A stretch of 64,000 nt of DNA from Thermoproteota archaeon (GCA_027491735.1 JAOZGP010000006.1:57066-121065); one strand, 5' to 3'; counted from the first letter of the stretch, positions 1-64,000 are shown. A program made the numbers and translations. The notes: generated from the sequence alone by a model not told the origin.

Positions 1-31
1 AAAAGATATATGAGACTAGCGAAAAAGGAAA

Positions 32-1844
32 CTTTCAATCCTCTTTACATTGAGACGTAAGATTTATATATGGCCAAAACACTAATATACTATTGGCTTT
101 CAATCCTCTTTACATTGAGACTTCCAATAAAATACATTGAAGAGCTCACAGAGTATTTTAACTTTCAATCCTCTTTACATTGAGACGTTGCTCCACCTTC
201 CTTATATAACAGCTTCGCTATTAACTTTCAATCCTCTTTACATTGAGACTAAGTGTGTGCATAAAATAAGTAGGTGGTGAAAACATGACTTTCAATCCTC
301 TTTACATTGAGACTTACTGGCAGGGCTTTCTCTTTAGGGAGGGGAAGTGAAAACTTTCAATCCTCTTTACATTGAGACCTCCAGCTTATACCCCTTAGCT
401 CAAGGCAAAAGCAGGACTGCTTTCAATCCTCTTTACATTGAGACATAAAACCCAAGAAGCTCTGATCTAATTTTTTATTTTTCTTTCAATCCTCTTTACA
501 TTGAGACTGAACAAATATATTAAATCGGACACACTAAACTACATCTTTCAATCCTCTTTACATTGAGACCAGTTACCTTTTCTGTCCCCCGCTCCGCGGG
601 GGTAGAGACTTTCAATCCTCTTTACATTGAGACACCTCCATTTACTGCCCACAGCCTGTCATGGGAAGGAGCCTTTCAATCCTCTTTACATTGAGACTCG
701 CTGAAGTGCCTAATGTACTTCAGCCAAGTTAAGAGCCTTTCAATCCTCTTTACATTGAGACCCAACGAAACTATCTGGATTTACAAAGATATCTTTTACA
801 CTTTCAATCCTCTTTACATTGAGACAATTGGAGAGGAAATAAAATACCTTAAGGACCTCTTCACTTTCAATCCTCTTTACATTGAGACATTCGTTTTGTT
901 GAGAAAGAAATAGGAGAGGAAGAAGGCTTTCAATCCTCTTTACATTGAGACCGACATTTAAGGTAGGAGACATAGACCCGCTCTCGATATCTTTCAATCC
1001 TCTTTACATTGAGACAGGTCCCATAGCCGGCATCAATGGATCAACATTGCTGGCTTTCAATCCTCTTTACATTGAGACTTCCATAAGTATAGTGCATTAG
1101 GCCAAAGATCGCTGAAGCTTTCAATCCTCTTTACATTGAGACAAAAATAAGCGAAGGAAGAAAAGTATTTTCTAAAACACTCTTTCAATCCTCTTTACAT
1201 TGAGACAGACGATGACTGAGCAAAACTCTTCTTCTCCTTTTTCTTTCTTTCAATCCTCTTTACATTGAGACATACTCTACCTTCACGGAAAAACAAAAGA
1301 TGTTTGGGGTCTTTCAATCCTCTTTACATTGAGACCTGAGGATTGAGGCAGGACTGGACTCAAACACTTTGGGCTTTCAATCCTCTTTACATTGAGACCG
1401 TAGCAATTCTTCCCCTTGAGGACGAGAGGTTCAAATCCCTTTCAATCCTCTTTACATTGAGACAAAATTTTGAAATGCCATGCAACTAATTTACCCACTG
1501 CACTTTCAATCCTCTTTACATTGAGACAAAAAGTAAACTTCTTATTTCTCCTGCCTCCTTTTTTCTTTCAATCCTCTTTACATTGAGACTGAAGAACAAG
1601 GTTCAGAGCTTCTTAAGGGAAATACACTTTCAATCCTCTTTACATTGAGACTAAGATGAAGACACAAAAGCACGGGTGAAAAAATGGGAGCTTTCAATCC
1701 TCTTTACATTGAGACATCTCTATGAGTGGTGGCCAGGACAATACCTCATATACGCTTTCAATCCTCTTTACATTGAGACTTAGAGCATAACCCAGAAAGG
1801 GTTAGTAAAGGACATGCAGCTTTCAATCCTCTTTACATTGAGAC
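32..1844 (-). CRISPR. CRISPR array: 29 identical 25-bp repeats, 28 complete spacers of 37-41 bp; probably continues left of the window
   Basis: CTTTCAATCCTCTTTACATTGAGAC starts at 32, 97, 162 ... 1755, 1820. The reverse complement GTCTCAATGTAAAGAGGATTGAAAG ends in the canonical ATTGAAAG crRNA handle, which implies minus-strand transcription. 1..31 is a partial spacer. Confidence 0.99.
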
Positions 1845-2128
1845 ATATAGTACTCTAACAATTATCAAGCTGATTTCATGACTCTTCTGTCCCTTTACTC
1901 TTACATCGAAACTAACAAAAACTTTACGTAGAAAGACTTATTTGTGATTAGCTGTTTGTTCGAGTAAAAACTTTTGTATGACCAAATCATCTACTTCGAA
2001 AGAGGGAAAAGATGCTTAGGATGTTCGAGTCTAATTCATCACATAATACTTTATTTTTGGTAAATACACACGTCAGGAGCCCACAAATTTCATTAAAAGA
2101 TTCGTCCTTCAGTTGGTGGGAGCTGTCT
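1845..2128. promoter_or_regulatory. CRISPR leader and divergent cas1 promoter region
   Basis: AT-rich stretch between the last repeat and cas1, on the 5' side of the array as oriented by the repeat. Two AAAAACTTT..GTA boxes near 1917 and 1966. Confidence 0.75.
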
Positions 2129-4308
<2,180 letters not shown>

Positions 4309-4334
<26 letters not shown>

Positions 4335-4851
4335 AGAGGTTGAGGAATACTTCTTCTGCCCGATGCTATTCTACTACAAAAACTTTCTCGGAATGGAGAG
4401 GCCTAAGGGCCTCTGGTCCGATCTCGGCAGAGAGATACAGGAAGAGATCTCGAAGTTTGTTAGGAGCAAGTTCAAGGTTGTGGACAGTCAGGTACTCCTC
4501 AAGAGCGAGAGACTTGGCGTTGTCGGTAAAGTAGACTTCCTAGTTGAGGTTGATGGTAAGGTGCTCCCTCTGGAGATCAAGTACAGCAGAAGGATGAGAC
4601 CCTGGTGGAGGTACACACTGGTCCTCTACGGGATGCTTCTCGAGGATCTGATAAAGAGACCCGTGAAGTCCGGTTTCCTTCTCCTGAAGAAAAGGATCCT
4701 CAGAATCGACTTCAGAGATGAAGACAGGAGGTATGTCACGCAAGCAATAGAGAAGTGCAGGAGGATAATGAATGGTGACGTTCTACGATCCTTCACCTCT
4801 AGGAGCTGTGAGAACTGTGACTTCAGGTCAATGTGCCTCGATATCAGCTGA
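4309..4851 (+). CDS. cas4: Cas4 exonuclease
   Basis: FCPM, GKVD, EIK RecB-like motifs and CENCDFRSMC. Confidence 0.93.
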
Positions 4852-5755
4852 CAACCTTGTACCACCCAAAGCCAAAGCTACTCCTCTTTCCCACATGAGA
4901 TAACTGACAGAAGGCCAGAGATTTCCTGATCCATGAGGTGGGTGCTCCAGAGCAGACCATATCTCCCAAGAGAAAAACTTGTTCTTCCCCCTTATACCTG
5001 AACCGTACCTCCCTTAACGAGCTCTCGATGATCTTGATCCTCTCAGCGCTCTTGAGAACCTCCTCAGCGTTAAACCCCGGCTCTTTCATGAGGTACTGAT
5101 GATATATTGCTGAGAGCTTCCTCGACATGAAGGACATCAGATCTCTGAAGCTTGGATCTCTTAGAAGCCGCCCTTCTCTGATTAACCTGAAGGGAGTCAG
5201 GAACCTCAACATGAACATCCTTCCAATTCTGATCGAGAGATCTCTCTCTGAGATCCAGCTCCTCGTTTTGTACATTTTTCCATTTTCATAAAATATTTCT
5301 CTCTCTCGTCTGAATGGGTTCTCAACAGCAACTCTCCTCAGGACAAGCCTCCCCTTCTTCCCCTTCACACCAAGACCATGCCTGCACATGTCCTTCACGG
5401 CCATGAACAGGGGGTTCTCGAAGGAGACAGCATCTCCAAAGAGAACTAGGGAGAAGGTGAGTGAATCTCCCTCGGAGAAGTCCATCTCTGATGTGAGAGG
5501 GGGTTTTATCACGTAAGGTTTTGTAAAACCACTTATCTTCTTGAGAACCAGGCCCTTGGATGGGGTCTTATAGAGGTAGCCGTAAGGGCACCTGAAGATC
5601 ATTGAACATAGATCGCACTTTCCATCCTCCCTCAGACAGAACTTCCTCTTCAGGTGGAGTCCTATGACCCCCCTGATGAGGTTCCCCTTCCAGGGTGGGA
5701 GAGTGGCCCTCTCCTCGAACTCAATTTCGAATTTATAAAACCTACATATCCTCAA
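4844..5755 (-). CDS. cas6: Cas6 crRNA-processing endoribonuclease (Cys-cluster subfamily)
   Basis: GNLIRG, a C-x6-C-x2-C-x5-CPY cluster, FLTPFRL and C-terminal HVGKRSSFGFG Gly loop. Confidence 0.92.
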   Translation of the reverse strand: MRICRFYKFEIEFEERATLPPWKGNLIRGVIGLHLKRKFCLREDGKCDLCSMIFRCPYGYLYKTPSKGLVLKKISGFTKPYVIKPPLTSEMDFSEGDSLTFSLVLFGDAVSFENPLFMAVKDMCRHGLGVKGKKGRLVLRRVAVENPFRREREIFYENGKMYKTRSWISERDLSIRIGRMFMLRFLTPFRLIREGRLLRDPSFRDLMSFMSRKLSAIYHQYLMKEPGFNAEEVLKSAERIKIIESSLREVRFRYKGEEQVFLLGDMVCSGAPTSWIRKSLAFCQLSHVGKRSSFGFGWYKVVS

Positions 5756-5845
5756 GTCCCCACCCTGCTCAGTTCTGAATCAGGATCTTAAATAATTACA
5801 TGATGCCCTGTGGACCATCTGTTTCTATGTCTTGGATACCAATTC

Positions 5846-6559
5846 TCAGGCTTGTGTGTCAGCTATGATGTCTGAGCAGTGAGTCCGTGCGCAGATAAGA
5901 ACCTTGAGGAAGTCCTCCACAACACTACCGAAAACTGTATGAGTACTTCGATTTTTTGAACCTTCATAATCACAAATAACTGCTATGAGCAGGAGTCGTA
6001 GGGCTTTCTTGGCAAAACTTCCATGAAATGCATGCCAAATCTCGCTAATTATATCTTTTACCTTTTCTGCTGCAGCATTCATGTCAAGATTTTTTAGCAC
6101 ATCGACAACGTTTAACACGCATCTCTTATCAGCATAATTTTCTAGGATTTCAGCTAATTCGTGCAGAACTTCATCGTTTATTCTTATTTGGATTTTCTTA
6201 AGCTTTTCCAATCTATTTTTCATTTTCATCGCGTGATGATGAAATATTATTGGAAATAAATATAGCAATTCTTGCTCCTGCACTCTCTTTTCATAAACAT
6301 TGATGAATTCTTCCTCAAACACCTTCCAGAAAACGTAGGCTGATACAAATTCATGTCCCGGGAAGCTAAGCTCATCGCTATCTTTCTGATAGACTACTTT
6401 TCCTATATCGTGAAAGACTATAACCCTCTCAACGAACACTTCATCGAATTCATCGAGCCATAGCTTAGTTTTCTTAATCTCACTCAATGCCTTCAAGCAT
6501 TCATCTATATGCTCCTCAAGTGTCTGACTTTTATCACCTTTCTTAAAGGCGTAGATCAT
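5846..6559 (-). CDS. cas3'': Cas3'' HD nuclease
   Basis: QTLEEH, FHDIGK, GHEFVSA, HHH and ICDYEGS motifs. Confidence 0.95.
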   Translation of the reverse strand: MIYAFKKGDKSQTLEEHIDECLKALSEIKKTKLWLDEFDEVFVERVIVFHDIGKVVYQKDSDELSFPGHEFVSAYVFWKVFEEEFINVYEKRVQEQELLYLFPIIFHHHAMKMKNRLEKLKKIQIRINDEVLHELAEILENYADKRCVLNVVDVLKNLDMNAAAEKVKDIISEIWHAFHGSFAKKALRLLLIAVICDYEGSKNRSTHTVFGSVVEDFLKVLICARTHCSDIIADTQA

Positions 6560-8502
6560 TTCTCACACCTCAAGCCCGTTTCGCTATCGTAAGATACAGC
6601 AGCAGTAAAGGCAATCGGTGAAACAAGTCTTTTCTTATCTTCAATCCAAATTCCTCTCAAAAGCATTTTAGGGCTTAAAAAGACCTTCTTTTTCTCAAAC
6701 ACAACCCTATCATTTTCATCGACATAAAGAAAACCAGTAATATCTAAAGATCTCAGCATCCTTGCAGATACCGGTATGCAGAGCTTGGAAATAAGCTTGC
6801 TAAGCTCTTTCTCATTCTTTCCAACGAACTTATTAAGATGTTTTATCGGAACTATGTTAACCTGATACTCCTCTCTCACGAAGCTACCTTCAAGCCTGAG
6901 CAAAATTTCAACAGCATTCTCAGGACTTTCTAGATGATAGTGTATTCTCAACAAATCCTCTATTGCCTGAATATTGCAGAGGTCATCTTCTGAATATACA
7001 TTATCCAAGAGTTCCTTATAGCCCTTTACCTCAGCTGTTCCTTCAGGGATGTGCACGTTCAGCTTGTAGTTTCTAAGCCATTTGAGAGTTCTCCGCGTTA
7101 ATTCATAGTCGTAAACTTTATACATTGGAGTAGCAATCGTCAGTCTGTCCTTCTTCCCTTTCCACTCGTTGAGCTTCTTGAAGTTTACATGTTCAAACTT
7201 CCTTTTGAGTATTTCGACGCATCTCTCAAAGATTTCGTCACTTTTAGTGTCAATACAAATCCATTTCACGTTCCTTGCTTTTCTGTTTAGCGAAATTGAC
7301 AGCTTTAAGTACTTATCCTCGGCCTCATACCAAATCACTATTTTTCCTCTCTCCTCATTGTATCTCAAAAATCTGCCCAAACGTTGTACAAGTGAATTAG
7401 CTGGAGCAATTTCCGTTATAAAAAGATTTGAGCTTATATCAACTCCAGCCTCTATTACTTGCGTCGCTATTATAAGATAGTTATTTCTAAACTTCTTCAG
7501 CTTTTCGCTTTTCTCTCTTCTATCGGACTCTGTAAATCTTGAATGTATTAGGAGGATATCATCAAAAGTTCCGCAAATTTCCTCATCGCTCCTCACTACT
7601 AAGTAAAAGTTTATAGCGTCTTCCACAGTGTTGAAAACGATTAAAACTTTTCTAAGCTCATTACAGTGCTCTTTAATCAACTCCTTTAATTTTCTATATT
7701 TCTCATTCTCTCTCAGCGGGTAGATTTCTATTTCATACTCTTTGCTCATCCTCTCCTTAACGAAATCTTCGTCGAAGTAGTTGTAAGAATTGAAGTCTGA
7801 GCTTTTCGAGAATGTTATGAATACAATCTTATCCGAATACTCCTGCAAAGAATCGATCAGGATTTTCTTAAAAGCTTTTGGAAGAGTTGCCGACATCAAA
7901 ACGAGTTTTTGATCGAACCTTATAGCAATCTTAAGCAAAGCTATCAAAAAGTTTAGAGATTTGGTTGAATCTGCAAGAAGGTGAACTTCGTCCAAGATTA
8001 CATTGGATAGTACAGCAGACGCCCAAGAGAACATGTAATGACCGAAACTGAAAGATATACCTTCATAAGCTCTCAAAGCCTTTTCAAAATCCTCTGGAGC
8101 TATTCCGAATAGAGTTAGTGCGAGGGTATCAACTGTTGTTAAAGTTATGGGTTTGATCAAGTATCTTGAATCAGGATGGTGCATGTATCTAACTCCTATA
8201 ATTTTTTCATCGCAAATCGCATTCTTTCCTCTCTTTCTTCCGATAAAAGTGTCGTATTGATCCTCGATAAGCGTTCTCAGGGGGTAGCATACTATCGCTT
8301 TCAGCTCTTCACATGCAGAGTAAAGGGCTAAAGTGGCTGAAATGGTTGATTTTCCATAGCCTGTTGGTGCTTCGATGATGAAGATGTTTTTGTCGTTCCA
8401 GTGTTCTGTGATCTTATCTAAGGCGAACTTCACGAAGGGTCTTGGGGATTTGAAGTTCCATTGCTTACAAACTTTCCTTAGGTAGCTATTCCAATCTGCC
8501 AT
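6556..8502 (-). CDS. cas3': Cas3' helicase
   Basis: APTGYGKS, DEVH, MSAT, HSRF, TQVIEAGVD, QRLGR. Likely start MADWN at 8502. Confidence 0.96.
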   Translation of the reverse strand: MADWNSYLRKVCKQWNFKSPRPFVKFALDKITEHWNDKNIFIIEAPTGYGKSTISATLALYSACEELKAIVCYPLRTLIEDQYDTFIGRKRGKNAICDEKIIGVRYMHHPDSRYLIKPITLTTVDTLALTLFGIAPEDFEKALRAYEGISFSFGHYMFSWASAVLSNVILDEVHLLADSTKSLNFLIALLKIAIRFDQKLVLMSATLPKAFKKILIDSLQEYSDKIVFITFSKSSDFNSYNYFDEDFVKERMSKEYEIEIYPLRENEKYRKLKELIKEHCNELRKVLIVFNTVEDAINFYLVVRSDEEICGTFDDILLIHSRFTESDRREKSEKLKKFRNNYLIIATQVIEAGVDISSNLFITEIAPANSLVQRLGRFLRYNEERGKIVIWYEAEDKYLKLSISLNRKARNVKWICIDTKSDEIFERCVEILKRKFEHVNFKKLNEWKGKKDRLTIATPMYKVYDYELTRRTLKWLRNYKLNVHIPEGTAEVKGYKELLDNVYSEDDLCNIQAIEDLLRIHYHLESPENAVEILLRLEGSFVREEYQVNIVPIKHLNKFVGKNEKELSKLISKLCIPVSARMLRSLDITGFLYVDENDRVVFEKKKVFLSPKMLLRGIWIEDKKRLVSPIAFTAAVSYDSETGLRCEK

Positions 8503-9412
8503 ACCCCAAACCTGTTTTAGCCCCGACCCCAAATTCTCTTAAAGCTGAAATTAAAATCGATTTAGCTTTATCCAAAAGTTCCCTCCTACCATCTCTCGAA
8601 GCTACGGCGAATTGAAATTCAATACCTTTGGGGACCGTAAGGAAGAATATAGGATTCGGCTGATGCCAGTCGCCTGGCGCTTTTTCGAGTTTTTCTCCTA
8701 GTTCTTTCTCGCTTGCGGTGTAGTATGGTTGATAGTGTGGATTTATTACGTCGAGTTCTAAAATCGGTTTTTGGCTAAGCTGCTCAGGAGTTGGAAAGAC
8801 GTCAAAGAAGATTATCTCTCCTTCTTGCTTTTGAGTTCCGAAAATCCTTCTCAGAACGGTCATCTCATTAAGTATATCATCAGATACATCCAGCTTCAGC
8901 TTATCTTCAATGGTCTTTTTAACTACTACATTGTTCCTCTCATCCTTTGCTGGATTTTCCAGAGCATCTTGAATTCTTTTAGCCAACTCGAAGAAATCTA
9001 CACCGCAATCCATCAATCTACCAGCCAGATTCAATATGGCGTAATGCTTTGCAACGCCTTTCAAAGCCGAACCGGGGATGTATGGAACCCCGTAATTTCT
9101 GTGAAGTCTTATAGATGTCTCATAAACGCTCTCATCCCCCAAGCCGACTATTAAGCGGGATTTCGTTTTCATTGTAAACGTTTCCCCAACGCTTTCCCAG
9201 AGGTTTTTCTGAAGCTCAAAGAATCTTTCATATCGCTCAATTTCTGGCAGTTTAATCTGAAAATTGAATTCAGCTATTTTTGGCTTCTTAGTTCCGTCTC
9301 TCTCCTCAACAAATGGAGTAAACTTCTCGATCTTTAACGATAGATTATCTATCTCATCCCAATGATTTTTTATGATTTCTTTAAGATAAGCTGGAACAAA
9401 AAATTCAGTCAT
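8486..9412 (-). CDS. cmr6: Type III-B RAMP Cmr6
   Basis: GVPYIPGSALKG, INPHYQPYY, PNPIFFL, GVGAKTGLGYG. Confidence 0.95.
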   Translation of the reverse strand: MTEFFVPAYLKEIIKNHWDEIDNLSLKIEKFTPFVEERDGTKKPKIAEFNFQIKLPEIERYERFFELQKNLWESVGETFTMKTKSRLIVGLGDESVYETSIRLHRNYGVPYIPGSALKGVAKHYAILNLAGRLMDCGVDFFELAKRIQDALENPAKDERNNVVVKKTIEDKLKLDVSDDILNEMTVLRRIFGTQKQEGEIIFFDVFPTPEQLSQKPILELDVINPHYQPYYTASEKELGEKLEKAPGDWHQPNPIFFLTVPKGIEFQFAVASRDGRRELLDKAKSILISALREFGVGAKTGLGYGRLE

Positions 9413-9912
9413 TCTTCTTCCTCCTTTTCGAGCATAGCATCTGCAAACCTCTTCATCCAATTAAGAAGATTTATAGCTTCTCTTGTTAACTGCATCATCA
9501 ATTGAACGTTCGCCTCATCACATATGAATTTAAGAGGATCCCTTCCCTTTGTAAGACCTCTCCCATTATTCGCTTTCTTAGCGAGCCAGTCCGAGATTTG
9601 GTAGAACAGATATGCGTAGGCTATTCGTTCAGCTTTATTTTCAAATGCTTTTTCTCCTCTCTCAAGCCTTTTTAGTTCTTCTCCAACCTTTGTGTATTCA
9701 GTCTCCCTTATCTTCATCTTTGAGAGATAAAACGCCAACGCATTCGGCAAACCATTGGTGAGGATTAGCACGGGCGCACTCTTAACGTATGAAGCATATT
9801 TTCTTTGAATTTCTTTTTTGTTCATGAAATCACTGACCTCCTTAACCTTTGCAACCGCCTCGTATGCGAACTTGGCTCTATCCTGCTCAAGGCTTCTCAT
9901 TTCCATCACCAA
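9409..9912 (-). CDS. cmr5: Type III-B small subunit Cmr5
   Basis: LEQDRAKFAY, PVLILTNGL, WMKRFADAML. Confidence 0.93.
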   Translation of the reverse strand: MVMEMRSLEQDRAKFAYEAVAKVKEVSDFMNKKEIQRKYASYVKSAPVLILTNGLPNALAFYLSKMKIRETEYTKVGEELKRLERGEKAFENKAERIAYAYLFYQISDWLAKKANNGRGLTKGRDPLKFICDEANVQLMMQLTREAINLLNWMKRFADAMLEKEEEE

Positions 9913-10834
9913 ACCTTAGCTTAACGAAACCCTTTCCGACTGTTTCGTTTCCTCCAATTTGGATGAATTTGCTGTCAAATGCTCTTAGCCCCTGAATAAC
10001 CCCATCAACAGTAGATAGCTCATCGATTTCTTTCCTCGGCTTTCCTACCGCTATGACTGAATACAGCAACGTGTCGGATGGTAAGTATTCCTCGTACCAC
10101 AGAGCCCCGGGCTCAACAGTTCCCCTCTCAGTGTTTATTTTAACTCTTGCAAGTATCTCGGTAGCAGTCTGAACGAGATTAGAGAAGACATCATTCGGAA
10201 TTATTACCACTCTGCTCTCATCGATTTCTATGGGAGAGATTTCTCCGATCACGCTCATAAGTTGTGAGAGATCCCTATTTTCTGCTTTCAAAACTACATC
10301 CTCTATTACCATGTTATTGTTATCTATGATTATCGAGGAGTTTTCGGATACCAAAGCTTTATCTACAATTGAACCGATGTTGTAATCAAGCTTCTTACCT
10401 ATAAGCTCTAAATCTCCCTTCAGCTTATTCAAAACTAATGGACAGGTTACATAAGCAAAAACTCCCTTCAAACTCCTAACCGGAAACAGCAGAACTTTGG
10501 CATCTCCGACGCTTATAGTCCCTGCATGCTCATGTGCTCGCTCTGTTGGAGGACCGAAAATAACGTTTGTTTTTGGCATTTCTTCTAATGCTTTTTCAAG
10601 CTCTTTCTTTTTATTATTGTCAGTCTCCTTTTCTATTTGCTCTCTAATCTGTTTTTTCTCAAAATCTGCATAAGCTCTCCTCAAAACACCCTTCAAGCTC
10701 TGCCCCCAGATCACTGGAAAGCCCGTGTGCCTTTCCCTCTGAATCGGCAAATCTATAACGCTTAACTCCGCTCCACTTCCGGCATGCACTGGGGTTACGC
10801 TATACAAACCCAAAATCAGGGCTTTCTCAAACAT
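9887..10834 (-). CDS. cmr4: Type III-B RAMP Cmr4
   Basis: TPVHAGSG, DLPIQRERHTGFP (catalytic Asp present), LWYEEYLP, QIGGNETVGKG. Confidence 0.97.
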   Translation of the reverse strand: MFEKALILGLYSVTPVHAGSGAELSVIDLPIQRERHTGFPVIWGQSLKGVLRRAYADFEKKQIREQIEKETDNNKKKELEKALEEMPKTNVIFGPPTERAHEHAGTISVGDAKVLLFPVRSLKGVFAYVTCPLVLNKLKGDLELIGKKLDYNIGSIVDKALVSENSSIIIDNNNMVIEDVVLKAENRDLSQLMSVIGEISPIEIDESRVVIIPNDVFSNLVQTATEILARVKINTERGTVEPGALWYEEYLPSDTLLYSVIAVGKPRKEIDELSTVDGVIQGLRAFDSKFIQIGGNETVGKGFVKLRFGDGNEKP

Positions 10835-11171
10835 TGCTATCACCCTCAGCCTCGTCTAGCAATCTCTCAAAAATTGGTTTTATTTTCGGAGTATCCTTTT
10901 TGACTGTCAACCAAACCACCTCCAAATCCACACCAAAATAAGCACGGATTAACTTATCCCTCATTCCTGCGATAGCTTTCCACAGAATTTCGGGATGTTT
11001 CTCTTTCAGCTCCTTAGAGATGTTTTTAACTGCCTCACTGATTATTTCTAAAGCCCTAACAACTGCATATTGGGTTTTTACATCATTCAAGAATTCGTTA
11101 AAAGTCATACCTTTAACAAAGTCTTCAACCTTCTCAATAGCATCCATAACATAATTTCTGTCGCTCCTCAT
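10827..11171 (-). CDS. HepT/DUF86 HEPN toxin, probably inactive
   Basis: ALEIISEAVK and GMRDKLIRAYFGVD. The family motif R-x4-H-x-Y has Arg in place of His (codon CGT, 10944-10946). The N-terminus looks shortened. Confidence 0.85.
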   Translation of the reverse strand: MRSDRNYVMDAIEKVEDFVKGMTFNEFLNDVKTQYAVVRALEIISEAVKNISKELKEKHPEILWKAIAGMRDKLIRAYFGVDLEVVWLTVKKDTPKIKPIFERLLDEAEGDSNV

Positions 11172-11457
11172 ATATAAACTACCTCTTTTAAGACGTTCTC
11201 TTTAATCCTTGTTTCAAAGTCTTCTTCATCACTAAATCCACTTTAACACCCAAAATTTCTGTTAAATAGTTCTCAAGCTCTACGAATTCCAGCAGTGTAG
11301 GGGTTTCTTCAAACTCGACTAAGATGTCGATGTCGCTTCCCTCTCTCTGCTCTCCTCTCACATAAGAGCCGAATAAACCCATTTCCTTAACTTTAAATTT
11401 TTTTAATATCTCTTTGTGTTTGGCTAAAGTTTCTTTTATTTCCTCTAGGTTTTTCAT
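11168..11457 (-). pseudogene. MntA minimal nucleotidyltransferase antitoxin with a C-terminal frameshift
   Basis: [18 protein letters not shown] (GS-x10-DxD) is present. Adding one base near 11212 restores [16 protein letters not shown] with an ATGA overlap onto the hepT start. Confidence 0.82.
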
Positions 11458-12683
11458 TTCAACACCTCCAATTTGGGAAATCTGCACGCCCTCAAATCCT
11501 TCTCAAAGAACTTTCCGTATATCTTTTCAACATAACCGAGCAGATATCTGTAAAACTTCTCTGCATTATCCCCTTTAGCCATGGCCACAAATCCATGTGC
11601 TAGTATCGATTTGTTTCTTTTCGTTAGCAGATCTCTCAGTTTTTCATCGTTTTTCATTTCGATTGCCAGATCTATGCCTAACTCAGAAAGTAACTCAAGT
11701 TTACTCATAACCCCCAATCTGAGCACAATCTTTCCATCTTTAAATTCGGCAAATTTCTCAAACTTCCTTAAGATCTCTCTGCGTTTGCTGTCATCTTCTG
11801 ATAGAACGATCGGATCGTCGTATCCTCTCTCTTTCAGCATTATCTGAGCTATAACCTCAGTTGCCCTGTAGAGTCTCGCAACCGCATCATCGTAAAGTCC
11901 TGTCTCTATCCTCCTTTTCGCATTTTCCATTAAATCGAGAAGCTTCATTTTATAGTACTCGACCGTGGCCTTCTCCTTACTCTTAAGTCTTCCGAGAAAT
12001 TCGATATTGGATTTTACGTGATTTTTATCGACCAAATCTACCGACTTCCAGGATTCTTTCAGCATTTCGAAAGCCTTAAAATGGTTAAACCTATCCCAAA
12101 GTTCGTAAGCTTTTAAAAATTTTATCAGTTCATCCTTATAATCTAAAGCTCTAAGGTTTTGGGCTTCAAGTATTGCGGCATCGAAGTTATACACGTTGAA
12201 CAGCTTTGCGATCTTTTCAATAGTTACCATATCTTTAAACTGATAAGGCTCGAAAATGGAAATTCTTTCAAGGCCTCTCCTAACGATTCCACCTTTTCTT
12301 TCCCCGGCGATACATATTAAGCGGGTGTTCACGAATATGGCAGCTGAAGCCATTGCAGAACTCATCGTTTTCGTGCCATACGTGTAGTTGATGAAAAGAT
12401 CTCGCTCTGAGTAATTCTTTAAAACTTCGAGCATAGTTCTAAAACATAAGTTAAAATCGTCGGGGTTGGAGATTTCTACCAATTTTGTATCTATATCGGT
12501 CTTCGATTTTATCAGATCGACCATTTCTTTCGTCTCTTTTGTGTAAAACAGAACGATCTTATCTGGCTTAATAGTTTTAACGATCTCATTTATGAAACCG
12601 TCGACCATTAATTCGAGAGTTTCTCTTCTTTCTTCTTCGGTTCTTCCTACGCCAGTTCCAGTCGTGGAAACTAAAACTCTCAT
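11454..12683 (-). CDS. CARF-HEPN cOA-activated ribonuclease (TIGR02710/Csm6-like)
   Basis: N-terminal CARF ([17 protein letters not shown]), ENAKRR...[13 protein letters not shown] helical core and [12 protein letters not shown]. Confidence 0.88.
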
Positions 12684-12685
12684 TT

Positions 12686-13729
12686 CTAAACCCCCAAGAA
12701 GCACAAACCGTAACCCAACCTCGTAAGTTCCCCGATCTTTAGATATGGCTGATCGAGATAAATCTCTCCATCGAATTCAACGAAGTAAATGGAACCGGGA
12801 GGAATTGCGTATCTCGTCGGCTTTGGTTTATTTTCTGCATAATCCCAGCCGCTGAAGGTTAGAGGCTTTCCTATAAGTGGATAAATCGCCTTTATTCCTA
12901 TTTTCAGCCTATCTTTGAGTTTATGCTCGATATCCCACATGCACTTATTCAATCTCTTAACAAGCGTGGGAGTTGCAACGTAGAGCTTAAATCTTCCACT
13001 TTCGTTTATATTTTCCAAAATTTCATCCCAAGCGTTCCTTAACTTCTCTATTGGATCTGAATTTTCGATTTCAATTCTTGCGAATCTGCTCTCCCCTCCA
13101 AGCCTTATCAGCCCATTTCTTAAATACTTCTTAACATTATCAGCCCCTTCACCAATCCATACGGAAATTTCAGCATTACCCCTAAGCCTGAGAAATCCCG
13201 CTTTATAGAAGAAATGCTCCTCCGTAACCTTCGCATCGCTCAACTTTATTCCCACCCTGCTCTCTTTAACGAACATATCGTCTCTGATTATTTCTTCGAG
13301 CTCTTCCTCCTCAATCTCTCCTTTGAGATAGTCCACGATGTTTTTGTAGCTAACAAAACCTCCAACGCTCTCGAAGTGTATGTGCTTGCCTTTGAACACG
13401 AACTGGCCATTTTGTAGCTGTAAAGGTTCAACAAGGAAGTATCCCTCTACACCTTTCGTCTTTACTATGTCGAGCGGTGTGGAGAAATATTCTTGCCCGT
13501 CGTAAAGAAAGCTACCTAATACCTGGAACTCGGGTTCGTCTTGCTTGTAACCTACCAATTTTTTAGCTTCATCGGAGAAACCCGAGCTGAAAAGTACTGC
13601 GCTCCTCAAAGCCCCCGCCACCGCTTGAGGTAAAGGCAGGGTGCTTCTCGCTAAATGTGACTCTCCAGCCGTAAAGGATTTCGATTCCCTAAACATCAGA
13701 ACGTCGTTAGGCTTCAGCAATATTCTCAT
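12686..13729 (-). CDS. cmr3: Type III-B Cmr3 (Cas5 group)
   Basis: PNDVLMFRESKSF, PLPQAVAGALR, LGGESRF, AIPPGSIYF, LGYG. Confidence 0.95.
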   Translation of the reverse strand: MRILLKPNDVLMFRESKSFTAGESHLARSTLPLPQAVAGALRSAVLFSSGFSDEAKKLVGYKQDEPEFQVLGSFLYDGQEYFSTPLDIVKTKGVEGYFLVEPLQLQNGQFVFKGKHIHFESVGGFVSYKNIVDYLKGEIEEEELEEIIRDDMFVKESRVGIKLSDAKVTEEHFFYKAGFLRLRGNAEISVWIGEGADNVKKYLRNGLIRLGGESRFARIEIENSDPIEKLRNAWDEILENINESGRFKLYVATPTLVKRLNKCMWDIEHKLKDRLKIGIKAIYPLIGKPLTFSGWDYAENKPKPTRYAIPPGSIYFVEFDGEIYLDQPYLKIGELTRLGYGLCFLGV

Positions 13730-13734
13730 GCTAA

Positions 13735-16700
13735 TCACCCGTAACAATCTCTAAGGATTTTGAGCAGGATAAACAACCCCCTAACTTGCTTCCTCAAAAT
13801 TAGACCGTATAATTCCCCTCCTTTATTGCAATCGAGTTTGAACAATTCCGAAAGCCCGTCCACTGAAAGCTCATTTTTAGAAATCAGCTTGTTAATCTCT
13901 TCATTCAAACGGTTTAGCTTGACCTTGGACAGATCGATCAGACCTTCGAGATCGTTCGAACTCAGCGAAATTCTTACTCCTTTCGCGAGCTTTAGGATTT
14001 TTTCGGACAAATCTTCAGCTTTCTTTTTCTTGTTTTCTCCCTCGTAATGTCTTAACAGTTCAAACTTGAGGTAGGCTTTGATTGCGTTTTCATCTCTTGG
14101 TAGATTTTCAATGTTCTCAATAACATCGTAGATAAATCTTCCCGAAATCCTCGGCCTTTCTTCGCTTAAAATCAATTCCACGATTTCTTCAAGCTCCGGA
14201 ATTATATTCCAGTTAAAAACTACTTCGTAATAGCTACCGCCTCTCGTTAGGTAGCCTACGGCTACAGCATTCCTACCCATTCCTTTTGCCTTTCTTTCGA
14301 GCTCCCTAACCCTATCCAACGCATCGTATAGCGGATGCTTGTAGTGGACGATTAGGATTCCAGCGCTCATCGTCTTAGCGGGCAAAACGTTCCAGCCATC
14401 CCAATTATCGTTAAACTTCTTCTGAATTTCATTTGCACAAATCAAAGCTGAATCTATAGGCAGTAAGGCTAAAACGTCGTCTCCTCCTGCATAAATTAGC
14501 TCACCCCTATGATTTTTCACGATATCGGGAACTATGTTTATCGAGAAATGTGCGAGAGCTCTGCTTATTGCCGAGTGGGTTGCCGGCGTAATTAGCCTGT
14601 TCACTTTTCTGATTTTTTCTCTGAGTTTGTCAGGAAGTTGATCTACAACATTGGGATGCAGATAACAGTCAACTGTTCCCATCTCATCTCCAATCAGCAT
14701 TCTGCCCATGTTATCTCCGTCCATCATCAGGATTGCGTAGTATTTTTCTGGCTCACCATGTTCATCGTGTAGCTCTTTTACTATCCTCTTTGGTTCTTCA
14801 AGATCAATCTCGGAAACATCTATTCCAAAGTTCTCCTTTATATATTTTGCATTCCAATTCTCAATGTAAAGTAATTCAGGATTAACAAGATTGTTATCTC
14901 TTATGAGATATTTCAGCTTATTATGTCTTTTAAGAGTATTCACAAGCTTATTATAAAATTCTGATTCTTTGGCAAGTTTTAACCATTCGTTTTTCCTTAA
15001 AGCAACCTCTGAAACTGATTCGAACCCAGCCTCTATATCCCAATCTTTCTTTTCTTTGAACCACTCATGATAGAACCTCTTAGCCAAACAAACCGGACAG
15101 AGGTGTTCATTACTCTTGAACATCAACGGATTTTTGCTAGCTATTTCTAACCACAGAGCTTTCATTAGTGCGTAGTTTTTACCTCCAATTGCCTCGATTT
15201 CTCCGCAAAGAGAACACTTGTAGGCGTTAGAGCCTTCAAGTTTCTCGAATTTTCTCGACTCTATTGCAATGATTTCCTCCAAAAGTTCGAACATCAGAGA
15301 ATATAAGTCAAATATTCTTGCTGGATAGGCTCCAAAAGACCTCAGCAAATCCAGCCAGTCGAGGTACTTCTTCTCAACATTCTCAGGTAATCCGAGATTT
15401 TTAACGTAGCTCTCTAGCTTTTCGTAACTCTTTCTTATTCTTTCTCTCCAATCTTTCGCTTCGACCTCAAGTTCCTTTTTAGTGAAGGGAACTCTAAATA
15501 TCTCAAGAGTTATATCGAAGTAATTTTCGATTAAGTTGCGGTAGTAATTTTTCAAAGTCTCGAGATTTTTCAGCTCCTCTAAGACCTTTTCGTATTTTTC
15601 ATTTTCCTTGGATTTTTCCTTCAGCTCAATCAATTGGCTCTCAACATTTTTCAAGATTTCATCAATCGTTCTTTCCCAAGCGTAATCGAATAGTTCGATA
15701 ATTTCATTTAAAACGGCGTTCTTAACTTTATTTCTGAGATCGTTCAAATCATCATCTACGCCGATTATCGCCAAGAACTTGTTCGGGATGTTCGCAATTT
15801 TCAATTTTTTATTCAAATTTTTCACTTTAACGGCTTCCGGCACATCTTTGAATTTGTCTTCGAACTCTTTATCGAAAAACGGCTGACCTCTGAGATGTGG
15901 AAATATTACGGCATCCGGCCCATACTCTTCAATTATAGCTTTAATAGCTTGAAAAGTCAGATAGCTCAGCATGTGACTTCCAGCCCATAAATCTCTCTCC
16001 TTTCTCGCATTCTTTATGAAGTTTTGGACAGGCGTTAGCTTAAACATCAGTAAAGCCTGCTCATTCTTATTAATGGCTCCAAAGATGGCGGAAGTTGCAT
16101 CTGCATGGTCGAATAGCGTATGATCCGGACTTAACGTGTATGCAGTTAGGTTTAACACATCTTCAGCGATTCTTTCGCAGATTTCGTCGGATTCACAGAG
16201 TTCTTTTAATTTTTCAATCAACTTGATCTTCAAAAGCTCGGGATAAAACCTCCAGATTACGAAATACCTGTCCTTATCGTCGGCAGTAATTGAGATCAAT
16301 TCGTTAAAGGTCTCTTTTTCCGCTTCAAGAATGATCTTCAATATCCTTTCAAATTCACGTTGATATTCTTCGGATTTTTCGTCCTTTGGCAGTATATCTT
16401 TTAAATACTCATACTCCTTAATTTCGCTAGTTATCGGGTGTCTAAATACTGGTTCTCCAACAAAGATAAAATCTTCTCCGTGAATTCTGTAAAAAGTGGA
16501 TGAGAGCCTTTTGCCGTTTATTATTTCAAGATCAATTCTTTGAAGCGAGGATGCAGTTTGATCGGCTAAATGTATGTCAGGTATGCTTGGTAGTTCTCCG
16601 TAAACGTGATATAATTTTTTACTTTCATCATAAAAATATTTTTTAGCTTTTTCGACGTACTTTCTCCAATTCTTTAGTTCCTTTTTTATGTTGGCATCCT

Positions 16701-16833
16701 TGGGAATTGGAGGATCAGAATAAAAGCTAAAATTGCCCAGTAACTCCATTCTGCGTTCCACATGATCTTGTATTCTAATGACTTTGTCGGGAGGGTCGTG
16801 GAGAAAGGCTTTAATCTTATCGCTCCAATTCAT
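13735..16833 (-). CDS. cas10: Cas10/Cmr2 with HD and cyclase palm domains
   Basis: FLHDPPDK, PVQNFIKNARKERDLWAGS, CSLCG...CPVC Zn finger, MDGDNMG and YAGGDD. Confidence 0.97.
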   Translation of the reverse strand: MNWSDKIKAFLHDPPDKVIRIQDHVERRMELLGNFSFYSDPPIPKDANIKKELKNWRKYVEKAKKYFYDESKKLYHVYGELPSIPDIHLADQTASSLQRIDLEIINGKRLSSTFYRIHGEDFIFVGEPVFRHPITSEIKEYEYLKDILPKDEKSEEYQREFERILKIILEAEKETFNELISITADDKDRYFVIWRFYPELLKIKLIEKLKELCESDEICERIAEDVLNLTAYTLSPDHTLFDHADATSAIFGAINKNEQALLMFKLTPVQNFIKNARKERDLWAGSHMLSYLTFQAIKAIIEEYGPDAVIFPHLRGQPFFDKEFEDKFKDVPEAVKVKNLNKKLKIANIPNKFLAIIGVDDDLNDLRNKVKNAVLNEIIELFDYAWERTIDEILKNVESQLIELKEKSKENEKYEKVLEELKNLETLKNYYRNLIENYFDITLEIFRVPFTKKELEVEAKDWRERIRKSYEKLESYVKNLGLPENVEKKYLDWLDLLRSFGAYPARIFDLYSLMFELLEEIIAIESRKFEKLEGSNAYKCSLCGEIEAIGGKNYALMKALWLEIASKNPLMFKSNEHLCPVCLAKRFYHEWFKEKKDWDIEAGFESVSEVALRKNEWLKLAKESEFYNKLVNTLKRHNKLKYLIRDNNLVNPELLYIENWNAKYIKENFGIDVSEIDLEEPKRIVKELHDEHGEPEKYYAILMMDGDNMGRMLIGDEMGTVDCYLHPNVVDQLPDKLREKIRKVNRLITPATHSAISRALAHFSINIVPDIVKNHRGELIYAGGDDVLALLPIDSALICANEIQKKFNDNWDGWNVLPAKTMSAGILIVHYKHPLYDALDRVRELERKAKGMGRNAVAVGYLTRGGSYYEVVFNWNIIPELEEIVELILSEERPRISGRFIYDVIENIENLPRDENAIKAYLKFELLRHYEGENKKKKAEDLSEKILKLAKGVRISLSSNDLEGLIDLSKVKLNRLNEEINKLISKNELSVDGLSELFKLDCNKGGELYGLILRKQVRGLFILLKILRDCYG

Positions 16834-17900
16834 GAAAACACCTCCAATTTTCCAAATACGATTGAATCCCTGAGATTTTCATTGAATTTCCCGATAATCG
16901 ACCAAACGACTAATTCATCGATATCGGAATCTGGATAAAACGGTTTAGTTTTGAACTTCACTATTTTAACGAAGAGTTCATTACTAATAGGAATCAAGCC
17001 AACTATCACAGGACTCGCCCTCCTTTCACTTCTAATCTTCGGCAATCTATTTCGAATACTTTCTACACCCTTACCACCCAAGTTTATTGGTAAGCCAAAA
17101 ACGATTCTTTCGGGTTTATCTATTTCGTTCCGTCTGAACTTTAGATATTCCCGCTGGAATTGAACCAAAGCTTGAATTGGGTCTCCTCTTTTTGGATCCC
17201 ATAGGGTCACTACAGAAGTGTTCGGACTTAAAACGGGATAGCTAACATTGCTTACGTTGAGCTTGGATTTATTAAGAGTCTGCCCGACTAATTCTACTGC
17301 TCGCTCTATGGAATCTTTCAGCTCACCACGATTTTTAAATTCAGTTTTGAGATCAAGATCGTCAAGCACTTCCAAATCCCCACCGCAAAATCTAATGCTT
17401 CCAGCACCTCTACGAGATCTGAACCCAATACTGCCTAAGGTTACGAGGGTCCAAAACGAGGCTAAGCCAATCCTAAACGATTTCTCATCTAAAGCTTCGA
17501 TTTTCAGGTGGAACTTCGTTCCCGCTGGATAATATTCATCAAACTGATTTTTCCTTGCAAGCAAGTTCACAGAAAACCAAATGTATCTAAGCTGATTGGA
17601 GGGAGATCTTTTATCTATTACCCCCTTTTTAAATAACACTCTTCTCTTTTCACCAACAATCTTGGAAATTTCAACGATCACCCTACTCCTCTGCTTTGTG
17701 CTTCCGAAGACAAACTCTTCGGCTCTTCTCAATCCAACAACATCATTGCCGAAGTAATTTCCAGCTAAAGCCCTGAACCACCATCTCATCAAGCCCTTTA
17801 CAGATGATGCTCTGATCTCAGCTTTAGTCTGATCAGCACCCCTCATGAAAATAGGAGTTATTGCTTCAAGCTCGAATTCAGCCTTGAACATTTTAAACAC
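16830..17900 (-). CDS. cmr1: Type III-B RAMP Cmr1
   Basis: ITPIFMRGA, SVKGLMRWWFRA, GSIGFRSRRGAGS, FGLP, RRASP. Confidence 0.95.
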   Translation of the reverse strand: MFKMFKAEFELEAITPIFMRGADQTKAEIRASSVKGLMRWWFRALAGNYFGNDVVGLRRAEEFVFGSTKQRSRVIVEISKIVGEKRRVLFKKGVIDKRSPSNQLRYIWFSVNLLARKNQFDEYYPAGTKFHLKIEALDEKSFRIGLASFWTLVTLGSIGFRSRRGAGSIRFCGGDLEVLDDLDLKTEFKNRGELKDSIERAVELVGQTLNKSKLNVSNVSYPVLSPNTSVVTLWDPKRGDPIQALVQFQREYLKFRRNEIDKPERIVFGLPINLGGKGVESIRNRLPKIRSERRASPVIVGLIPISNELFVKIVKFKTKPFYPDSDIDELVVWSIIGKFNENLRDSIVFGKLEVFS

Positions 17901-19098
17901 CTTTAAACATTTTAATAACCCTCATATATTCTTTACTCCTTCTTTTCTCGTTTGGTTTTGTGCTGTTTTCAAGCTTTCTGTATGCGTTGTTAATCTCCCT
18001 CAAAAACTCGTACCAACCATCAGCATTACCAAGCACGACGAAGCGGTAAAGTCCATGGATAGCTTTTATGATGTTGCTCGCTTCATCGTATCTATCCACG
18101 TTTTTCAAAGCATCGAAAATAACCCCATCCGGCTTCAGAATCTCCGACAGATTCTTTAAGAACATCTCGGGATCTCTGAAGTGATTTCTAACGATTTCGT
18201 AGAACTCCTGATGTTCTCTATAGATCGTTATCGGTATCTGTTCATAGACCTTATAGGTTTGCCCTTCAGGTGCAATCTTGAAAAGAATCGTCGAAATCTT
18301 GTCTAAATTCTCCTTTTCCATAAGCCTTCTGATTTCAACGTTCAAATACACCTCAAGCAAAATCATCTCGTTCAGTGTCGTTTTACTCAGCACTTCGTTC
18401 AAAATTTTTATTGTTCCGTTCTTCGTTCTGAACAATTTCTTAATAAGTTCTTTGTCTTCAATGTTATTCAGCATGCTCTCTATTTCCTCAGGAGAGAAAG
18501 TCAGGAAGAAATAGTATTGCTGGTTATGCTGTCTTGCGGAAGTTACGAAAGAGGAGTATAAGCCAAGCAGGAAGATTAGCAGTATCTCCTTGGACGTGTA
18601 AATCGTTATCTGCTGTGACGTGTAACCGCTTTCCAGCGAGGATATGCCCGTATATCTGTCAACTTTAAAAAGCTGAGGAGCAGCAATCGGTTTCTTTTTT
18701 CCATTTGCATCAAACATCTCTTTCTCATCGACAATCATATCCTTTCTTTTGAACTCAATTCCCAGCTTTATCGTGTCTTTCGTAACTATCAGCTGATCTG
18801 CATTCGGTTTGAGTTTGGAGATTAGATCGTAGTAAGTCTTTTTACTTTTTTCCGAAATTTTATATGCTTCGAAAATCGTAGCGTTGATGGTATCATTTCC
18901 TGACATTACAACTCTCAGGTTGTTCACTCCCTCATCTTCGAGATTCTTCATCGCGGTTGCGAGGAAGTCGTTCGGTAAATCTATTGAATGACCGTCAAAC
19001 CTCGCTTGAGAAAACTGGGTTGAAAAGAGCAAACCTTCATACAAGATGTTACTGAGAAAGGAGAGGTCTCTCGGCAAAGTTAAGATCACCTTGACCAT
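17893..19098 (-). CDS. cas8a2: Type I-A large subunit Cas8a2 (Csa4)
   Basis: Follows cas5; APQLFKVDRY and EGQTYKVYE motifs typical of Csa4. Confidence 0.8.
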   Translation of the reverse strand: MVKVILTLPRDLSFLSNILYEGLLFSTQFSQARFDGHSIDLPNDFLATAMKNLEDEGVNNLRVVMSGNDTINATIFEAYKISEKSKKTYYDLISKLKPNADQLIVTKDTIKLGIEFKRKDMIVDEKEMFDANGKKKPIAAPQLFKVDRYTGISSLESGYTSQQITIYTSKEILLIFLLGLYSSFVTSARQHNQQYYFFLTFSPEEIESMLNNIEDKELIKKLFRTKNGTIKILNEVLSKTTLNEMILLEVYLNVEIRRLMEKENLDKISTILFKIAPEGQTYKVYEQIPITIYREHQEFYEIVRNHFRDPEMFLKNLSEILKPDGVIFDALKNVDRYDEASNIIKAIHGLYRFVVLGNADGWYEFLREINNAYRKLENSTKPNEKRRSKEYMRVIKMFKGV

Positions 19099-19883
19099 CC
19101 GACCACCACCTCTCCATCGAATTTGTAGGCAACTTTTGTCTCAATCCAACAATGATATTCTTCCTTACTTATGTTCAAAATCGGAACTTTGAAAGGTAGC
19201 AGATTCTTTCCTTCGATGTAATCCTTTACGGGATCGCTAAAGTTGAAAGGATTTATGTAAACTTCATACACCCAATTTCTCGATGTTTCCTCTTTGATAA
19301 TTTCAACGTTGCTCGCTGGAAAGCTGTAAGTCGTTTTTATCTTACCATCAATCTTTTTCGGTTCAAACGATTCAACCTCTGTAACTGAAGTTATGCTTTC
19401 CTTAGATCCGAGCCTGTGAATCTTCCAGAAAATATCATCCTCTATTTCTATTCTCTTTCCGTTAAATTCGATGTTATCATCTTTGAACACCAAAAACCAC
19501 CTGAGCTTTGGAGAATCCTGAAAGCTTGCCAGTATGGTTTTACCTCTCGCCGGAGAATCGAAAGATTTGGCAAGATTTATCGGATTCGGATAGAGCACTC
19601 CAGAAGTTATCTTTACGGCTATAATTCTGTTCAGATCCTCATACTTTATCGGTTTGCAGTTAACTGGCTTAACTCCTATTGCCAGCAGATTCTCGCTCAG
19701 CTTTGCGATGATCTTCCTACCTTCCTCTTCTCCTGTTTTCTTCTCCTTAGCAATGACTTCAGCTAAAGCACCCAAAAAAGTCGTTGGTGGAGGATAGTAA
19801 AAGGATGGAGAAGTCTTTGACAATCCAACTATTCTCGCCTGAAATCCCCAAACGAATTCTGTATCGACTATAAAGCCGATCAT
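19086..19883 (-). CDS. cas5: Type I-A Cas5a
   Basis: WGFQARIVGLSKTSPSFYYPPPTTFLGALA and IHRLGSKES. Confidence 0.93.
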   Translation of the reverse strand: MIGFIVDTEFVWGFQARIVGLSKTSPSFYYPPPTTFLGALAEVIAKEKKTGEEEGRKIIAKLSENLLAIGVKPVNCKPIKYEDLNRIIAVKITSGVLYPNPINLAKSFDSPARGKTILASFQDSPKLRWFLVFKDDNIEFNGKRIEIEDDIFWKIHRLGSKESITSVTEVESFEPKKIDGKIKTTYSFPASNVEIIKEETSRNWVYEVYINPFNFSDPVKDYIEGKNLLPFKVPILNISKEEYHCWIETKVAYKFDGEVVVGWSR

Positions 19884-20953
19884 ATCCTCCTCTCAGCCTC
19901 TTCGATCGCACTCACAACAACTTCTTCGAATTCTCCATCATCTGGGTAGACGAAGAGCTTCGTGCCGTAGTTCACCTTCTGCATCTTCTTTTCAGCCTTC
20001 TCGATGTAGCTCTTTGCAAATGGGCTTGGAACAGTCCACACGTCATCACTGACAGCTATAGCTAAAGACTCCCATTCAACTACTGGTAGAAATCTCGTCT
20101 TCTTTGCTCCAAACAGAAATTCGATTAGGAACTTTTGTAAAGCGTCGAGAGTCGCTTCTATCCTCTTCTTCCTGTCGTTAACCACTTCTTCTCCGGCTCT
20201 ATCGTAAACAAAAGTTGCTCTTCCTATGTATCTTGTATCCAGATCGAAGCTAAAGGTATAGACTGCTGAAGATAGCTCAACGTAGTATATCATCTGTCCA
20301 CGAGCTTCTTCTTCTCCACGAACAAATGGAGTTCCTAAGGCATATCTTGAATGCAACTGTGGTTCAATTACCACGTTTTCAAGAGCCTCCTTCGTCGGAA
20401 TCATGTAGCCAGTGTAAAAGTTGGAGGTTCTTTTGATGTTACTAAAGATAGGTCTAGCTGAAATTTGATTTCGTTGTTTCTCTTTTGATGCTATTCCTTT
20501 CGACTCCAGAATGTCAATATCACTAATACCATTTTCAAACTGTCTTTCACTTTGAGTTTCTGGAGCGTGCAAGAAACCTCCAACATCCTCTATGAAGCAG
20601 TTCCTAATAATAAAAGCCTCTAACTCGAAATCTGAGGATACTCTACCAGTAGATTTTAATTTGTCTCTAAATTGTGATACTAATGTCGCCAAATTTGTGC
20701 TCTTTAGAAATATTCCCTTTTCACACAGCTTACAAACTGGCAATCCATTTTCCTTAGCCTCTTCAGCCAAGACCTCCTGAAATCCATGTGCAATTGATTC
20801 ACCGCTTATCGCTGGAGCAAAATAAGTAGCATAGGTTTCGGGAACTATCACAGGCACTCTTCTGTGCTTTACGTAATTTCCAACACTTTCCGTCATGTTT
20901 AAAGCCTCAACGTTGATCAAAACCCTTCCTCTAATTGAAACGAACATATTCAT
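19880..20953 (-). CDS. cas7: Type I-A Cas7 (Csa2)
   Basis: ALNMTESVGNYVKHR, PAISGESIAH, EDVGGFL, GAKKTRFLP. Confidence 0.96.
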   Translation of the reverse strand: MNMFVSIRGRVLINVEALNMTESVGNYVKHRRVPVIVPETYATYFAPAISGESIAHGFQEVLAEEAKENGLPVCKLCEKGIFLKSTNLATLVSQFRDKLKSTGRVSSDFELEAFIIRNCFIEDVGGFLHAPETQSERQFENGISDIDILESKGIASKEKQRNQISARPIFSNIKRTSNFYTGYMIPTKEALENVVIEPQLHSRYALGTPFVRGEEEARGQMIYYVELSSAVYTFSFDLDTRYIGRATFVYDRAGEEVVNDRKKRIEATLDALQKFLIEFLFGAKKTRFLPVVEWESLAIAVSDDVWTVPSPFAKSYIEKAEKKMQKVNYGTKLFVYPDDGEFEEVVVSAIEEAERRI

Positions 20954-21291
20954 CCCTCCTTCATGAGAGAAGCTGAAATTGAGAGTGCTTTGGCTGAAAT
21001 AAGTGCCGTAATCTCTCTCAGCTTCTTCTTATCCTTTGAATCCAACTTTGCTAACTCCTGAATGCTCCTCTCAACTCTATCGAAGTTGATTTGGTCTGCC
21101 TCCTCCTTAGCTCTGGGGTTTTCCCACCTTTGGCTGTTGATCAGCGAGTGGAGGTCCCTCAAGGCCTCCCTCACGTAATAGACAGCCAGATCCTTGGAGG
21201 GCGCGTAGCCAAGCTTATCGACGTATGTGTAATTACCCTCTTCCGCTATAAGAATGGCTAGAACCTTCGCCAAATCCCTATCGAAGCTCAT
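20950..21291 (-). CDS. csa5: Type I-A small subunit Csa5 (Cas11)
   Basis: YTYVDKLGYAPSKDLAVYYVREALRD; first gene of the operon, before cas7. Confidence 0.85.
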   Translation of the reverse strand: MSFDRDLAKVLAILIAEEGNYTYVDKLGYAPSKDLAVYYVREALRDLHSLINSQRWENPRAKEEADQINFDRVERSIQELAKLDSKDKKKLREITALISAKALSISASLMKEG

Positions 21292-21318
21292 AAAATGACC
21301 CACAAACTCAGATGTACA

Positions 21319-21335
21319 AAAACTTATAAAGTTTT
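21319..21335 (-). promoter_or_regulatory. Putative BRE/TATA of the cas operon inside an inverted repeat
   Basis: AAAACTT-ATA-AAGTTTT; reads AAAACTTTATAAG on the minus strand about 30 bp upstream of the csa5 ATG. Confidence 0.55.
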
Positions 21336-21500
21336 CTCTTTAGCTATTAAGCCAGTCGATGAGATCATTTCTGAGCACTCCAATTTCTTCCAGAACGACC
21401 TGGAGCTGCTGCCTGCTTAAAAGCATCCTTGCTGGCGTGTGGATTGTGGGTAACAAAGATTTTTAAGTAATCACACCCAAGCCCTCTTCGGTGATACCGT

Positions 21501-21752
21501 TTGGGAAATCATGTTATCATAGGTGCGATCCTCCTGCTTATATGCGCTGCATCCATAGCCTACGCTTACGTGGCCTGGAGCAAGGAGTGTGAGGTCAACG
21601 ACATGATCCAGAAGGCAGGGGCTTACATGGACAAGGGGGAATACGACAAGGCGATAGATCTCCTGAAGAAGGTCCTCGAACTTGATCCAAATAATCCCAT
21701 TGCGTATTACGACCTGGCCAGGGTTATCCCAAGGGCTTTGGCGGGGAGCTGA
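21501..21752 (+). CDS. Small membrane-anchored TPR protein, probably truncated
   Basis: N-terminal TM helix, then one TPR (GEYDKAIDLLKKVLELDPNNPIAYYDLA) that ends abruptly. Confidence 0.6.
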   Translation: MGNHVIIGAILLLICAASIAYAYVAWSKECEVNDMIQKAGAYMDKGEYDKAIDLLKKVLELDPNNPIAYYDLARVIPRALAGS

Positions 21753-21849
21753 GGTGCTGTCGTGCTCGGCATAGGCATCTCTGAGCAGATCGGTCCTCAG
21801 AGGCAATCCTCAGCCCTGGAGAGGTGCAGCTGGCACATGGCTGCTCACC

Positions 21850-22590
21850 TCAGGGCAGGGCCTCGACGTAGTCCCTCAGGCTCTTCAGGATCTTCTCATG
21901 CTTCCTCTCGTCGTCAGCTATGCTGTCTATCAGCAGGGTCAGTATCCTGTGAGGGAGGAGCTCCTTGATCTTGTCAAGTCCCTTCGTGTGGAGCAGCCTC
22001 TCCTCCTCCAGGAGCTTGTTCAGGAGCTCCATGTCAGGCACATCTATCCTCATCTCCCCTCCTCTCTCAACGACAGACATCAGCATGAACATTATGTCGG
22101 CGTGTTTCAGACAGTCCCTGGCTATCATCCTGATGAGCATCCTCAGAGGCTGATTTCTGATCTTGGAGGCGATCCTCAGGAACTCCTCGGCTGACCTGTG
22201 CTCAACCTCGAACCTCCTCCTCAGGAGGTTGATCAGCTTTGCAGCCCTCTCCTCCTCCATTATCATAAGATCTCTTCTCTCTCCACTCACCACAGACCCT
22301 CTCTCAATCAGGGAGATTGCAGAGAGAGCTAGATCGTAAAGGGCAGGAAGGTCTATCTTTCCACCCTTGTCAACGGCCAGGTCCGTGAACCTCCTCACAA
22401 GATCCATCGCACCACTCCTCAGGAGGAGCTCAGCCAAATCCCCAGCTCTCTTACCCTCCAAGTACAGGGTTATGGCTGAAGGAGTTAGCCCCAAGATCTC
22501 CGCAGCCTTCTTCCTGCTGAAACCGTGGCGCTCAATGAGATCCCTTGCTATGAGGGCCCTCAAACCTGGAATGACCTCCTCTGGCTTCAC
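21850..22590 (-). CDS. HTH transcriptional regulator fused to a ferritin/rubrerythrin-like domain
   Basis: IPGLRALIARDL...AAEILGLTPSAITLYLEGKRAG is an archaeal HTH. The C-terminal four-helix bundle has EVEH, DCLKH, EEE and DDERKH. Likely start GTG 22590. Confidence 0.85.
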   Translation of the reverse strand: MKPEEVIPGLRALIARDLIERHGFSRKKAAEILGLTPSAITLYLEGKRAGDLAELLLRSGAMDLVRRFTDLAVDKGGKIDLPALYDLALSAISLIERGSVVSGERRDLMIMEEERAAKLINLLRRRFEVEHRSAEEFLRIASKIRNQPLRMLIRMIARDCLKHADIMFMLMSVVERGGEMRIDVPDMELLNKLLEEERLLHTKGLDKIKELLPHRILTLLIDSIADDERKHEKILKSLRDYVEALP

Positions 22591-22651
22591 AAGGTATTTA
22601 TCAGTGTTACCTTTTTTGTTTTTCCCTGAAAGGAATTCGAGCCATCGCACG

Positions 22652-22690
22652 AAAATTACAGAGTTAATTAACAGAGTAATTTTTATATAC
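22652..22690. promoter_or_regulatory. Interrupted palindrome (putative operator) abutting the feoA TATA box
   Basis: AAAATTAC-AGA-GTTAATTAAC-AGA-GTAATTTT (22652-22683) overlaps TTTTATATA at 22681. Confidence 0.7.
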
Positions 22691-22721
22691 AAGCTGCCTT
22701 GCTGAGGAGCTGGTGAGGCGC

Positions 22722-22976
22722 ATGAGAAAACCTCTCAGCGAACTGGAGGTTGGACAGACCGGCGTGGTGGTCGACATATCCGGTGGATCTCCAAAATTCA
22801 GAAGGAGAGTGCTGGACATGGGGATCACTAAGGGAAGGAGGGTGAAGGTGGTCAGAAAGGCACCGCTCAGGGATCCCGTGGAGTTCGAGGTGTTGGGGTA
22901 CAACATATCCCTCAGGAGGGATGAGGCCAGGCACATCCTGGTTGAGGTCGAGGAGTATGAGGGTGGGAAGAGGTGA
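22722..22976 (+). CDS. feoA: Ferrous iron transport protein A
   Basis: RRVLDMGITKG, APLRDP, ISLRRDEA; SD GGTGAGG upstream. Confidence 0.95.
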   Translation: MRKPLSELEVGQTGVVVDISGGSPKFRRRVLDMGITKGRRVKVVRKAPLRDPVEFEVLGYNISLRRDEARHILVEVEEYEGGKR

Positions 22977-23197
22977 TGCCGCTCTCCTTTCTCGGCGAGG
23001 GAGAGTCCGGAACTGTGGTCTGGGTGAGAGCTGGAAGAGGGCTCACCGGAAAGCTCCTCTCGATGGGGATATCACCGGGCGCAAGGGTCAGGGTCCTGAA
23101 GTCAGGTCCGGGACCTCTCCTGATAGAGATCGGACAGACAAGGATGGCGATCAGCAGGGGGGTTGCGATGAAGGTGGTCGTTAGACGGGAGGGATGA
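22973..23197 (+). CDS. feoA: Ferrous iron transport protein A (second copy)
   Basis: LLSMGISPG, GPLLIEI, AISRGVAMKV. Confidence 0.93.
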   Translation: MMPLSFLGEGESGTVVWVRAGRGLTGKLLSMGISPGARVRVLKSGPGPLLIEIGQTRMAISRGVAMKVVVRREG

Positions 23198-25227
23198 GCG
23201 TGGCGGATCCGAAGATGATCAAGGTGGCCCTCGCAGGGAATCCGAATGTCGGCAAGTCCGTCATATTCAATAACCTGACAGGAGCTCACCAGCACGTTGG
23301 GAACTGGCCAGGGAAAACGATAGATAAGAAGGAGGGATTCCACAGGTTCGACGACAGGACCCTCTACATAATGGACCTTCCAGGGACCTACAGCCTGACC
23401 GCAATGTCTGTCGAGGAGGTCATAGCAAGGGACTACATAATATACGAGAGGCCGGACGTGGTGGTGAACGTGGTCGACGCCATGAACCTGGAGAGGAACC
23501 TGTACCTGACGTTGCAGCTCAAGGAGCTTGGAGCGAACGTGGTGATCGCCCTCAACAAGATGGATCTTATCAAGAAGGCGGGGATGAGGATAGACGTCAG
23601 GAAGCTCGAGGAGGAGCTTGGAGTTCCTGTGGTTCCAACAATCGCTCCGAAGAGGAGAGGAATGAGGGAGCTCGTTGCAGAGGTTGTGAGATCGGCTGAG
23701 AAGCATAGGAGCTCAAGGAGCTCCGAGGAGCCTCTCTCCTACGGAGAGGCTGAGAAGTTCATAAAGGAACTCCAAGAAATTGCCTCATCGATTGAGGGGG
23801 TGAGGAAGCTCTTCAATACGAGGTGGGTTGTGATCAAGATCCTCGAGGGAGATTCGGACGTGATGAGGAAGCTCTCTGAGGTGGAAGGAGGCGAGGAGCT
23901 GGTGAGGGCAGGAGAGGAGATTAGGAAGAGGATGAGCGGGGAGCTCGGAGATCCGGAGGTCGTCATCGCCGACGCTAGGTATGCGAGAATAAGGAAGGTG
24001 ATCTCCAAGGCTGTTGGTGTTCTCAAAAGGCTTCCTGCATCAGATCTACTGGACAAAGTTCTCCTCGACAGGATATTTGGCATACCGATCTTCCTGGTGA
24101 TCCTGTGGTGGTGGTTCCAGATGGCCTTCATAGGATCCACTCCCTTCTGCGACCTCCTTGGGGATGGCTTTGCTATGCTGGGTGAGGCTCTCTCAGGCCT
24201 GACGGGGAACACAGTGATGGACTACTTTCTCTTCGGAGAGTACGGGCTGATTCAGGGGTTGGGAGCAGTCCTGAGCTTCGTTCCTCTGATAATGTTCCTC
24301 TACTTCATACTATCTCTCCTCGAGGACTCGGGCTACATGGCTAGAGTGGCCTTCGTGATGGACAGGATCATGAGGAAGGTTGGGCTCTCTGGCAGGGCGA
24401 TAGTGCCCATGATAATGGGGTTCGGGTGCAACGTCCCTGCTGTCTACGCTACGAGGGTCATACCGGATGAGAAGGACAGGTTGATAGCGATATTGACGAA
24501 TCCGCTCATGCTCTGTGGAGCAAGGCTTGTCTTCTTCTCAGCAATAGCAGCTGCCTTCTTCGGGATCTATGCTGGGGACGTCCTCCTCTCCCTGTACCTC
24601 CTCGGGATCTTCCTGGCGTTCATGGTCGCACTGGCTTTGAGGAGAACAGTCTTCAGGGAGGCGGTCTCCCCGTTCATCCTGGAGTTTCCAGCATACCAGA
24701 AGCCGTCGTTCAGGGTGGCATTCGTCAGGATGTGGGACAGGGGATCCATGTACCTCAGGAAGGCTCTTGGGGTTATCCTGATAGGCCTCCTGATAATAGG
24801 AGCTCTCACTGTGACGGATGCAAGCACATTCACATTCACCACGGATCCCGAGAATAGCTTGATTGCGTCACTTGGCAGGAGTCTTCAGCCGATTTTCTCA
24901 CCTCTTCACTGGAGTTGGAGGCTGGTGGTAGCCATGGTCTTCGGGTTCGTTGCTAAGGAGATAGTTCTAGGAGCATCTGCCATGCTCTATGGGGTTGGTG
25001 AGGAGGAGATAGCCTCCAGGATGGCCGAGATGTACAGCCCGGTGGACATGTATGGGTACATGACCTTCATCCTCATCTACATGCCCTGCATAGTGACAGT
25101 CGCCGCCATAAGGCAGGAGACGGGGTCGTGGAAGTGGACCTCGTTCTCAGTGGTCTACGGCCTCATCCTTGCGTACCTTGTGAACTTGGTCGTCGTGACT
25201 CTCGGTCACCTGATCCTCGGGTGGTGA
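23194..25227 (+). CDS. feoB: Ferrous iron transporter FeoB
   Basis: GNPNVGKS, NWPGKT, DLPG, NKMD, LEDSGYMAR, GFGCNVPA, YMPC. Confidence 0.98.
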   Translation: MSVADPKMIKVALAGNPNVGKSVIFNNLTGAHQHVGNWPGKTIDKKEGFHRFDDRTLYIMDLPGTYSLTAMSVEEVIARDYIIYERPDVVVNVVDAMNLERNLYLTLQLKELGANVVIALNKMDLIKKAGMRIDVRKLEEELGVPVVPTIAPKRRGMRELVAEVVRSAEKHRSSRSSEEPLSYGEAEKFIKELQEIASSIEGVRKLFNTRWVVIKILEGDSDVMRKLSEVEGGEELVRAGEEIRKRMSGELGDPEVVIADARYARIRKVISKAVGVLKRLPASDLLDKVLLDRIFGIPIFLVILWWWFQMAFIGSTPFCDLLGDGFAMLGEALSGLTGNTVMDYFLFGEYGLIQGLGAVLSFVPLIMFLYFILSLLEDSGYMARVAFVMDRIMRKVGLSGRAIVPMIMGFGCNVPAVYATRVIPDEKDRLIAILTNPLMLCGARLVFFSAIAAAFFGIYAGDVLLSLYLLGIFLAFMVALALRRTVFREAVSPFILEFPAYQKPSFRVAFVRMWDRGSMYLRKALGVILIGLLIIGALTVTDASTFTFTTDPENSLIASLGRSLQPIFSPLHWSWRLVVAMVFGFVAKEIVLGASAMLYGVGEEEIASRMAEMYSPVDMYGYMTFILIYMPCIVTVAAIRQETGSWKWTSFSVVYGLILAYLVNLVVVTLGHLILGW

Positions 25228-25233
25228 GAATAC

Positions 25234-25758
25234 ATGGAGCGGGGACATAGTGAGTGGATTGGACGTGAGCCCCACAGGTGGGCCTATACCCTGGCAGCGT
25301 TGCTGTCTGTGCTGTACGTGATCTACGGGGCTCTTCAGCTCTACAACGGCATTGCCGACTGGTGGTTTCCCTGGATGGGAGGAGGAGCACAACTTGGTTT
25401 CGGGCTCGGCGAGTCCTATGTGCCGAACGTATTCCCCGATCCCTTCTCAGGACTTGCACTGGTGGTGATAGGAGCGATCTTCGCCAGAGCATTCCTCCTC
25501 TTTGTGAGAAGGGAGGAGTCCTCGAGGGGGTTCCTCTTCGTCGGGTGGATCCTGGCCCTGATGATGTTGATCCTGAACCTGACGGTGCTCCTGGCCGACA
25601 TCCTCGACACATACTATCCACTCATCTGGGGAGGAGAGGTGGAGATGTGGACCCTTGGAACGGATCCCTGGGGGATATCCCCCCATCTGGTGCTCGGAGC
25701 CATAGCAGCGCTCATTTATCCAGAGATCAGGGACGTCCTGAGGCAGCTCGTCACCTGA
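25234..25758 (+). CDS. Uncharacterised membrane protein with about 4 TM segments, in the feo operon
   Basis: Starts 6 bp after the feoB stop; hydrophobic segments; T-run follows. Confidence 0.75.
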   Translation: MERGHSEWIGREPHRWAYTLAALLSVLYVIYGALQLYNGIADWWFPWMGGGAQLGFGLGESYVPNVFPDPFSGLALVVIGAIFARAFLLFVRREESSRGFLFVGWILALMMLILNLTVLLADILDTYYPLIWGGEVEMWTLGTDPWGISPHLVLGAIAALIYPEIRDVLRQLVT

Positions 25759-26315
25759 ACAATCTTTTTTGGGCTTACACAGGCCTTTTTCATGGATGAG
25801 GTGGATGAAGATGCACGACCACACTCTTATGGTTTAGAGAGGATCGACATAAGCGCAGAGCAAAAGCCGTTCTGGAACAGGGAAGAAGCGCTCTATGTTC
25901 ACATCCTCGCGATCAACTCAATGCCCGCGGAGATCCTCAGCGGTTTCAGCGCTATCTCACAGGTCTTCGCTGGAGGGCTGACCGGTGGGCGAATTCACCT
26001 TATCAATTCAAGCAACCGTAGCAGAACTGAGGTGAGGGAAAAGAGCCCATTCTAACACAGAAGGCGCTATTCTGGTGAACATACCTGCCTATCTAACGGT
26101 CTTGAGTTCACTCACTAAAATGCTTTGTGGACGAGAGCGGAGGATCGAGCAAGTCCCAACAAACGTTTCTGCGAGGAGAAGTAGAACTGTGAGGTTCGCC
26201 CAAGGGAGCTGACCTCATCCTTGAGGTGGTGGATCATCGCTGGGGCGTTAGCGTCCGAGTTCCATCTGGACAAGCTCTCAGCAAGCCCTCCCGTGGAGAC
26301 GTCCAGCATAGGACT

Positions 26316-27136
26316 TCAGAGGTCGCAGGGAGAGCTTTGCTCTCTGATGTGAGTCGCCAGCATTGCACTATAGGGATTTCCTCCCCTGACATATCCCCAG
26401 CTTCTTCCTCCCACATATTCTCCAAGCTTCAGGGCTCTGACGATATCATCAATGTCCGTTAACCTGGTGCTCTGGACGAAATGTACTCCCTCCTCGAGCA
26501 GGGGCTGGGGATGACACCCAGCAGTGGGGCCGACGAGCACAACAATCCCGATGGAGTGAGATAGTATCAGGTCTATTGTGTCATTGAGCAGGGCTGCTCC
26601 AGTCGCTATAACCGTTTTAGCCCTCCTGAGAAGCCTGAGCTCCACAGAATCACTCAAAGCAGTGCCACAACGCATTATAGGGTTTTTCTCCGTGAAGCAG
26701 TACTCAGAATTCCCCTTTCCTCCAGCAGTCTTCTGACCGGGGACATGTTTCCGATGACAAGCACGGGCTCCTTCAGGAACTCCAGGTACTCGAAGGGATC
26801 AACGAACTGAACGTTTCCTCTGAGCTCAAACCTCCAGAGCAGATAGGCCGATATGGCGTTAAGGAGAGCCACACCCAGGGCCCTCTCCAAGGGATTCATC
26901 GAGCTGATCAGATGTTCGATCTCCTCAACCGCAGGGGGTCTGGTCTTCTGACGAGGAGATCCAGACACGTCCTCCAGAAGGGTCGCTGCAACTCCCATCT
27001 CCCTTCCCCTAGGTCCTTCAACAACAACGTACGCATTCCTAAGGCAGATCCCATAGTCCAGAATGGCCGGATAGTTTATCCTGAGCTCCTCGTATCTGTT
27101 CAGGACCCACCTCAGTGCTCTATCCAGGAGGAACAT
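26316..27136 (-). pseudogene. DUF364/Rossmann-like protein split by a frameshift
   Basis: ERALGVALLNAIS and VIGNM in ORF 26675-27136; IATGAALLNDTID and VGPTA in ORF 26316-26675. The frames join near 26705 (EYCFTEKNPIMR). Confidence 0.75.
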
Positions 27137-27261
27137 GGGATCACCTCACCGGAAGCGCCGGAAACAACATGGCCGCTTCAACTCCCACCATTGTGACCCG
27201 ACCTGGAGCGATCTCGAACTCTGAGGTCAGCAGCCCTGTTGGTACACGAGGGTCTGCCGGA

Positions 27262-27825
27262 TCACCTCTCTCGAGCTCGGGGCAGTGCTCCCTCACCACA
27301 ACAACCTCTCATCCTAGCGAACCACAGCAGAGCAGCGATGGTCTTGACGTCCACGATCTCCCCGATCATCCTGAAGGCCTCATCGACGCGGATCCTGTGG
27401 ACCTCTATCCTCTCAGATGGCTCCGGGTGCATCTCCCCCCTCGAGAGGTCCGTGGCGAGGAAGAAGTGCATCCTCTCAGTTCCATATCCTGGAATTAGGT
27501 ACGCCTCAAACATCTTCTCAAGCCTGCCGGCTCTGAGCCCGGTTTCTTCCTCAAGTTCTCTCCTAGCACATTCCTCGGGGCTTTCTCCCTCCTCTAAAGT
27601 TCCTGCTGGTATCTCCCACATGCATCCATCGATCGCACACCTGTACTGCCTCAGCAGGTAGATGTGGTCGTCCTCGTAGGGGAGTATTGAGACCGATCCA
27701 GGATGCCTCACAACCTCCCTCACCACCCCCTCCACCTCCCTGACCTCCAGGGTAATAACCCTCCCTCTGTAGAGGAGCTTGAGCTCCCCCCTATCCTTCT
27801 CACGGGCTAGTGGATCTCCAGTCAT
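27262..27825 (-). CDS. Nudix hydrolase (ADP-ribose pyrophosphatase-like)
   Basis: Nudix box AGTLEEGESPEECARRELEEETG; HPGSV, QYRC. Confidence 0.93.
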   Translation of the reverse strand: MTGDPLAREKDRGELKLLYRGRVITLEVREVEGVVREVVRHPGSVSILPYEDDHIYLLRQYRCAIDGCMWEIPAGTLEEGESPEECARRELEEETGLRAGRLEKMFEAYLIPGYGTERMHFFLATDLSRGEMHPEPSERIEVHRIRVDEAFRMIGEIVDVKTIAALLWFARMRGCCGEGALPRARER

Positions 27826-27938
27826 CCTTCAAATCGGGTGACAAAAACATAAATGCTTTTTGAAAGCCCTCCACAGAGCCGCACCTTCTCCTTGCCTCTC
27901 ATCCTCCACGCCTTCTGCTGATTGACATTTAAATATCG

Positions 27939-28263
27939 AACCTGTGGAGCTATGGAAAAATCCATCAGTGGATTAAGGATCTCGCGAAGAATACAGTATG
28001 AAATATATCCCAGTTGAAGAGGAATATACGTCAAAGACATGTCCTCTTTGCGGAGAAGTCCACGAAAATGGTAGAAAACACAGAGGCTTATTCGTTTGTC
28101 CTGTTAAGAACTATGAATGCAGATTTAGTGAGCGCTTTTAATATACCCCATAACGGTGAGTCCCCGCAGGAGGGTAGCCGTAACGGGGATAAGACCGCTC
28201 CCTTAAGTCTACTCCCCGTCCTTGCAGGAACCCTCGCCCTTTAGGGCCGGGGGGGGGGGGCAG
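27939..28263 (+). mobile_element. IS200/IS605 tnpB 3' remnant with right end
   Basis: Frameshifted NLWSYGKI...EEYTSKTCPLCG...RGLFVCP...MNADLVSAFNI, then structured DNA ending GAACCCTCGCCCTTTAGGGC(G)n. Confidence 0.85.
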
Positions 28264-28316
28264 AGTGGAACACTTTTTAAGTTCTCCTCTGTGGAGGACT
28301 GTTAGCAGGACCTGAC

Positions 28317-29270
28317 ATGAATAACATCCTAGGTTGCCTTGAGAAGGTTCTAACATTGCTCGTGGAGAAGAATCTCAAGGAGATATCACCGACAATCAAC
28401 TATCTGCATGGACCGGATTTTCACGAGGCCTTAGGACTAAGTCGTGATGAATGTCCCGATCTGAGTGAGGTTCTCGAGACCCTTGTGGAGGAGGGAGTGC
28501 TCAGGAAGCACAAGGTGGGGAGCATTCCATCCTGCCCGAGTTGCGGTTCCTTCAAGCTCATGGTTAGGCTCACGTGTCCTGTATGTGGTTCCATCAACAT
28601 AAGAAAAGTTGATTCAATAACGCATCTGGCTTGTGGCTTCACCGCTCCCTCTGATAAGTTCGAATACGGGGATCTGCTGAGATGTCCTAGCTGCGGGAAG
28701 ACCCTTAAGGCTTTGGGCGTTGATTACGGCAGGTTCACTGATGCCATATTATGCGATGATTGTGGCAAGCTCTCCTTCTCCCCCAGGGTGATCTTTGAGT
28801 GTTCCGACTGCGGAACGGTATCAACTGAGAAGGAGCTATCTCTCAAACCTGTGTACAGATATGAAGTTGTAAGTGAGAGACTGCTTGCCAGAAGGCCTAT
28901 AGCGGCAGATGTGGTGAGGCTGCTGAGGGAAAGGGGGTTTGATGTAAAAGCCCCGAAGGAGGTCATCGGTCTCTCAGGCGTGGTTCATAGGTTCTCCCTA
29001 GCCGCTCGCAGAGGTGGAAAAGAACACATCATTGATATAGTTCGCTCTAATGAAGCTGTTGATGAATATAGAATCTTGGCGCTTTTCGGCAAGATGATGG
29101 ACTCCTCGCTGAAGAAGGCCATCCTGATAGCAATACCTAAGGCCAGCGAGAACGCTAAAACTCTCGCCGGAAGCCTCGGTATAAGAGTTATAGAGGCATC
29201 ATGCCTGGATGAGGTGATTGACAAAATAACGGACATTATGGAGGAGCTCGAAGAGAAAGAAGATCTTTAG
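28317..29270 (+). CDS. TackOD1-like multi-Zn-ribbon protein with C-terminal restriction-endonuclease-like fold
   Basis: CPSCG, CPVCG, HLACG, CPSCGKTL...GVDY, CDDCG, CSDCG; then GLSGVVHRFSLAA and an alpha/beta domain. Confidence 0.72.
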   Translation: MNNILGCLEKVLTLLVEKNLKEISPTINYLHGPDFHEALGLSRDECPDLSEVLETLVEEGVLRKHKVGSIPSCPSCGSFKLMVRLTCPVCGSINIRKVDSITHLACGFTAPSDKFEYGDLLRCPSCGKTLKALGVDYGRFTDAILCDDCGKLSFSPRVIFECSDCGTVSTEKELSLKPVYRYEVVSERLLARRPIAADVVRLLRERGFDVKAPKEVIGLSGVVHRFSLAARRGGKEHIIDIVRSNEAVDEYRILALFGKMMDSSLKKAILIAIPKASENAKTLAGSLGIRVIEASCLDEVIDKITDIMEELEEKEDL

Positions 29271-29417
29271 AGGTACTAAAGCAAGACCTTCCCGTTCCAT
29301 CGGAGGACATCTCAGTGAAATCACCCTTCTTAATGTGTTATTGGACACTACGGTGTTAGTTTGAATCCAAAATTAATAAGTGTGAGTGTATTCAACCGAT
29401 TCATGGCATAGAATCGA

Positions 29418-30396
29418 ATGGAGATGTCCTCAGACAGGTGGTCAAGACCAGAAGCCCTCAGGCTGCTCAATCTTATGTTGACTGGAACTCTAAGCGAGAT
29501 AAAGCCTAAGTACAACCCAGTCACTGGGTATGAGTACTGCAGTGAGCTCTCAAGAGAGGGAATACTGTCGTGTAGAGAGGCTCTTGCTTTGATAGAGAAG
29601 CTCGTTGAGATGGGAGTCCTGAGAAAGGAGCTTCATGATACAGTTGCTTCATGCCGCAACTGCGGCTCAGAGGTCTTCATTGTCAGAGCAACATGTCCTT
29701 ACTGCGGTTCGCTGAACTTCTCTAAGGGTGTAGTCATAGAGCACCTGGTATGTGGATACATTGGTCTTGAAGAGGATTTTCATAGGGAGGGATCTGGAAA
29801 GAAAATATGTCCTAAATGCAGGAAAGAACTCAAACAGCAGGGCATTGACTTCCTCAAGGCTGCGAAAATTTACAAGTGTAACTCATGCGGTGACTTCTTC
29901 TCTGCTCCATCCCTCATATATAGATGCCTTGGAGTGTGGGTATGAGAACAGGATGGTGGACTTGAAGCCGAAGGAGATCTACAAATACGTCGTAATTCCA
30001 GAGAATCTAAAAAGGAAGATCCCCTTGGTGGGGCTCATCAGCGCTCTCAAGGAGATGCTCGACCCCATGGGCTATGAGATCATCTGGCCGAATGCCTCCG
30101 TGAGAATCCGATCTGGTGCGAGCCTGAGGTTTGATGCCATCATCCGTGAGAAAGGGAAAGACCACCTCATTGCTGTGCTCGAGTTCCTCATGGATGAACC
30201 TCTGGATGACGAAAGAATTATGGCCTTCATTGCAGGAGCGGTAAAAGCTGGCTCAAAACACGCGATCATGATATACCAGGGAAATCCGGATTCCTCCGTG
30301 AAGATCATCGCCTCCAGGTTTGGTATCAGGTTAATCGGTTTGACTAGTCCGGAGAAAACCGCAGAAGAAATCCTCAGGATCTTGTCATCTGGATGA
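29418..30396 (+). pseudogene. Second TackOD1-like paralogue with a +1 frameshift near 29931
   Basis: Same Cys/His pattern (CRNCG, CPYCG, HLVCG, CPKC...GIDF, CNSCG). Removing one base in CTTGGAGTGT gives CLECGYEN and joins ORF 29752-30396 (RSGASLRFDA). Confidence 0.72.
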
Positions 30397-30405
30397 GGTG
30401 GAATT

Positions 30406-31896
30406 TTGAGACGAATCTACCTCACCTTATCACTGATATACCTGAACATGGTCGTCATAACTATCGTGATAGGAGGTCTGCTCACGTTCGTGTCCTTCCT
30501 TCTAACCGTAGCGATGGTCTCCTTCTTCCTGGTTCAAGCAGGCATATCCCTTAAATCTAGGAGGGCCAAGCTCATTGGAGAAAAACTTCTCCCTTATACT
30601 ATCTTCATTTTTCCGTTCATTGTAGCCCTGTTGACCTCCTACGAGATCCAAAACATCTATGAGAGGATCCTTCTCAGCATACTGGCATTCGGCCTCACGA
30701 TAATAAGCTGGCACTACCTCTTCCTCGTTCCGTTGGCAATTTACTATAAAAATTTGGAGGAAAGGGAGAGGGAGGAGCCTCTCCTCTACAGACCTATGGT
30801 CAGCGTGATAATTCCAGCAAGAAATGAGGAGAAGGTCATAGAACATGCTATAAAATCAGTTTTGGAGTCAGATTATGAGCCCAAGGAGGTTATAATAGTT
30901 GATGACGCATCAACTGATAGAACTTTTGAGGTAGCCCTGAAGTACCAAGGATCCAAGGTGAAGGTGCTCAGAAGAGAGGTAGGGGGTCTTGGAAAAGCGA
31001 GGGCACTTAACTTTGGTCTCAGATTCTCCAAGGGAGATGTGATAATTTTTATGGATGCTGATACTCTCATAGGAAGGGATGCCATAAGGGAGCTCGTGAG
31101 AAAGCTCCAGAATCCAAGCATCTTAGCGGTATCTGGAAATGTTGTAGTAAGGAACAGAACAAATCTCCTCACAAAACTTCAAGCGATAGAGTACATAGTA
31201 AGCTTTCACCTCTTCAGAAAGGGTCTCAGTATTTTCGGCGCAGTTCCAATAATATCGGGAGCTCTTGGGGCTTTTAGAAGGGACGTAGTGGAGGTCACCG
31301 GTCTCTATGATGTTGACATAGTAACTGAGGATTTCGACATAACAGTAAAGACCTTGAAACTGGGGAGAGTGGTGCAGGCAAGCTCGTATGCAGTTGCTTA
31401 CACAGAAGTTCCGGAAAGGCTGGGGGATCTATACAGGCAGAGATTGAGGTGGTACAGGGGGGCTTTCGAGGTTCTGTTCAAGCATAGGGATGTGATGTTC
31501 TATCACGGATCCTTCGGTCATCTGAGGGCTTTGGACTTTCCGCTTATGATAATGAACAACTTGTTAATTCCAGTGATAGATGTAGCATCCATAATTTCTA
31601 TAATCCTGGCAATTCTCAGGGGACTGCTGATCCCTCTGGCTGTTCAGGTCCTTCTCTTCTCTACACTTCAATTTTTGATAACACTGGCAGCCATTCAAAT
31701 AGCTGGGGAGGAGAATGTTTCGCTGGCAGCGATACCGCTTTTTGCTGTGGGATACAAACAGCTCCATGAGTTGATAATGCTAAAAAGCTTTATCGATGTC
31801 CTTTACGCCAAACTAAGAGGGAGGAGCTTTGAGTGGACTTTTATAGAGAGGAAGGGACTGAAGCAGCTCTACCTCCACCGGAGTAACTCTCAGTGA
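30406..31896 (+). CDS. Membrane GT2 processive glycosyltransferase (PgaC/IcaA/cellulose-synthase-like)
   Basis: DDASTD, GKARALN, DAD, TED, QRLRW (D,D,D,QxxRW); N- and C-terminal TM helices. Confidence 0.92.
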   Translation: MRRIYLTLSLIYLNMVVITIVIGGLLTFVSFLLTVAMVSFFLVQAGISLKSRRAKLIGEKLLPYTIFIFPFIVALLTSYEIQNIYERILLSILAFGLTIISWHYLFLVPLAIYYKNLEEREREEPLLYRPMVSVIIPARNEEKVIEHAIKSVLESDYEPKEVIIVDDASTDRTFEVALKYQGSKVKVLRREVGGLGKARALNFGLRFSKGDVIIFMDADTLIGRDAIRELVRKLQNPSILAVSGNVVVRNRTNLLTKLQAIEYIVSFHLFRKGLSIFGAVPIISGALGAFRRDVVEVTGLYDVDIVTEDFDITVKTLKLGRVVQASSYAVAYTEVPERLGDLYRQRLRWYRGAFEVLFKHRDVMFYHGSFGHLRALDFPLMIMNNLLIPVIDVASIISIILAILRGLLIPLAVQVLLFSTLQFLITLAAIQIAGEENVSLAAIPLFAVGYKQLHELIMLKSFIDVLYAKLRGRSFEWTFIERKGLKQLYLHRSNSQ

Positions 31897-32189
31897 AGCC
31901 CTCCTTCTTCCTATCCTGATGTATCTTATCTTTCCTTAATTTTCCTTAATTTCAATCTCTCCAGATAGCTGACAGCAAAACACTCAAGCAGGCCTCGATG
32001 CCTCTTTCACCAAACACAGTCGCTCCATACCCGTCGATCTCTATCTTAATCCATCAAATGTTTAGCAGTTACGCAAGCCAGATGTTCTGGGGCTCCTGAG
32101 GCTCCACGTGGGCCTGAGCTATCTCGTTTCAGCAGTTGGCAACATCGGTTCTAGGACGGTTGGAAGGTACATCAAGGAGCAGCTGTATC

Positions 32190-32510
32190 GGAGTTGACAG
32201 GTTCAAACTCAAGCCTATGAAGGATCAGAAGAAGGACCCGTTCAGCTCACGCGGAATGTCTACAGTTCTCTGGAATGAAATGAATTACAAGCGCGGCCAG
32301 TCTTTCTTTACAGAAGAGATCGACTGAGATACCAAAAAGGAGTACGAGGAGTTCAAGAGAATCTCAGTTCTGCAACAACACAGCAAATGATTAGGGAGAA
32401 CAACGAAGCTTGGCGGAGCTTCCTGGAACTTTAAGGCTTAAACAGAACGGCAGACTATCCAAGCATGTACACAAGGTCTCATCTTCTCGCTGCTGGAAGG
32501 ACAGGCCAAC
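32190..32510 (+). mobile_element. tnpB 5' remnant (IS200/IS605)
   Basis: Degenerate FKLKP..Q...LWNEMNYKR.QSFF...SATTQQMIRENNEAWRSF...WKDR, which resembles the N-terminus of archaeal TnpB; contains stops and frameshifts. Confidence 0.75.
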
Positions 32511-32916
32511 TAGCAAAGGAAAGCCAGACCCGCCCTCCTGGCCAATGAGCTCAAACTGATTCCCTGTTCGACATCTTCCCTCACAATCAATTTTCCCCTT
32601 CTCCTTTCTACCTATTCCAGATAAGCAACAACTCGTCGATGGAGGATGCCCCGATGGTCGGTTCCATCTCTTTTGCACACCAGTCTTACAAGCGAAAGCG
32701 ATCTGCAGAAAGGGGTTTGAGGCATCTCTTCATCCGGCGTAGACTCCGACCTGAACGATCTCTTCAACTAGGGTATTTCATGAGCAGCCTCCACTGAACT
32801 CCGGAGCTTTGTAGACTCCGGCTCGATTTCGATCGGAACGTCGATCCGCGGTACCTCACCTTGCATCCACGATTCGGGAGTGGGAAAAGTTTTACGAGGA
32901 AAGATTTATCTTCTAC

Positions 32917-33603
32917 ATGAGGAGGGAACTTTTGATGACCTTCAAAGAGGAGCTGTTCAATCTCCTAAACGAGGATGAGGAGTTCAGGAAGGAGCTCACC
33001 GACAAACTCGGGATCAGTGAGATCTACAAGGAGATCAGAAATTTGAACGTGAGATTTAATGAAATGCTTGATGAAATAAGAAAGCATACCCTGATTCTGA
33101 GGGAGCATGCCCGGATAGTAAGTGAACAGTTGAAGCGCCTTGAGGAGCACGATCGCAAGTTCAACGAGATCCTTGAGGAGATAAAGAACATCAAGATCTC
33201 ACAGGCAGAGATGTCCGGGAGAATAGAGGCGCTCTCGAGGACTTACTACTCGATAAGTTCCACGCTTGGGGATCTGGTTGAAGACTGGCTTCTGACCAAG
33301 TTCGAGGAGGAGCTCAGGAGGGAGGGACTGAATCTTAAGGAGATGAGAAGGATAACTGTAGATGGAAGGGAGATAGACGCTATCCTGAGGGACGACGAGG
33401 CCGTGGTGGTGGAGGTCAGCTCCACGGTCAAGGCAGCGGATGTCCTCAAGATAGATGAGGAGGCCGAGCTCATATCGAAGATGCTCAGAAGGAACGTCAG
33501 AAAGGTTATACTTGGAATGAAAGCCGATAAAAAAGCCATAGATCTGGCCAAAGGGAAGGGAGTTGAGATAAAGGTTAGGTTTGGAGTTCCAGCCTCTCCA
33601 TGA
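32917..33603 (+). CDS. Coiled-coil protein with C-terminal PD-(D/E)xK-like domain
   Basis: Heptad repeats (HDRKFNEILEEIK), then LGDLVE...REIDAILRD...VEVSS. Confidence 0.7.
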   Translation: MRRELLMTFKEELFNLLNEDEEFRKELTDKLGISEIYKEIRNLNVRFNEMLDEIRKHTLILREHARIVSEQLKRLEEHDRKFNEILEEIKNIKISQAEMSGRIEALSRTYYSISSTLGDLVEDWLLTKFEEELRREGLNLKEMRRITVDGREIDAILRDDEAVVVEVSSTVKAADVLKIDEEAELISKMLRRNVRKVILGMKADKKAIDLAKGKGVEIKVRFGVPASP

Positions 33604-33669
33604 CACCACCATATGCCTGAAGCTCAGATCTTCTGTTTTTCACAGGATCCTGTAGAAACTTAGCCTTTC

Positions 33670-33782
33670 TGGCTACCCACCACTTTAGTAGGGGATGAAG
33701 TGGAAGCCTAAAGGGCTATGAACACAAGGACGATGGATGCCTTAGGAGGAAGAACCTCCTATTTCAGTGGGGAGGGTGTCAA
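33670..33782 (+). mobile_element. IS200/IS605 3' end (omegaRNA-like) remnant
   Basis: GGGATGAAGTGGAAGCCTAAAGGGCTATGAAC ... GAACCTCCTATTTCAGTGGGGAGGGTGTCAA, a subterminal hairpin plus TCAA end. Confidence 0.55.
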
Positions 33783-34972
33783 CTCAGTGATTTCGAGATG
33801 AGCTCGGCGATGCCCTTCACATAGTCGTCATCAACATATCCCTCCTCCTGAAGCCTTGCTAGTTCGCCATAAACACCCTCTTCAACCTCTTCAGTCATCA
33901 AATTCGGCCCCCAGGGAATCCTCTCAATAACAACACAGGATGAAAGGGCTTTATTGATGTCGGTCTCGTCGAACAAGGAGTCGAACCTGCCGAACAGCTT
34001 CTCCACTCTGTGCAGGACCCCTGGCCTCCTGAACCTCAGGTTCAAGACGATGAACCTCCTCCTGCTCTTGCCCCTGGTCTCCACCCGGTATATGGGGAGC
34101 GCAGTAAGATCCAGCTGAGGGGCTGATGTCAGCGTTTCAACCAGGCGCTCGTACTCCTTTGCAACATCCTTTAACCTATCTGTGGCCTCCACCATTCCCG
34201 CTCTGAGCCTGGATCTGGTGAACTCCAGCCTTCTCCTCACATCAGATCTCTTCGGAAGACGGGATATCTGCTCCCACAGAGTCATATCCAAACGATCTCC
34301 AATCTCATGAATTCTTACAATAAGATCTTCGATCTCATTAACGCTGTTTTTGAGCTCTTCCAGGTTGGGGATCCTGGAAAGCGTTCTCATCACATCGGTG
34401 TTCGGTTCTCCAGCCGGGATCTGAAGATCGACCTCATAACAGGTGTCCTTGAGCAGGGGAAAGGCCTCGCTGGGGACTACTCCCTCAAGTCTGATTGTCA
34501 ACGGGAGAAAGGATTGTCTTCCCAGAAGCTCAAGTCCTCTCGCTATCTCTATCTCATTCTCACCACCAAGAGCTGACATAACCTCAGATTTCCAAGATTT
34601 AGCACTCTCTAGTCTGTAAGATGGAGAAAAAGCCTTAAATCCATCACAGATCAGATAGAAACTGCCGATTTCAACGCCAAAGATGGGTACGAGGCTCCTC
34701 CTGATGGAAGAGATAACTTCCTCTCTTCTATCGAGAAAACTCCTTTTCTTTCTTTTCTCCTGAATCAGTGAGAGTATTGCCGTCAGCTCGGCGTTTATAC
34801 CCTGTCTATGGTAATCCGAAAGGATGTTGATCACTCTCAAGGTGATCTCTGACTCAATCCTCGGGGTGGATTTAAACTTTCCCAGCGCTGCGATATAACC
34901 CCTCAAGCCATATAGACACTTCAGCATATCAACACAGAGAACCTGAGAATCGGAAACTTCCCAATGAAACAT
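33779..34972 (-). CDS. Hypothetical coiled-coil protein (5' end possibly damaged)
   Basis: 397-aa ORF with host-like codon usage; no family recognised. Confidence 0.65.
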   Translation of the reverse strand: MFHWEVSDSQVLCVDMLKCLYGLRGYIAALGKFKSTPRIESEITLRVINILSDYHRQGINAELTAILSLIQEKRKKRSFLDRREEVISSIRRSLVPIFGVEIGSFYLICDGFKAFSPSYRLESAKSWKSEVMSALGGENEIEIARGLELLGRQSFLPLTIRLEGVVPSEAFPLLKDTCYEVDLQIPAGEPNTDVMRTLSRIPNLEELKNSVNEIEDLIVRIHEIGDRLDMTLWEQISRLPKRSDVRRRLEFTRSRLRAGMVEATDRLKDVAKEYERLVETLTSAPQLDLTALPIYRVETRGKSRRRFIVLNLRFRRPGVLHRVEKLFGRFDSLFDETDINKALSSCVVIERIPWGPNLMTEEVEEGVYGELARLQEEGYVDDDYVKGIAELISKSLS

Positions 34973-35720
34973 TCAAGAATGGAACTAGTCATGAACGTGA
35001 ACACCCGTCTCTGATGGTGGCTTCTCCCAAGCAGCGCGCCGCAGACCATGGGTCGTTCACGATCCTGTACATCACATCTCCTAGTGGGAATGATCCTGGT
35101 GCATGCTCGCCTTGCGCAGGAGATCATCCCTTCACCGAACTACTAGGAGCGCGATCCGCACTGAGGTTACTGGAAGGAAGTCAAAGACAGTTCAACAACC
35201 ACAGGAGCCCTGCGGCGGCATCCGGGTAAATCGCAATCTTGATCTTTCACGAATGGCGGGATTCCTCTCGTGCGGCTTGGTGGCATCGCTGGTCTGACTA
35301 TGTAGAAGATGATTCGGAGGGAGTTGACAGGGGTGCATAATGGTACGGGAAGCGCACGAACAGCTAGCTGCTGAAACCCCTGTCGCGCCTCCGCCGATGT
35401 AGGGGCGGTAAGATGTATATAAATTCATCTCACCAGCGCAGGAAGGGGTCCTCTCAATCTCTGGAGAAGCTCAATTCCCTTCCGTCCCGATCACAGAGCT
35501 TTTTAAGACAACTCGAGCGAGAACAGCAGACTTCACTCGCAGAAGTGGCTGAGGTTCCATCACCCTCAACAGGAAGATCGGTCTCCTCACTGAACCCCTC
35601 CTCCGGGCCTGATAGCCATCTTTTCCAGATGAGTGTCTCCTATCTCTCCTGAGACAGGCCATCATCATTCAAAGCTTTGCACTTAACCCTCTCAGTCAAT
35701 ACAAAAAAGTGGGTGGAGGA

Positions 35721-35903
35721 TCAGTCCTCCACGGTTATGGATCCAGAGGGGCAGGACGACTCGCAGGCCCTGCACCCTATACAGTCGTCTGGATTCACTA
35801 CCTCAGCCCTTTCATTCACGATCTCCAAAACACTCTGAGGGCAGACAGACACGCACGTGCCGCATCCAGTGCATGCATCCTTGTCAACGACAGGTCTGGG
35901 CAT
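35721..35903 (-). CDS. 2x[4Fe-4S] ferredoxin
   Basis: CTGCGTCVSVCP and CIGCRACESSCP; SD GGTGAGG upstream. Confidence 0.96.
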   Translation of the reverse strand: MPRPVVDKDACTGCGTCVSVCPQSVLEIVNERAEVVNPDDCIGCRACESSCPSGSITVED

Positions 35904-36260
35904 GGCCTCACCACCCCTTCGCCCTCAAAAAGCAGACAAAAATTAAACCATTTCTATCCGTCCTCGAGTTGGAACGACTTCTTATTGTGTCATCTGATCC
36001 TTAGCATGAACGAGGCCTTGAAAACGGCTTGTTACACCTCAGACTATACGTTTTAAAAATCGATAGATGTCCAGAACGTGTCTGAGCGGGACCTTAGACG
36101 TTTGATATGGCAACCTTTTATTCTCTGACTCATTGACACAAGGAGCTATTTGGAGGTCTGCTCATAATGAACTCCGCTCGATAGTCGAGCACTATGTATC
36201 GACATCGTCTCACGCGCCTGAGTCGACTGTCCTATCCATTTAAGTTAAATTTATGGTGAT

Positions 36261-38030
36261 GTGCAGAAAGGTGTGCTAGTGGTTCATCACACCCTCCGAC
36301 GTGTGCTTCACCTCCCAGCACAGACCGAGTGGATGAAGAGATGGTTGATCATAGATCTCCTGGGAGCTCTCGCTGGGATAGCCGGCGGGCTAGGCGCCAT
36401 AGTCTTCAGGATGATGATAGCGGTGAACAGGAAGCTCTTCTTCGGCTTGATCCTAGGAAAGGTATCTTTGCAGGTTCTAAATGTCAACCTCGGCTATACA
36501 ATCCTCCCCATCCTGGGAGGACTTGTAGCAGGTCCTCTCATAATGAAATTCGCCCCAGAGACGAAGGGGCATGGGGTTCCTGAGGTCATGGAGGCTGTGG
36601 CATTTAAGGGAGGTCGAATAAGAAAGAGAGTAGTCTTTCTGAAGATTCTGGTCTCCTCAGTGACCATAGGATCTGGAGGGAGTGCCGGAAGGGAGGGACC
36701 CATAGCTCAGATAGGGGCGTCCATAGGATCTGCCTTGGGGGATCTGTTCAAGCTTGACTCCAGGGATGTTCGTCTGCTGGTAGTCTGTGGTCTCTCGGCC
36801 GGGATAGCCGGAACGTTCAACGCTCCCATGGGAGGGATGCTCTTCGGCCTAGAGGTTCTCTACAGAGGAGTAGGTCTCTTCGATGCCGTCCCTGTAGCGC
36901 TCGCATCCGTGATAGGGGCGGCGATTGTGTCCGCCTACTATGGACCAAAACCCTCCTTCATAGCGCCCCCTACCCTGACCTTCACTAATCCGTCAGAGCT
37001 CATCTGGTACTTCGTCCTAGGAGCTCTTATGGGACTCACCGCCATTGTCTGGGTTAAGATCTTCTATGTCGTGGAAGACTTCTTCACAAACCTCAGGGTC
37101 AACAGCAGCTACAAATTGGCTCTAGGAGGAGCCGTCACTGGACTGATAGGGATGTTCTTTCCTGAACATGGGATAATGGGCGTTGGATATGAGGGCATAA
37201 ACATGGTTCTGGCCGGAAAGCTTGGCCTCTACCTTCTGGTAGCTCTGGGGTTGCTCAAGATGATAGCTACGGCCTGTACGATAGGTTCTGGTGGAAGCGG
37301 AGGGGTGTTCGCCCCAAGCCTCTACATAGGGACCATGCTCGGAGGGGCAATGGGTCTTCTCTTTCAGATGGTTTCGCCATCTGTGGTGAGAAGCCCTTTC
37401 ACCTATTCCTTGGCTGGAATGGCTGCTCTGTTCGCCGGAGCTGCGCAGGCACCGCTGAGCGTCATGATAATGATTCCCGAGATGTCGAACGATTACTCAC
37501 TCTTGCCCCCGCTGATGGTCTCCTCGGTGACGAGCTTCATAGTAGCGAGGGTGTTCCTCAAGGGTTCTTCTATCTACACACTCAAACTGGAGAGGAGAGG
37601 CATCAGGCTGAGGATGGGAAGGTCCTTCATCCTCGAGGAGGTGAAGGTAGGAGAGATAATGACCACAAACGTCGTGAGTGTGCACGAGGACGCGACTCTC
37701 TCTGAGCTGGAGCTTCTCATAGCGAAGACACATCATCATGGATTCCCTGTGGTCGAAGATGGAAGGCTGGTGGGCATAGTGACCTTTGGAGACCTGATCA
37801 GAATCCCGGCAGAGCTTCGCAGGGGCGTCAAGGTAGGAGACATAATGCACAAGGAGGTCGTGGTGGCCTATCCAGATGAGTCGGTCCAGATGGTCCTCGA
37901 CCGCATGCTGGAGAGAAGGGTAGGAAGAGTTCCCGTGGTCAGTAGATCTGATCCAACCAAGCTCTTGGGCATAATGACTCACTCCGATGTGATGAAAGCT
38001 TATGAGGTGGCTGCGAGCGAGAGGATCTGA
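36261..38030 (+). CDS. ClC chloride channel/antiporter with a CBS pair
   Basis: GHGVP, GREGP, FNAP, GVFAP; C-terminal CBS domains. Confidence 0.96.
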   Translation: MQKGVLVVHHTLRRVLHLPAQTEWMKRWLIIDLLGALAGIAGGLGAIVFRMMIAVNRKLFFGLILGKVSLQVLNVNLGYTILPILGGLVAGPLIMKFAPETKGHGVPEVMEAVAFKGGRIRKRVVFLKILVSSVTIGSGGSAGREGPIAQIGASIGSALGDLFKLDSRDVRLLVVCGLSAGIAGTFNAPMGGMLFGLEVLYRGVGLFDAVPVALASVIGAAIVSAYYGPKPSFIAPPTLTFTNPSELIWYFVLGALMGLTAIVWVKIFYVVEDFFTNLRVNSSYKLALGGAVTGLIGMFFPEHGIMGVGYEGINMVLAGKLGLYLLVALGLLKMIATACTIGSGGSGGVFAPSLYIGTMLGGAMGLLFQMVSPSVVRSPFTYSLAGMAALFAGAAQAPLSVMIMIPEMSNDYSLLPPLMVSSVTSFIVARVFLKGSSIYTLKLERRGIRLRMGRSFILEEVKVGEIMTTNVVSVHEDATLSELELLIAKTHHHGFPVVEDGRLVGIVTFGDLIRIPAELRRGVKVGDIMHKEVVVAYPDESVQMVLDRMLERRVGRVPVVSRSDPTKLLGIMTHSDVMKAYEVAASERI

Positions 38031-38369
38031 TGAGGGGCCTGAGAGGTGCATGCATTGCTCATAATCTCTTGCGGTTCGGATCCTCCGGAGGAGGAAGCAC
38101 ATCATCACCTTGACCCACGCTTTCCCACCCATATCCCCGTACATGTTTGCGCTTAGAGGGAAGCTCCAAAGACTTCAAATGGCTCTGATGTTATGGGAAA
38201 GCCTGAAAGGTTGGCGTGGTGATGTGGATAGGAGCTTGAACGAAGAGCTGTGTACTGCTGGAGCATATCGATCCTCGCCGGATACCTGTCACCGTTACAA
38301 GATATCATCAAAAAGCCTCTTCAGAGAGCCTGGCGTTGGAATAATTCAAAAAAGTGAAATAAAGAGAGG

Positions 38370-38726
38370 CTACCTCACCTCCACCTCAGCATGGTTCTCC
38401 CACAGTCCGTGCAGGTTGCAATAGCTCAGCACCAACAGGGTGCATGATCTTCTGAGCTTGAGAGACAGCTCAACCTTGGGTTCTCCGTACGACGGTCCCA
38501 GATCTATTGTGGCCAGGTGTACCGGATAAAGCCTTTCCTTCTCCTGAAGGAACACCTGGATCCACTTTATGTGATGCTCCACTGTGTTGGGATGGACAAC
38601 CTCCTTTCCAACGTGTATCCTAAGCTTGATCTTCTCTCCGACCTTCACGGGTGAGGGAATCTCAACGTGAGGCTTGTGCTTTGCGGCGCCCTCCTCCTCC
38701 ATCCTGATGATGTCGCCGAACCTCAT
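38370..38726 (-). CDS. sor: Superoxide reductase (neelaredoxin, 1Fe-SOR)
   Basis: KHKP, HPNTVEHHIKWI, YCNLHGLWE. Confidence 0.94.
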   Translation of the reverse strand: MRFGDIIRMEEEGAAKHKPHVEIPSPVKVGEKIKLRIHVGKEVVHPNTVEHHIKWIQVFLQEKERLYPVHLATIDLGPSYGEPKVELSLKLRRSCTLLVLSYCNLHGLWENHAEVEVR

Positions 38727-38735
38727 TCAAACACC

Positions 38736-39236
38736 TCAAAACTCCTTGAACCTCTCCTTAGGAGCTCCACAGATCGGACATCTGTCCGGAGCCTCACCCT
38801 CCACAGTGTAACCGCACGCCGGACAGACATAGATCTCGCCCAAGGATATGTCGGATCCCTCAGCGACGGTGGACCTGGCATCCTCATACATCTTTTCATG
38901 TATCTTCTCCGACTCCAGAGCGAACCTCATGGACCTCTGTGCACCTTTGTGATCCTGAAGCTTCGCGACCTCCAGGTAGGCTGGGTACATCTCCTCAACC
39001 TCGAATCTCTCACCGTTTCTGGCAGCAGCTAGGTTTTCTTCTGTTTTCCCTATCTTTCTCAGCTCCTTGAGGTGATTTCTAGCGTGTACGAATTCCGCAT
39101 ATGCTATGGCTCTGAAAAGGCGAGCAACATTCTCAAAACCCTCTTCCTCAGCCTTCTCAGCGAATACGAGGTATCTCATATGGGCTTGACTCTCGCCGGC
39201 GAAGGCGGAGTGGAGAAACTGCCTCGTCATCTCCAT
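38736..39236 (-). CDS. rbr: Rubrerythrin
   Basis: AFAGESQA, AEFVHA, GERFE, SEKIH, CPACGY...CPICG. Confidence 0.97.
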   Translation of the reverse strand: MEMTRQFLHSAFAGESQAHMRYLVFAEKAEEEGFENVARLFRAIAYAEFVHARNHLKELRKIGKTEENLAAARNGERFEVEEMYPAYLEVAKLQDHKGAQRSMRFALESEKIHEKMYEDARSTVAEGSDISLGEIYVCPACGYTVEGEAPDRCPICGAPKERFKEF

Positions 39237-39388
39237 CAGATATCACCACCTCTATCGGAAATCTCTAACTTAAAAGTTTACCTTTTCCTCTAAAGAGGTT
39301 AAATTTCAGAACCTAGTTTGAACGGCGTACCAAGCGGGATCCCAAACGTTTATAACGAGAAGCCACTGGTTCCTCAGTGGGTGGTGGC

Positions 39389-40239
39389 TTGAGCTTCCAA
39401 TCACAGCCAGACTTGTAGATAACCAGTGCATCTCCTGCTATTTCTCCTCTCGGGAGGAGATCGCCCGTCTGGCAGGCCGTGAGGCCCTCAGGAAATCCCT
39501 TAAGGAGATTCTTTTCACCTCCTCAACGAGAACAGAGCTTTTTGTGAGATCCTTCACTCACATATCAGGAGGGAAAGATCTGTTCGCCGGGGAGAAGCAC
39601 CTTCTCAATGAGCTAGCCCTCAAGTCCTCCAACATCATTGAGGGAATCGATGAGGAGGGTGTCCTCAAGTTGATGGCCTCCGCCAACTCAGTCGATGTGA
39701 GCTCAGCTGACTACAGATTTGATCCCTCTGAATACCTCACCTCTCTACTGGATGGCCTTGATGAGACGAAGATCCTGAACTTCCCCGATCTAAGAGCTAG
39801 GGAGGTGGTCCTAGTCGTGGATAACGCCGGTGAGGTGGTCGTAGATCTACTCTGCATTAGAAAGCTGCCGATCAAGAGGCTGATTCTGGTAGCTAGAAGC
39901 CTTCCTTACGAGTTAGACGCCACTGAGAGCGAGCTGCGGTCTCTCCTCGATGTCGCGGGGATCAGGGACGTGGAGGTCATTGGAACCGGAAGCAGCTATC
40001 CCGCCTTCACCATGAAGATGGTCAGTAAGGAAGCTCTTGAAGCCTTGAATGGAGCCGATATCGTGATCTCCAAAGGAATAGCTAACATGGAGGCCTTTCT
40101 GGAGGATAGACCGGTCGATCCATCGAGGGTCTTCCTCATCTTCAGGATAAAGTGCTCCGTCCTCGCCAGAAAGCTTGGGATGAGGATCGGAACTCCCCTT
40201 GTTGTGAGAGGCGATGAGCTCCTGAGGTGGTTCAGATGA
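39389..40239 (+). CDS. DUF89/ARMT1-like metal-dependent phosphatase (start uncertain, possible 5' frameshift)
   Basis: ANSVD, DNAGE, KGIANME, KC motifs. The frame stays open upstream of 39544 through CISC but has no standard start; a TTG with SD at 39389 is out of frame. Confidence 0.75.
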
Positions 40240-41156
40240 GTGTTCGTGTCCTCATCGCCGATAAAGTGGATCAGGTTCTCATAGATCTCCTCCGGGAGAG
40301 CGGTTTTTCTGTAGACTACCTCCCGGGGATCTCACGCGAGGACCTCCTCTCATCCATCAGGAGGTATGACGTTCTGGTCGTGAGGAGTAGGACGAGAGTG
40401 GACGAGGAGATCTTGAGATCCGGGAACTTGAAGGTTGTGGCTCGTGCGGGGGTCGGTCTGGACAACATAGACAGGAAGACAGCCCAGGAGGTGGGCGTCA
40501 GGATTGTGAACGCGCCGGAGGCCCCTGTAGAGAGCGTCGCTGAGCTGACCATCGGGATGATCATAGCGGCCGCTCGGAGGGTGAGTGAGCTTAATCTCGG
40601 GTTGAGAAGCGGTAAATGGAACAAAGGATTAGGAATGGAGCTCAGTGGCAAGACTTTAACTCTCATTGGACTTGGAAGAATAGGAAGGAGAGTCTCTGAG
40701 ATAGCGAGAGCCCTTGGAATGAGGGTCGTAGCTTACGATGTCATCAGAGTGGACATCAAAGGAGTTGAGCTTGTTGAAGATCTCGAGATTGCTTTAAAGC
40801 TGGCTGACGTTATCTCCTTGCATGTTCCCCTCACGGACTCAACTAGGCATATGATAAACGGGAAAACCATAGCTATGTTCAGAAGAGGGACGATCTTGGT
40901 GAACACCTCTCGAGGGGCTGTGGTCGACACCAGATCGGTGCTGAGGGCCCTTAATGATGGAACTATCTCCTTTTACGCAGCTGATGTCTTGGAACACGAG
41001 CCTCCAAGGACTGAGGAGGAGTGGGCTCTCATAAGACATCCTAGAGCACTGATAACCCCACATATAGGCAGTCAGACCAGGGAAGCTCAGAGGAGGATAG
41101 CTCTGATGCTTGCAGAGAGGATAAGAGATGAAGTTGTTCACGCCAGGTCCTGTTGA
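40236..41156 (+). CDS. serA: D-3-phosphoglycerate / D-2-hydroxyacid dehydrogenase
   Basis: RAGVGLDNID, SVAELT, GLGRIG, HVPLT, NTSRG, TPHIGSQT. Confidence 0.82.
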   Translation: MSVRVLIADKVDQVLIDLLRESGFSVDYLPGISREDLLSSIRRYDVLVVRSRTRVDEEILRSGNLKVVARAGVGLDNIDRKTAQEVGVRIVNAPEAPVESVAELTIGMIIAAARRVSELNLGLRSGKWNKGLGMELSGKTLTLIGLGRIGRRVSEIARALGMRVVAYDVIRVDIKGVELVEDLEIALKLADVISLHVPLTDSTRHMINGKTIAMFRRGTILVNTSRGAVVDTRSVLRALNDGTISFYAADVLEHEPPRTEEEWALIRHPRALITPHIGSQTREAQRRIALMLAERIRDEVVHARSC

Positions 41157-42237
41157 GGTAGATCCAAAGATCCTCAAGGAGATCTCGAAGCCTGTGATGG
41201 CTCACAGATCCCAGGAGTTCAGAGAGGTGCTATCAGATGTCGTGGAGAAGTTGATCAGAATCCTGGGGCTGGAGAACGGACACTTAGCTGTTCTCTCAGG
41301 ATCTGGAACGACAGCGGTGGATGCAATGGTGTGGAGCTTGATGTCTCCGGGAGACAGGGTTCTGGCTCTGGTCCACGGCGAGTTCGGTCGTAGAGCGATC
41401 TCCTCGGCTGAGGTGAGGGGAGCAGAGGTGGAGGCCATGGAGGCTCCCCTCGGCAAATCTGTGGAGCCGGAGTTGGTGAGGAGGAGGATTGAGATAGGCA
41501 AGTACACACACCTTCTTCTAGTGCACAACGAGACCAGCACCGGTGTGGCCTACAGAGATCTGAAGATTGTCGCCGAATCCGCCAAGGACAGGGGAATGCT
41601 CGTTCTTGTGGACTCCGTCTCCGGGCTGGGTGGAGAGGAACTCCGCATGTCCGAGTGGCACCTGGACGCTGTCGCTTCCTGCTCACATAAGGCCCTGGCA
41701 TCCCCTCCGGGGGTCTCCTTCGTCGCTCTCTCTGGCGAGGCAGCAGGTGAACTCAGGGACGGGCTTCCTCCAATCCTCGACCTCAGAAGGTATCTGGACT
41801 TCTATACCAGGAGAAGGGAGACTCCCTTCACTCCAGCTGTGAACAACCTTTGCGCTCTTAGAAAATCTTTAGAGCACATAATGAGCATGGGAATTGACGC
41901 CTACATAGAACTTCACAGGAGAAAGGCCTCCTTACTCTATGAAGAGCTTCCCAAGCTGGGATTTCTTCCCTTACCCGACGAGCCCGTGAGGTCAAACACG
42001 GTGACCGTCTTCAGGACTCCTGGACTAAACGCAAAGGAGGTGGTCTCTCTCCTTATCAAAAAGGGCTTCAGGATAGCATCCGGCATGAAGGACAAAGCTG
42101 AGCACCTCATCAGGATAGGGACGATGGGCAACACCTCTCTTGAAGATCTAAGGGATCTGATAGGCTCACTGAATGAGGTCGTGGGAGAACTGTCGGGACA
42201 ACGCACCTACAAGGAGGATTTAGAATCAGGACGCTGA
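41128..42237 (+). CDS. Class V PLP aminotransferase (serine-pyruvate/phosphoserine type)
   Basis: TPGPV, HRS, GSGT, HNETSTG, DSVS, SHKAL (PLP Lys), RIGTMG. Confidence 0.92.
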   Translation: MKLFTPGPVEVDPKILKEISKPVMAHRSQEFREVLSDVVEKLIRILGLENGHLAVLSGSGTTAVDAMVWSLMSPGDRVLALVHGEFGRRAISSAEVRGAEVEAMEAPLGKSVEPELVRRRIEIGKYTHLLLVHNETSTGVAYRDLKIVAESAKDRGMLVLVDSVSGLGGEELRMSEWHLDAVASCSHKALASPPGVSFVALSGEAAGELRDGLPPILDLRRYLDFYTRRRETPFTPAVNNLCALRKSLEHIMSMGIDAYIELHRRKASLLYEELPKLGFLPLPDEPVRSNTVTVFRTPGLNAKEVVSLLIKKGFRIASGMKDKAEHLIRIGTMGNTSLEDLRDLIGSLNEVVGELSGQRTYKEDLESGR

Positions 42238-42319
42238 GAGCCTGATGAACGAACGGAGAGGCTTCGATCCCCTCAGGCCCGGAAGATGCAGACCAAACTT
42301 ATAAGCATTTGAAATCACG

Positions 42320-43615
42320 TTGGACAAGGACCCAAAGGGAACGGTGTTCTACTTCATAAGACCGGATCCTCTTAACAGGAAGAGATTGTGGTTTGGCTGT
42401 GGAGGAGTGTCCTTCTACTCTTTTTTCTGGCAGAGGATCCGGAGGACTTGCCTCTGTGGGAGTCGCCTGCTGGGACGATCATAAACTGTATGATCTCTAC
42501 CGTAAGGGGAATTTCGCCAGCTCTCTTGTCTTCTATGATGGTGGATACGTGAACACAAAGTGTGGAAAGGCCCACCAAAGTTGCCTTCATCACTCAGGGA
42601 GGTAGAAACAGCGTGATGAAGACCGAGGACGGTGGGAAGACCTGGAGGCACTCCTATGATGGGATCTATGGTGACACAGTAAACGCACTAAACTTGATCG
42701 AAAGTGGGCTGCTGAAAGGTTCCCTAGTCATAACAGCTGTTTCGGGTATAGAGATAACTCAAAATCATGGAGATACTTGGATGGAAGGTGTGGACTTTGT
42801 CCTAGGGAGATCGACAGACAAGAACCTTCCTGGCTACTCCTGGCGTGCTGTCTCGCCTGATACCAAGGTCAAGGGGAGGTACGACCTCTTGATCTCCACC
42901 GGATACCCCAGTCCCTTCCGAGAAGATGGGGTCTTCGGAGTCGACATATCCTGTGTGAGATCCGGTGGGAAGAACTGCTCTGAGAAGCTCGTGGAAGGTC
43001 CGCACTACGACATGGTGATCATGAATGGAAAGCTCTACGCTGGAAATCTAGATGGAGGTATTGATATGTTGGATCTCACAACTCTTAAGTCCTCCAAGCT
43101 GTACGTCACCGGCAAGGATCCAGTCTTGTTTGTAAAGGTCTTCGATGGAAGGATTTTCGTTGAGACCTACAGAGGACAGTACCAGGGAGATTGCTGGATG
43201 TGGACGGGAAAGTCTGGTGAGGTCTACGTCCTCGAAGACAACGGGTTCAAGAGGATCTACGATGAATATGTCATAACGTTTCTGGTGAGGAACGGGGCTT
43301 TCCTGGCGTTGAAACGGGGGGCTTTGATCTACAAACCCACCCTAGATTCTCCGGCTGTGGAGATCGAACTTCCTAAAATGAGATACACGAATCTTGTGGT
43401 TGACTGGGATGAGGGCTGGTTTTCGTGTCCACAATTGATGGAGAAGTCTACTACACAATGCTTAACGAGGTGGTTGGTGGAAAGTGCACCCTTAAACCCT
43501 TCAACGAAGGCCTGTTAACCATGAAAGTAAGAAACTTAGTCTACTGAGACGGCTATCTCATCGCCGGAACCGAGGGCAACTCTGTGTACAGGGCCAAGAT
43601 AACGGTGGAGGGTTG
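42320..43615 (+). pseudogene. Degraded BNR/Asp-box beta-propeller protein
   Basis: KTEDGGKTW and TQNHGDTW Asp-boxes in ORF 42562-43518; flanking coding-like DNA is broken by frameshifts and stops. Confidence 0.6.
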
Positions 43616-43984
43616 AGTGCTTCTTATCCATTTGTGGAACATTTTAAGAGCTCTTTTAGCTATTACAACGGCTTAGCTCAATGTGAACGTCTACTCACAG
43701 CTCTTTCATGGTTTTTACCATTTTTGAAGATATAAACCGAATCGGCAGGAACGACTGCTCTGAATTCTTTAACAACCCTAACGTCGTGTAACGTAATCAG
43801 CTTTCTGCTTGAGGAGTTGTACGCCTTTCTGCTTCTTCCTGAACTTCATATCAAGCCCTTCTCTTGCGTTCGGGAAAAAGCCGTGGATTCTGTCAGTGTA
43901 AAAACTTCTTTAGTCATGTTCCCTTTCATCCACCTTTTTTGGTGGTAAACCAGAGTCTGTCCTCTCTGGTCTCTCTAACAGGAA

Positions 43985-44902
43985 TCAGTCGGTAGGTGTC
44001 TTCGGGCCAGGAAGGATGTGGGCAATCGAGAGGACGAGAGCGCTCTTTAAGAAGGCTCTCCACAACTTGAGCTCCTTTCTCCTGGTGGTTATCAGAATAT
44101 CCTTAATCCCTCTGTCTGATCTCTCGTAGCTGAGTCCTCTGATGATAACTACGGGAACTCCCAAGTCCGTTTGTTTCATCAGAAGAGCTGCAGCCGAGCA
44201 GAGCTCATCCACTACTATATCTAGACCTCCGAACTTGGGTCTTCCATAGAGATCCCTGGATCCAAACTCTCTGTCCACAGGGAAGATGCCAGCGGACCCA
44301 ACAGCCACGTCCGCGGAGCCGAACTTACCGTTAGACAGAGAGAACTCTGTGTCAGCCACAACGACGGCCACATCGACACCACACAACCTCTTTATCTGTT
44401 GTCTGAGCTTTTCGGCCATCTGATCAAAATCATGGTCGCAGACGATCGCCTTCCCCTCGGGCAGATTCGAGTAGTCCAGTCCGGCATCGCTTGCTATGAG
44501 CCCCTGGTTGGTCTCAACAAACATGATGGCCTTCACGAGTTCAGCAGCTTTTTCAGCGTTCTCAGGATCCTTGCTCAGTTTGTCGGCATATTCCCTGAGC
44601 TTCTTGGTCTCCGCTATGAACAGGACTTTCCTCGAGTGTCTGAGGACGAGTTCGGTCTCCACAGGATCCTTGCCCGTGAGCTTGCTTATCAACCTGGCCC
44701 TGGGACTTGGTCTCACATTTCTGATGTCTATCATGAGCCCGAGGGACTTCAGAAGCACTTTGGATGTGACCACCACAATGTCTCCGTCTCTAAGTCCTCC
44801 AGCTTTCTCTTCAGCTTTTTCTGCTATGAGCTTGGCTATATCCGTCTTCTCCTCTATCAGAGGCATCTCAAGCCCCACAATCCTGAGCTCCACGTCCCTC
44901 AC
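43985..44902 (-). CDS. cofE: Coenzyme F420-0:L-glutamate ligase-like protein
   Basis: DGDIVVVTSK, AGLDYSN, VVADTE, DLYGR, DELCSAAAL, PVVIIRG. Confidence 0.8.
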   Translation of the reverse strand: MRDVELRIVGLEMPLIEEKTDIAKLIAEKAEEKAGGLRDGDIVVVTSKVLLKSLGLMIDIRNVRPSPRARLISKLTGKDPVETELVLRHSRKVLFIAETKKLREYADKLSKDPENAEKAAELVKAIMFVETNQGLIASDAGLDYSNLPEGKAIVCDHDFDQMAEKLRQQIKRLCGVDVAVVVADTEFSLSNGKFGSADVAVGSAGIFPVDREFGSRDLYGRPKFGGLDIVVDELCSAAALLMKQTDLGVPVVIIRGLSYERSDRGIKDILITTRRKELKLWRAFLKSALVLSIAHILPGPKTPTD

Positions 44903-45004
44903 CCTTAGCTATCGTCACCTCTTCCTAGTCAGCAGAAACGTATAACGTTGCACGACATACGATGACTTTCTGTGACGTCAAAATCTTTATAAAGATGAAG
45001 CAAC

Positions 45005-45163
45005 TGTGAACGCTCCGCTCGGGGATGGTGAAAGTGGAGGCGAGCCCGAAGGAGCTTGACTGAGGACGTGAGGACCTGTTCTCAGAGGGAGTAGCCGATG
45101 AAATCCGATGGAAAGCCCTCCACTACGAACGTTGCTGAGGTTTCAAATGTGGTGAAAAGTCAG
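45005..45163 (+). mobile_element. IS200/IS605-type 3' end remnant
   Basis: GGGATGGTGAAAGTGGAGGCGAGCCCGAAGG...GATGAAATCCGATGGAAAGCCCTCCACTAC...AAGTCA resembles the other tnpB 3' ends; no ORF. Confidence 0.45.
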
Positions 45164-45648
45164 GATGACACATGTGCATAAAAATAATATACTTATGTAT
45201 ATATCATATGCATGCCTTAGATCCTCTCGGGAAGTATATCATAACTCCGAACTCCTGAGAGAGATTCTGTACACCGGCTGAAAAGCAGAGGATCCAGTCT
45301 CTCCGGTTGAAATCCAGGAGCCCAGACGTCCTCACAACCTGGCCCTCGGCGGTCTCAATCCTCCAACACCTCAATTGGATGTGGCACGAATGGATCAGAA
45401 GCGGTACATGAACAAGCCTTCACCCGAGGGCCCAACGAACTGGGCCTTCATGACAGGATTTCTATCGGCACTGCCTGACGCCAATCGCTCCGAGCTCACA
45501 CCGACATCAATCAAGTTTTTAGCTTCACCTCCTCAAAGATGTTGGGCGATGAGCGTGGAGGGGACACCTGATAGGCGATGATCCACCCTCAGGTTTTGAG
45601 CTCACAAATCTTCTCCTTGGCTACTAGTTTGGCTGGGAGGATGCATCT

Positions 45649-46533
45649 TTGAGGTGTGCTCTTTGTGGAAGGAAAGCTGAAGTAAAGCTTGTAAGATATG
45701 GGACCTCAGTCTGTAGATCCTGCTATCCAGAGTTCTTCAGAGGGCGTGTGGAGAAAACTGTTGAGAGGCTGAGGATGTTCTCCAAGGACGATCCGGTGTG
45801 CGTTGCCCTCTCCGGAGGGAAGGATAGCTTATCACTCTTACATGCTCTTCACCTACTCGGGTACAAGGCAAAGGCGATTTTCATCGATCTGGGGATATCT
45901 GGATACTCCGAGGGGAGCAGAAAGGTTTGTGAAAAGCTATGCTCTGATCTGAACGTTGATCTACACGTATACGAGCTGAGGAGAGAGAGGGGCCTGACAC
46001 TCTCCGAGGTATCGAGGAAGGTGAGAAGGCCACCCTGCTCGATATGCGGGGCCGTCAAAAGACAGGCCACCAACAGGATGGCCAGGGAGCTTGGATGTAC
46101 TGTGCTGGCCACAGGACATAATCTGGACGATGAGGTGGCCTTCCTGTTCTCGAACCTCTTGAATTGGAACCTGAACTACCTAGCGAGGCAGGGACCTGTG
46201 TCGGAGGCTAAGTTCAAAATGGTCAAGAAGGTAAAGCCGCTCTGCTTTCTGACAGATGAGGAAGTACGGATATACGCCGAAATAGTTGGGTTAGAGGTGT
46301 TTGAGGGCAGATGTCCCTTGGAGGGAAAGGCCCCTCTCCACTTCTACAAGAGGATCTGGAACGAGCTCGAAGGGATGAGACCGGATGTGAAGTCCAGCTT
46401 CTACAAAGGATTTCTCAGGAAGCTTAAACCTCTACTATCAGTCGACGAGGGAGAACTCAGAAGCTGCAAAATCTGTGGCGAGCCCACGAGCAGAGACGTG
46501 TGTTCCGTGTGTTCAGCCTTTATGAAGGTGTAG
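45649..46533 (+). CDS. ttuA: tRNA 2-thiolation enzyme, TtuA/Ncs6 family
   Basis: N- and C-terminal Zn fingers, PP-loop SGGKDS, PCSICG, GHNLDD, CP. Confidence 0.9.
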   Translation: MRCALCGRKAEVKLVRYGTSVCRSCYPEFFRGRVEKTVERLRMFSKDDPVCVALSGGKDSLSLLHALHLLGYKAKAIFIDLGISGYSEGSRKVCEKLCSDLNVDLHVYELRRERGLTLSEVSRKVRRPPCSICGAVKRQATNRMARELGCTVLATGHNLDDEVAFLFSNLLNWNLNYLARQGPVSEAKFKMVKKVKPLCFLTDEEVRIYAEIVGLEVFEGRCPLEGKAPLHFYKRIWNELEGMRPDVKSSFYKGFLRKLKPLLSVDEGELRSCKICGEPTSRDVCSVCSAFMKV

Positions 46534-46702
46534 AAAATAACTTGTGCTATAATGAACTGTATTAATATAATAATGTAGAAGCGATTAAAGATATATACTT
46601 ACGCTAGTAGATTTCAAAATATAGAAAGATCGGGAAGAAACCATCAAGAGGATCTAACCAGATGCGACCTCTATAGTTCCCAGGGCAAGATTTTGACATA
46701 GA

Positions 46703-47845
46703 CTAAACTGTGATGGTGTCTCTGGAACTTTCCGCTAGACCAAGATCGTCCGGGATAAGCCAGCCACTCTTCTTATCATATAACTCAGGATCAATATATT
46801 GGACGTAGATATGCTCTCTATCGACATGATGAAAGGAAAAGCTGCTGACAACTCCTTCTGAGCAGAGTTTCGACATCAATTCTAAAAATTTCTGTACATC
46901 CATACAGTGAAACTCGATTAATGCTAATACGCTATTCTTTCCAATTTGTTTTGATATACTATGGAGATAGGGAGTTTTAGATAGAGCGTAGGAGAAGCGC
47001 TCTGTAGTCTCAGTATCTGGAAAGTTAACTTTAACAAAGAAGATTTCAGATGCAGAAGGCGGATACCGTGGGAAGTATATGTAATAGCTTCTTATCAGCC
47101 GTTTTTTGATAACATGCTTATCAAAATGATATTTCAGTCCTGCTGGACTAATTCCTATCTTAGCTGCTATCTTAGACATCGAGAGCGCAGCATCTCTACT
47201 TAGTTCAGCCAATAACTTAAGATCTATTTTGTCCAAGCCTTTGTTGTCTTGCTTTTCAACGAGCTTAAGCCTTCCTTCATTCATTAAATCCTTAATTTTA
47301 TGTATATCAAATTTCCAAGGATTAAACTTTAAGCTCAGCTTAGAAAAATCAATCTGAGGCGTATAAGATTCACAGTATCTTTCAACAACATACGTACTGC
47401 TTGAATCTTCTCTTTGCAGAACTGCCTCAACGACTTCATCTAGTACATCCCGTTTCTCTGATGGAACTAGCATCTGGACGAACATATTGTAGATATTACC
47501 ATAAACCCTGTAAGTCTTAGCAGGAACTTTTAGGCCAGTGAAGATATCTTCTAGATGACTTATCTTTCTGTAATCTACCTTAATTCCCACAAAATTATTT
47601 GTCAGCCCTATCGACGTGATGGACGGCAAAGCCCTCACGACAATTTTAACATTCTCACGTAGTATTTTAAATCTGTAATATATTTTTTTAGAATTCTCTT
47701 TCAACATACGAGATATTGTAAAGAGGTTTCCTGGACCGTACTTATAGATTAAGGAGAGCAATCTCACATTCAGGGGATCGAGAAGCTTTTCTACTTTTTT
47801 ATAGTATTCTATAACCTCAACTGGTAGTTCGATATAACAGCTCAT
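46703..47845 (-). CDS. Tandem Lrp/AsnC-like wHTH transcriptional regulator
   Basis: Two HTH-plus-ferredoxin-like units: LDPLNVRLL...ISRMLK...IYYRF and LDKIDLKLLAELSRDA...IAAKIGISPAGLKYH. Confidence 0.8.
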   Translation of the reverse strand: MSCYIELPVEVIEYYKKVEKLLDPLNVRLLSLIYKYGPGNLFTISRMLKENSKKIYYRFKILRENVKIVVRALPSITSIGLTNNFVGIKVDYRKISHLEDIFTGLKVPAKTYRVYGNIYNMFVQMLVPSEKRDVLDEVVEAVLQREDSSSTYVVERYCESYTPQIDFSKLSLKFNPWKFDIHKIKDLMNEGRLKLVEKQDNKGLDKIDLKLLAELSRDAALSMSKIAAKIGISPAGLKYHFDKHVIKKRLIRSYYIYFPRYPPSASEIFFVKVNFPDTETTERFSYALSKTPYLHSISKQIGKNSVLALIEFHCMDVQKFLELMSKLCSEGVVSSFSFHHVDREHIYVQYIDPELYDKKSGWLIPDDLGLAESSRDTITV

Positions 47846-47947
47846 TGATAGCCCTCCAGGTTCTAGGTTTACGCCTTCACTAATGATGCTTTTTAATTTT
47901 TTCCAAAAATGTACTAAACATTCAAGGAAAAATTTAAAAGCTCAATC

Positions 47948-47965
47948 CTCCCAAAATTTTGGGAG
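47948..47965. promoter_or_regulatory. Perfect 18-bp palindrome between TATA and peptide start (putative operator)
   Basis: CTCCCAAAATTTTGGGAG; TTTAAAA at 47933-47939; ATG at 47971. Confidence 0.65.
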
Positions 47966-47970
47966 AAATC

Positions 47971-48153
47971 ATGAAGAAGATCCTGGTACTCCTGTCCGCC
48001 TGTATTGTAATCCTGTTATTGGCTGTTATTGTGCCGTCGCACTCCTCTGCTCCTGTCTTCAAGGAGAAAGCTCAGGACCCCGGACCAATAGGATCGCACT
48101 CCTCTGCTCCTGTCTTCAAGGAGAAAGCTCAGGACCCCGGACCAATAGGATGA
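47971..48153 (+). CDS. 60-aa secreted prepeptide with two identical 19-aa units
   Basis: MKK plus a hydrophobic signal stretch, then (SHSSAPVFKEKAQDPGPIG)x2; GGGAG SD and TATA upstream. Confidence 0.75.
   Translation: MKKILVLLSACIVILLLAVIVPSHSSAPVFKEKAQDPGPIGSHSSAPVFKEKAQDPGPIG
48037..48150 (+). repeat. Perfect 57-bp tandem duplication
   Basis: TCGCACTCC...CCAATAGGA at 48037-48093 and 48094-48150. Confidence 0.97.
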
Positions 48154-48198
48154 ATAATGCTTTAGATCACATGTTAACGTATTGAGGAGGTGTCTCGT

Positions 48199-48339
48199 AT
48201 GGATGACAACAAGAAGGGGCATGAGAAGAAGAAATCCAGGGACCCAACGCCTTTCAAGCTTCCAAGGGAGGTTCTCCAGCTCTACTACAAATTCGCTATG
48301 ACGGAGGGCATAAGGCTTCAGGAATGTCCAGACTTATAG
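48199..48339 (+). CDS. 46-aa small protein (below the ORF-track cutoff)
   Basis: SD GGAGGTG at 48186-48192; MDDNKKGHEKKKSRDPTPFKLPREVLQLYYKFAMTEGIRLQECPDL*; oligo-T tract follows. Confidence 0.7.
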   Translation: MDDNKKGHEKKKSRDPTPFKLPREVLQLYYKFAMTEGIRLQECPDL

Positions 48340-48370
48340 ATTATTTTTTACTTTTTATATTATTTTATAT
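48340..48370 (+). terminator. Oligo-T archaeal terminator
   Basis: ATTATTTTTTACTTTTTATATTATTTT directly after the small ORF stop. Confidence 0.55.
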
Positions 48371-48374
48371 TACA

Positions 48375-49072
48375 TTAGATCATCCTTGCCTCCAGAAAAC
48401 CTTTCATGAGGTTTAGTGCATCCACTCCTATCAATTCGTGATATCCTCCCTCGAGGACAAAAAAGGTGCTCCTGTCTAGATAACCTATGATCCTTCCTAT
48501 TCTCTTATAGCTTCTGGAGGTGAGCCCCAGCGAGGCAAGATCCCCTTTGTGAGCATTAATTTCTGGGTCGGCGCCCTAACAGCCCTAGTTGCCTGGGCGG
48601 TAGGGGCTGAGGCAGGCATCGAACCCGTGACGACCGTCTTCACCGCTATGGCTTCAGCCGTTTTCTCCGCCGCGTTCATGGTTCCCGCAACCACCTGGTT
48701 AGCATTCACGGCCTTCAGGAAGGGCTTAGATCCTGACAACCTGGTCGCTCCGATAGCGACACTCTTCGGCGACATGGTCACAGTCCCGACAATCATAGCT
48801 ATCTCATATATCCCAGGATATGTTGGGTCATATATCCCAGGATATGTTGGGGTTTCCGGATCCCATTCCCTTCCCTCGGCCAAAGCCTTCAGGTACTCCT
48901 TGGCGTGAACCTCCTTTAGAAGATCCTCCGGAGCAGGATCCGGATTCACAAATTCGAATCCAGCAGATCTCAAGGATTCAATGATCCTGATGACCCTCAG
49001 AGGGTTTTCTATGTGATTTCTTCCGTACTCGAGGCATCTCTCGGAGAACACAACTTTCACACAGATCCCCAT
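48375..49072 (-). pseudogene. Histone deacetylase-family gene whose core is replaced by an inverted MgtE-like fragment
   Basis: N-terminal HIENPLRV...EVHAKEY (48800-49072) and C-terminal FFVLEGGY (48375-48520). The + strand in between reads RKGLDPDNLVAPIATLFGD (MgtE/SLC41). A 24-bp tandem duplication lies at 48804-48851. Confidence 0.75.
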
Positions 49073-49114
49073 AGAACCTCCCAAGTCTTTATCTATAACT
49101 GTGCTCAAGTCCTC

Positions 49115-50443
49115 ATGATAACCAAGGGATTCTCCATGACCGTGGCCGATGTGCTAGCTCTGATGCTCTTGGCTGGAATGGCAGTGTGGGTGTTCTACAA
49201 TGTGATTGTGATGATCAAGTCCAGGGGAAAGAGGATCCCTTCTGGCAGAGATCCGCCTCCTGAGGATCACTTTATATCCCTGATCATACCGATGAAAGAT
49301 GAGGAAAGCGTTGCTGAGCGTGTTCTCCAGACCTTGATTAATCTTGACTACGACCGATATGAGATCGTGGTGGTCGAGGACGGCTCCACTGATAGAACTC
49401 CTGAGATATGTGAGAGATTTGCTAGGAGGTACCCGGGGCTTGTGAGATACGTAAAAGGTAACAAATCGATGGGAAAGCCTGCCGCACTGAACCTAGCTAT
49501 GAAGCAGGCAAGAGGGGATATTATAGGAATTCTAGATGCTGATAGTGTACCTCCGAAGGATCTCCTCAGGAGGGTAGTTGAAGCTCTGGTCCCAGGAGTG
49601 GACGCCGTTCAGGGATGGACTCACGTGCTCAACGAGGACGAGAACCTCCTCACCAAGCTTCAGTCTTATGAGGAGGAGGCGAGGTTCAGATCATACCAGA
49701 GCCGGAGGAAGTTGGGTCTCTTCACACCGCTCACAGGAAGCTGTCAATTCATAAGGAGGGGGGTGATCGAGTCCTTAGGAGGATGGGATGAGAACGCCCT
49801 TGCTGAGGATGCAGAAATCTCCCTGAGGCTTCTGAACATAAACGCTAGGGTGGAACATTCTCCCTTTGTCGAGACATGGGAGGAGGTCCCGAGCTCCATC
49901 AGGAAGCTGTTCAAGCAGAGAGTGAGGTGGTTCAGGGGATGGGTGGAGCTCGTTCCGCAAGCTCTCAAGAGGCTGTTGTCTAGAAGGGATCTGATCTCGC
50001 TGGATGCTCTGATGGTTCTATCCACACCGGCAGAGCTGGCTTATCTTTTCTTGGTCGTTGTCCTCGGAGCTATTTTCTTCATCATTCCAATGCCCTTCAT
50101 ATCAGAGGCCGTGAGGTTAGCTTATAAGGCGACGTCTCTTATCTTCCTGGCTCTGATGACTCTCCTAGGAACTTTGCTCACAGTGCTCATCCGGATTCCA
50201 GGCAAGATTTTATGGATTCCAGCTATCTACCTCTATTGGGGAGTTCAGAGTACTGCTGCTCTCTTGGCGGTACTTCAGTCAGTGTTCAGGTGGCCGAAGA
50301 AGTGGGAGAAAACTCCTAAGACCGGAAGAACTACTCTGGGATCTGTTCCACGGGATTTCACCCTCAAAGCAATTGGAGGAGAATCGAGAGGTCTGGAAGC
50401 TGAGGAGGGACCTCGTTCGGGCCCATCCCAGAGTATTACATAA
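49115..50443 (+). CDS. Membrane GT2 processive glycosyltransferase
   Basis: EDGSTD, GKPAALN, DAD, AED, QRVRW; TM helices; WEKTPK. Confidence 0.92.
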   Translation: MITKGFSMTVADVLALMLLAGMAVWVFYNVIVMIKSRGKRIPSGRDPPPEDHFISLIIPMKDEESVAERVLQTLINLDYDRYEIVVVEDGSTDRTPEICERFARRYPGLVRYVKGNKSMGKPAALNLAMKQARGDIIGILDADSVPPKDLLRRVVEALVPGVDAVQGWTHVLNEDENLLTKLQSYEEEARFRSYQSRRKLGLFTPLTGSCQFIRRGVIESLGGWDENALAEDAEISLRLLNINARVEHSPFVETWEEVPSSIRKLFKQRVRWFRGWVELVPQALKRLLSRRDLISLDALMVLSTPAELAYLFLVVVLGAIFFIIPMPFISEAVRLAYKATSLIFLALMTLLGTLLTVLIRIPGKILWIPAIYLYWGVQSTAALLAVLQSVFRWPKKWEKTPKTGRTTLGSVPRDFTLKAIGGESRGLEAEEGPRSGPSQSIT

Positions 50444-50678
50444 CTCTAGAGTAATGCTTCTTCAAGGCTGCGGGAAGCGTTGTGGAACGTAAATACACCC
50501 GAGAAGAGACTCCTAAGCCTCCAGTTTCAATCGTGAGGACGGATGGAGCGGGAACTTATACACTTCAGTGCGGAATAGCTCTTTCGGGAGCTAATTTGAA
50601 CATACCGACATGTCCTGATCAAAACGGCTCCTTAAGCGGAACGATAACGTTAATTTTCAGCAGGTTCACTATCCACTG

Positions 50679-51251
50679 ATGGACGCGCTGGAAGCAATTC
50701 TCAGGAGAAGGAGCATAAGAAGATATCAAGATCGTCCGGTAGAGGAGGAGAAGATCGGGAGAATACTTCTCGCAGCAGTCCATGCCCCATCGGCTGGAGA
50801 TGTGAGATGCTGGAGGTTCATCGTGGTCAGGAATCGAGACAAGAAGGAGGCGATCTACAGGGCAGCGCTTAGACAGCCCCAGGTGCTTCAGGCTCCAGTT
50901 CTGGTGGTCGTGGCCGCTGATCTCGAGGCCATACGCAGGGCTTACGGGAGAAGAGGAGTGAATCTCTACTCCATACAGGATGCCGCAGCTGCTACAGAGA
51001 ACATGCTTATAGCTGCCACATCTCTCGGATTGGGAACCTGCTGGATAGGTGCCTTCAGCGAGGGTGAGGTCAGCAAGATCGTGGGCCTTCCTCCCCAGGT
51101 GAGGCCTTTGGCCATTGTCACGATAGGTTATCCAGCTGAGACCCCCACGAAGAAGGTGGTTAGGCCGGAGGATCACTGCTTCTCTGAGGTCTACGGTCGG
51201 AGGTACGAATTCTCTCAACGAGCTTCTTCACGCACTCATCAGCATTCCTGA
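50679..51251 (+). CDS. Nitroreductase-family flavoprotein
   Basis: RRSIRRY, APSAG, ENMLIAATSLGLGTCWIG, IGYP. Confidence 0.95.
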   Translation: MDALEAILRRRSIRRYQDRPVEEEKIGRILLAAVHAPSAGDVRCWRFIVVRNRDKKEAIYRAALRQPQVLQAPVLVVVAADLEAIRRAYGRRGVNLYSIQDAAAATENMLIAATSLGLGTCWIGAFSEGEVSKIVGLPPQVRPLAIVTIGYPAETPTKKVVRPEDHCFSEVYGRRYEFSQRASSRTHQHS

Positions 51252-51525
51252 CCAGCTGCCTTATCTCCTCCTCTGAAGCGTTATCTACGTGAATCCCGCA
51301 TATCACACAGGCAGTTATGCCGAGCTCCCTATTTATCCTCTGGACGGCCGAATCGGAGACCACGAAATCCATGTGTTCACCTCTCCTTGCTGTGTAGAGC
51401 TTTCCATCGCATATGGAGGCCGAACCAACATGCTCTCTCCCACCTCCTATGAACACTATGAGGTCCTCTCCTGCAAACTTCCACCAGAGGCGGATCCTGA
51501 GTCTTCCAGATCCAGACGAGATCAT
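51160..51525 (-). CDS. LpdD-like small protein
   Basis: GEDL...GGGREHVGS, GEH, GIHVDNASEEEI pattern. Confidence 0.6.
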   Translation of the reverse strand: MISSGSGRLRIRLWWKFAGEDLIVFIGGGREHVGSASICDGKLYTARRGEHMDFVVSDSAVQRINRELGITACVICGIHVDNASEEEIRQLVRNADECVKKLVERIRTSDRRPQRSSDPPA

Positions 51526-51584
51526 TTCGACGACCTCCCGCCTGAAAGACTGCTCGTGAACTTTAAGTTGATCTCTGCTCGGCA

Positions 51585-51790
51585 GGCTTACTGCCTCGGA
51601 GCAGGTTGATGAAATGCAAAAACTGTGGCTTAGCTGAGGATCGAGACGTCATCGTTGTCCTGAACATTTGAATGTGGGGCTCTGGGGTTACCCCAAATGA
51701 GGGCGAACCTCAAATGAGGGTGGTGCGTCCTAAGGTCTACGTAGGTCTATCAAGACCTATGTAGGCTGAACCCCCTGAACCCCATAAACC
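51585..51790 (+). mobile_element. tnpB C-terminal remnant with 3' hairpin
   Basis: RLMKCKNCGLAEDRDVIVVLNI*MWGSGVTP (Zn ribbon plus RuvC-III DRD). Hairpin CTACGTAGGTCT-ATCA-AGACCTATGTAG at 51737-51764. Confidence 0.78.
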
Positions 51791-51893
51791 GGTAGACCTC
51801 ATTCGAATCTTGTGGGATCTTGAAGAGCGGATGACATCTGGTACATCTCCTAGTGAGCGAGGGAAGGAAGATCTTTGCGTCTGCTCGATATCA

Positions 51894-52910
51894 CTAGGAG
51901 TAGACTCTCATGTATTTCCAAACGACCACGTCCCAGCTGTAATTCTCCTCCACGATCCTCCTCCCAGCAGCTCCAAACATTCTCGCCAGCTCCCTATCTT
52001 CCAAAATTAAAGAGATCTTCTCGCCAAGATCCTCTGGATCATCAGGGTTTGCTAGGAAACCATTTTCTCCGTCTGAAACAAGCTCAGAGTTCCCTCCCAC
52101 CCTGGTAGCAACTACAGGGATCTCGCACGCCATCGCCTCGAGGAGAGAGGTGCTGAGACCCTCATACCTGGAGGGAAGGACGAAAACATCTGACCCTCTT
52201 ACCACCTCAAGCGCCTCTCTTCTTGGAAGAGATCCCAAAAACCTCGTATTCTCTGGGGCAATTTCCTTCAAGTGATTTCTCTCAGGACCATCTCCCACAA
52301 TCACCAGGGTACATCTCACCCCCTGGGTTTTCAACCTCCTCACAGCCCTCAAGAGGACATCGATTCCCTTCTCTCTTGACAGCCTTCCCACGAAGACCAC
52401 CTGGTTGTCCCCAAACCTTCTCCCTTCATTCGGAATTATCGATAGGTCTATCGCGTTGGGTATATGGAGGACCTCCCTCCCAAGCCTTTTGGTGTAGTAC
52501 TCAGCTGCAGTCCTGGAGACGGCAGTCACAACATCTGCCCTCCTGAACGCGATCTCCTCGAACCTCTGAGATGTCCTTCCGATGATCCCACCGTGTAGAA
52601 TTCCGATCGATCTCGAATATATCCCGTGAAGGGTGAGAACCCTCCTTTCGGCTCTGGCGGAGAGCAGCACGAGGGAGTTAAGCCCCCCATGTACGTGGAC
52701 CACGTCGTATCTACTTCTTAAAGCCTTGAGGGCAGATATCAGAGCGAACGAGAGGTTCTTTAGCCTTCTAACGTTCACATAGGGAGTATTCTCCGTGGAC
52801 AGAATATCAACATCCTCTCCCAAATCTCTCAGTCTTCTGGTGAGCTCTGAGACATGTTGAGCTATTCCGCCTATTCCTGAGGTTCTCGAAGCTACTAGAA
52901 GGATCCTCAT
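51894..52910 (-). CDS. GT4 glycosyltransferase
   Basis: GGIAQH, FVGRLSREKG, PSRYEGLSTSLLEAMA. Confidence 0.95.
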   Translation of the reverse strand: MRILLVASRTSGIGGIAQHVSELTRRLRDLGEDVDILSTENTPYVNVRRLKNLSFALISALKALRSRYDVVHVHGGLNSLVLLSARAERRVLTLHGIYSRSIGILHGGIIGRTSQRFEEIAFRRADVVTAVSRTAAEYYTKRLGREVLHIPNAIDLSIIPNEGRRFGDNQVVFVGRLSREKGIDVLLRAVRRLKTQGVRCTLVIVGDGPERNHLKEIAPENTRFLGSLPRREALEVVRGSDVFVLPSRYEGLSTSLLEAMACEIPVVATRVGGNSELVSDGENGFLANPDDPEDLGEKISLILEDRELARMFGAAGRRIVEENYSWDVVVWKYMRVYS

Positions 52911-53259
52911 CGCAGTCTCCTGTGCAACCTCTCTGCAAGCTTTAAATTGTTCAGTAAAAGCTAAAATGGGTTAGCCATGTTAAAGTTAGAAATACTATAT
53001 TTTATCTTCATACCCCTTCGCCAATACATCCGTGTATGCTTTCGGAGGCAACATCTATACTCTAACTTTATATCATACTCTTAAATGGAGGTATGGTGCA
53101 GAGAGCTGCTTGGAACCTGGTACTGAAATGAACGAGCTCATGGATGAGCCCTCAGGCATCTAATCGCCCACATAATGGAGAAAACACAGATTATATGATC
53201 TTAAATCTTAACTAGCGATGTTAAGTTCCAGGCAAAGTCCTCTACAAAACCTTCGGTGT

Positions 53260-54561
53260 TCAATCATAGGTAAGGTTGATGATCCCACACGCCTCGTCGA
53301 CGCAGATCCTATATGTCCCCGGCGATAACGGTCCTATGGTCATTTTAGCAGTGAGCACACCAAGGCACTCCACACAGAACTCTGAGGTTGAGACCACACC
53401 CAACTCAATTGTCACAAATCTCTCGGAGATCCTGTATCCCTTCAAATAGAACTGAGCGCAGGGATTCGAGGCACCTTGTCTGTAGACCGCGATCACCCTG
53501 TCTCCCTCCGCCCTCAGACTCAGGTCAGCCCCCTCAAGGAACCCACATCCTCCGCTGGTGCTGTTGAGAAAAACACTGACTTTCTCGCTCCAATTACCTG
53601 ATCCACTGGACCAGGTCAGAGACTCCACACCTACAGCACCTCCCTCCTTGACGGCTTTCACCACCTCATCGAGGATGTCACTCGAGGCGAACCTCTCGGC
53701 TGCCTTCTTTGTCATGTACCTGTCGGACCCCGCTATGACGACAACCAGAGATCCCATGCCCCATGTGGTTGAGTAAATCAACCAACGCCTTGAATTGCTG
53801 AGCGATGATGAGAGATTTCCTAGGATGGGAATCACAAACTTGCCTGTCTCAGGAGCGAGCTGACCTCCGAGGAATATCACGACCCTGTAGTTGATGGCCT
53901 CGGGGAGAGCCTCCATTCTCCAGCCGAGGTAATCAACGGGGATCCCTCTCTCCTTCAGAGCATCCCTCACGACTCCCAAAGAGAGGTTGGCATCTATCTC
54001 ATTGGCTATAACAGCAACTTTGTTCACTTCCAGTCTGACAAAGGACGCAGGAGAGGAACTGCACCTCAGCACGTTGATCTTAACCCGCACTCCCTTCTCG
54101 GTGTACTCCCAGTCAGCGATGGGAGTTGGAGGGACGTAGTTGTTCTGACTCCCACTCTCTTTAACGATGTTTTTTGGATTTAAGAGGCCGGACAAAAGAG
54201 ATTCAGCGAATTTGAGTGAGGAAAAATCGAGTTTGGAGGTTGTCTCCACCAGAAGCAATGTGTAATTGCGTCCGGGGATCACGTAGGCCCTTAGAGGAAT
54301 GCGGTTGGAGAACCTTCCTATCTCAATGAAAACAGCTCTTAATCTCTTGTAAGAGGGGTAATAAGGAGAGAAGCTGAAGATTCCAACCCTGAACTTATCG
54401 GCTACTCCAGATCTCCTCAAGTAATCGAGGATCTCCTGTTCCGTGGTCGCCTGTCTGTAGATGGCGCCCACGTACCCACCGGTGGGGGGACATGAGGCTA
54501 CCCTCGCCAGAGGGGTAAGCAGCAGCATCACGAGGGGGAGGACGAGGAGGGATGACCTCAT
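53260..54561 (-). CDS. Secreted/surface protein with S-layer/CWB2-like domain and Cys-containing C-terminal beta domain
   Basis: Signal peptide; ANEID, LGGQLAP, IAGSDRYMT; C-terminal NPC...CVECLG. Confidence 0.65.
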   Translation of the reverse strand: MRSSLLVLPLVMLLLTPLARVASCPPTGGYVGAIYRQATTEQEILDYLRRSGVADKFRVGIFSFSPYYPSYKRLRAVFIEIGRFSNRIPLRAYVIPGRNYTLLLVETTSKLDFSSLKFAESLLSGLLNPKNIVKESGSQNNYVPPTPIADWEYTEKGVRVKINVLRCSSSPASFVRLEVNKVAVIANEIDANLSLGVVRDALKERGIPVDYLGWRMEALPEAINYRVVIFLGGQLAPETGKFVIPILGNLSSSLSNSRRWLIYSTTWGMGSLVVVIAGSDRYMTKKAAERFASSDILDEVVKAVKEGGAVGVESLTWSSGSGNWSEKVSVFLNSTSGGCGFLEGADLSLRAEGDRVIAVYRQGASNPCAQFYLKGYRISERFVTIELGVVSTSEFCVECLGVLTAKMTIGPLSPGTYRICVDEACGIINLTYD

Positions 54562-54711
54562 ATGACCTCAACGTCATCTCTATTTAATGCGCTTAAATAA
54601 ACCTTTTCCATAAGCTTCGATTAGCATCGAACTTGACATCCCCTCGTCACGCTACATCAGGTTGATCGGAGCGGGGCTCATAATGTCAACTTCCGTCATT
54701 CTAAAACCATA

Positions 54712-54960
54712 GTGTCGGATCAGAGCGGCGACTACATATGCCACAGAGGGGTTAGAGAGACTTGGGGTTACATGGGTCCGCACCTAGATGTCGGCAGGTT
54801 CAGGCGCTTCCATGTACCGGAGAGCTGGACGATAATAGATAGGTACTTCTTCGGCAGGCCTGTAAAGATAGAAGGAAAGCTTGACAGGGAGCTCGAGCGA
54901 AGGCTCTGGGAAAGAGTAGAATGGTACAAGAAGATGGGGTATAAGGTTGAGATTCTATAA
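54712..54960 (+). CDS. Hypothetical small protein or gene fragment at the island edge
   Basis: Coding-like composition; no family recognised. Confidence 0.4.
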   Translation: MSDQSGDYICHRGVRETWGYMGPHLDVGRFRRFHVPESWTIIDRYFFGRPVKIEGKLDRELERRLWERVEWYKKMGYKVEIL

Positions 54961-55050
54961 AAAAGGGAAAGAACACTGTTCAGGATAAGAAAACAAGGTT
55001 ATAATCATCTCTAGATAAAATTCTAAATGCAAAGGGGTTGATTGGGCATC

Positions 55051-57255
55051 ATGAAAAGAGAGGAAGTTCTGAGAATAATCCCTCCGAAGCTCGTGCTTGA
55101 TCATTACTGGGAAGTATTTGATCTAATAGCCTGGGGATTGAGGGTTGTTCAGCCGGAGAGGAGGGAGCATTTTAGTCTCGAAGATGTTACTGGTTATTTT
55201 TCGAAAAAGCTACAAGAAATTGATAATCCGATAGTTAAAAGGTTATATTTTAGAGCTCTGATCTGCTCAAAGGCTTTGTTAGATGAGCTTGTGAGCTTGG
55301 GTCTGTTAGTTAAGGAAAACGATATGCTTCGTAAGTCTAACGAATACTCTATAATATATCGAGTATTGAAGTTTGGAATTAGGAGTAGTTGCCGAAGACT
55401 GGTCGCATGGGCGGTTTACTACCTTTACCATAAGGGAATTACGAAGTTTTCGATCAGAGAACTCCTTTCTGAACTTTCCTATAGCAATGAGGAGTATAGA
55501 GCAGAGTTACCATATCTCTATGTTTGGAAGAATGGGGTATGGACAAGGCTTCTAGAAAAGCAAGGGAATACGTGGATACTGATAGCGGAGCCTTACTACC
55601 CGAGTAAACCCCTCCTCTTACTTGACATGCCATGCAGACTGTCTCTAGCTATTTCTGAGCTAGCAAAGAGTAAAAAGGAGTTCTCTGAATGGGAAATCCT
55701 TATTAAACTACGTGAAATGGAGGCTAGAAGTCTAGAACGGATACTTAAAAGGCTTAAAATGAGGCAAGATGACAATAGGTGGATTATCGATGAGCAAACT
55801 ATAGCCAACATAAGAAAACTTCTCTTAGAGGCGGAACTCCCAATGACGTGGCCATTTTACGGCGTGTTAATAGTGAAGAGTTCCTACTTTAAGCTTTTAG
55901 GTAGTCAATCTCGCACTCTATACGTGGATGTGCCTAACTCGATCATATCGGAGTTCTTAGACAGGCTTGAAGTATCATGTAAACAATACGAGAATGACTT
56001 AGATGAGATGACAAAACAAGCAAAGAACTTAGTCGAAGAATACAACAAGGTACTCAAACGTGAGCTAGGTCCATGGCTGAAGTTAAATATCAGGAGGGTC
56101 GCTTTTCTAGGCAGACCTTTTGGAGTAAAGATGTCTCTAGAATGGGAAGAGTTCTTTTCCTTCTTAGAGGAGTTTTCCGGAAAAGACGTGCCGCTTCACG
56201 AGAAGTATAGATACATACTGTTCTGTCGGGCTCCTTCTCTACCGCTCGTAATGAGAGGTGATATGGGGAGGACGCAGGCTGCTGTTAAGGAGATGGTGAA
56301 GGAAGATGTGGATCGCATTCATGAAATCCTTATTGACTTTACAAGCTTCTTAGAGCACGTTAAGCGTAAATTGTTCAAAATAGCCCGACGAAGGAGAACT
56401 GTACCTTTAGAGCCGTCCGTTCTTCAATACCTCCCTGAGATGATATCTACGCTACGCGCATTAACTTCCCTAGTTGAAAATGGAACCATACCTGCCTGCT
56501 ACAGGGAGTTGAGGAAGGTTTTAGAAAATCTGGCGTGGATGATCTTTGACGATATCCTATTTTTCAAAACAGTCCACATGAGTGGAAGACAAGGCCATGA
56601 TATACCGATTTCTCCTTACACCCTCGTTATGAAGGAGTGGTATGAATGGTCCGTGCAAAGGGATCTAACGCTAAGACATCTGGGAGAGCTAAAAAAGTCT
56701 ATTAAATCTCTCGTTAAGACTATTCATGCGCTCGGAATGACGAAAGGATACATGTGGAAAGAGAAGGACATAGAAGAAGCTATCTTCAGCAACCTCTCGG
56801 TCTCTTTATACTTGTTTCTTGTAGGTAAAGAGGCTGTGATTCCAAAGAGGTTGGAAGGCTTCGTTCCAATCTACAAAAAGGAACTACTGACTCCGTTGAT
56901 CGAGGAAAATCTCAGATTCATCATTAAGAGCTTGAAGAGCAAACGTCTCTCCGATTCCGATGAATACCTGATTAGGGAGATCACAGAAATCGCTCTAAAA
57001 GAGACACCTAAAGAGGTTATCGCACCGTATCCGTCAAACGAATTCGTCCTCGGATATGTGGATAAGATCTTTCACAGCAAACTATTAAAGAAGTACAAGG
57101 AATATAGCCACTTCGTCCACTCTTACTTCACTTCATGGCACATATTTCCATTCTCCTCGGTTTTGGAGTTTAAAGTCTTCAAGTACGAGCTTGAAATGTT
57201 TTCTCAAATAGTGCATGATCTCATTAACAACTACGTTAACATGCTCTTTGGGTAG
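55051..57255 (+). CDS. Large hypothetical protein with a C-terminal HEPN-like domain
   Basis: ACYRELRKVLE and YKEYSHFVH resemble the R...E / Y-x2-x-S-x2-V-H pattern of DUF5677-type HEPN folds; AT-richer than the host. Confidence 0.55.
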   Translation: MKREEVLRIIPPKLVLDHYWEVFDLIAWGLRVVQPERREHFSLEDVTGYFSKKLQEIDNPIVKRLYFRALICSKALLDELVSLGLLVKENDMLRKSNEYSIIYRVLKFGIRSSCRRLVAWAVYYLYHKGITKFSIRELLSELSYSNEEYRAELPYLYVWKNGVWTRLLEKQGNTWILIAEPYYPSKPLLLLDMPCRLSLAISELAKSKKEFSEWEILIKLREMEARSLERILKRLKMRQDDNRWIIDEQTIANIRKLLLEAELPMTWPFYGVLIVKSSYFKLLGSQSRTLYVDVPNSIISEFLDRLEVSCKQYENDLDEMTKQAKNLVEEYNKVLKRELGPWLKLNIRRVAFLGRPFGVKMSLEWEEFFSFLEEFSGKDVPLHEKYRYILFCRAPSLPLVMRGDMGRTQAAVKEMVKEDVDRIHEILIDFTSFLEHVKRKLFKIARRRRTVPLEPSVLQYLPEMISTLRALTSLVENGTIPACYRELRKVLENLAWMIFDDILFFKTVHMSGRQGHDIPISPYTLVMKEWYEWSVQRDLTLRHLGELKKSIKSLVKTIHALGMTKGYMWKEKDIEEAIFSNLSVSLYLFLVGKEAVIPKRLEGFVPIYKKELLTPLIEENLRFIIKSLKSKRLSDSDEYLIREITEIALKETPKEVIAPYPSNEFVLGYVDKIFHSKLLKKYKEYSHFVHSYFTSWHIFPFSSVLEFKVFKYELEMFSQIVHDLINNYVNMLFG

Positions 57256-57319
57256 GCTCTATCGGAATAACTCCTTCGTTCTCTCTTTAAAAGCCTACCG
57301 GAATAATTAAAATGCCGAT

Positions 57320-58351
57320 ATGCGTGAAAGCGGGCTCTTCGACTACGGAAACGGGATAATCCGCGACGAGGCTGTCCTACTTGAGACGTTCATACCTCGT
57401 AGGCTGTTCCACAGGGAGGGTCAATTGGAGGCGCTTGCCTCCTGCCTAAGGCCAGTAGTCAAGGGGAGGAGGCCCAGAAACGCTTTTCTCTACGGACCAC
57501 CGGGTACGGGTAAGACCGCGATGTGCCTCTACGTGTTCAGGGAGCTTTCAAAGTACACCGGTATGGCTAAGCCGATCTACGTTAACTGCTGGAAGAGCCC
57601 GACCGTGCACTCGATGCTCTGCGAGCTCGTAGCGTCGCTCAAGCGTTTTGTCCACAGGAGGGAGCCTGTCAAGGAGCTTTTGCTGAGGTTCAAGGCTGAG
57701 CTCAAGGAAGGAGTTTTAGTCATAGTAGCCCTCGATGAAATAGACCAGCTCAGGGATCAAAGGATACTCTACGATCTGTTAAGAAACGGCTGCGGACTGG
57801 TGTGTATAGCCAACGACGAGAAAGCGTTGATGAACCTCGATCCGAGAATCAGGTCGTCGCTCCAGGTGGAGGAGATAGCGTTCCCGGCCTACAGGGATTG
57901 GGAGCTCTTCGACATTCTGTGGGACAGAGCCAAACTCGCGCTGATGCCGGATACCATTGAGAGGAGGCAGGTTAGGAAGATAGCCTCCTTTAGCGGCGAC
58001 GATGCTAGGGTGGGGCTTGAAATAATGAGGAGGGCGGCCCTTCTAGCGGAGGATGAGGGAAAGGAGAGGATAGAGGATAAGCACATAAAGCGTGCTTAGG
58101 AGCAAGCTAGGTTCTTGAGAAAGGATAGGCTGCTGGAGAAGCTCAACGAACATGAGAGACTTCTATGCCGACTCGTGGAGGACTACGGAGAGATAGCTTC
58201 AGGAGAACTCTACAAGGCATATCGTTCACGGGTAGAGTCGCCCGTCACGGAAAGAGCGTACAGGAAGTACATGGAGCACCTAGTCAAGCTGGGACTGGTA
58301 AAGGCCAAGGGAGAGGGAAGATGGAGGAAGTATTATTCAAGAGGTCAATAA
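57320..58351 (+). pseudogene. cdc6: Orc1/Cdc6 replication initiator interrupted by one in-frame TAG
   Basis: LFHREGQ, GPPGTGKT, YVNC, LDEID, GDDAR. TAG at 58097-58099, then an in-frame wHTH (SGELY...TERAYRKYMEHLVKLGLV...GRWR). Confidence 0.88.
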
Positions 58352-58364
58352 AGCTAGACCTCCC

Positions 58365-61016
58365 TTATTCTTCCTCCTCTTCTAATATACTTGCTCCGAT
58401 CTGTTTTAGAGTCTCCTTAACAACGTTTTCTAAGATATTTCTATCGATCCCCCTCTCAGACTTTGCATCTATTTTTACCTCTAGCGATATCTGAACTCCT
58501 TCTCGGCTTAACGGCCTGAAGACACCGCGCACAACATCCGATAGCTTATCCCAAGGGATAGTAGCCCTTACTGAGTATCTTCTTACAGGTCCTCGAATAG
58601 GTATCAGTGGCCCTGGGCCTTCTAAACCTGCTTCTTCAGGTCTCTCTTCAGGGCCTCGCGGCTTCTCTTTGACTTCTCTCAGCTCTTCCTCCTTCATTTT
58701 CTGCGCTGTTTCCTTTCTGACAATTATCGCATCGCCTGTTATATCGGCAGGGCTGATATCCTCTAGGTATTTGATCTTCTCGTCGATTAAAAGGCCAAAG
58801 ATCCCGTTCTTGACTCCCTGTACGACTGCATTTTTAAGGACTGATTCGCTTTCCAACATAGGGAGGCCTGGAAACTTTAAGAAGGCTTCCCAAATTTCAT
58901 CTACGCTCTTGCGTTCATCCTCTTTTGCAAAGGCTTTTTCTAACAACACTTTGGGAGATATTTTGTTCAATAGGGCCTCCTGATCCTTAAGGTATTCTTT
59001 TACTCTCTTAGCTAGATCGGGTCTCTCTCCGAGTGTAGGTATACCTAAGTTAAACTCCTTGAAGCCGTCCTTCGAAGCTTTAGCCATGTACCTATAGGTC
59101 GAGAGAATCTTTGTCCAAAGGGAGGCATTAGCATCTTTTAGCTTTTGGACTACACGAGACTTGTCCTCATCTGTTAACCTCTTCATGGCATCCTTATCCG
59201 TTTTTATAGCATTTAACGCTAAGAAGCGACGGGTCATCCCCTCCAGCCCCTCATACTCGTTCGGATCTACCAGAAGGAATATCAACGTATTCTTGCACAC
59301 CCTGAAACCCTCAGAGTATCTATCAATCATCTCCTGGACGAATTTTCTGGCTTTTTCGGTACCAGCCATCATATCTGGAGAGAGTATAATGAGCTTAAGC
59401 TTCCTACTATCTGGGACGTCGCTAGTTGACTTAGGCCATATGAAGACTTCGAAATCCTTACCCGCTATCCTCTCTACTCGTCTTCTGATCTCTTTCTCGA
59501 TCTCTTCCTCCCTTATTATCTCCTCCTTATCCACTATGACCCTGTTGAGGCTTACTACGTTGCTGAAATAGTAGAGATCATTCTTTTCATCGTGATGAAG
59601 GAACCACAGCTCATCTTCAAGCCTCCTAAGAGCATCTCCTATAATTGGCGGAGGTATTTCCTCCCTTAGCAAGGCAATCCTGAGCCTCTGCGTCGTGACC
59701 CCTCTTCTCTCGCCGCCACTAAACGAATAGAAGAATATGGAAGTCGCCAGGCCAGTGGCAATATTAAACCTAGAATACTCGGTTCCCATAGCCCTATCCA
59801 TCCTAGCCGCCTTCGCCGCACTCCCGACTATATCTGAAGCGATTACCGACTCGAATACCTCGCCTATGTGCTCGATGAACATCCTCCTTATCTTGGGGTT
59901 GCCTAAGTTTATATGTGCTGGCTGAATCAGAGGTGATGGATATTGCCTCACATAGAGGTCTGAAACCACCTCTGCAAGAAGCCTAAGTACGCCCCTCGTT
60001 CTCTGGAATGTCGGAATACTCCCCCATCTCTCAAATAGAATATCTATAAGCTCTGGGTGGAAAGGATAGGCTTTCTCGATTCTTTCCCTGTAATGGGGTT
60101 CACAAACGTCATGCGGCACTTCTTCTCCCAGCTTTTGGTAAAGGTCGAAGTATTTTCTTGCAACAAGCTTTCTAATTCTCTTCTCGCCTAAATCCTCAAA
60201 GAGACGCTTTCTCAAGATCTGGTAGAGCTCTTCCCCCTCAACAGGGGTATAGATTACCTGCATCCTCCCGAAGATCCTTTGTAGCTGGCTTAGTACCCTT
60301 TCCCCCCTCTCGCCGTAAGGCGCGCTTGAGGGTAACGTGCAGACAAGTGCACACTGCTTAGATGCCTTTATGGCTTCAGTTAGCTCCTGGCAGAAGGCGA
60401 AGATCTGGTCCTCGAATTCTCTAGCTTTAACAGTATACTCAGCGAGCTCATCTATTAATATGAGCAGGGGCTTACGCCTCTCGATGATCTCCTCTATTAT
60501 CTCCCTTCCGGGGGTTATCCTCCTCTTGTCATGTTCTTCCACGAGTTCGTATAGCCCTAGCTGCTCAGCTATCTCGCCCCATGGCGTCTTTCCTTTTAGG
60601 GGGTCTGGTACTGTGCCCACGAAGACTGCAAGGTTCATCTTAGGTATGCCATTTAACCCTGCCTCTTCTAGGAGTTTCCTTACTTCTTCGGAACGTAATA
60701 CCTGTTCGCCGTGCTTAGCGAGATGATAAAGGGCTACTAGAGCGTGAGTTTTACCCCCTCCGAACGGAGTTTGGATCTGTATGATCTTACTCCTCTCCTT
60801 GCCGGATAGCGAGAGAAGAACATCCCTGATTATGTTCTTTAACCCCTTGGTTACGTGAGTTCTCTGAAAGAATATCCCAGCATCTACATACTCTATAGAA
60901 GCCTCTCCCTTCAGGATGCTATTAAGATCTGCTGCAAAGTCGCTTATCTTACCTTCCCTTATGTCTCTGTGAGGAACCGCAACCTGCCACCACGGCTGCA
61001 TGCTCAACTCGTTCAC
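58365..61016 (-). CDS. DUF499 AAA+ ATPase (restriction-like / BREX-related defence)
   Basis: PHRDIREG, FAADL, QTPFGGGKTH, LIDE, YPFHPEL, FQRTRGVLRLLA. Confidence 0.92.
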   Translation of the reverse strand: MNELSMQPWWQVAVPHRDIREGKISDFAADLNSILKGEASIEYVDAGIFFQRTHVTKGLKNIIRDVLLSLSGKERSKIIQIQTPFGGGKTHALVALYHLAKHGEQVLRSEEVRKLLEEAGLNGIPKMNLAVFVGTVPDPLKGKTPWGEIAEQLGLYELVEEHDKRRITPGREIIEEIIERRKPLLILIDELAEYTVKAREFEDQIFAFCQELTEAIKASKQCALVCTLPSSAPYGERGERVLSQLQRIFGRMQVIYTPVEGEELYQILRKRLFEDLGEKRIRKLVARKYFDLYQKLGEEVPHDVCEPHYRERIEKAYPFHPELIDILFERWGSIPTFQRTRGVLRLLAEVVSDLYVRQYPSPLIQPAHINLGNPKIRRMFIEHIGEVFESVIASDIVGSAAKAARMDRAMGTEYSRFNIATGLATSIFFYSFSGGERRGVTTQRLRIALLREEIPPPIIGDALRRLEDELWFLHHDEKNDLYYFSNVVSLNRVIVDKEEIIREEEIEKEIRRRVERIAGKDFEVFIWPKSTSDVPDSRKLKLIILSPDMMAGTEKARKFVQEMIDRYSEGFRVCKNTLIFLLVDPNEYEGLEGMTRRFLALNAIKTDKDAMKRLTDEDKSRVVQKLKDANASLWTKILSTYRYMAKASKDGFKEFNLGIPTLGERPDLAKRVKEYLKDQEALLNKISPKVLLEKAFAKEDERKSVDEIWEAFLKFPGLPMLESESVLKNAVVQGVKNGIFGLLIDEKIKYLEDISPADITGDAIIVRKETAQKMKEEELREVKEKPRGPEERPEEAGLEGPGPLIPIRGPVRRYSVRATIPWDKLSDVVRGVFRPLSREGVQISLEVKIDAKSERGIDRNILENVVKETLKQIGASILEEEEE

Positions 61017-62362
61017 CTCTCCATAAATTCTAGGAGGCTAGGCTCCTTGGCTCTAGCCCCTTTCAAGTACTCCTCTTTACCATATAGGAAGCCCTGTATA
61101 AGTTGCTTCTCCTTATCCCCCTCTGGAAGCACTTCCGATATGGCTTGCGCCGTCCTCCAAAACATCTCGTTCCTCAAATATCCTGTTTCCTCTAAGAATT
61201 CTTTAATCTTATCCCTCTCCCCTCTAGACCAGAGAATTAACACATAGTGAAGAGCATCTATCATAGACGTTATTCTCCTTCGCCTCACGAAAACAGGGTC
61301 CTTAGCCCTCTCTAGAGGACCTAGAACTCTGACGAATTCCTTCTCCTTCTTCACGAGTTCTCCCTTATCCCATATCTCTGTGAGCTCAACTCCTAGTGGG
61401 CGGGAGATCTTTATAGCATCATCGAAGTGCACCTTGGCATTTCCGAAAGTCCATCTCCAGATAAGGTAGAAGCGGGTCACGTTGTCTACACTGCCAAGAT
61501 TCGGGCTTTTCAACACCCTCTCGAGCGCATATTCGCTAACAATTCTCCTTACGTATTCGAGTAATTCTTGAACCGATACCTCTTCCCCTGAGAGTTTCTC
61601 CACGCGGGAATACCTTCCAAAGACCTCGACTGCAGGCCCTATGGCGCTGACGAAGAAGTCCGCACCACTTATGCCTTGTTCCCAGAACTGCTCAAGCTTC
61701 TCCCTAACTCTCTTCTCCAGCTCTTCTTTTATCTCGTTGAAATAGGCTGTTCTTTCCTTAACTCTCTTTCTGCATACCATGTAAACCGAAGATGCTAAAG
61801 CCGCACTTTCTTGAGCTCTAAGTCGTTCTCTCATCTCAGTGTGAATAGGCCATGAGGCGGTTAACACCAGACCTGAATTGAGGAGGCTATTGATTATAGC
61901 TTCCCAAGCGTCTGTAGATTTATGGGCAAAGACGATTACGGCTATGCCATCTGGCCTTAGAACTCTATAGATTTCTCTAAATGCTTTAGCTATCATTTTC
62001 TCGAAAAACTGCTTAGCTTCTTCCCAACTTTTGCTATGAGTATAAGCAACTATTTCCCTTGATTTCGGAGTTAAGGGGGTAGAGAATAAATCTGGATACA
62101 GGTCACCTATACACCTCTTAAGCCAAATATAGAAAAAGTCCGAAAGATACGAGTAAGGAACATTATCGTAATATGGAGGATCAGTAATTATGGCATCAAA
62201 GTAGTTGTCTGAAAAAGGGAGCTCGGTGGCTGAAGCTTGGGATATTTCAGGTGAATTTTTGGAACTTATTTTTGAGCAATTTTCTAGAACTTTAATTCCG
62301 AACTTGAGAATTTCCAACCAATCTCCTCTCGATCCTCCGAATGGGTTTACTTCTCCATAATG
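61013..62362 (-). pseudogene. DUF1156-type adenine DNA methyltransferase, 5'-truncated
   Basis: TDPPYYDNVPY, DFFYIWLKR, FAHKS, ALASS. Homology (YGEVNPF) stops near 62360; the N-terminal half with the SAM-binding motif is absent. Confidence 0.82.
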
Positions 62363-62735
62363 CCGGGAGGTATGAAACGGTTCTTCAGATGCAATTTAGA
62401 GATCATCGATGAGGTTTATGTAGATTCCTTAGAGACTCGTGCATATGTACAAAAACCAGACTTTTCTTTCCATTTAATAATCGAGCATGGCCGACTTCGA
62501 TGTAGAGAGCATAACTCTCGAGGATCTCGAGCGATATAAGGTCAGGCCGAACATCGACATCTACTGGCTGCCGGACAAGATATGCCTGTAGTATTACCGC
62601 GATTTGAGGCGCTGGGTGGGGCTGGCCGCTCTCTCCGCTAACCCGAGGAGAGCGATCGTCGATCAGGAGGTTTGAGAGGAGAAGATAGGGAGGAAGTTCG
62701 ATAAGGGCATCCAGTGGTACGGTGCCACGAAGCTC

Positions 62736-63719
62736 ATGAATCACCTCTCTTGGGAATCGCTGTTGGTCGTGGTCTACATTCACTCCAACCTTAGGAACGT
62801 GATATTTAAGATAGTGCCCGACGTGCCTCCTAAGCTCGCAGGCAAGCTCGAAGCTTTCGAGCAGCTCATAAAGAAGCACGACATCCAGAGGATGCTCTGG
62901 GAGATAGAGGAGAAGCACACCTTTCCCGGACACTTCTCGAGCAAGGCCAAGAAGGAGGAAGAGGACTACGTGCTCAAATGGGAGCGTAGACGTGAGGAGG
63001 TGGAGAGGGAGATAGAGCGCCACCTCAGGGCCTACTTCCTGATAGGCGACCACCTAAATGCCGCCGCTCTCTTCTTCTACGTGTTCTCAAATCCAACTGA
63101 GGACTGGAAAATAGCCTACAAGGCCGTGAAGGGTGCTGTGAAGGCGGCGAAGCTCTCGACGAGGTTCACGTTTGGAATAAAGGTCGAGGAGGTTGAGGAT
63201 AAGGAGCTCGTGATAAATCTGGTGCATCCCCTGCTTCCGATGGTTAAACGCTATTACGGTCTCACGCTAATGAGGAAGATAAGGGAGTTCCAGCCAACGA
63301 GGGAGGAGGCCATACTACTTCAGGGGATGATGACTAGGGCTATAGAGGCGCCCAGAGATCAGGTAGTCGAGGAGAGGATACACGTTCCCGGTATCGAGGT
63401 GAGCAGGAGAATTGGGAGGTGTATACTTCTAGGCCGAGTTGTGAGGAGCGTGATCAACCGCGAGGTAACCTCCACGAAGGTATACTTTCCGATTGACTTG
63501 CTCACGAGCTCTATGATAATAGCAGCCCATACTAGGCAGGGAAAGTCTACCTTGGCAGCCTACATAGCTAACGAGGCATGCAGGCTCGGCGTTAGGGTAG
63601 TAGCGATAGATCCCGAGGGGACGCTCCTCTCTTGTCTCGGGCCATTTCCTTACTACTTCCTTCCTGACTACTTCTCGAAGATTAGTCTTCTCATAGCTCC
63701 CCTCTCCCCTTGTATTTAA
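62736..63719 (+). pseudogene. HerA/VirB4-like (DUF87) P-loop ATPase fragment
   Basis: LLGRV...FPID, AHTRQGKST, VAIDPEG, then the reading frame degenerates. Confidence 0.6.
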
Positions 63720-64000
63720 CAAATATGTCGAACCTCCCTGCGCCCCCTGTGGGATATAGGTCAAGCGATACTTGGTCGTTCTCGTAGACATCTTCCCTGA
63801 AGCTGACAGGAATGACCTTTAGCTTTCCGTAGACCTTCTCGTAAGCCTCTATGACCCCACGTGCGAAGGGCGTGAAGGACGATGGTGCCGCTGTACTCGA
63901 AGGTCTTATCCAAGCCCTCTCCAAGCAGCCTTATCCTAGACGTTTTGTCCTTTCAGCTCAAGTTCAAGGTGATCCTCTCGGGCCTCGCCTCGATGTGCTC

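Follow-up and report, generated by a model that had tools for sequence, protein, structure and literature searches.

Organization of the Locus

The locus spans positions 46534-48375 of the window, meaning the whole 64,000-nucleotide stretch of DNA that was analysed, and its source is a MAG of Candidatus Methanodesulfokora (Korarchaeia), a hot-spring archaeon (genome G000). Its GC content, 0.38, is below that of the window (0.47) and of the genome (0.495), in agreement with the AT-rich islet of the original prediction; the layout proposed there, namely a regulator gene, a divergent repeat-peptide gene, a 46-aa ORF, a palindrome and oligo-T runs, was also recovered, each element in its expected place. 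The regulator gene (46703..47845, minus strand) encodes a tandem Lrp/AsnC-like protein of 380 aa, a putative peptide-sensing regulator, as judged from the ORF call, Pfam, AF2 and Foldseek; the called peptide ORF (47971..48153, plus strand) encodes 60 aa. As for the neighbours of the regulator, they are a PP-loop/TtuA-like gene, a deacetylase remnant, a glycosyltransferase gene and a nitroreductase gene. A perfect tandem duplication of 24 bp (48804-48851) occurs ∼650 bp from the repeat peptide ORF, at an apparent chimeric junction within the deacetylase gene.

The regulator and peptide genes have one short back-to-back promoter region in common. It contains an inverted repeat of 14 nt (47888-47901 and 47928-47941, 93% complementary), and comparable AT-rich inverted repeats occur in the intergenic regions of two of three further genomes of the genus (G001 and G002, the third being G003). 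Judging from general archaeal promoter architecture, both arms are putative BRE/TATA elements: the left one (47888..47901, minus strand) would serve the regulator gene, and the right one (47928..47941, plus strand) would serve the peptide gene, ∼30-40 nt ahead of its ATG at 47971. The inverted-repeat search and conserved alignment columns mark both. Between this second TATA and the ATG lies, as had been claimed, a perfect 18-bp palindrome, CTCCCAAAATTTTGGGAG (47948..47965), a candidate operator read directly from the sequence; it occurs once in the window and overlaps both the predicted transcription start and a GGGAG Shine-Dalgarno-like motif. Its value as a statistical signal was rejected, given that one perfect 18-bp palindrome was observed in 64 kb and that 30 block shuffles yielded 0.43 on average and 2 at most. 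The orthologous loci do not share the palindrome sequence; at the equivalent relative position, a dyad was seen in G003 and, by eye, in G001, and none was found in G002.

The Tandem Lrp/AsnC-like Protein

Regarding the regulator, Pfam placed HTH_24 (1.3e-8) and HTH_AsnC-type (5.2e-8) matches at aa 204-242, in its second half, and the orthologue of G003 has an HTH_AsnC-type match in the first half (aa 22-59, 6.1e-6); the AsnC_trans_reg (RAM) profile gave no Pfam match at E ≤1 in the regulator. The AF2 model (pLDDT 74.8, pTM 0.72) consists of two repeated units, each made of a winged HTH and a beta-alpha-beta-beta-alpha-beta RAM-like domain, and Foldseek matched each half to single Lrp/AsnC regulators (2dbb, 2e7w, 3i4p, 2gqq). 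The ORF, the Pfam HTH matches, AF2 and Foldseek thus bear out the tandem Lrp/AsnC-like regulator of 380 aa that had been anticipated. A TPR domain is absent: Pfam and NCBIfam give HTH and Lrp-type matches only, and the AF2 model is that of a tandem Lrp/AsnC protein.

With the full-length model, the closest structural match is NirDL (4ch7; E 1.9e-12, TM 0.55/0.65, identity 10%), and, since NirDL is an enzyme, an Lrp fold with an HTH is no proof of DNA binding. When scanned with Pfam and NCBIfam, the regulator gave no match to a NirD/AhbA-type family, and no haem or d1 biosynthesis genes were seen among the ORFs listed around the locus.

The Repeat Peptide

The 60-aa product starts with a signal-peptide-like segment (aa 1-22, 47971..48036), recognized by hydrophobicity criteria and composed of MKK followed by 19 hydrophobic residues; the rest consists of two identical 19-aa units, SHSSAPVFKEKAQDPGPIG, of 57 bp each (48037..48150, plus strand). 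TRF reports the repeat at 48037..48151 with a period of 57 bp, 2.0 copies and 100% identity in the assembled sequence, so that translation and repeat search agree with the proposal of a signal peptide followed only by two identical units. Family searches with the peptide gave non-significant matches only, DUF4017 (E 0.28) and Phr_nterm TIGR04429 (E 0.22, with 12.1 bits versus a cut-off of 25), and both were discarded.

The concern that the ORF might be the stub of a longer secreted protein does not stand, as the homologues measure 35-83 aa and include a one-unit form of 35 aa, which is a signal peptide plus ∼13 residues. Among close relatives, the x of DPxP varies (G, D, A or F). The unit of the G002 type is KLVDPAPLSTSVG; a further 6-10 residues lie past the DPxP core in G002 and G003, and the ligand therefore need not be a free C-terminus.

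Conservation of the Regulator-Peptide Pair

A full-length homologue of the regulator is present in the three same-genus genomes G001-G003 (identity 46, 40 and 38%, respectively), and all three carry a divergent signal-peptide ORF made of perfect tandem units with D-P-x-P-(L/I). The same divergent repeat-peptide design is found in five of five Methanodesulfokora-type metagenome loci (L095-L099), although three of these are duplicates: L099 and G003 are one contig, and L095 and L098 correspond to loci that had been counted before. The number of units varies among close relatives (1/2/3 and 3/4 units), and the repeat measures 39-48 bp in G001, G002, G003, L096, L097 and L098, versus 57 bp in the window. 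These perfect repeats of the same design, at six loci besides the window, weigh heavily against the idea that the repeat and its ORF are artefacts, the former duplicated during assembly and the latter open by chance in an AT-rich spacer. The 24-bp duplication found nearby speaks for it; against it, reading frame, signal peptide and DPxP core are kept through synonymous changes, and this explanation is close to refuted. Indeed, the units of the window and of G001 differ at third codon positions with KEKAQDP kept, and a Bathyarchaeota peptide cluster displays conservative substitutions and an in-frame Gly indel.

Outside the genus, Bathyarchaeia homologues with 23-26% identity have a small signal-peptide ORF directly upstream, whose tail ends with a GDPVPG-like motif. 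The regulator family has 333 cluster representatives at E ≤1e-10, and it is found in 83 of 301 sampled Bathyarchaeia genomes as well as in Korarchaeia. An adjacent signal-peptide-like small ORF, called at the family loci by scripted hydrophobicity criteria, occurs at 22 of 45 regulator-family loci versus 35 of 974 background ORFs (those of at least 200 aa in G000), with a Fisher p of 6e-18 to be read knowing that related genomes are not independent. The figure of 22 derives from 23 of 45 by fixed criteria, with two cases judged spurious taken out and one cut by a contig end put in. A DPxP tail occurs in one of the 35 background small ORFs, and that one is the window's own peptide. In a control on flanking genes of the regulator loci, 3 of 19 had an adjacent small signal-peptide ORF, in what is a small and noisy sample. 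The pairing of regulator and peptide genes is more than chance, and the check put forward with the original prediction came out in its favour: homologues of the regulator do have neighbouring signal-peptide ORFs with DPxP-like tails.

The pairing follows the tree of the regulators, a quick build in which several long branches are flagged: a peptide accompanies 4 of 4 regulators of Methanodesulfokora, 13 of 13 in one Bathyarchaeia clade and 4 of 6 in a mixed clade, and, by the same criteria, 0 of 18 in a clade of ∼400-aa regulators. For this peptide-less clade, nothing convincing was found upstream of a second, convergent paralogue in nine genomes, with the regions searched starting inside those genes. 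As for the complete peptides, the last 20 residues include D-[PETD]-x-[PDGS] in 18 of 21, and DPxP is present in 9 of 21; the tails are acidic and Pro/Gly-rich in 15 of 21, with at least eight D/E/P/G among the last 15 residues.

Across the 22 peptide-bearing loci, no further gene family is conserved beside the pair beyond close relatives, and this makes it a minimal two-gene module like the RRNPP cassettes; in the same 22 loci, neither a processing protease nor a dedicated transporter is encoded in linkage with it. This last point, together with the composition of the tails, which could serve outside the cell, would suit an exported effector: the peptide may be an antimicrobial, a surface or matrix component, or a metal or mineral binder, with the Lrp-like protein acting only as its regulator and responding to another ligand, e.g., an amino acid, with no peptide feedback. 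Lrp/AsnC RAM domains bind amino acids, and regulators are often encoded beside their target genes. Nevertheless, what is best conserved among the peptides is a short motif and not a fold, the one-unit form would leave only ∼13 residues past the signal peptide, too few to fold, and the predicted complex described below places the conserved tail in an inter-domain cleft. On balance, a simple effector is unlikely, though it has to be reckoned with.

The 46-aa ORF and the SPASM Protein

The ORF directly 3' of the peptide gene (48199..48339, plus strand), in the same transcription direction, encodes a conserved protein of 46 aa without a hydrophobic segment that ends with QECPDL, as established by the ORF call and by alignment. 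Its ATG is preceded by a Shine-Dalgarno-like sequence, GAGGAGGTG (48184..48192, plus strand), 6 nt upstream, and its end is followed by oligo-T runs (T6, T5 and T4; 48344..48366, plus strand), both features read from the sequence; a strong SD and an oligo-T stretch had been announced for this ORF and are indeed there. The T runs are likely the archaeal terminator of the peptide/small-ORF transcript, and a bacterial hairpin scan found no hairpin terminator at 48344-48366.

The small protein is restricted to the genus, and the alignment of eight sequences has 13 invariant columns, with one variant carrying three R-to-K changes. Neither Pfam nor NCBIfam has a family for it, and AF2 gave a model of low confidence (pLDDT 64.7) with one helix at residues 23-41. 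The fungal DUF7730, proposed by Atlas, was set aside because its best score, 0.83, is under the lead level.

In G002 and G003, the peptide gene is followed by an ORF of 42-43 aa (with QxCPDL) and by the gene of a SPASM protein, with gaps of 6-12 nt; the latter matches TIGR04085 (5e-10) and Pfam SPASM (1.2e-5) and occurs only within the genus, in 4 of 43 Korarchaeota genomes. This gene order, these domain matches and this distribution are the grounds for considering a RiPP-like pathway, in which either the repeat peptide or the small protein would be modified by the SPASM protein, and the Lrp-like protein would be the pathway regulator, a peptide-binding helper or a NirDL/AhbAB-like enzyme; the best structural match of the regulator, to the enzyme NirDL, points the same way. 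However, the SPASM gene adjoins the peptide cassette in only two of the four genus genomes, as in G000 and G001 it is found away from it, after a UDP-GlcNAc 2-epimerase gene (and, in G000, with the thymidine kinase and endonuclease III genes 3' of it). Moreover, the CxxxCxxC radical-SAM motif is absent in all four SPASM orthologues, the Bathyarchaeia pairs have no SPASM neighbour, and the regulator has no NirD/AhbA-type family match in the scans above. RiPP precursors usually lack Sec-type signal peptides, which counts against this pathway as well, and its probability is slight.

The Predicted Peptide-Regulator Complex

Complex prediction with the regulator of the window and the 60-aa peptide gave ipSAE values of 0.79, 0.77 and 0.76, with 0.01 for the best of three controls and a contact agreement between runs of at least 81%; the mark of the tool is reached by 58 of 80 solved complexes and by 2 of 110 mismatched pairs. 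One pair was modelled, and within the complex the pLDDT of the peptide is low (48-53). The contacts of the peptide are V48 and K50-G60, and those of the regulator come from both halves (69-126 and 255-351), so that the predicted docking site of the second unit's tail, KEKAQDPGPIG, lies between the two RAM-like halves. The co-folding check that had been suggested thus turned out positively at the level of the model, with the tail containing QDPGPIG placed in the regulator at 0.77 versus 0.01 for the best control.

The predicted interface residues are no more conserved than the rest of the protein (mean entropy 2.26 vs 2.05, among peptide-associated regulators). At residues 99-100, the regulators of G000 and G001 have E-D, whereas those of G002 and G003 have K-R or K-K, and this runs parallel to whether the peptide contains KEK; the charge swap, seen in two subclades only, is a hint.

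The predicted binding is silent on where the two partners meet, and the regulator might bind the precursor by its tail while the latter is still in the cytoplasm, as a sensor of unexported precursor in a secretion feedback or as a holding factor, in a circuit confined to the single cell. The common back-to-back promoter region and the lack of a genetically linked import system would suit such an arrangement. On the other hand, for a signal that never leaves the cell, it is costly to maintain a Sec-type signal peptide and tandem release units, and the variable number of identical units is best understood as a release of several free peptides; in addition, binding proteins of the Opp type are available, with three SBP_bac_5 (Opp/Dpp-type binding protein) genes in G000. 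An exclusively intracellular role is accordingly improbable.

The Proposed Circuit

The reading preferred here is a self-contained peptide-sensing gene circuit, in which exported units are sensed by the divergent tandem Lrp/AsnC protein; we give it about an even chance of being correct. The 60-aa product would leave the cell by the Sec route and lose its signal peptide, and the remainder would be the two identical 19-aa units, each with a D-P-x-P-(I/L) core, or one to four units in the relatives. The units would be separated outside the cell and taken up again, possibly by means of the three encoded Opp/Dpp-type binding proteins; then, the KEKAQDPGPIG tail is predicted to bind the cleft between the RAM-like halves of the 380-aa protein, and the bound peptide would alter the action of the regulator on the common back-to-back promoter, perhaps via the 18-bp palindrome. 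The outcome would be an autoinducing loop, dependent on cell density or on confinement. The number of repeats would set the ligands obtained per precursor, and slippage or unequal exchange could change this number fast while keeping the units identical.

A quorum-like circuit was the central claim of the original prediction, and it has been strengthened in part: the conservation of the pair, the tandem Lrp fold and the predicted docking speak for it, whereas the palindrome is neither statistically unusual nor conserved in sequence. On computational grounds, the pair is a strong candidate for gene-encoded peptide signalling in archaea. A broader view, advanced tentatively and somewhat short of an even chance, is that a tandem Lrp/AsnC family found widely among archaea acts as cytoplasmic receptors for Sec-exported D-P-x-P or Gly-rich peptides; this might be the first archaeal ribosomal-peptide quorum sensing, independent of the bacterial TPR receptors. 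In Methanodesulfokora, the precursor would have shrunk to a signal peptide and an array of identical ligand units that gains and loses copies quickly, and the dose could be set by the repeat number and the pherotype by the x of DPxP.

Archaeal cell-to-cell signalling is almost unknown at the gene level. One paper counts only three described cases of true archaeal quorum sensing and names filI of Methanosaeta harundinacea as the only gene empirically linked to it (PMC12240190). None of these cases involves a ribosomal peptide. No description of such a regulator-peptide pair was found in open-access papers and preprints. If the circuit is real, communication by peptides arose two times, on receptor folds that are unrelated, and the ligand range of the Lrp/AsnC effector domain grows from amino acids to peptides; it would also be a compact, directly testable module, made of a peptide of 11-19 residues, one soluble protein and a promoter region of 125 bp. 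The perfect repeats of variable copy number suggest a simple genetic tuning of the signal output. Even if signalling fails as an explanation, an undescribed regulator-target module would still be present in a large share of Bathyarchaeia.

Comparison with Known Systems

The RRNPP systems of Bacillota and phages (Rap-Phr, NprR-NprX, PlcR-PapR, Rgg-SHP, PrgX and AimR-AimP) likewise combine the gene of a receptor-regulator with that of a small exported pro-peptide. In both cases conservation, and presumably activity, is concentrated in a short stretch of the peptide near its C-terminus, linked genes for a dedicated exporter, protease or importer are lacking, and the peptide varies between close relatives; the archaeal side of this comparison is known from genes and one predicted complex. 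The differences are in the hosts, here Korarchaeia and Bathyarchaeia, in the peptide core, here D-P-x-P or Gly-rich with a mature part that in Methanodesulfokora is a perfect tandem array, and in the receptor, a tandem Lrp/AsnC protein; as it has no TPR, the regulator is not a member of RRNPP, though the logic is the same.

Regarding the Lrp/AsnC family (ST1022/Grp, 2e7w; PH1519/FL11, 2e1c; E. coli Lrp, 2gqq; AsnC, 2cg4), each half of the regulator has the same fold of winged HTH and effector domain, and the predicted ligand site is likewise between two effector domains. Typical members are single units of ∼150 aa that form dimers or octamers, whereas here two units are fused into 380 aa with a conserved C-terminal extension, and the predicted ligand is a peptide tail of 11 residues instead of an amino acid. 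Among solved Lrp-like architectures of the tandem or heterodimeric kind, siroheme decarboxylase NirDL/AhbA-AhbB (4ch7, 4czd) alone matches the full length, and it also holds its ligand between effector-like domains; it differs from the regulator in sequence (10% identity, no family match) and in context, no haem/d1 genes being seen nearby.

Finally, the yeast alpha-factor precursor consists of a signal peptide and several identical short peptides, so that one translation yields several ligands. It is eukaryotic and without homology to the archaeal peptide, its spacers are processed by Kex2 and its receptor is a membrane GPCR; what the two have in common is the design of a multi-copy secreted precursor.

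Organization of the locus

The regulator gene (46703-47845, minus strand, 380-aa ORF) is divergent from the peptide gene (47971-48153, plus strand, 60-aa ORF); downstream of the latter, a 46-aa ORF (48199-48339, plus strand) has GAGGAGGTG ahead of it and T-runs after it, and a perfect 18-bp palindrome, read from the sequence, occupies 47948-47965. The two peptide units are a tandem repeat with a period of 57 bp, 2.0 copies, and 100% DNA identity. Each of these elements, like the AT-rich stretch around them, lies where the original prediction had placed it. The stretch has a GC content of 0.38, against 0.495 for the genome (an assembly of 1.36 Mb, 88% complete; the window belongs to its contig C27); the regulator gene has a GC of 0.33-0.37 in all four genomes of the genus, so that the AT-richness is a trait of this gene and not a sign of recent insertion.

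Regarding the surroundings, a PP-loop/TtuA-like gene is directly adjacent to the regulator in the window, without intervening genes; in G001, another genome of the genus, a PIN-domain-like ORF and a small upstream ORF lie between the two (L004, 1499-2225) and by eye resemble a VapBC-like pair. Beyond the 46-aa ORF, a minus-strand deacetylase gene (Hist_deacetyl-like; 48378-49108) is interrupted: its N-terminal (~48830-49108) and C-terminal (48378-48560) parts flank an inverted fragment of the C-terminus of an MgtE-type transporter (48549 to ~48830, plus strand; Pfam MgtE, 1.8e-7), with a perfect 24-bp tandem duplication (48804-48851) at one junction. No second copy of either gene was found elsewhere in the assembly; the interruption reflects either a rearrangement that left a pseudogene or a chimeric assembly. 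Finally, at the start of the window, the spacing of a tandem array (545-697; period 64 bp, 2.4 copies, 81% matches) would be compatible with a short CRISPR-like array of repeats and spacers.

The peptide gene within the genus

A divergent ORF of like build accompanies the regulator in the three other genomes of the genus, with the repeated unit LAPSPLLKEKAQDPDP in G001 (at least 2.5 copies, the ORF ending at the contig end), KLVDPAPLSTSVG in G002 (3 copies), and KIVDPGPLSTSAAPVG in G003 (2.7 copies). A metagenome scan returned 16 loci, and all five of Methanodesulfokora type have the peptide gene; these five are partly redundant, as L099 is the G003 contig, L095 repeats the G002-type peptide, and L098 (KLVDPFPLSTSAAPVD) appears to match protein P0003, already counted. 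L096 has four units of the G003 type, and L097 has KLIDPDPLSASTVG.

In every genus locus the repeats are perfect in their DNA (100% identity); the period is 39, 42, 48, or 57 bp, and the units differ between species. Between the window and G001, KEKAQDP is kept despite synonymous third-position differences, which shows that the peptide reading frame is under selection. Near-identical genes differ in copy number, the G002-type products having 35, 48, and 61 aa (one, two, and three units) and those of G003 type 67 or 83 aa (three or four units); assembly collapse may lie behind some of these variants. In the one-unit G002-type form, about 13 residues remain after the signal peptide, so its product is a free short peptide and not a folded domain. 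The peptide gene is therefore real, and in this genus it always occurs with the regulator.

Pairing in distant archaea

Regulator homologues of Bathyarchaeia (23-26% identity) are directly preceded, in the same orientation, by small signal-peptide ORFs with tails such as GGGGDPVPGPGVPK, GGGDPVPGGGIPK, GLSDPVPGGPGGGGYD, and ILGDPVDDVKPH; in G037, a Korarchaeota genome of another family, the signal-peptide ORF has two GPGSGGG motifs. The pairing was scored with fixed criteria, namely an ORF of 35-110 aa with K or R before a 12-residue hydrophobic window and no second hydrophobic segment, lying no more than 330 bp from the regulator on its upstream side, in the same or the divergent orientation. 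These criteria err on the strict side, L101 having such a peptide yet failing them, and 23 of 45 regulator loci were positive; by hand, L068 and L073 were removed as spurious-looking and L004, whose ORF ends at the contig end, was added, giving 22/45. As background, 35 of 974 ORFs of at least 200 aa in the window's own genome were positive in a 250-bp window (330 bp for the regulator loci), and only the window locus among these 35 had a DPxP tail. D-[PETD]-x-[PDGS] occurs in the last 20 residues of 18 of the 21 complete peptides, and DPxP in nine. Neighboring signal-peptide ORFs with DPxP-like tails, which had been expected beside homologous regulators, are seen in the genus and in Bathyarchaeia.

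On a quick maximum-likelihood tree, with long branches flagged, the positive clades are Methanodesulfokora (4/4), a Bathyarchaeia clade (13/13), and a mixed clade (4/6); a clade of ~400-aa regulators, often convergent paralogue pairs, had no signal-peptide ORF by the fixed criteria (0/18). Many Bathyarchaeia genomes have two tandem-Lrp paralogues (~400 and ~433 aa), convergent and ~200 bp apart (L058, L061, L064, L065, L067, L068, L071, L073, L079, and others). At locus L105 (23% identity), a 76-aa signal-peptide ORF (1186-1416) lies ahead of the regulator and has three GDPVEG motifs with cysteines between them; from its sequence, this looks like another, independent instance of motif repetition. 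No further gene family conserved beside the regulator/peptide pair was found.

Putative promoter region

The 125-bp spacer contains two AT-rich boxes, at 47888-47901 and 47928-47941, that are inverted relative to each other. Similar inverted boxes occur in the G001 and G002 spacers, and the spacer alignment shows conserved columns; the boxes are putative back-to-back BRE/TATA elements. The palindrome covers the expected transcription start, between the putative TATA of the peptide gene and its ATG, a typical position for an archaeal repressor. A 14-bp near-palindrome has the same relative position in G003, and 6-bp arms with a 7-nt spacer were seen by eye in G001; no comparable dyad was found in the G002 spacer, and by count the window palindrome is not unusual. 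A plain regulator-target pair is the main rival to the reading as a peptide-sensing circuit.

Regulator fold and predicted complex

Pfam matched only the second HTH of the window regulator (HTH_24, HTH_AsnC-type, aa 204-242) and, in the G003 orthologue, the first (aa 22-59). In the AF2 model (seven homologues; pLDDT 74.8, pTM 0.72), the protein consists of two successive units, each with a three-helix wHTH and a beta-alpha-beta-beta-alpha-beta domain. With Foldseek, the whole chain matched the tandem Lrp-like enzyme NirDL (4ch7; E 1.9e-12, 10% identity), and each half matched classical Lrp/AsnC regulators, e.g., PH0061, ST1022, AsnC, and Lrp; model and matches bear out the name tandem Lrp/AsnC-like. 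The modeled fold alone is no proof of DNA binding, the full-length match being an enzyme.

As for the family, searching 1.84 billion representatives with a profile yielded 2198 matches at E ≤1e-3, 333 at ≤1e-10, and 63 at ≤1e-30, mostly of 350-410 aa, publicly named "hypothetical protein" or "DNA-binding Lrp family transcriptional regulator". It occurs in 7 of the 43 Korarchaeota genomes searched, the window's own included; of 301 genomes sampled from Bathyarchaeia, the class of locus L031, 83 have it.

The proposed co-folding was carried out with the window regulator (with alignment) and peptide residues 23-60, and it docked the peptide tail with scores of 0.79, 0.77, and 0.76, against 0.01 for the best of three controls; the tool's mark is reached by 58/80 solved complexes and 2/110 mismatched pairs. 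At least 81% of contacts were common to the runs, with a partner pLDDT of 48-53. Confident peptide contacts are V48 and K50-G60, the latter being the tail KEKAQDPGPIG, in which the conserved core lies, and they involve both effector-like halves of the regulator (residues 69-126 and 255-351); it is in this region that Lrp-family proteins bind their ligands. The prediction supports peptide binding by the regulator, without showing it. The predicted interface residues are no more conserved than the rest of the protein, which fits a diversifying specificity but is no evidence for it.

The 46-aa ORF and the SPASM-domain protein

The 46-aa ORF is conserved in the genus (eight sequences, 13 invariant columns, ending in Q-x-CPDL), and searches for a hydrophobic segment or a family match gave none. 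In G002 and G003 its homologue starts 9-12 nt after the peptide gene and is directly followed by a gene for a SPASM-domain protein (436-445 aa in these two genomes and 436-455 aa across the genus; C-terminal SPASM domain, 7-9 Cys) in which the CxxxCxxC radical-SAM motif is absent. Its genes include G000:C28:34194-35519 (L026, in the window's own genome), L023 1939-3249, and L024 2002-3339, and the protein is confined to the genus (4/43 Korarchaeota genomes). A RiPP-like link of this protein to the peptide or the small ORF is possible; against it, the neighborhood is not conserved across the genus: in G000 and G001 the orthologue lies away from the peptide pair, with a UDP-GlcNAc 2-epimerase gene before it. 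Downstream of the SPASM gene, G000, G002, and G003 all have genes for thymidine kinase and endonuclease III.

Comparison with known systems

In conclusion, the regulator/peptide pair forms a module that is real, conserved, and undescribed; searches of open-access papers and preprints turned up no account of a tandem-Lrp and exported-peptide pair, and little is known of archaeal quorum sensing, according to PMC12240190. Its best reading is a peptide-sensing, quorum-like circuit, to which we give an even chance. Among known proteins, the regulator is by sequence no member of the NirDL/AhbAB family, and although its fold is that of Lrp/AsnC, it differs from the standard amino-acid sensors, which have a single unit. 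As for the RRNPP cassettes, their defining TPR receptor is absent here, so the pair is not a member of that group, with which it shares the same logic.
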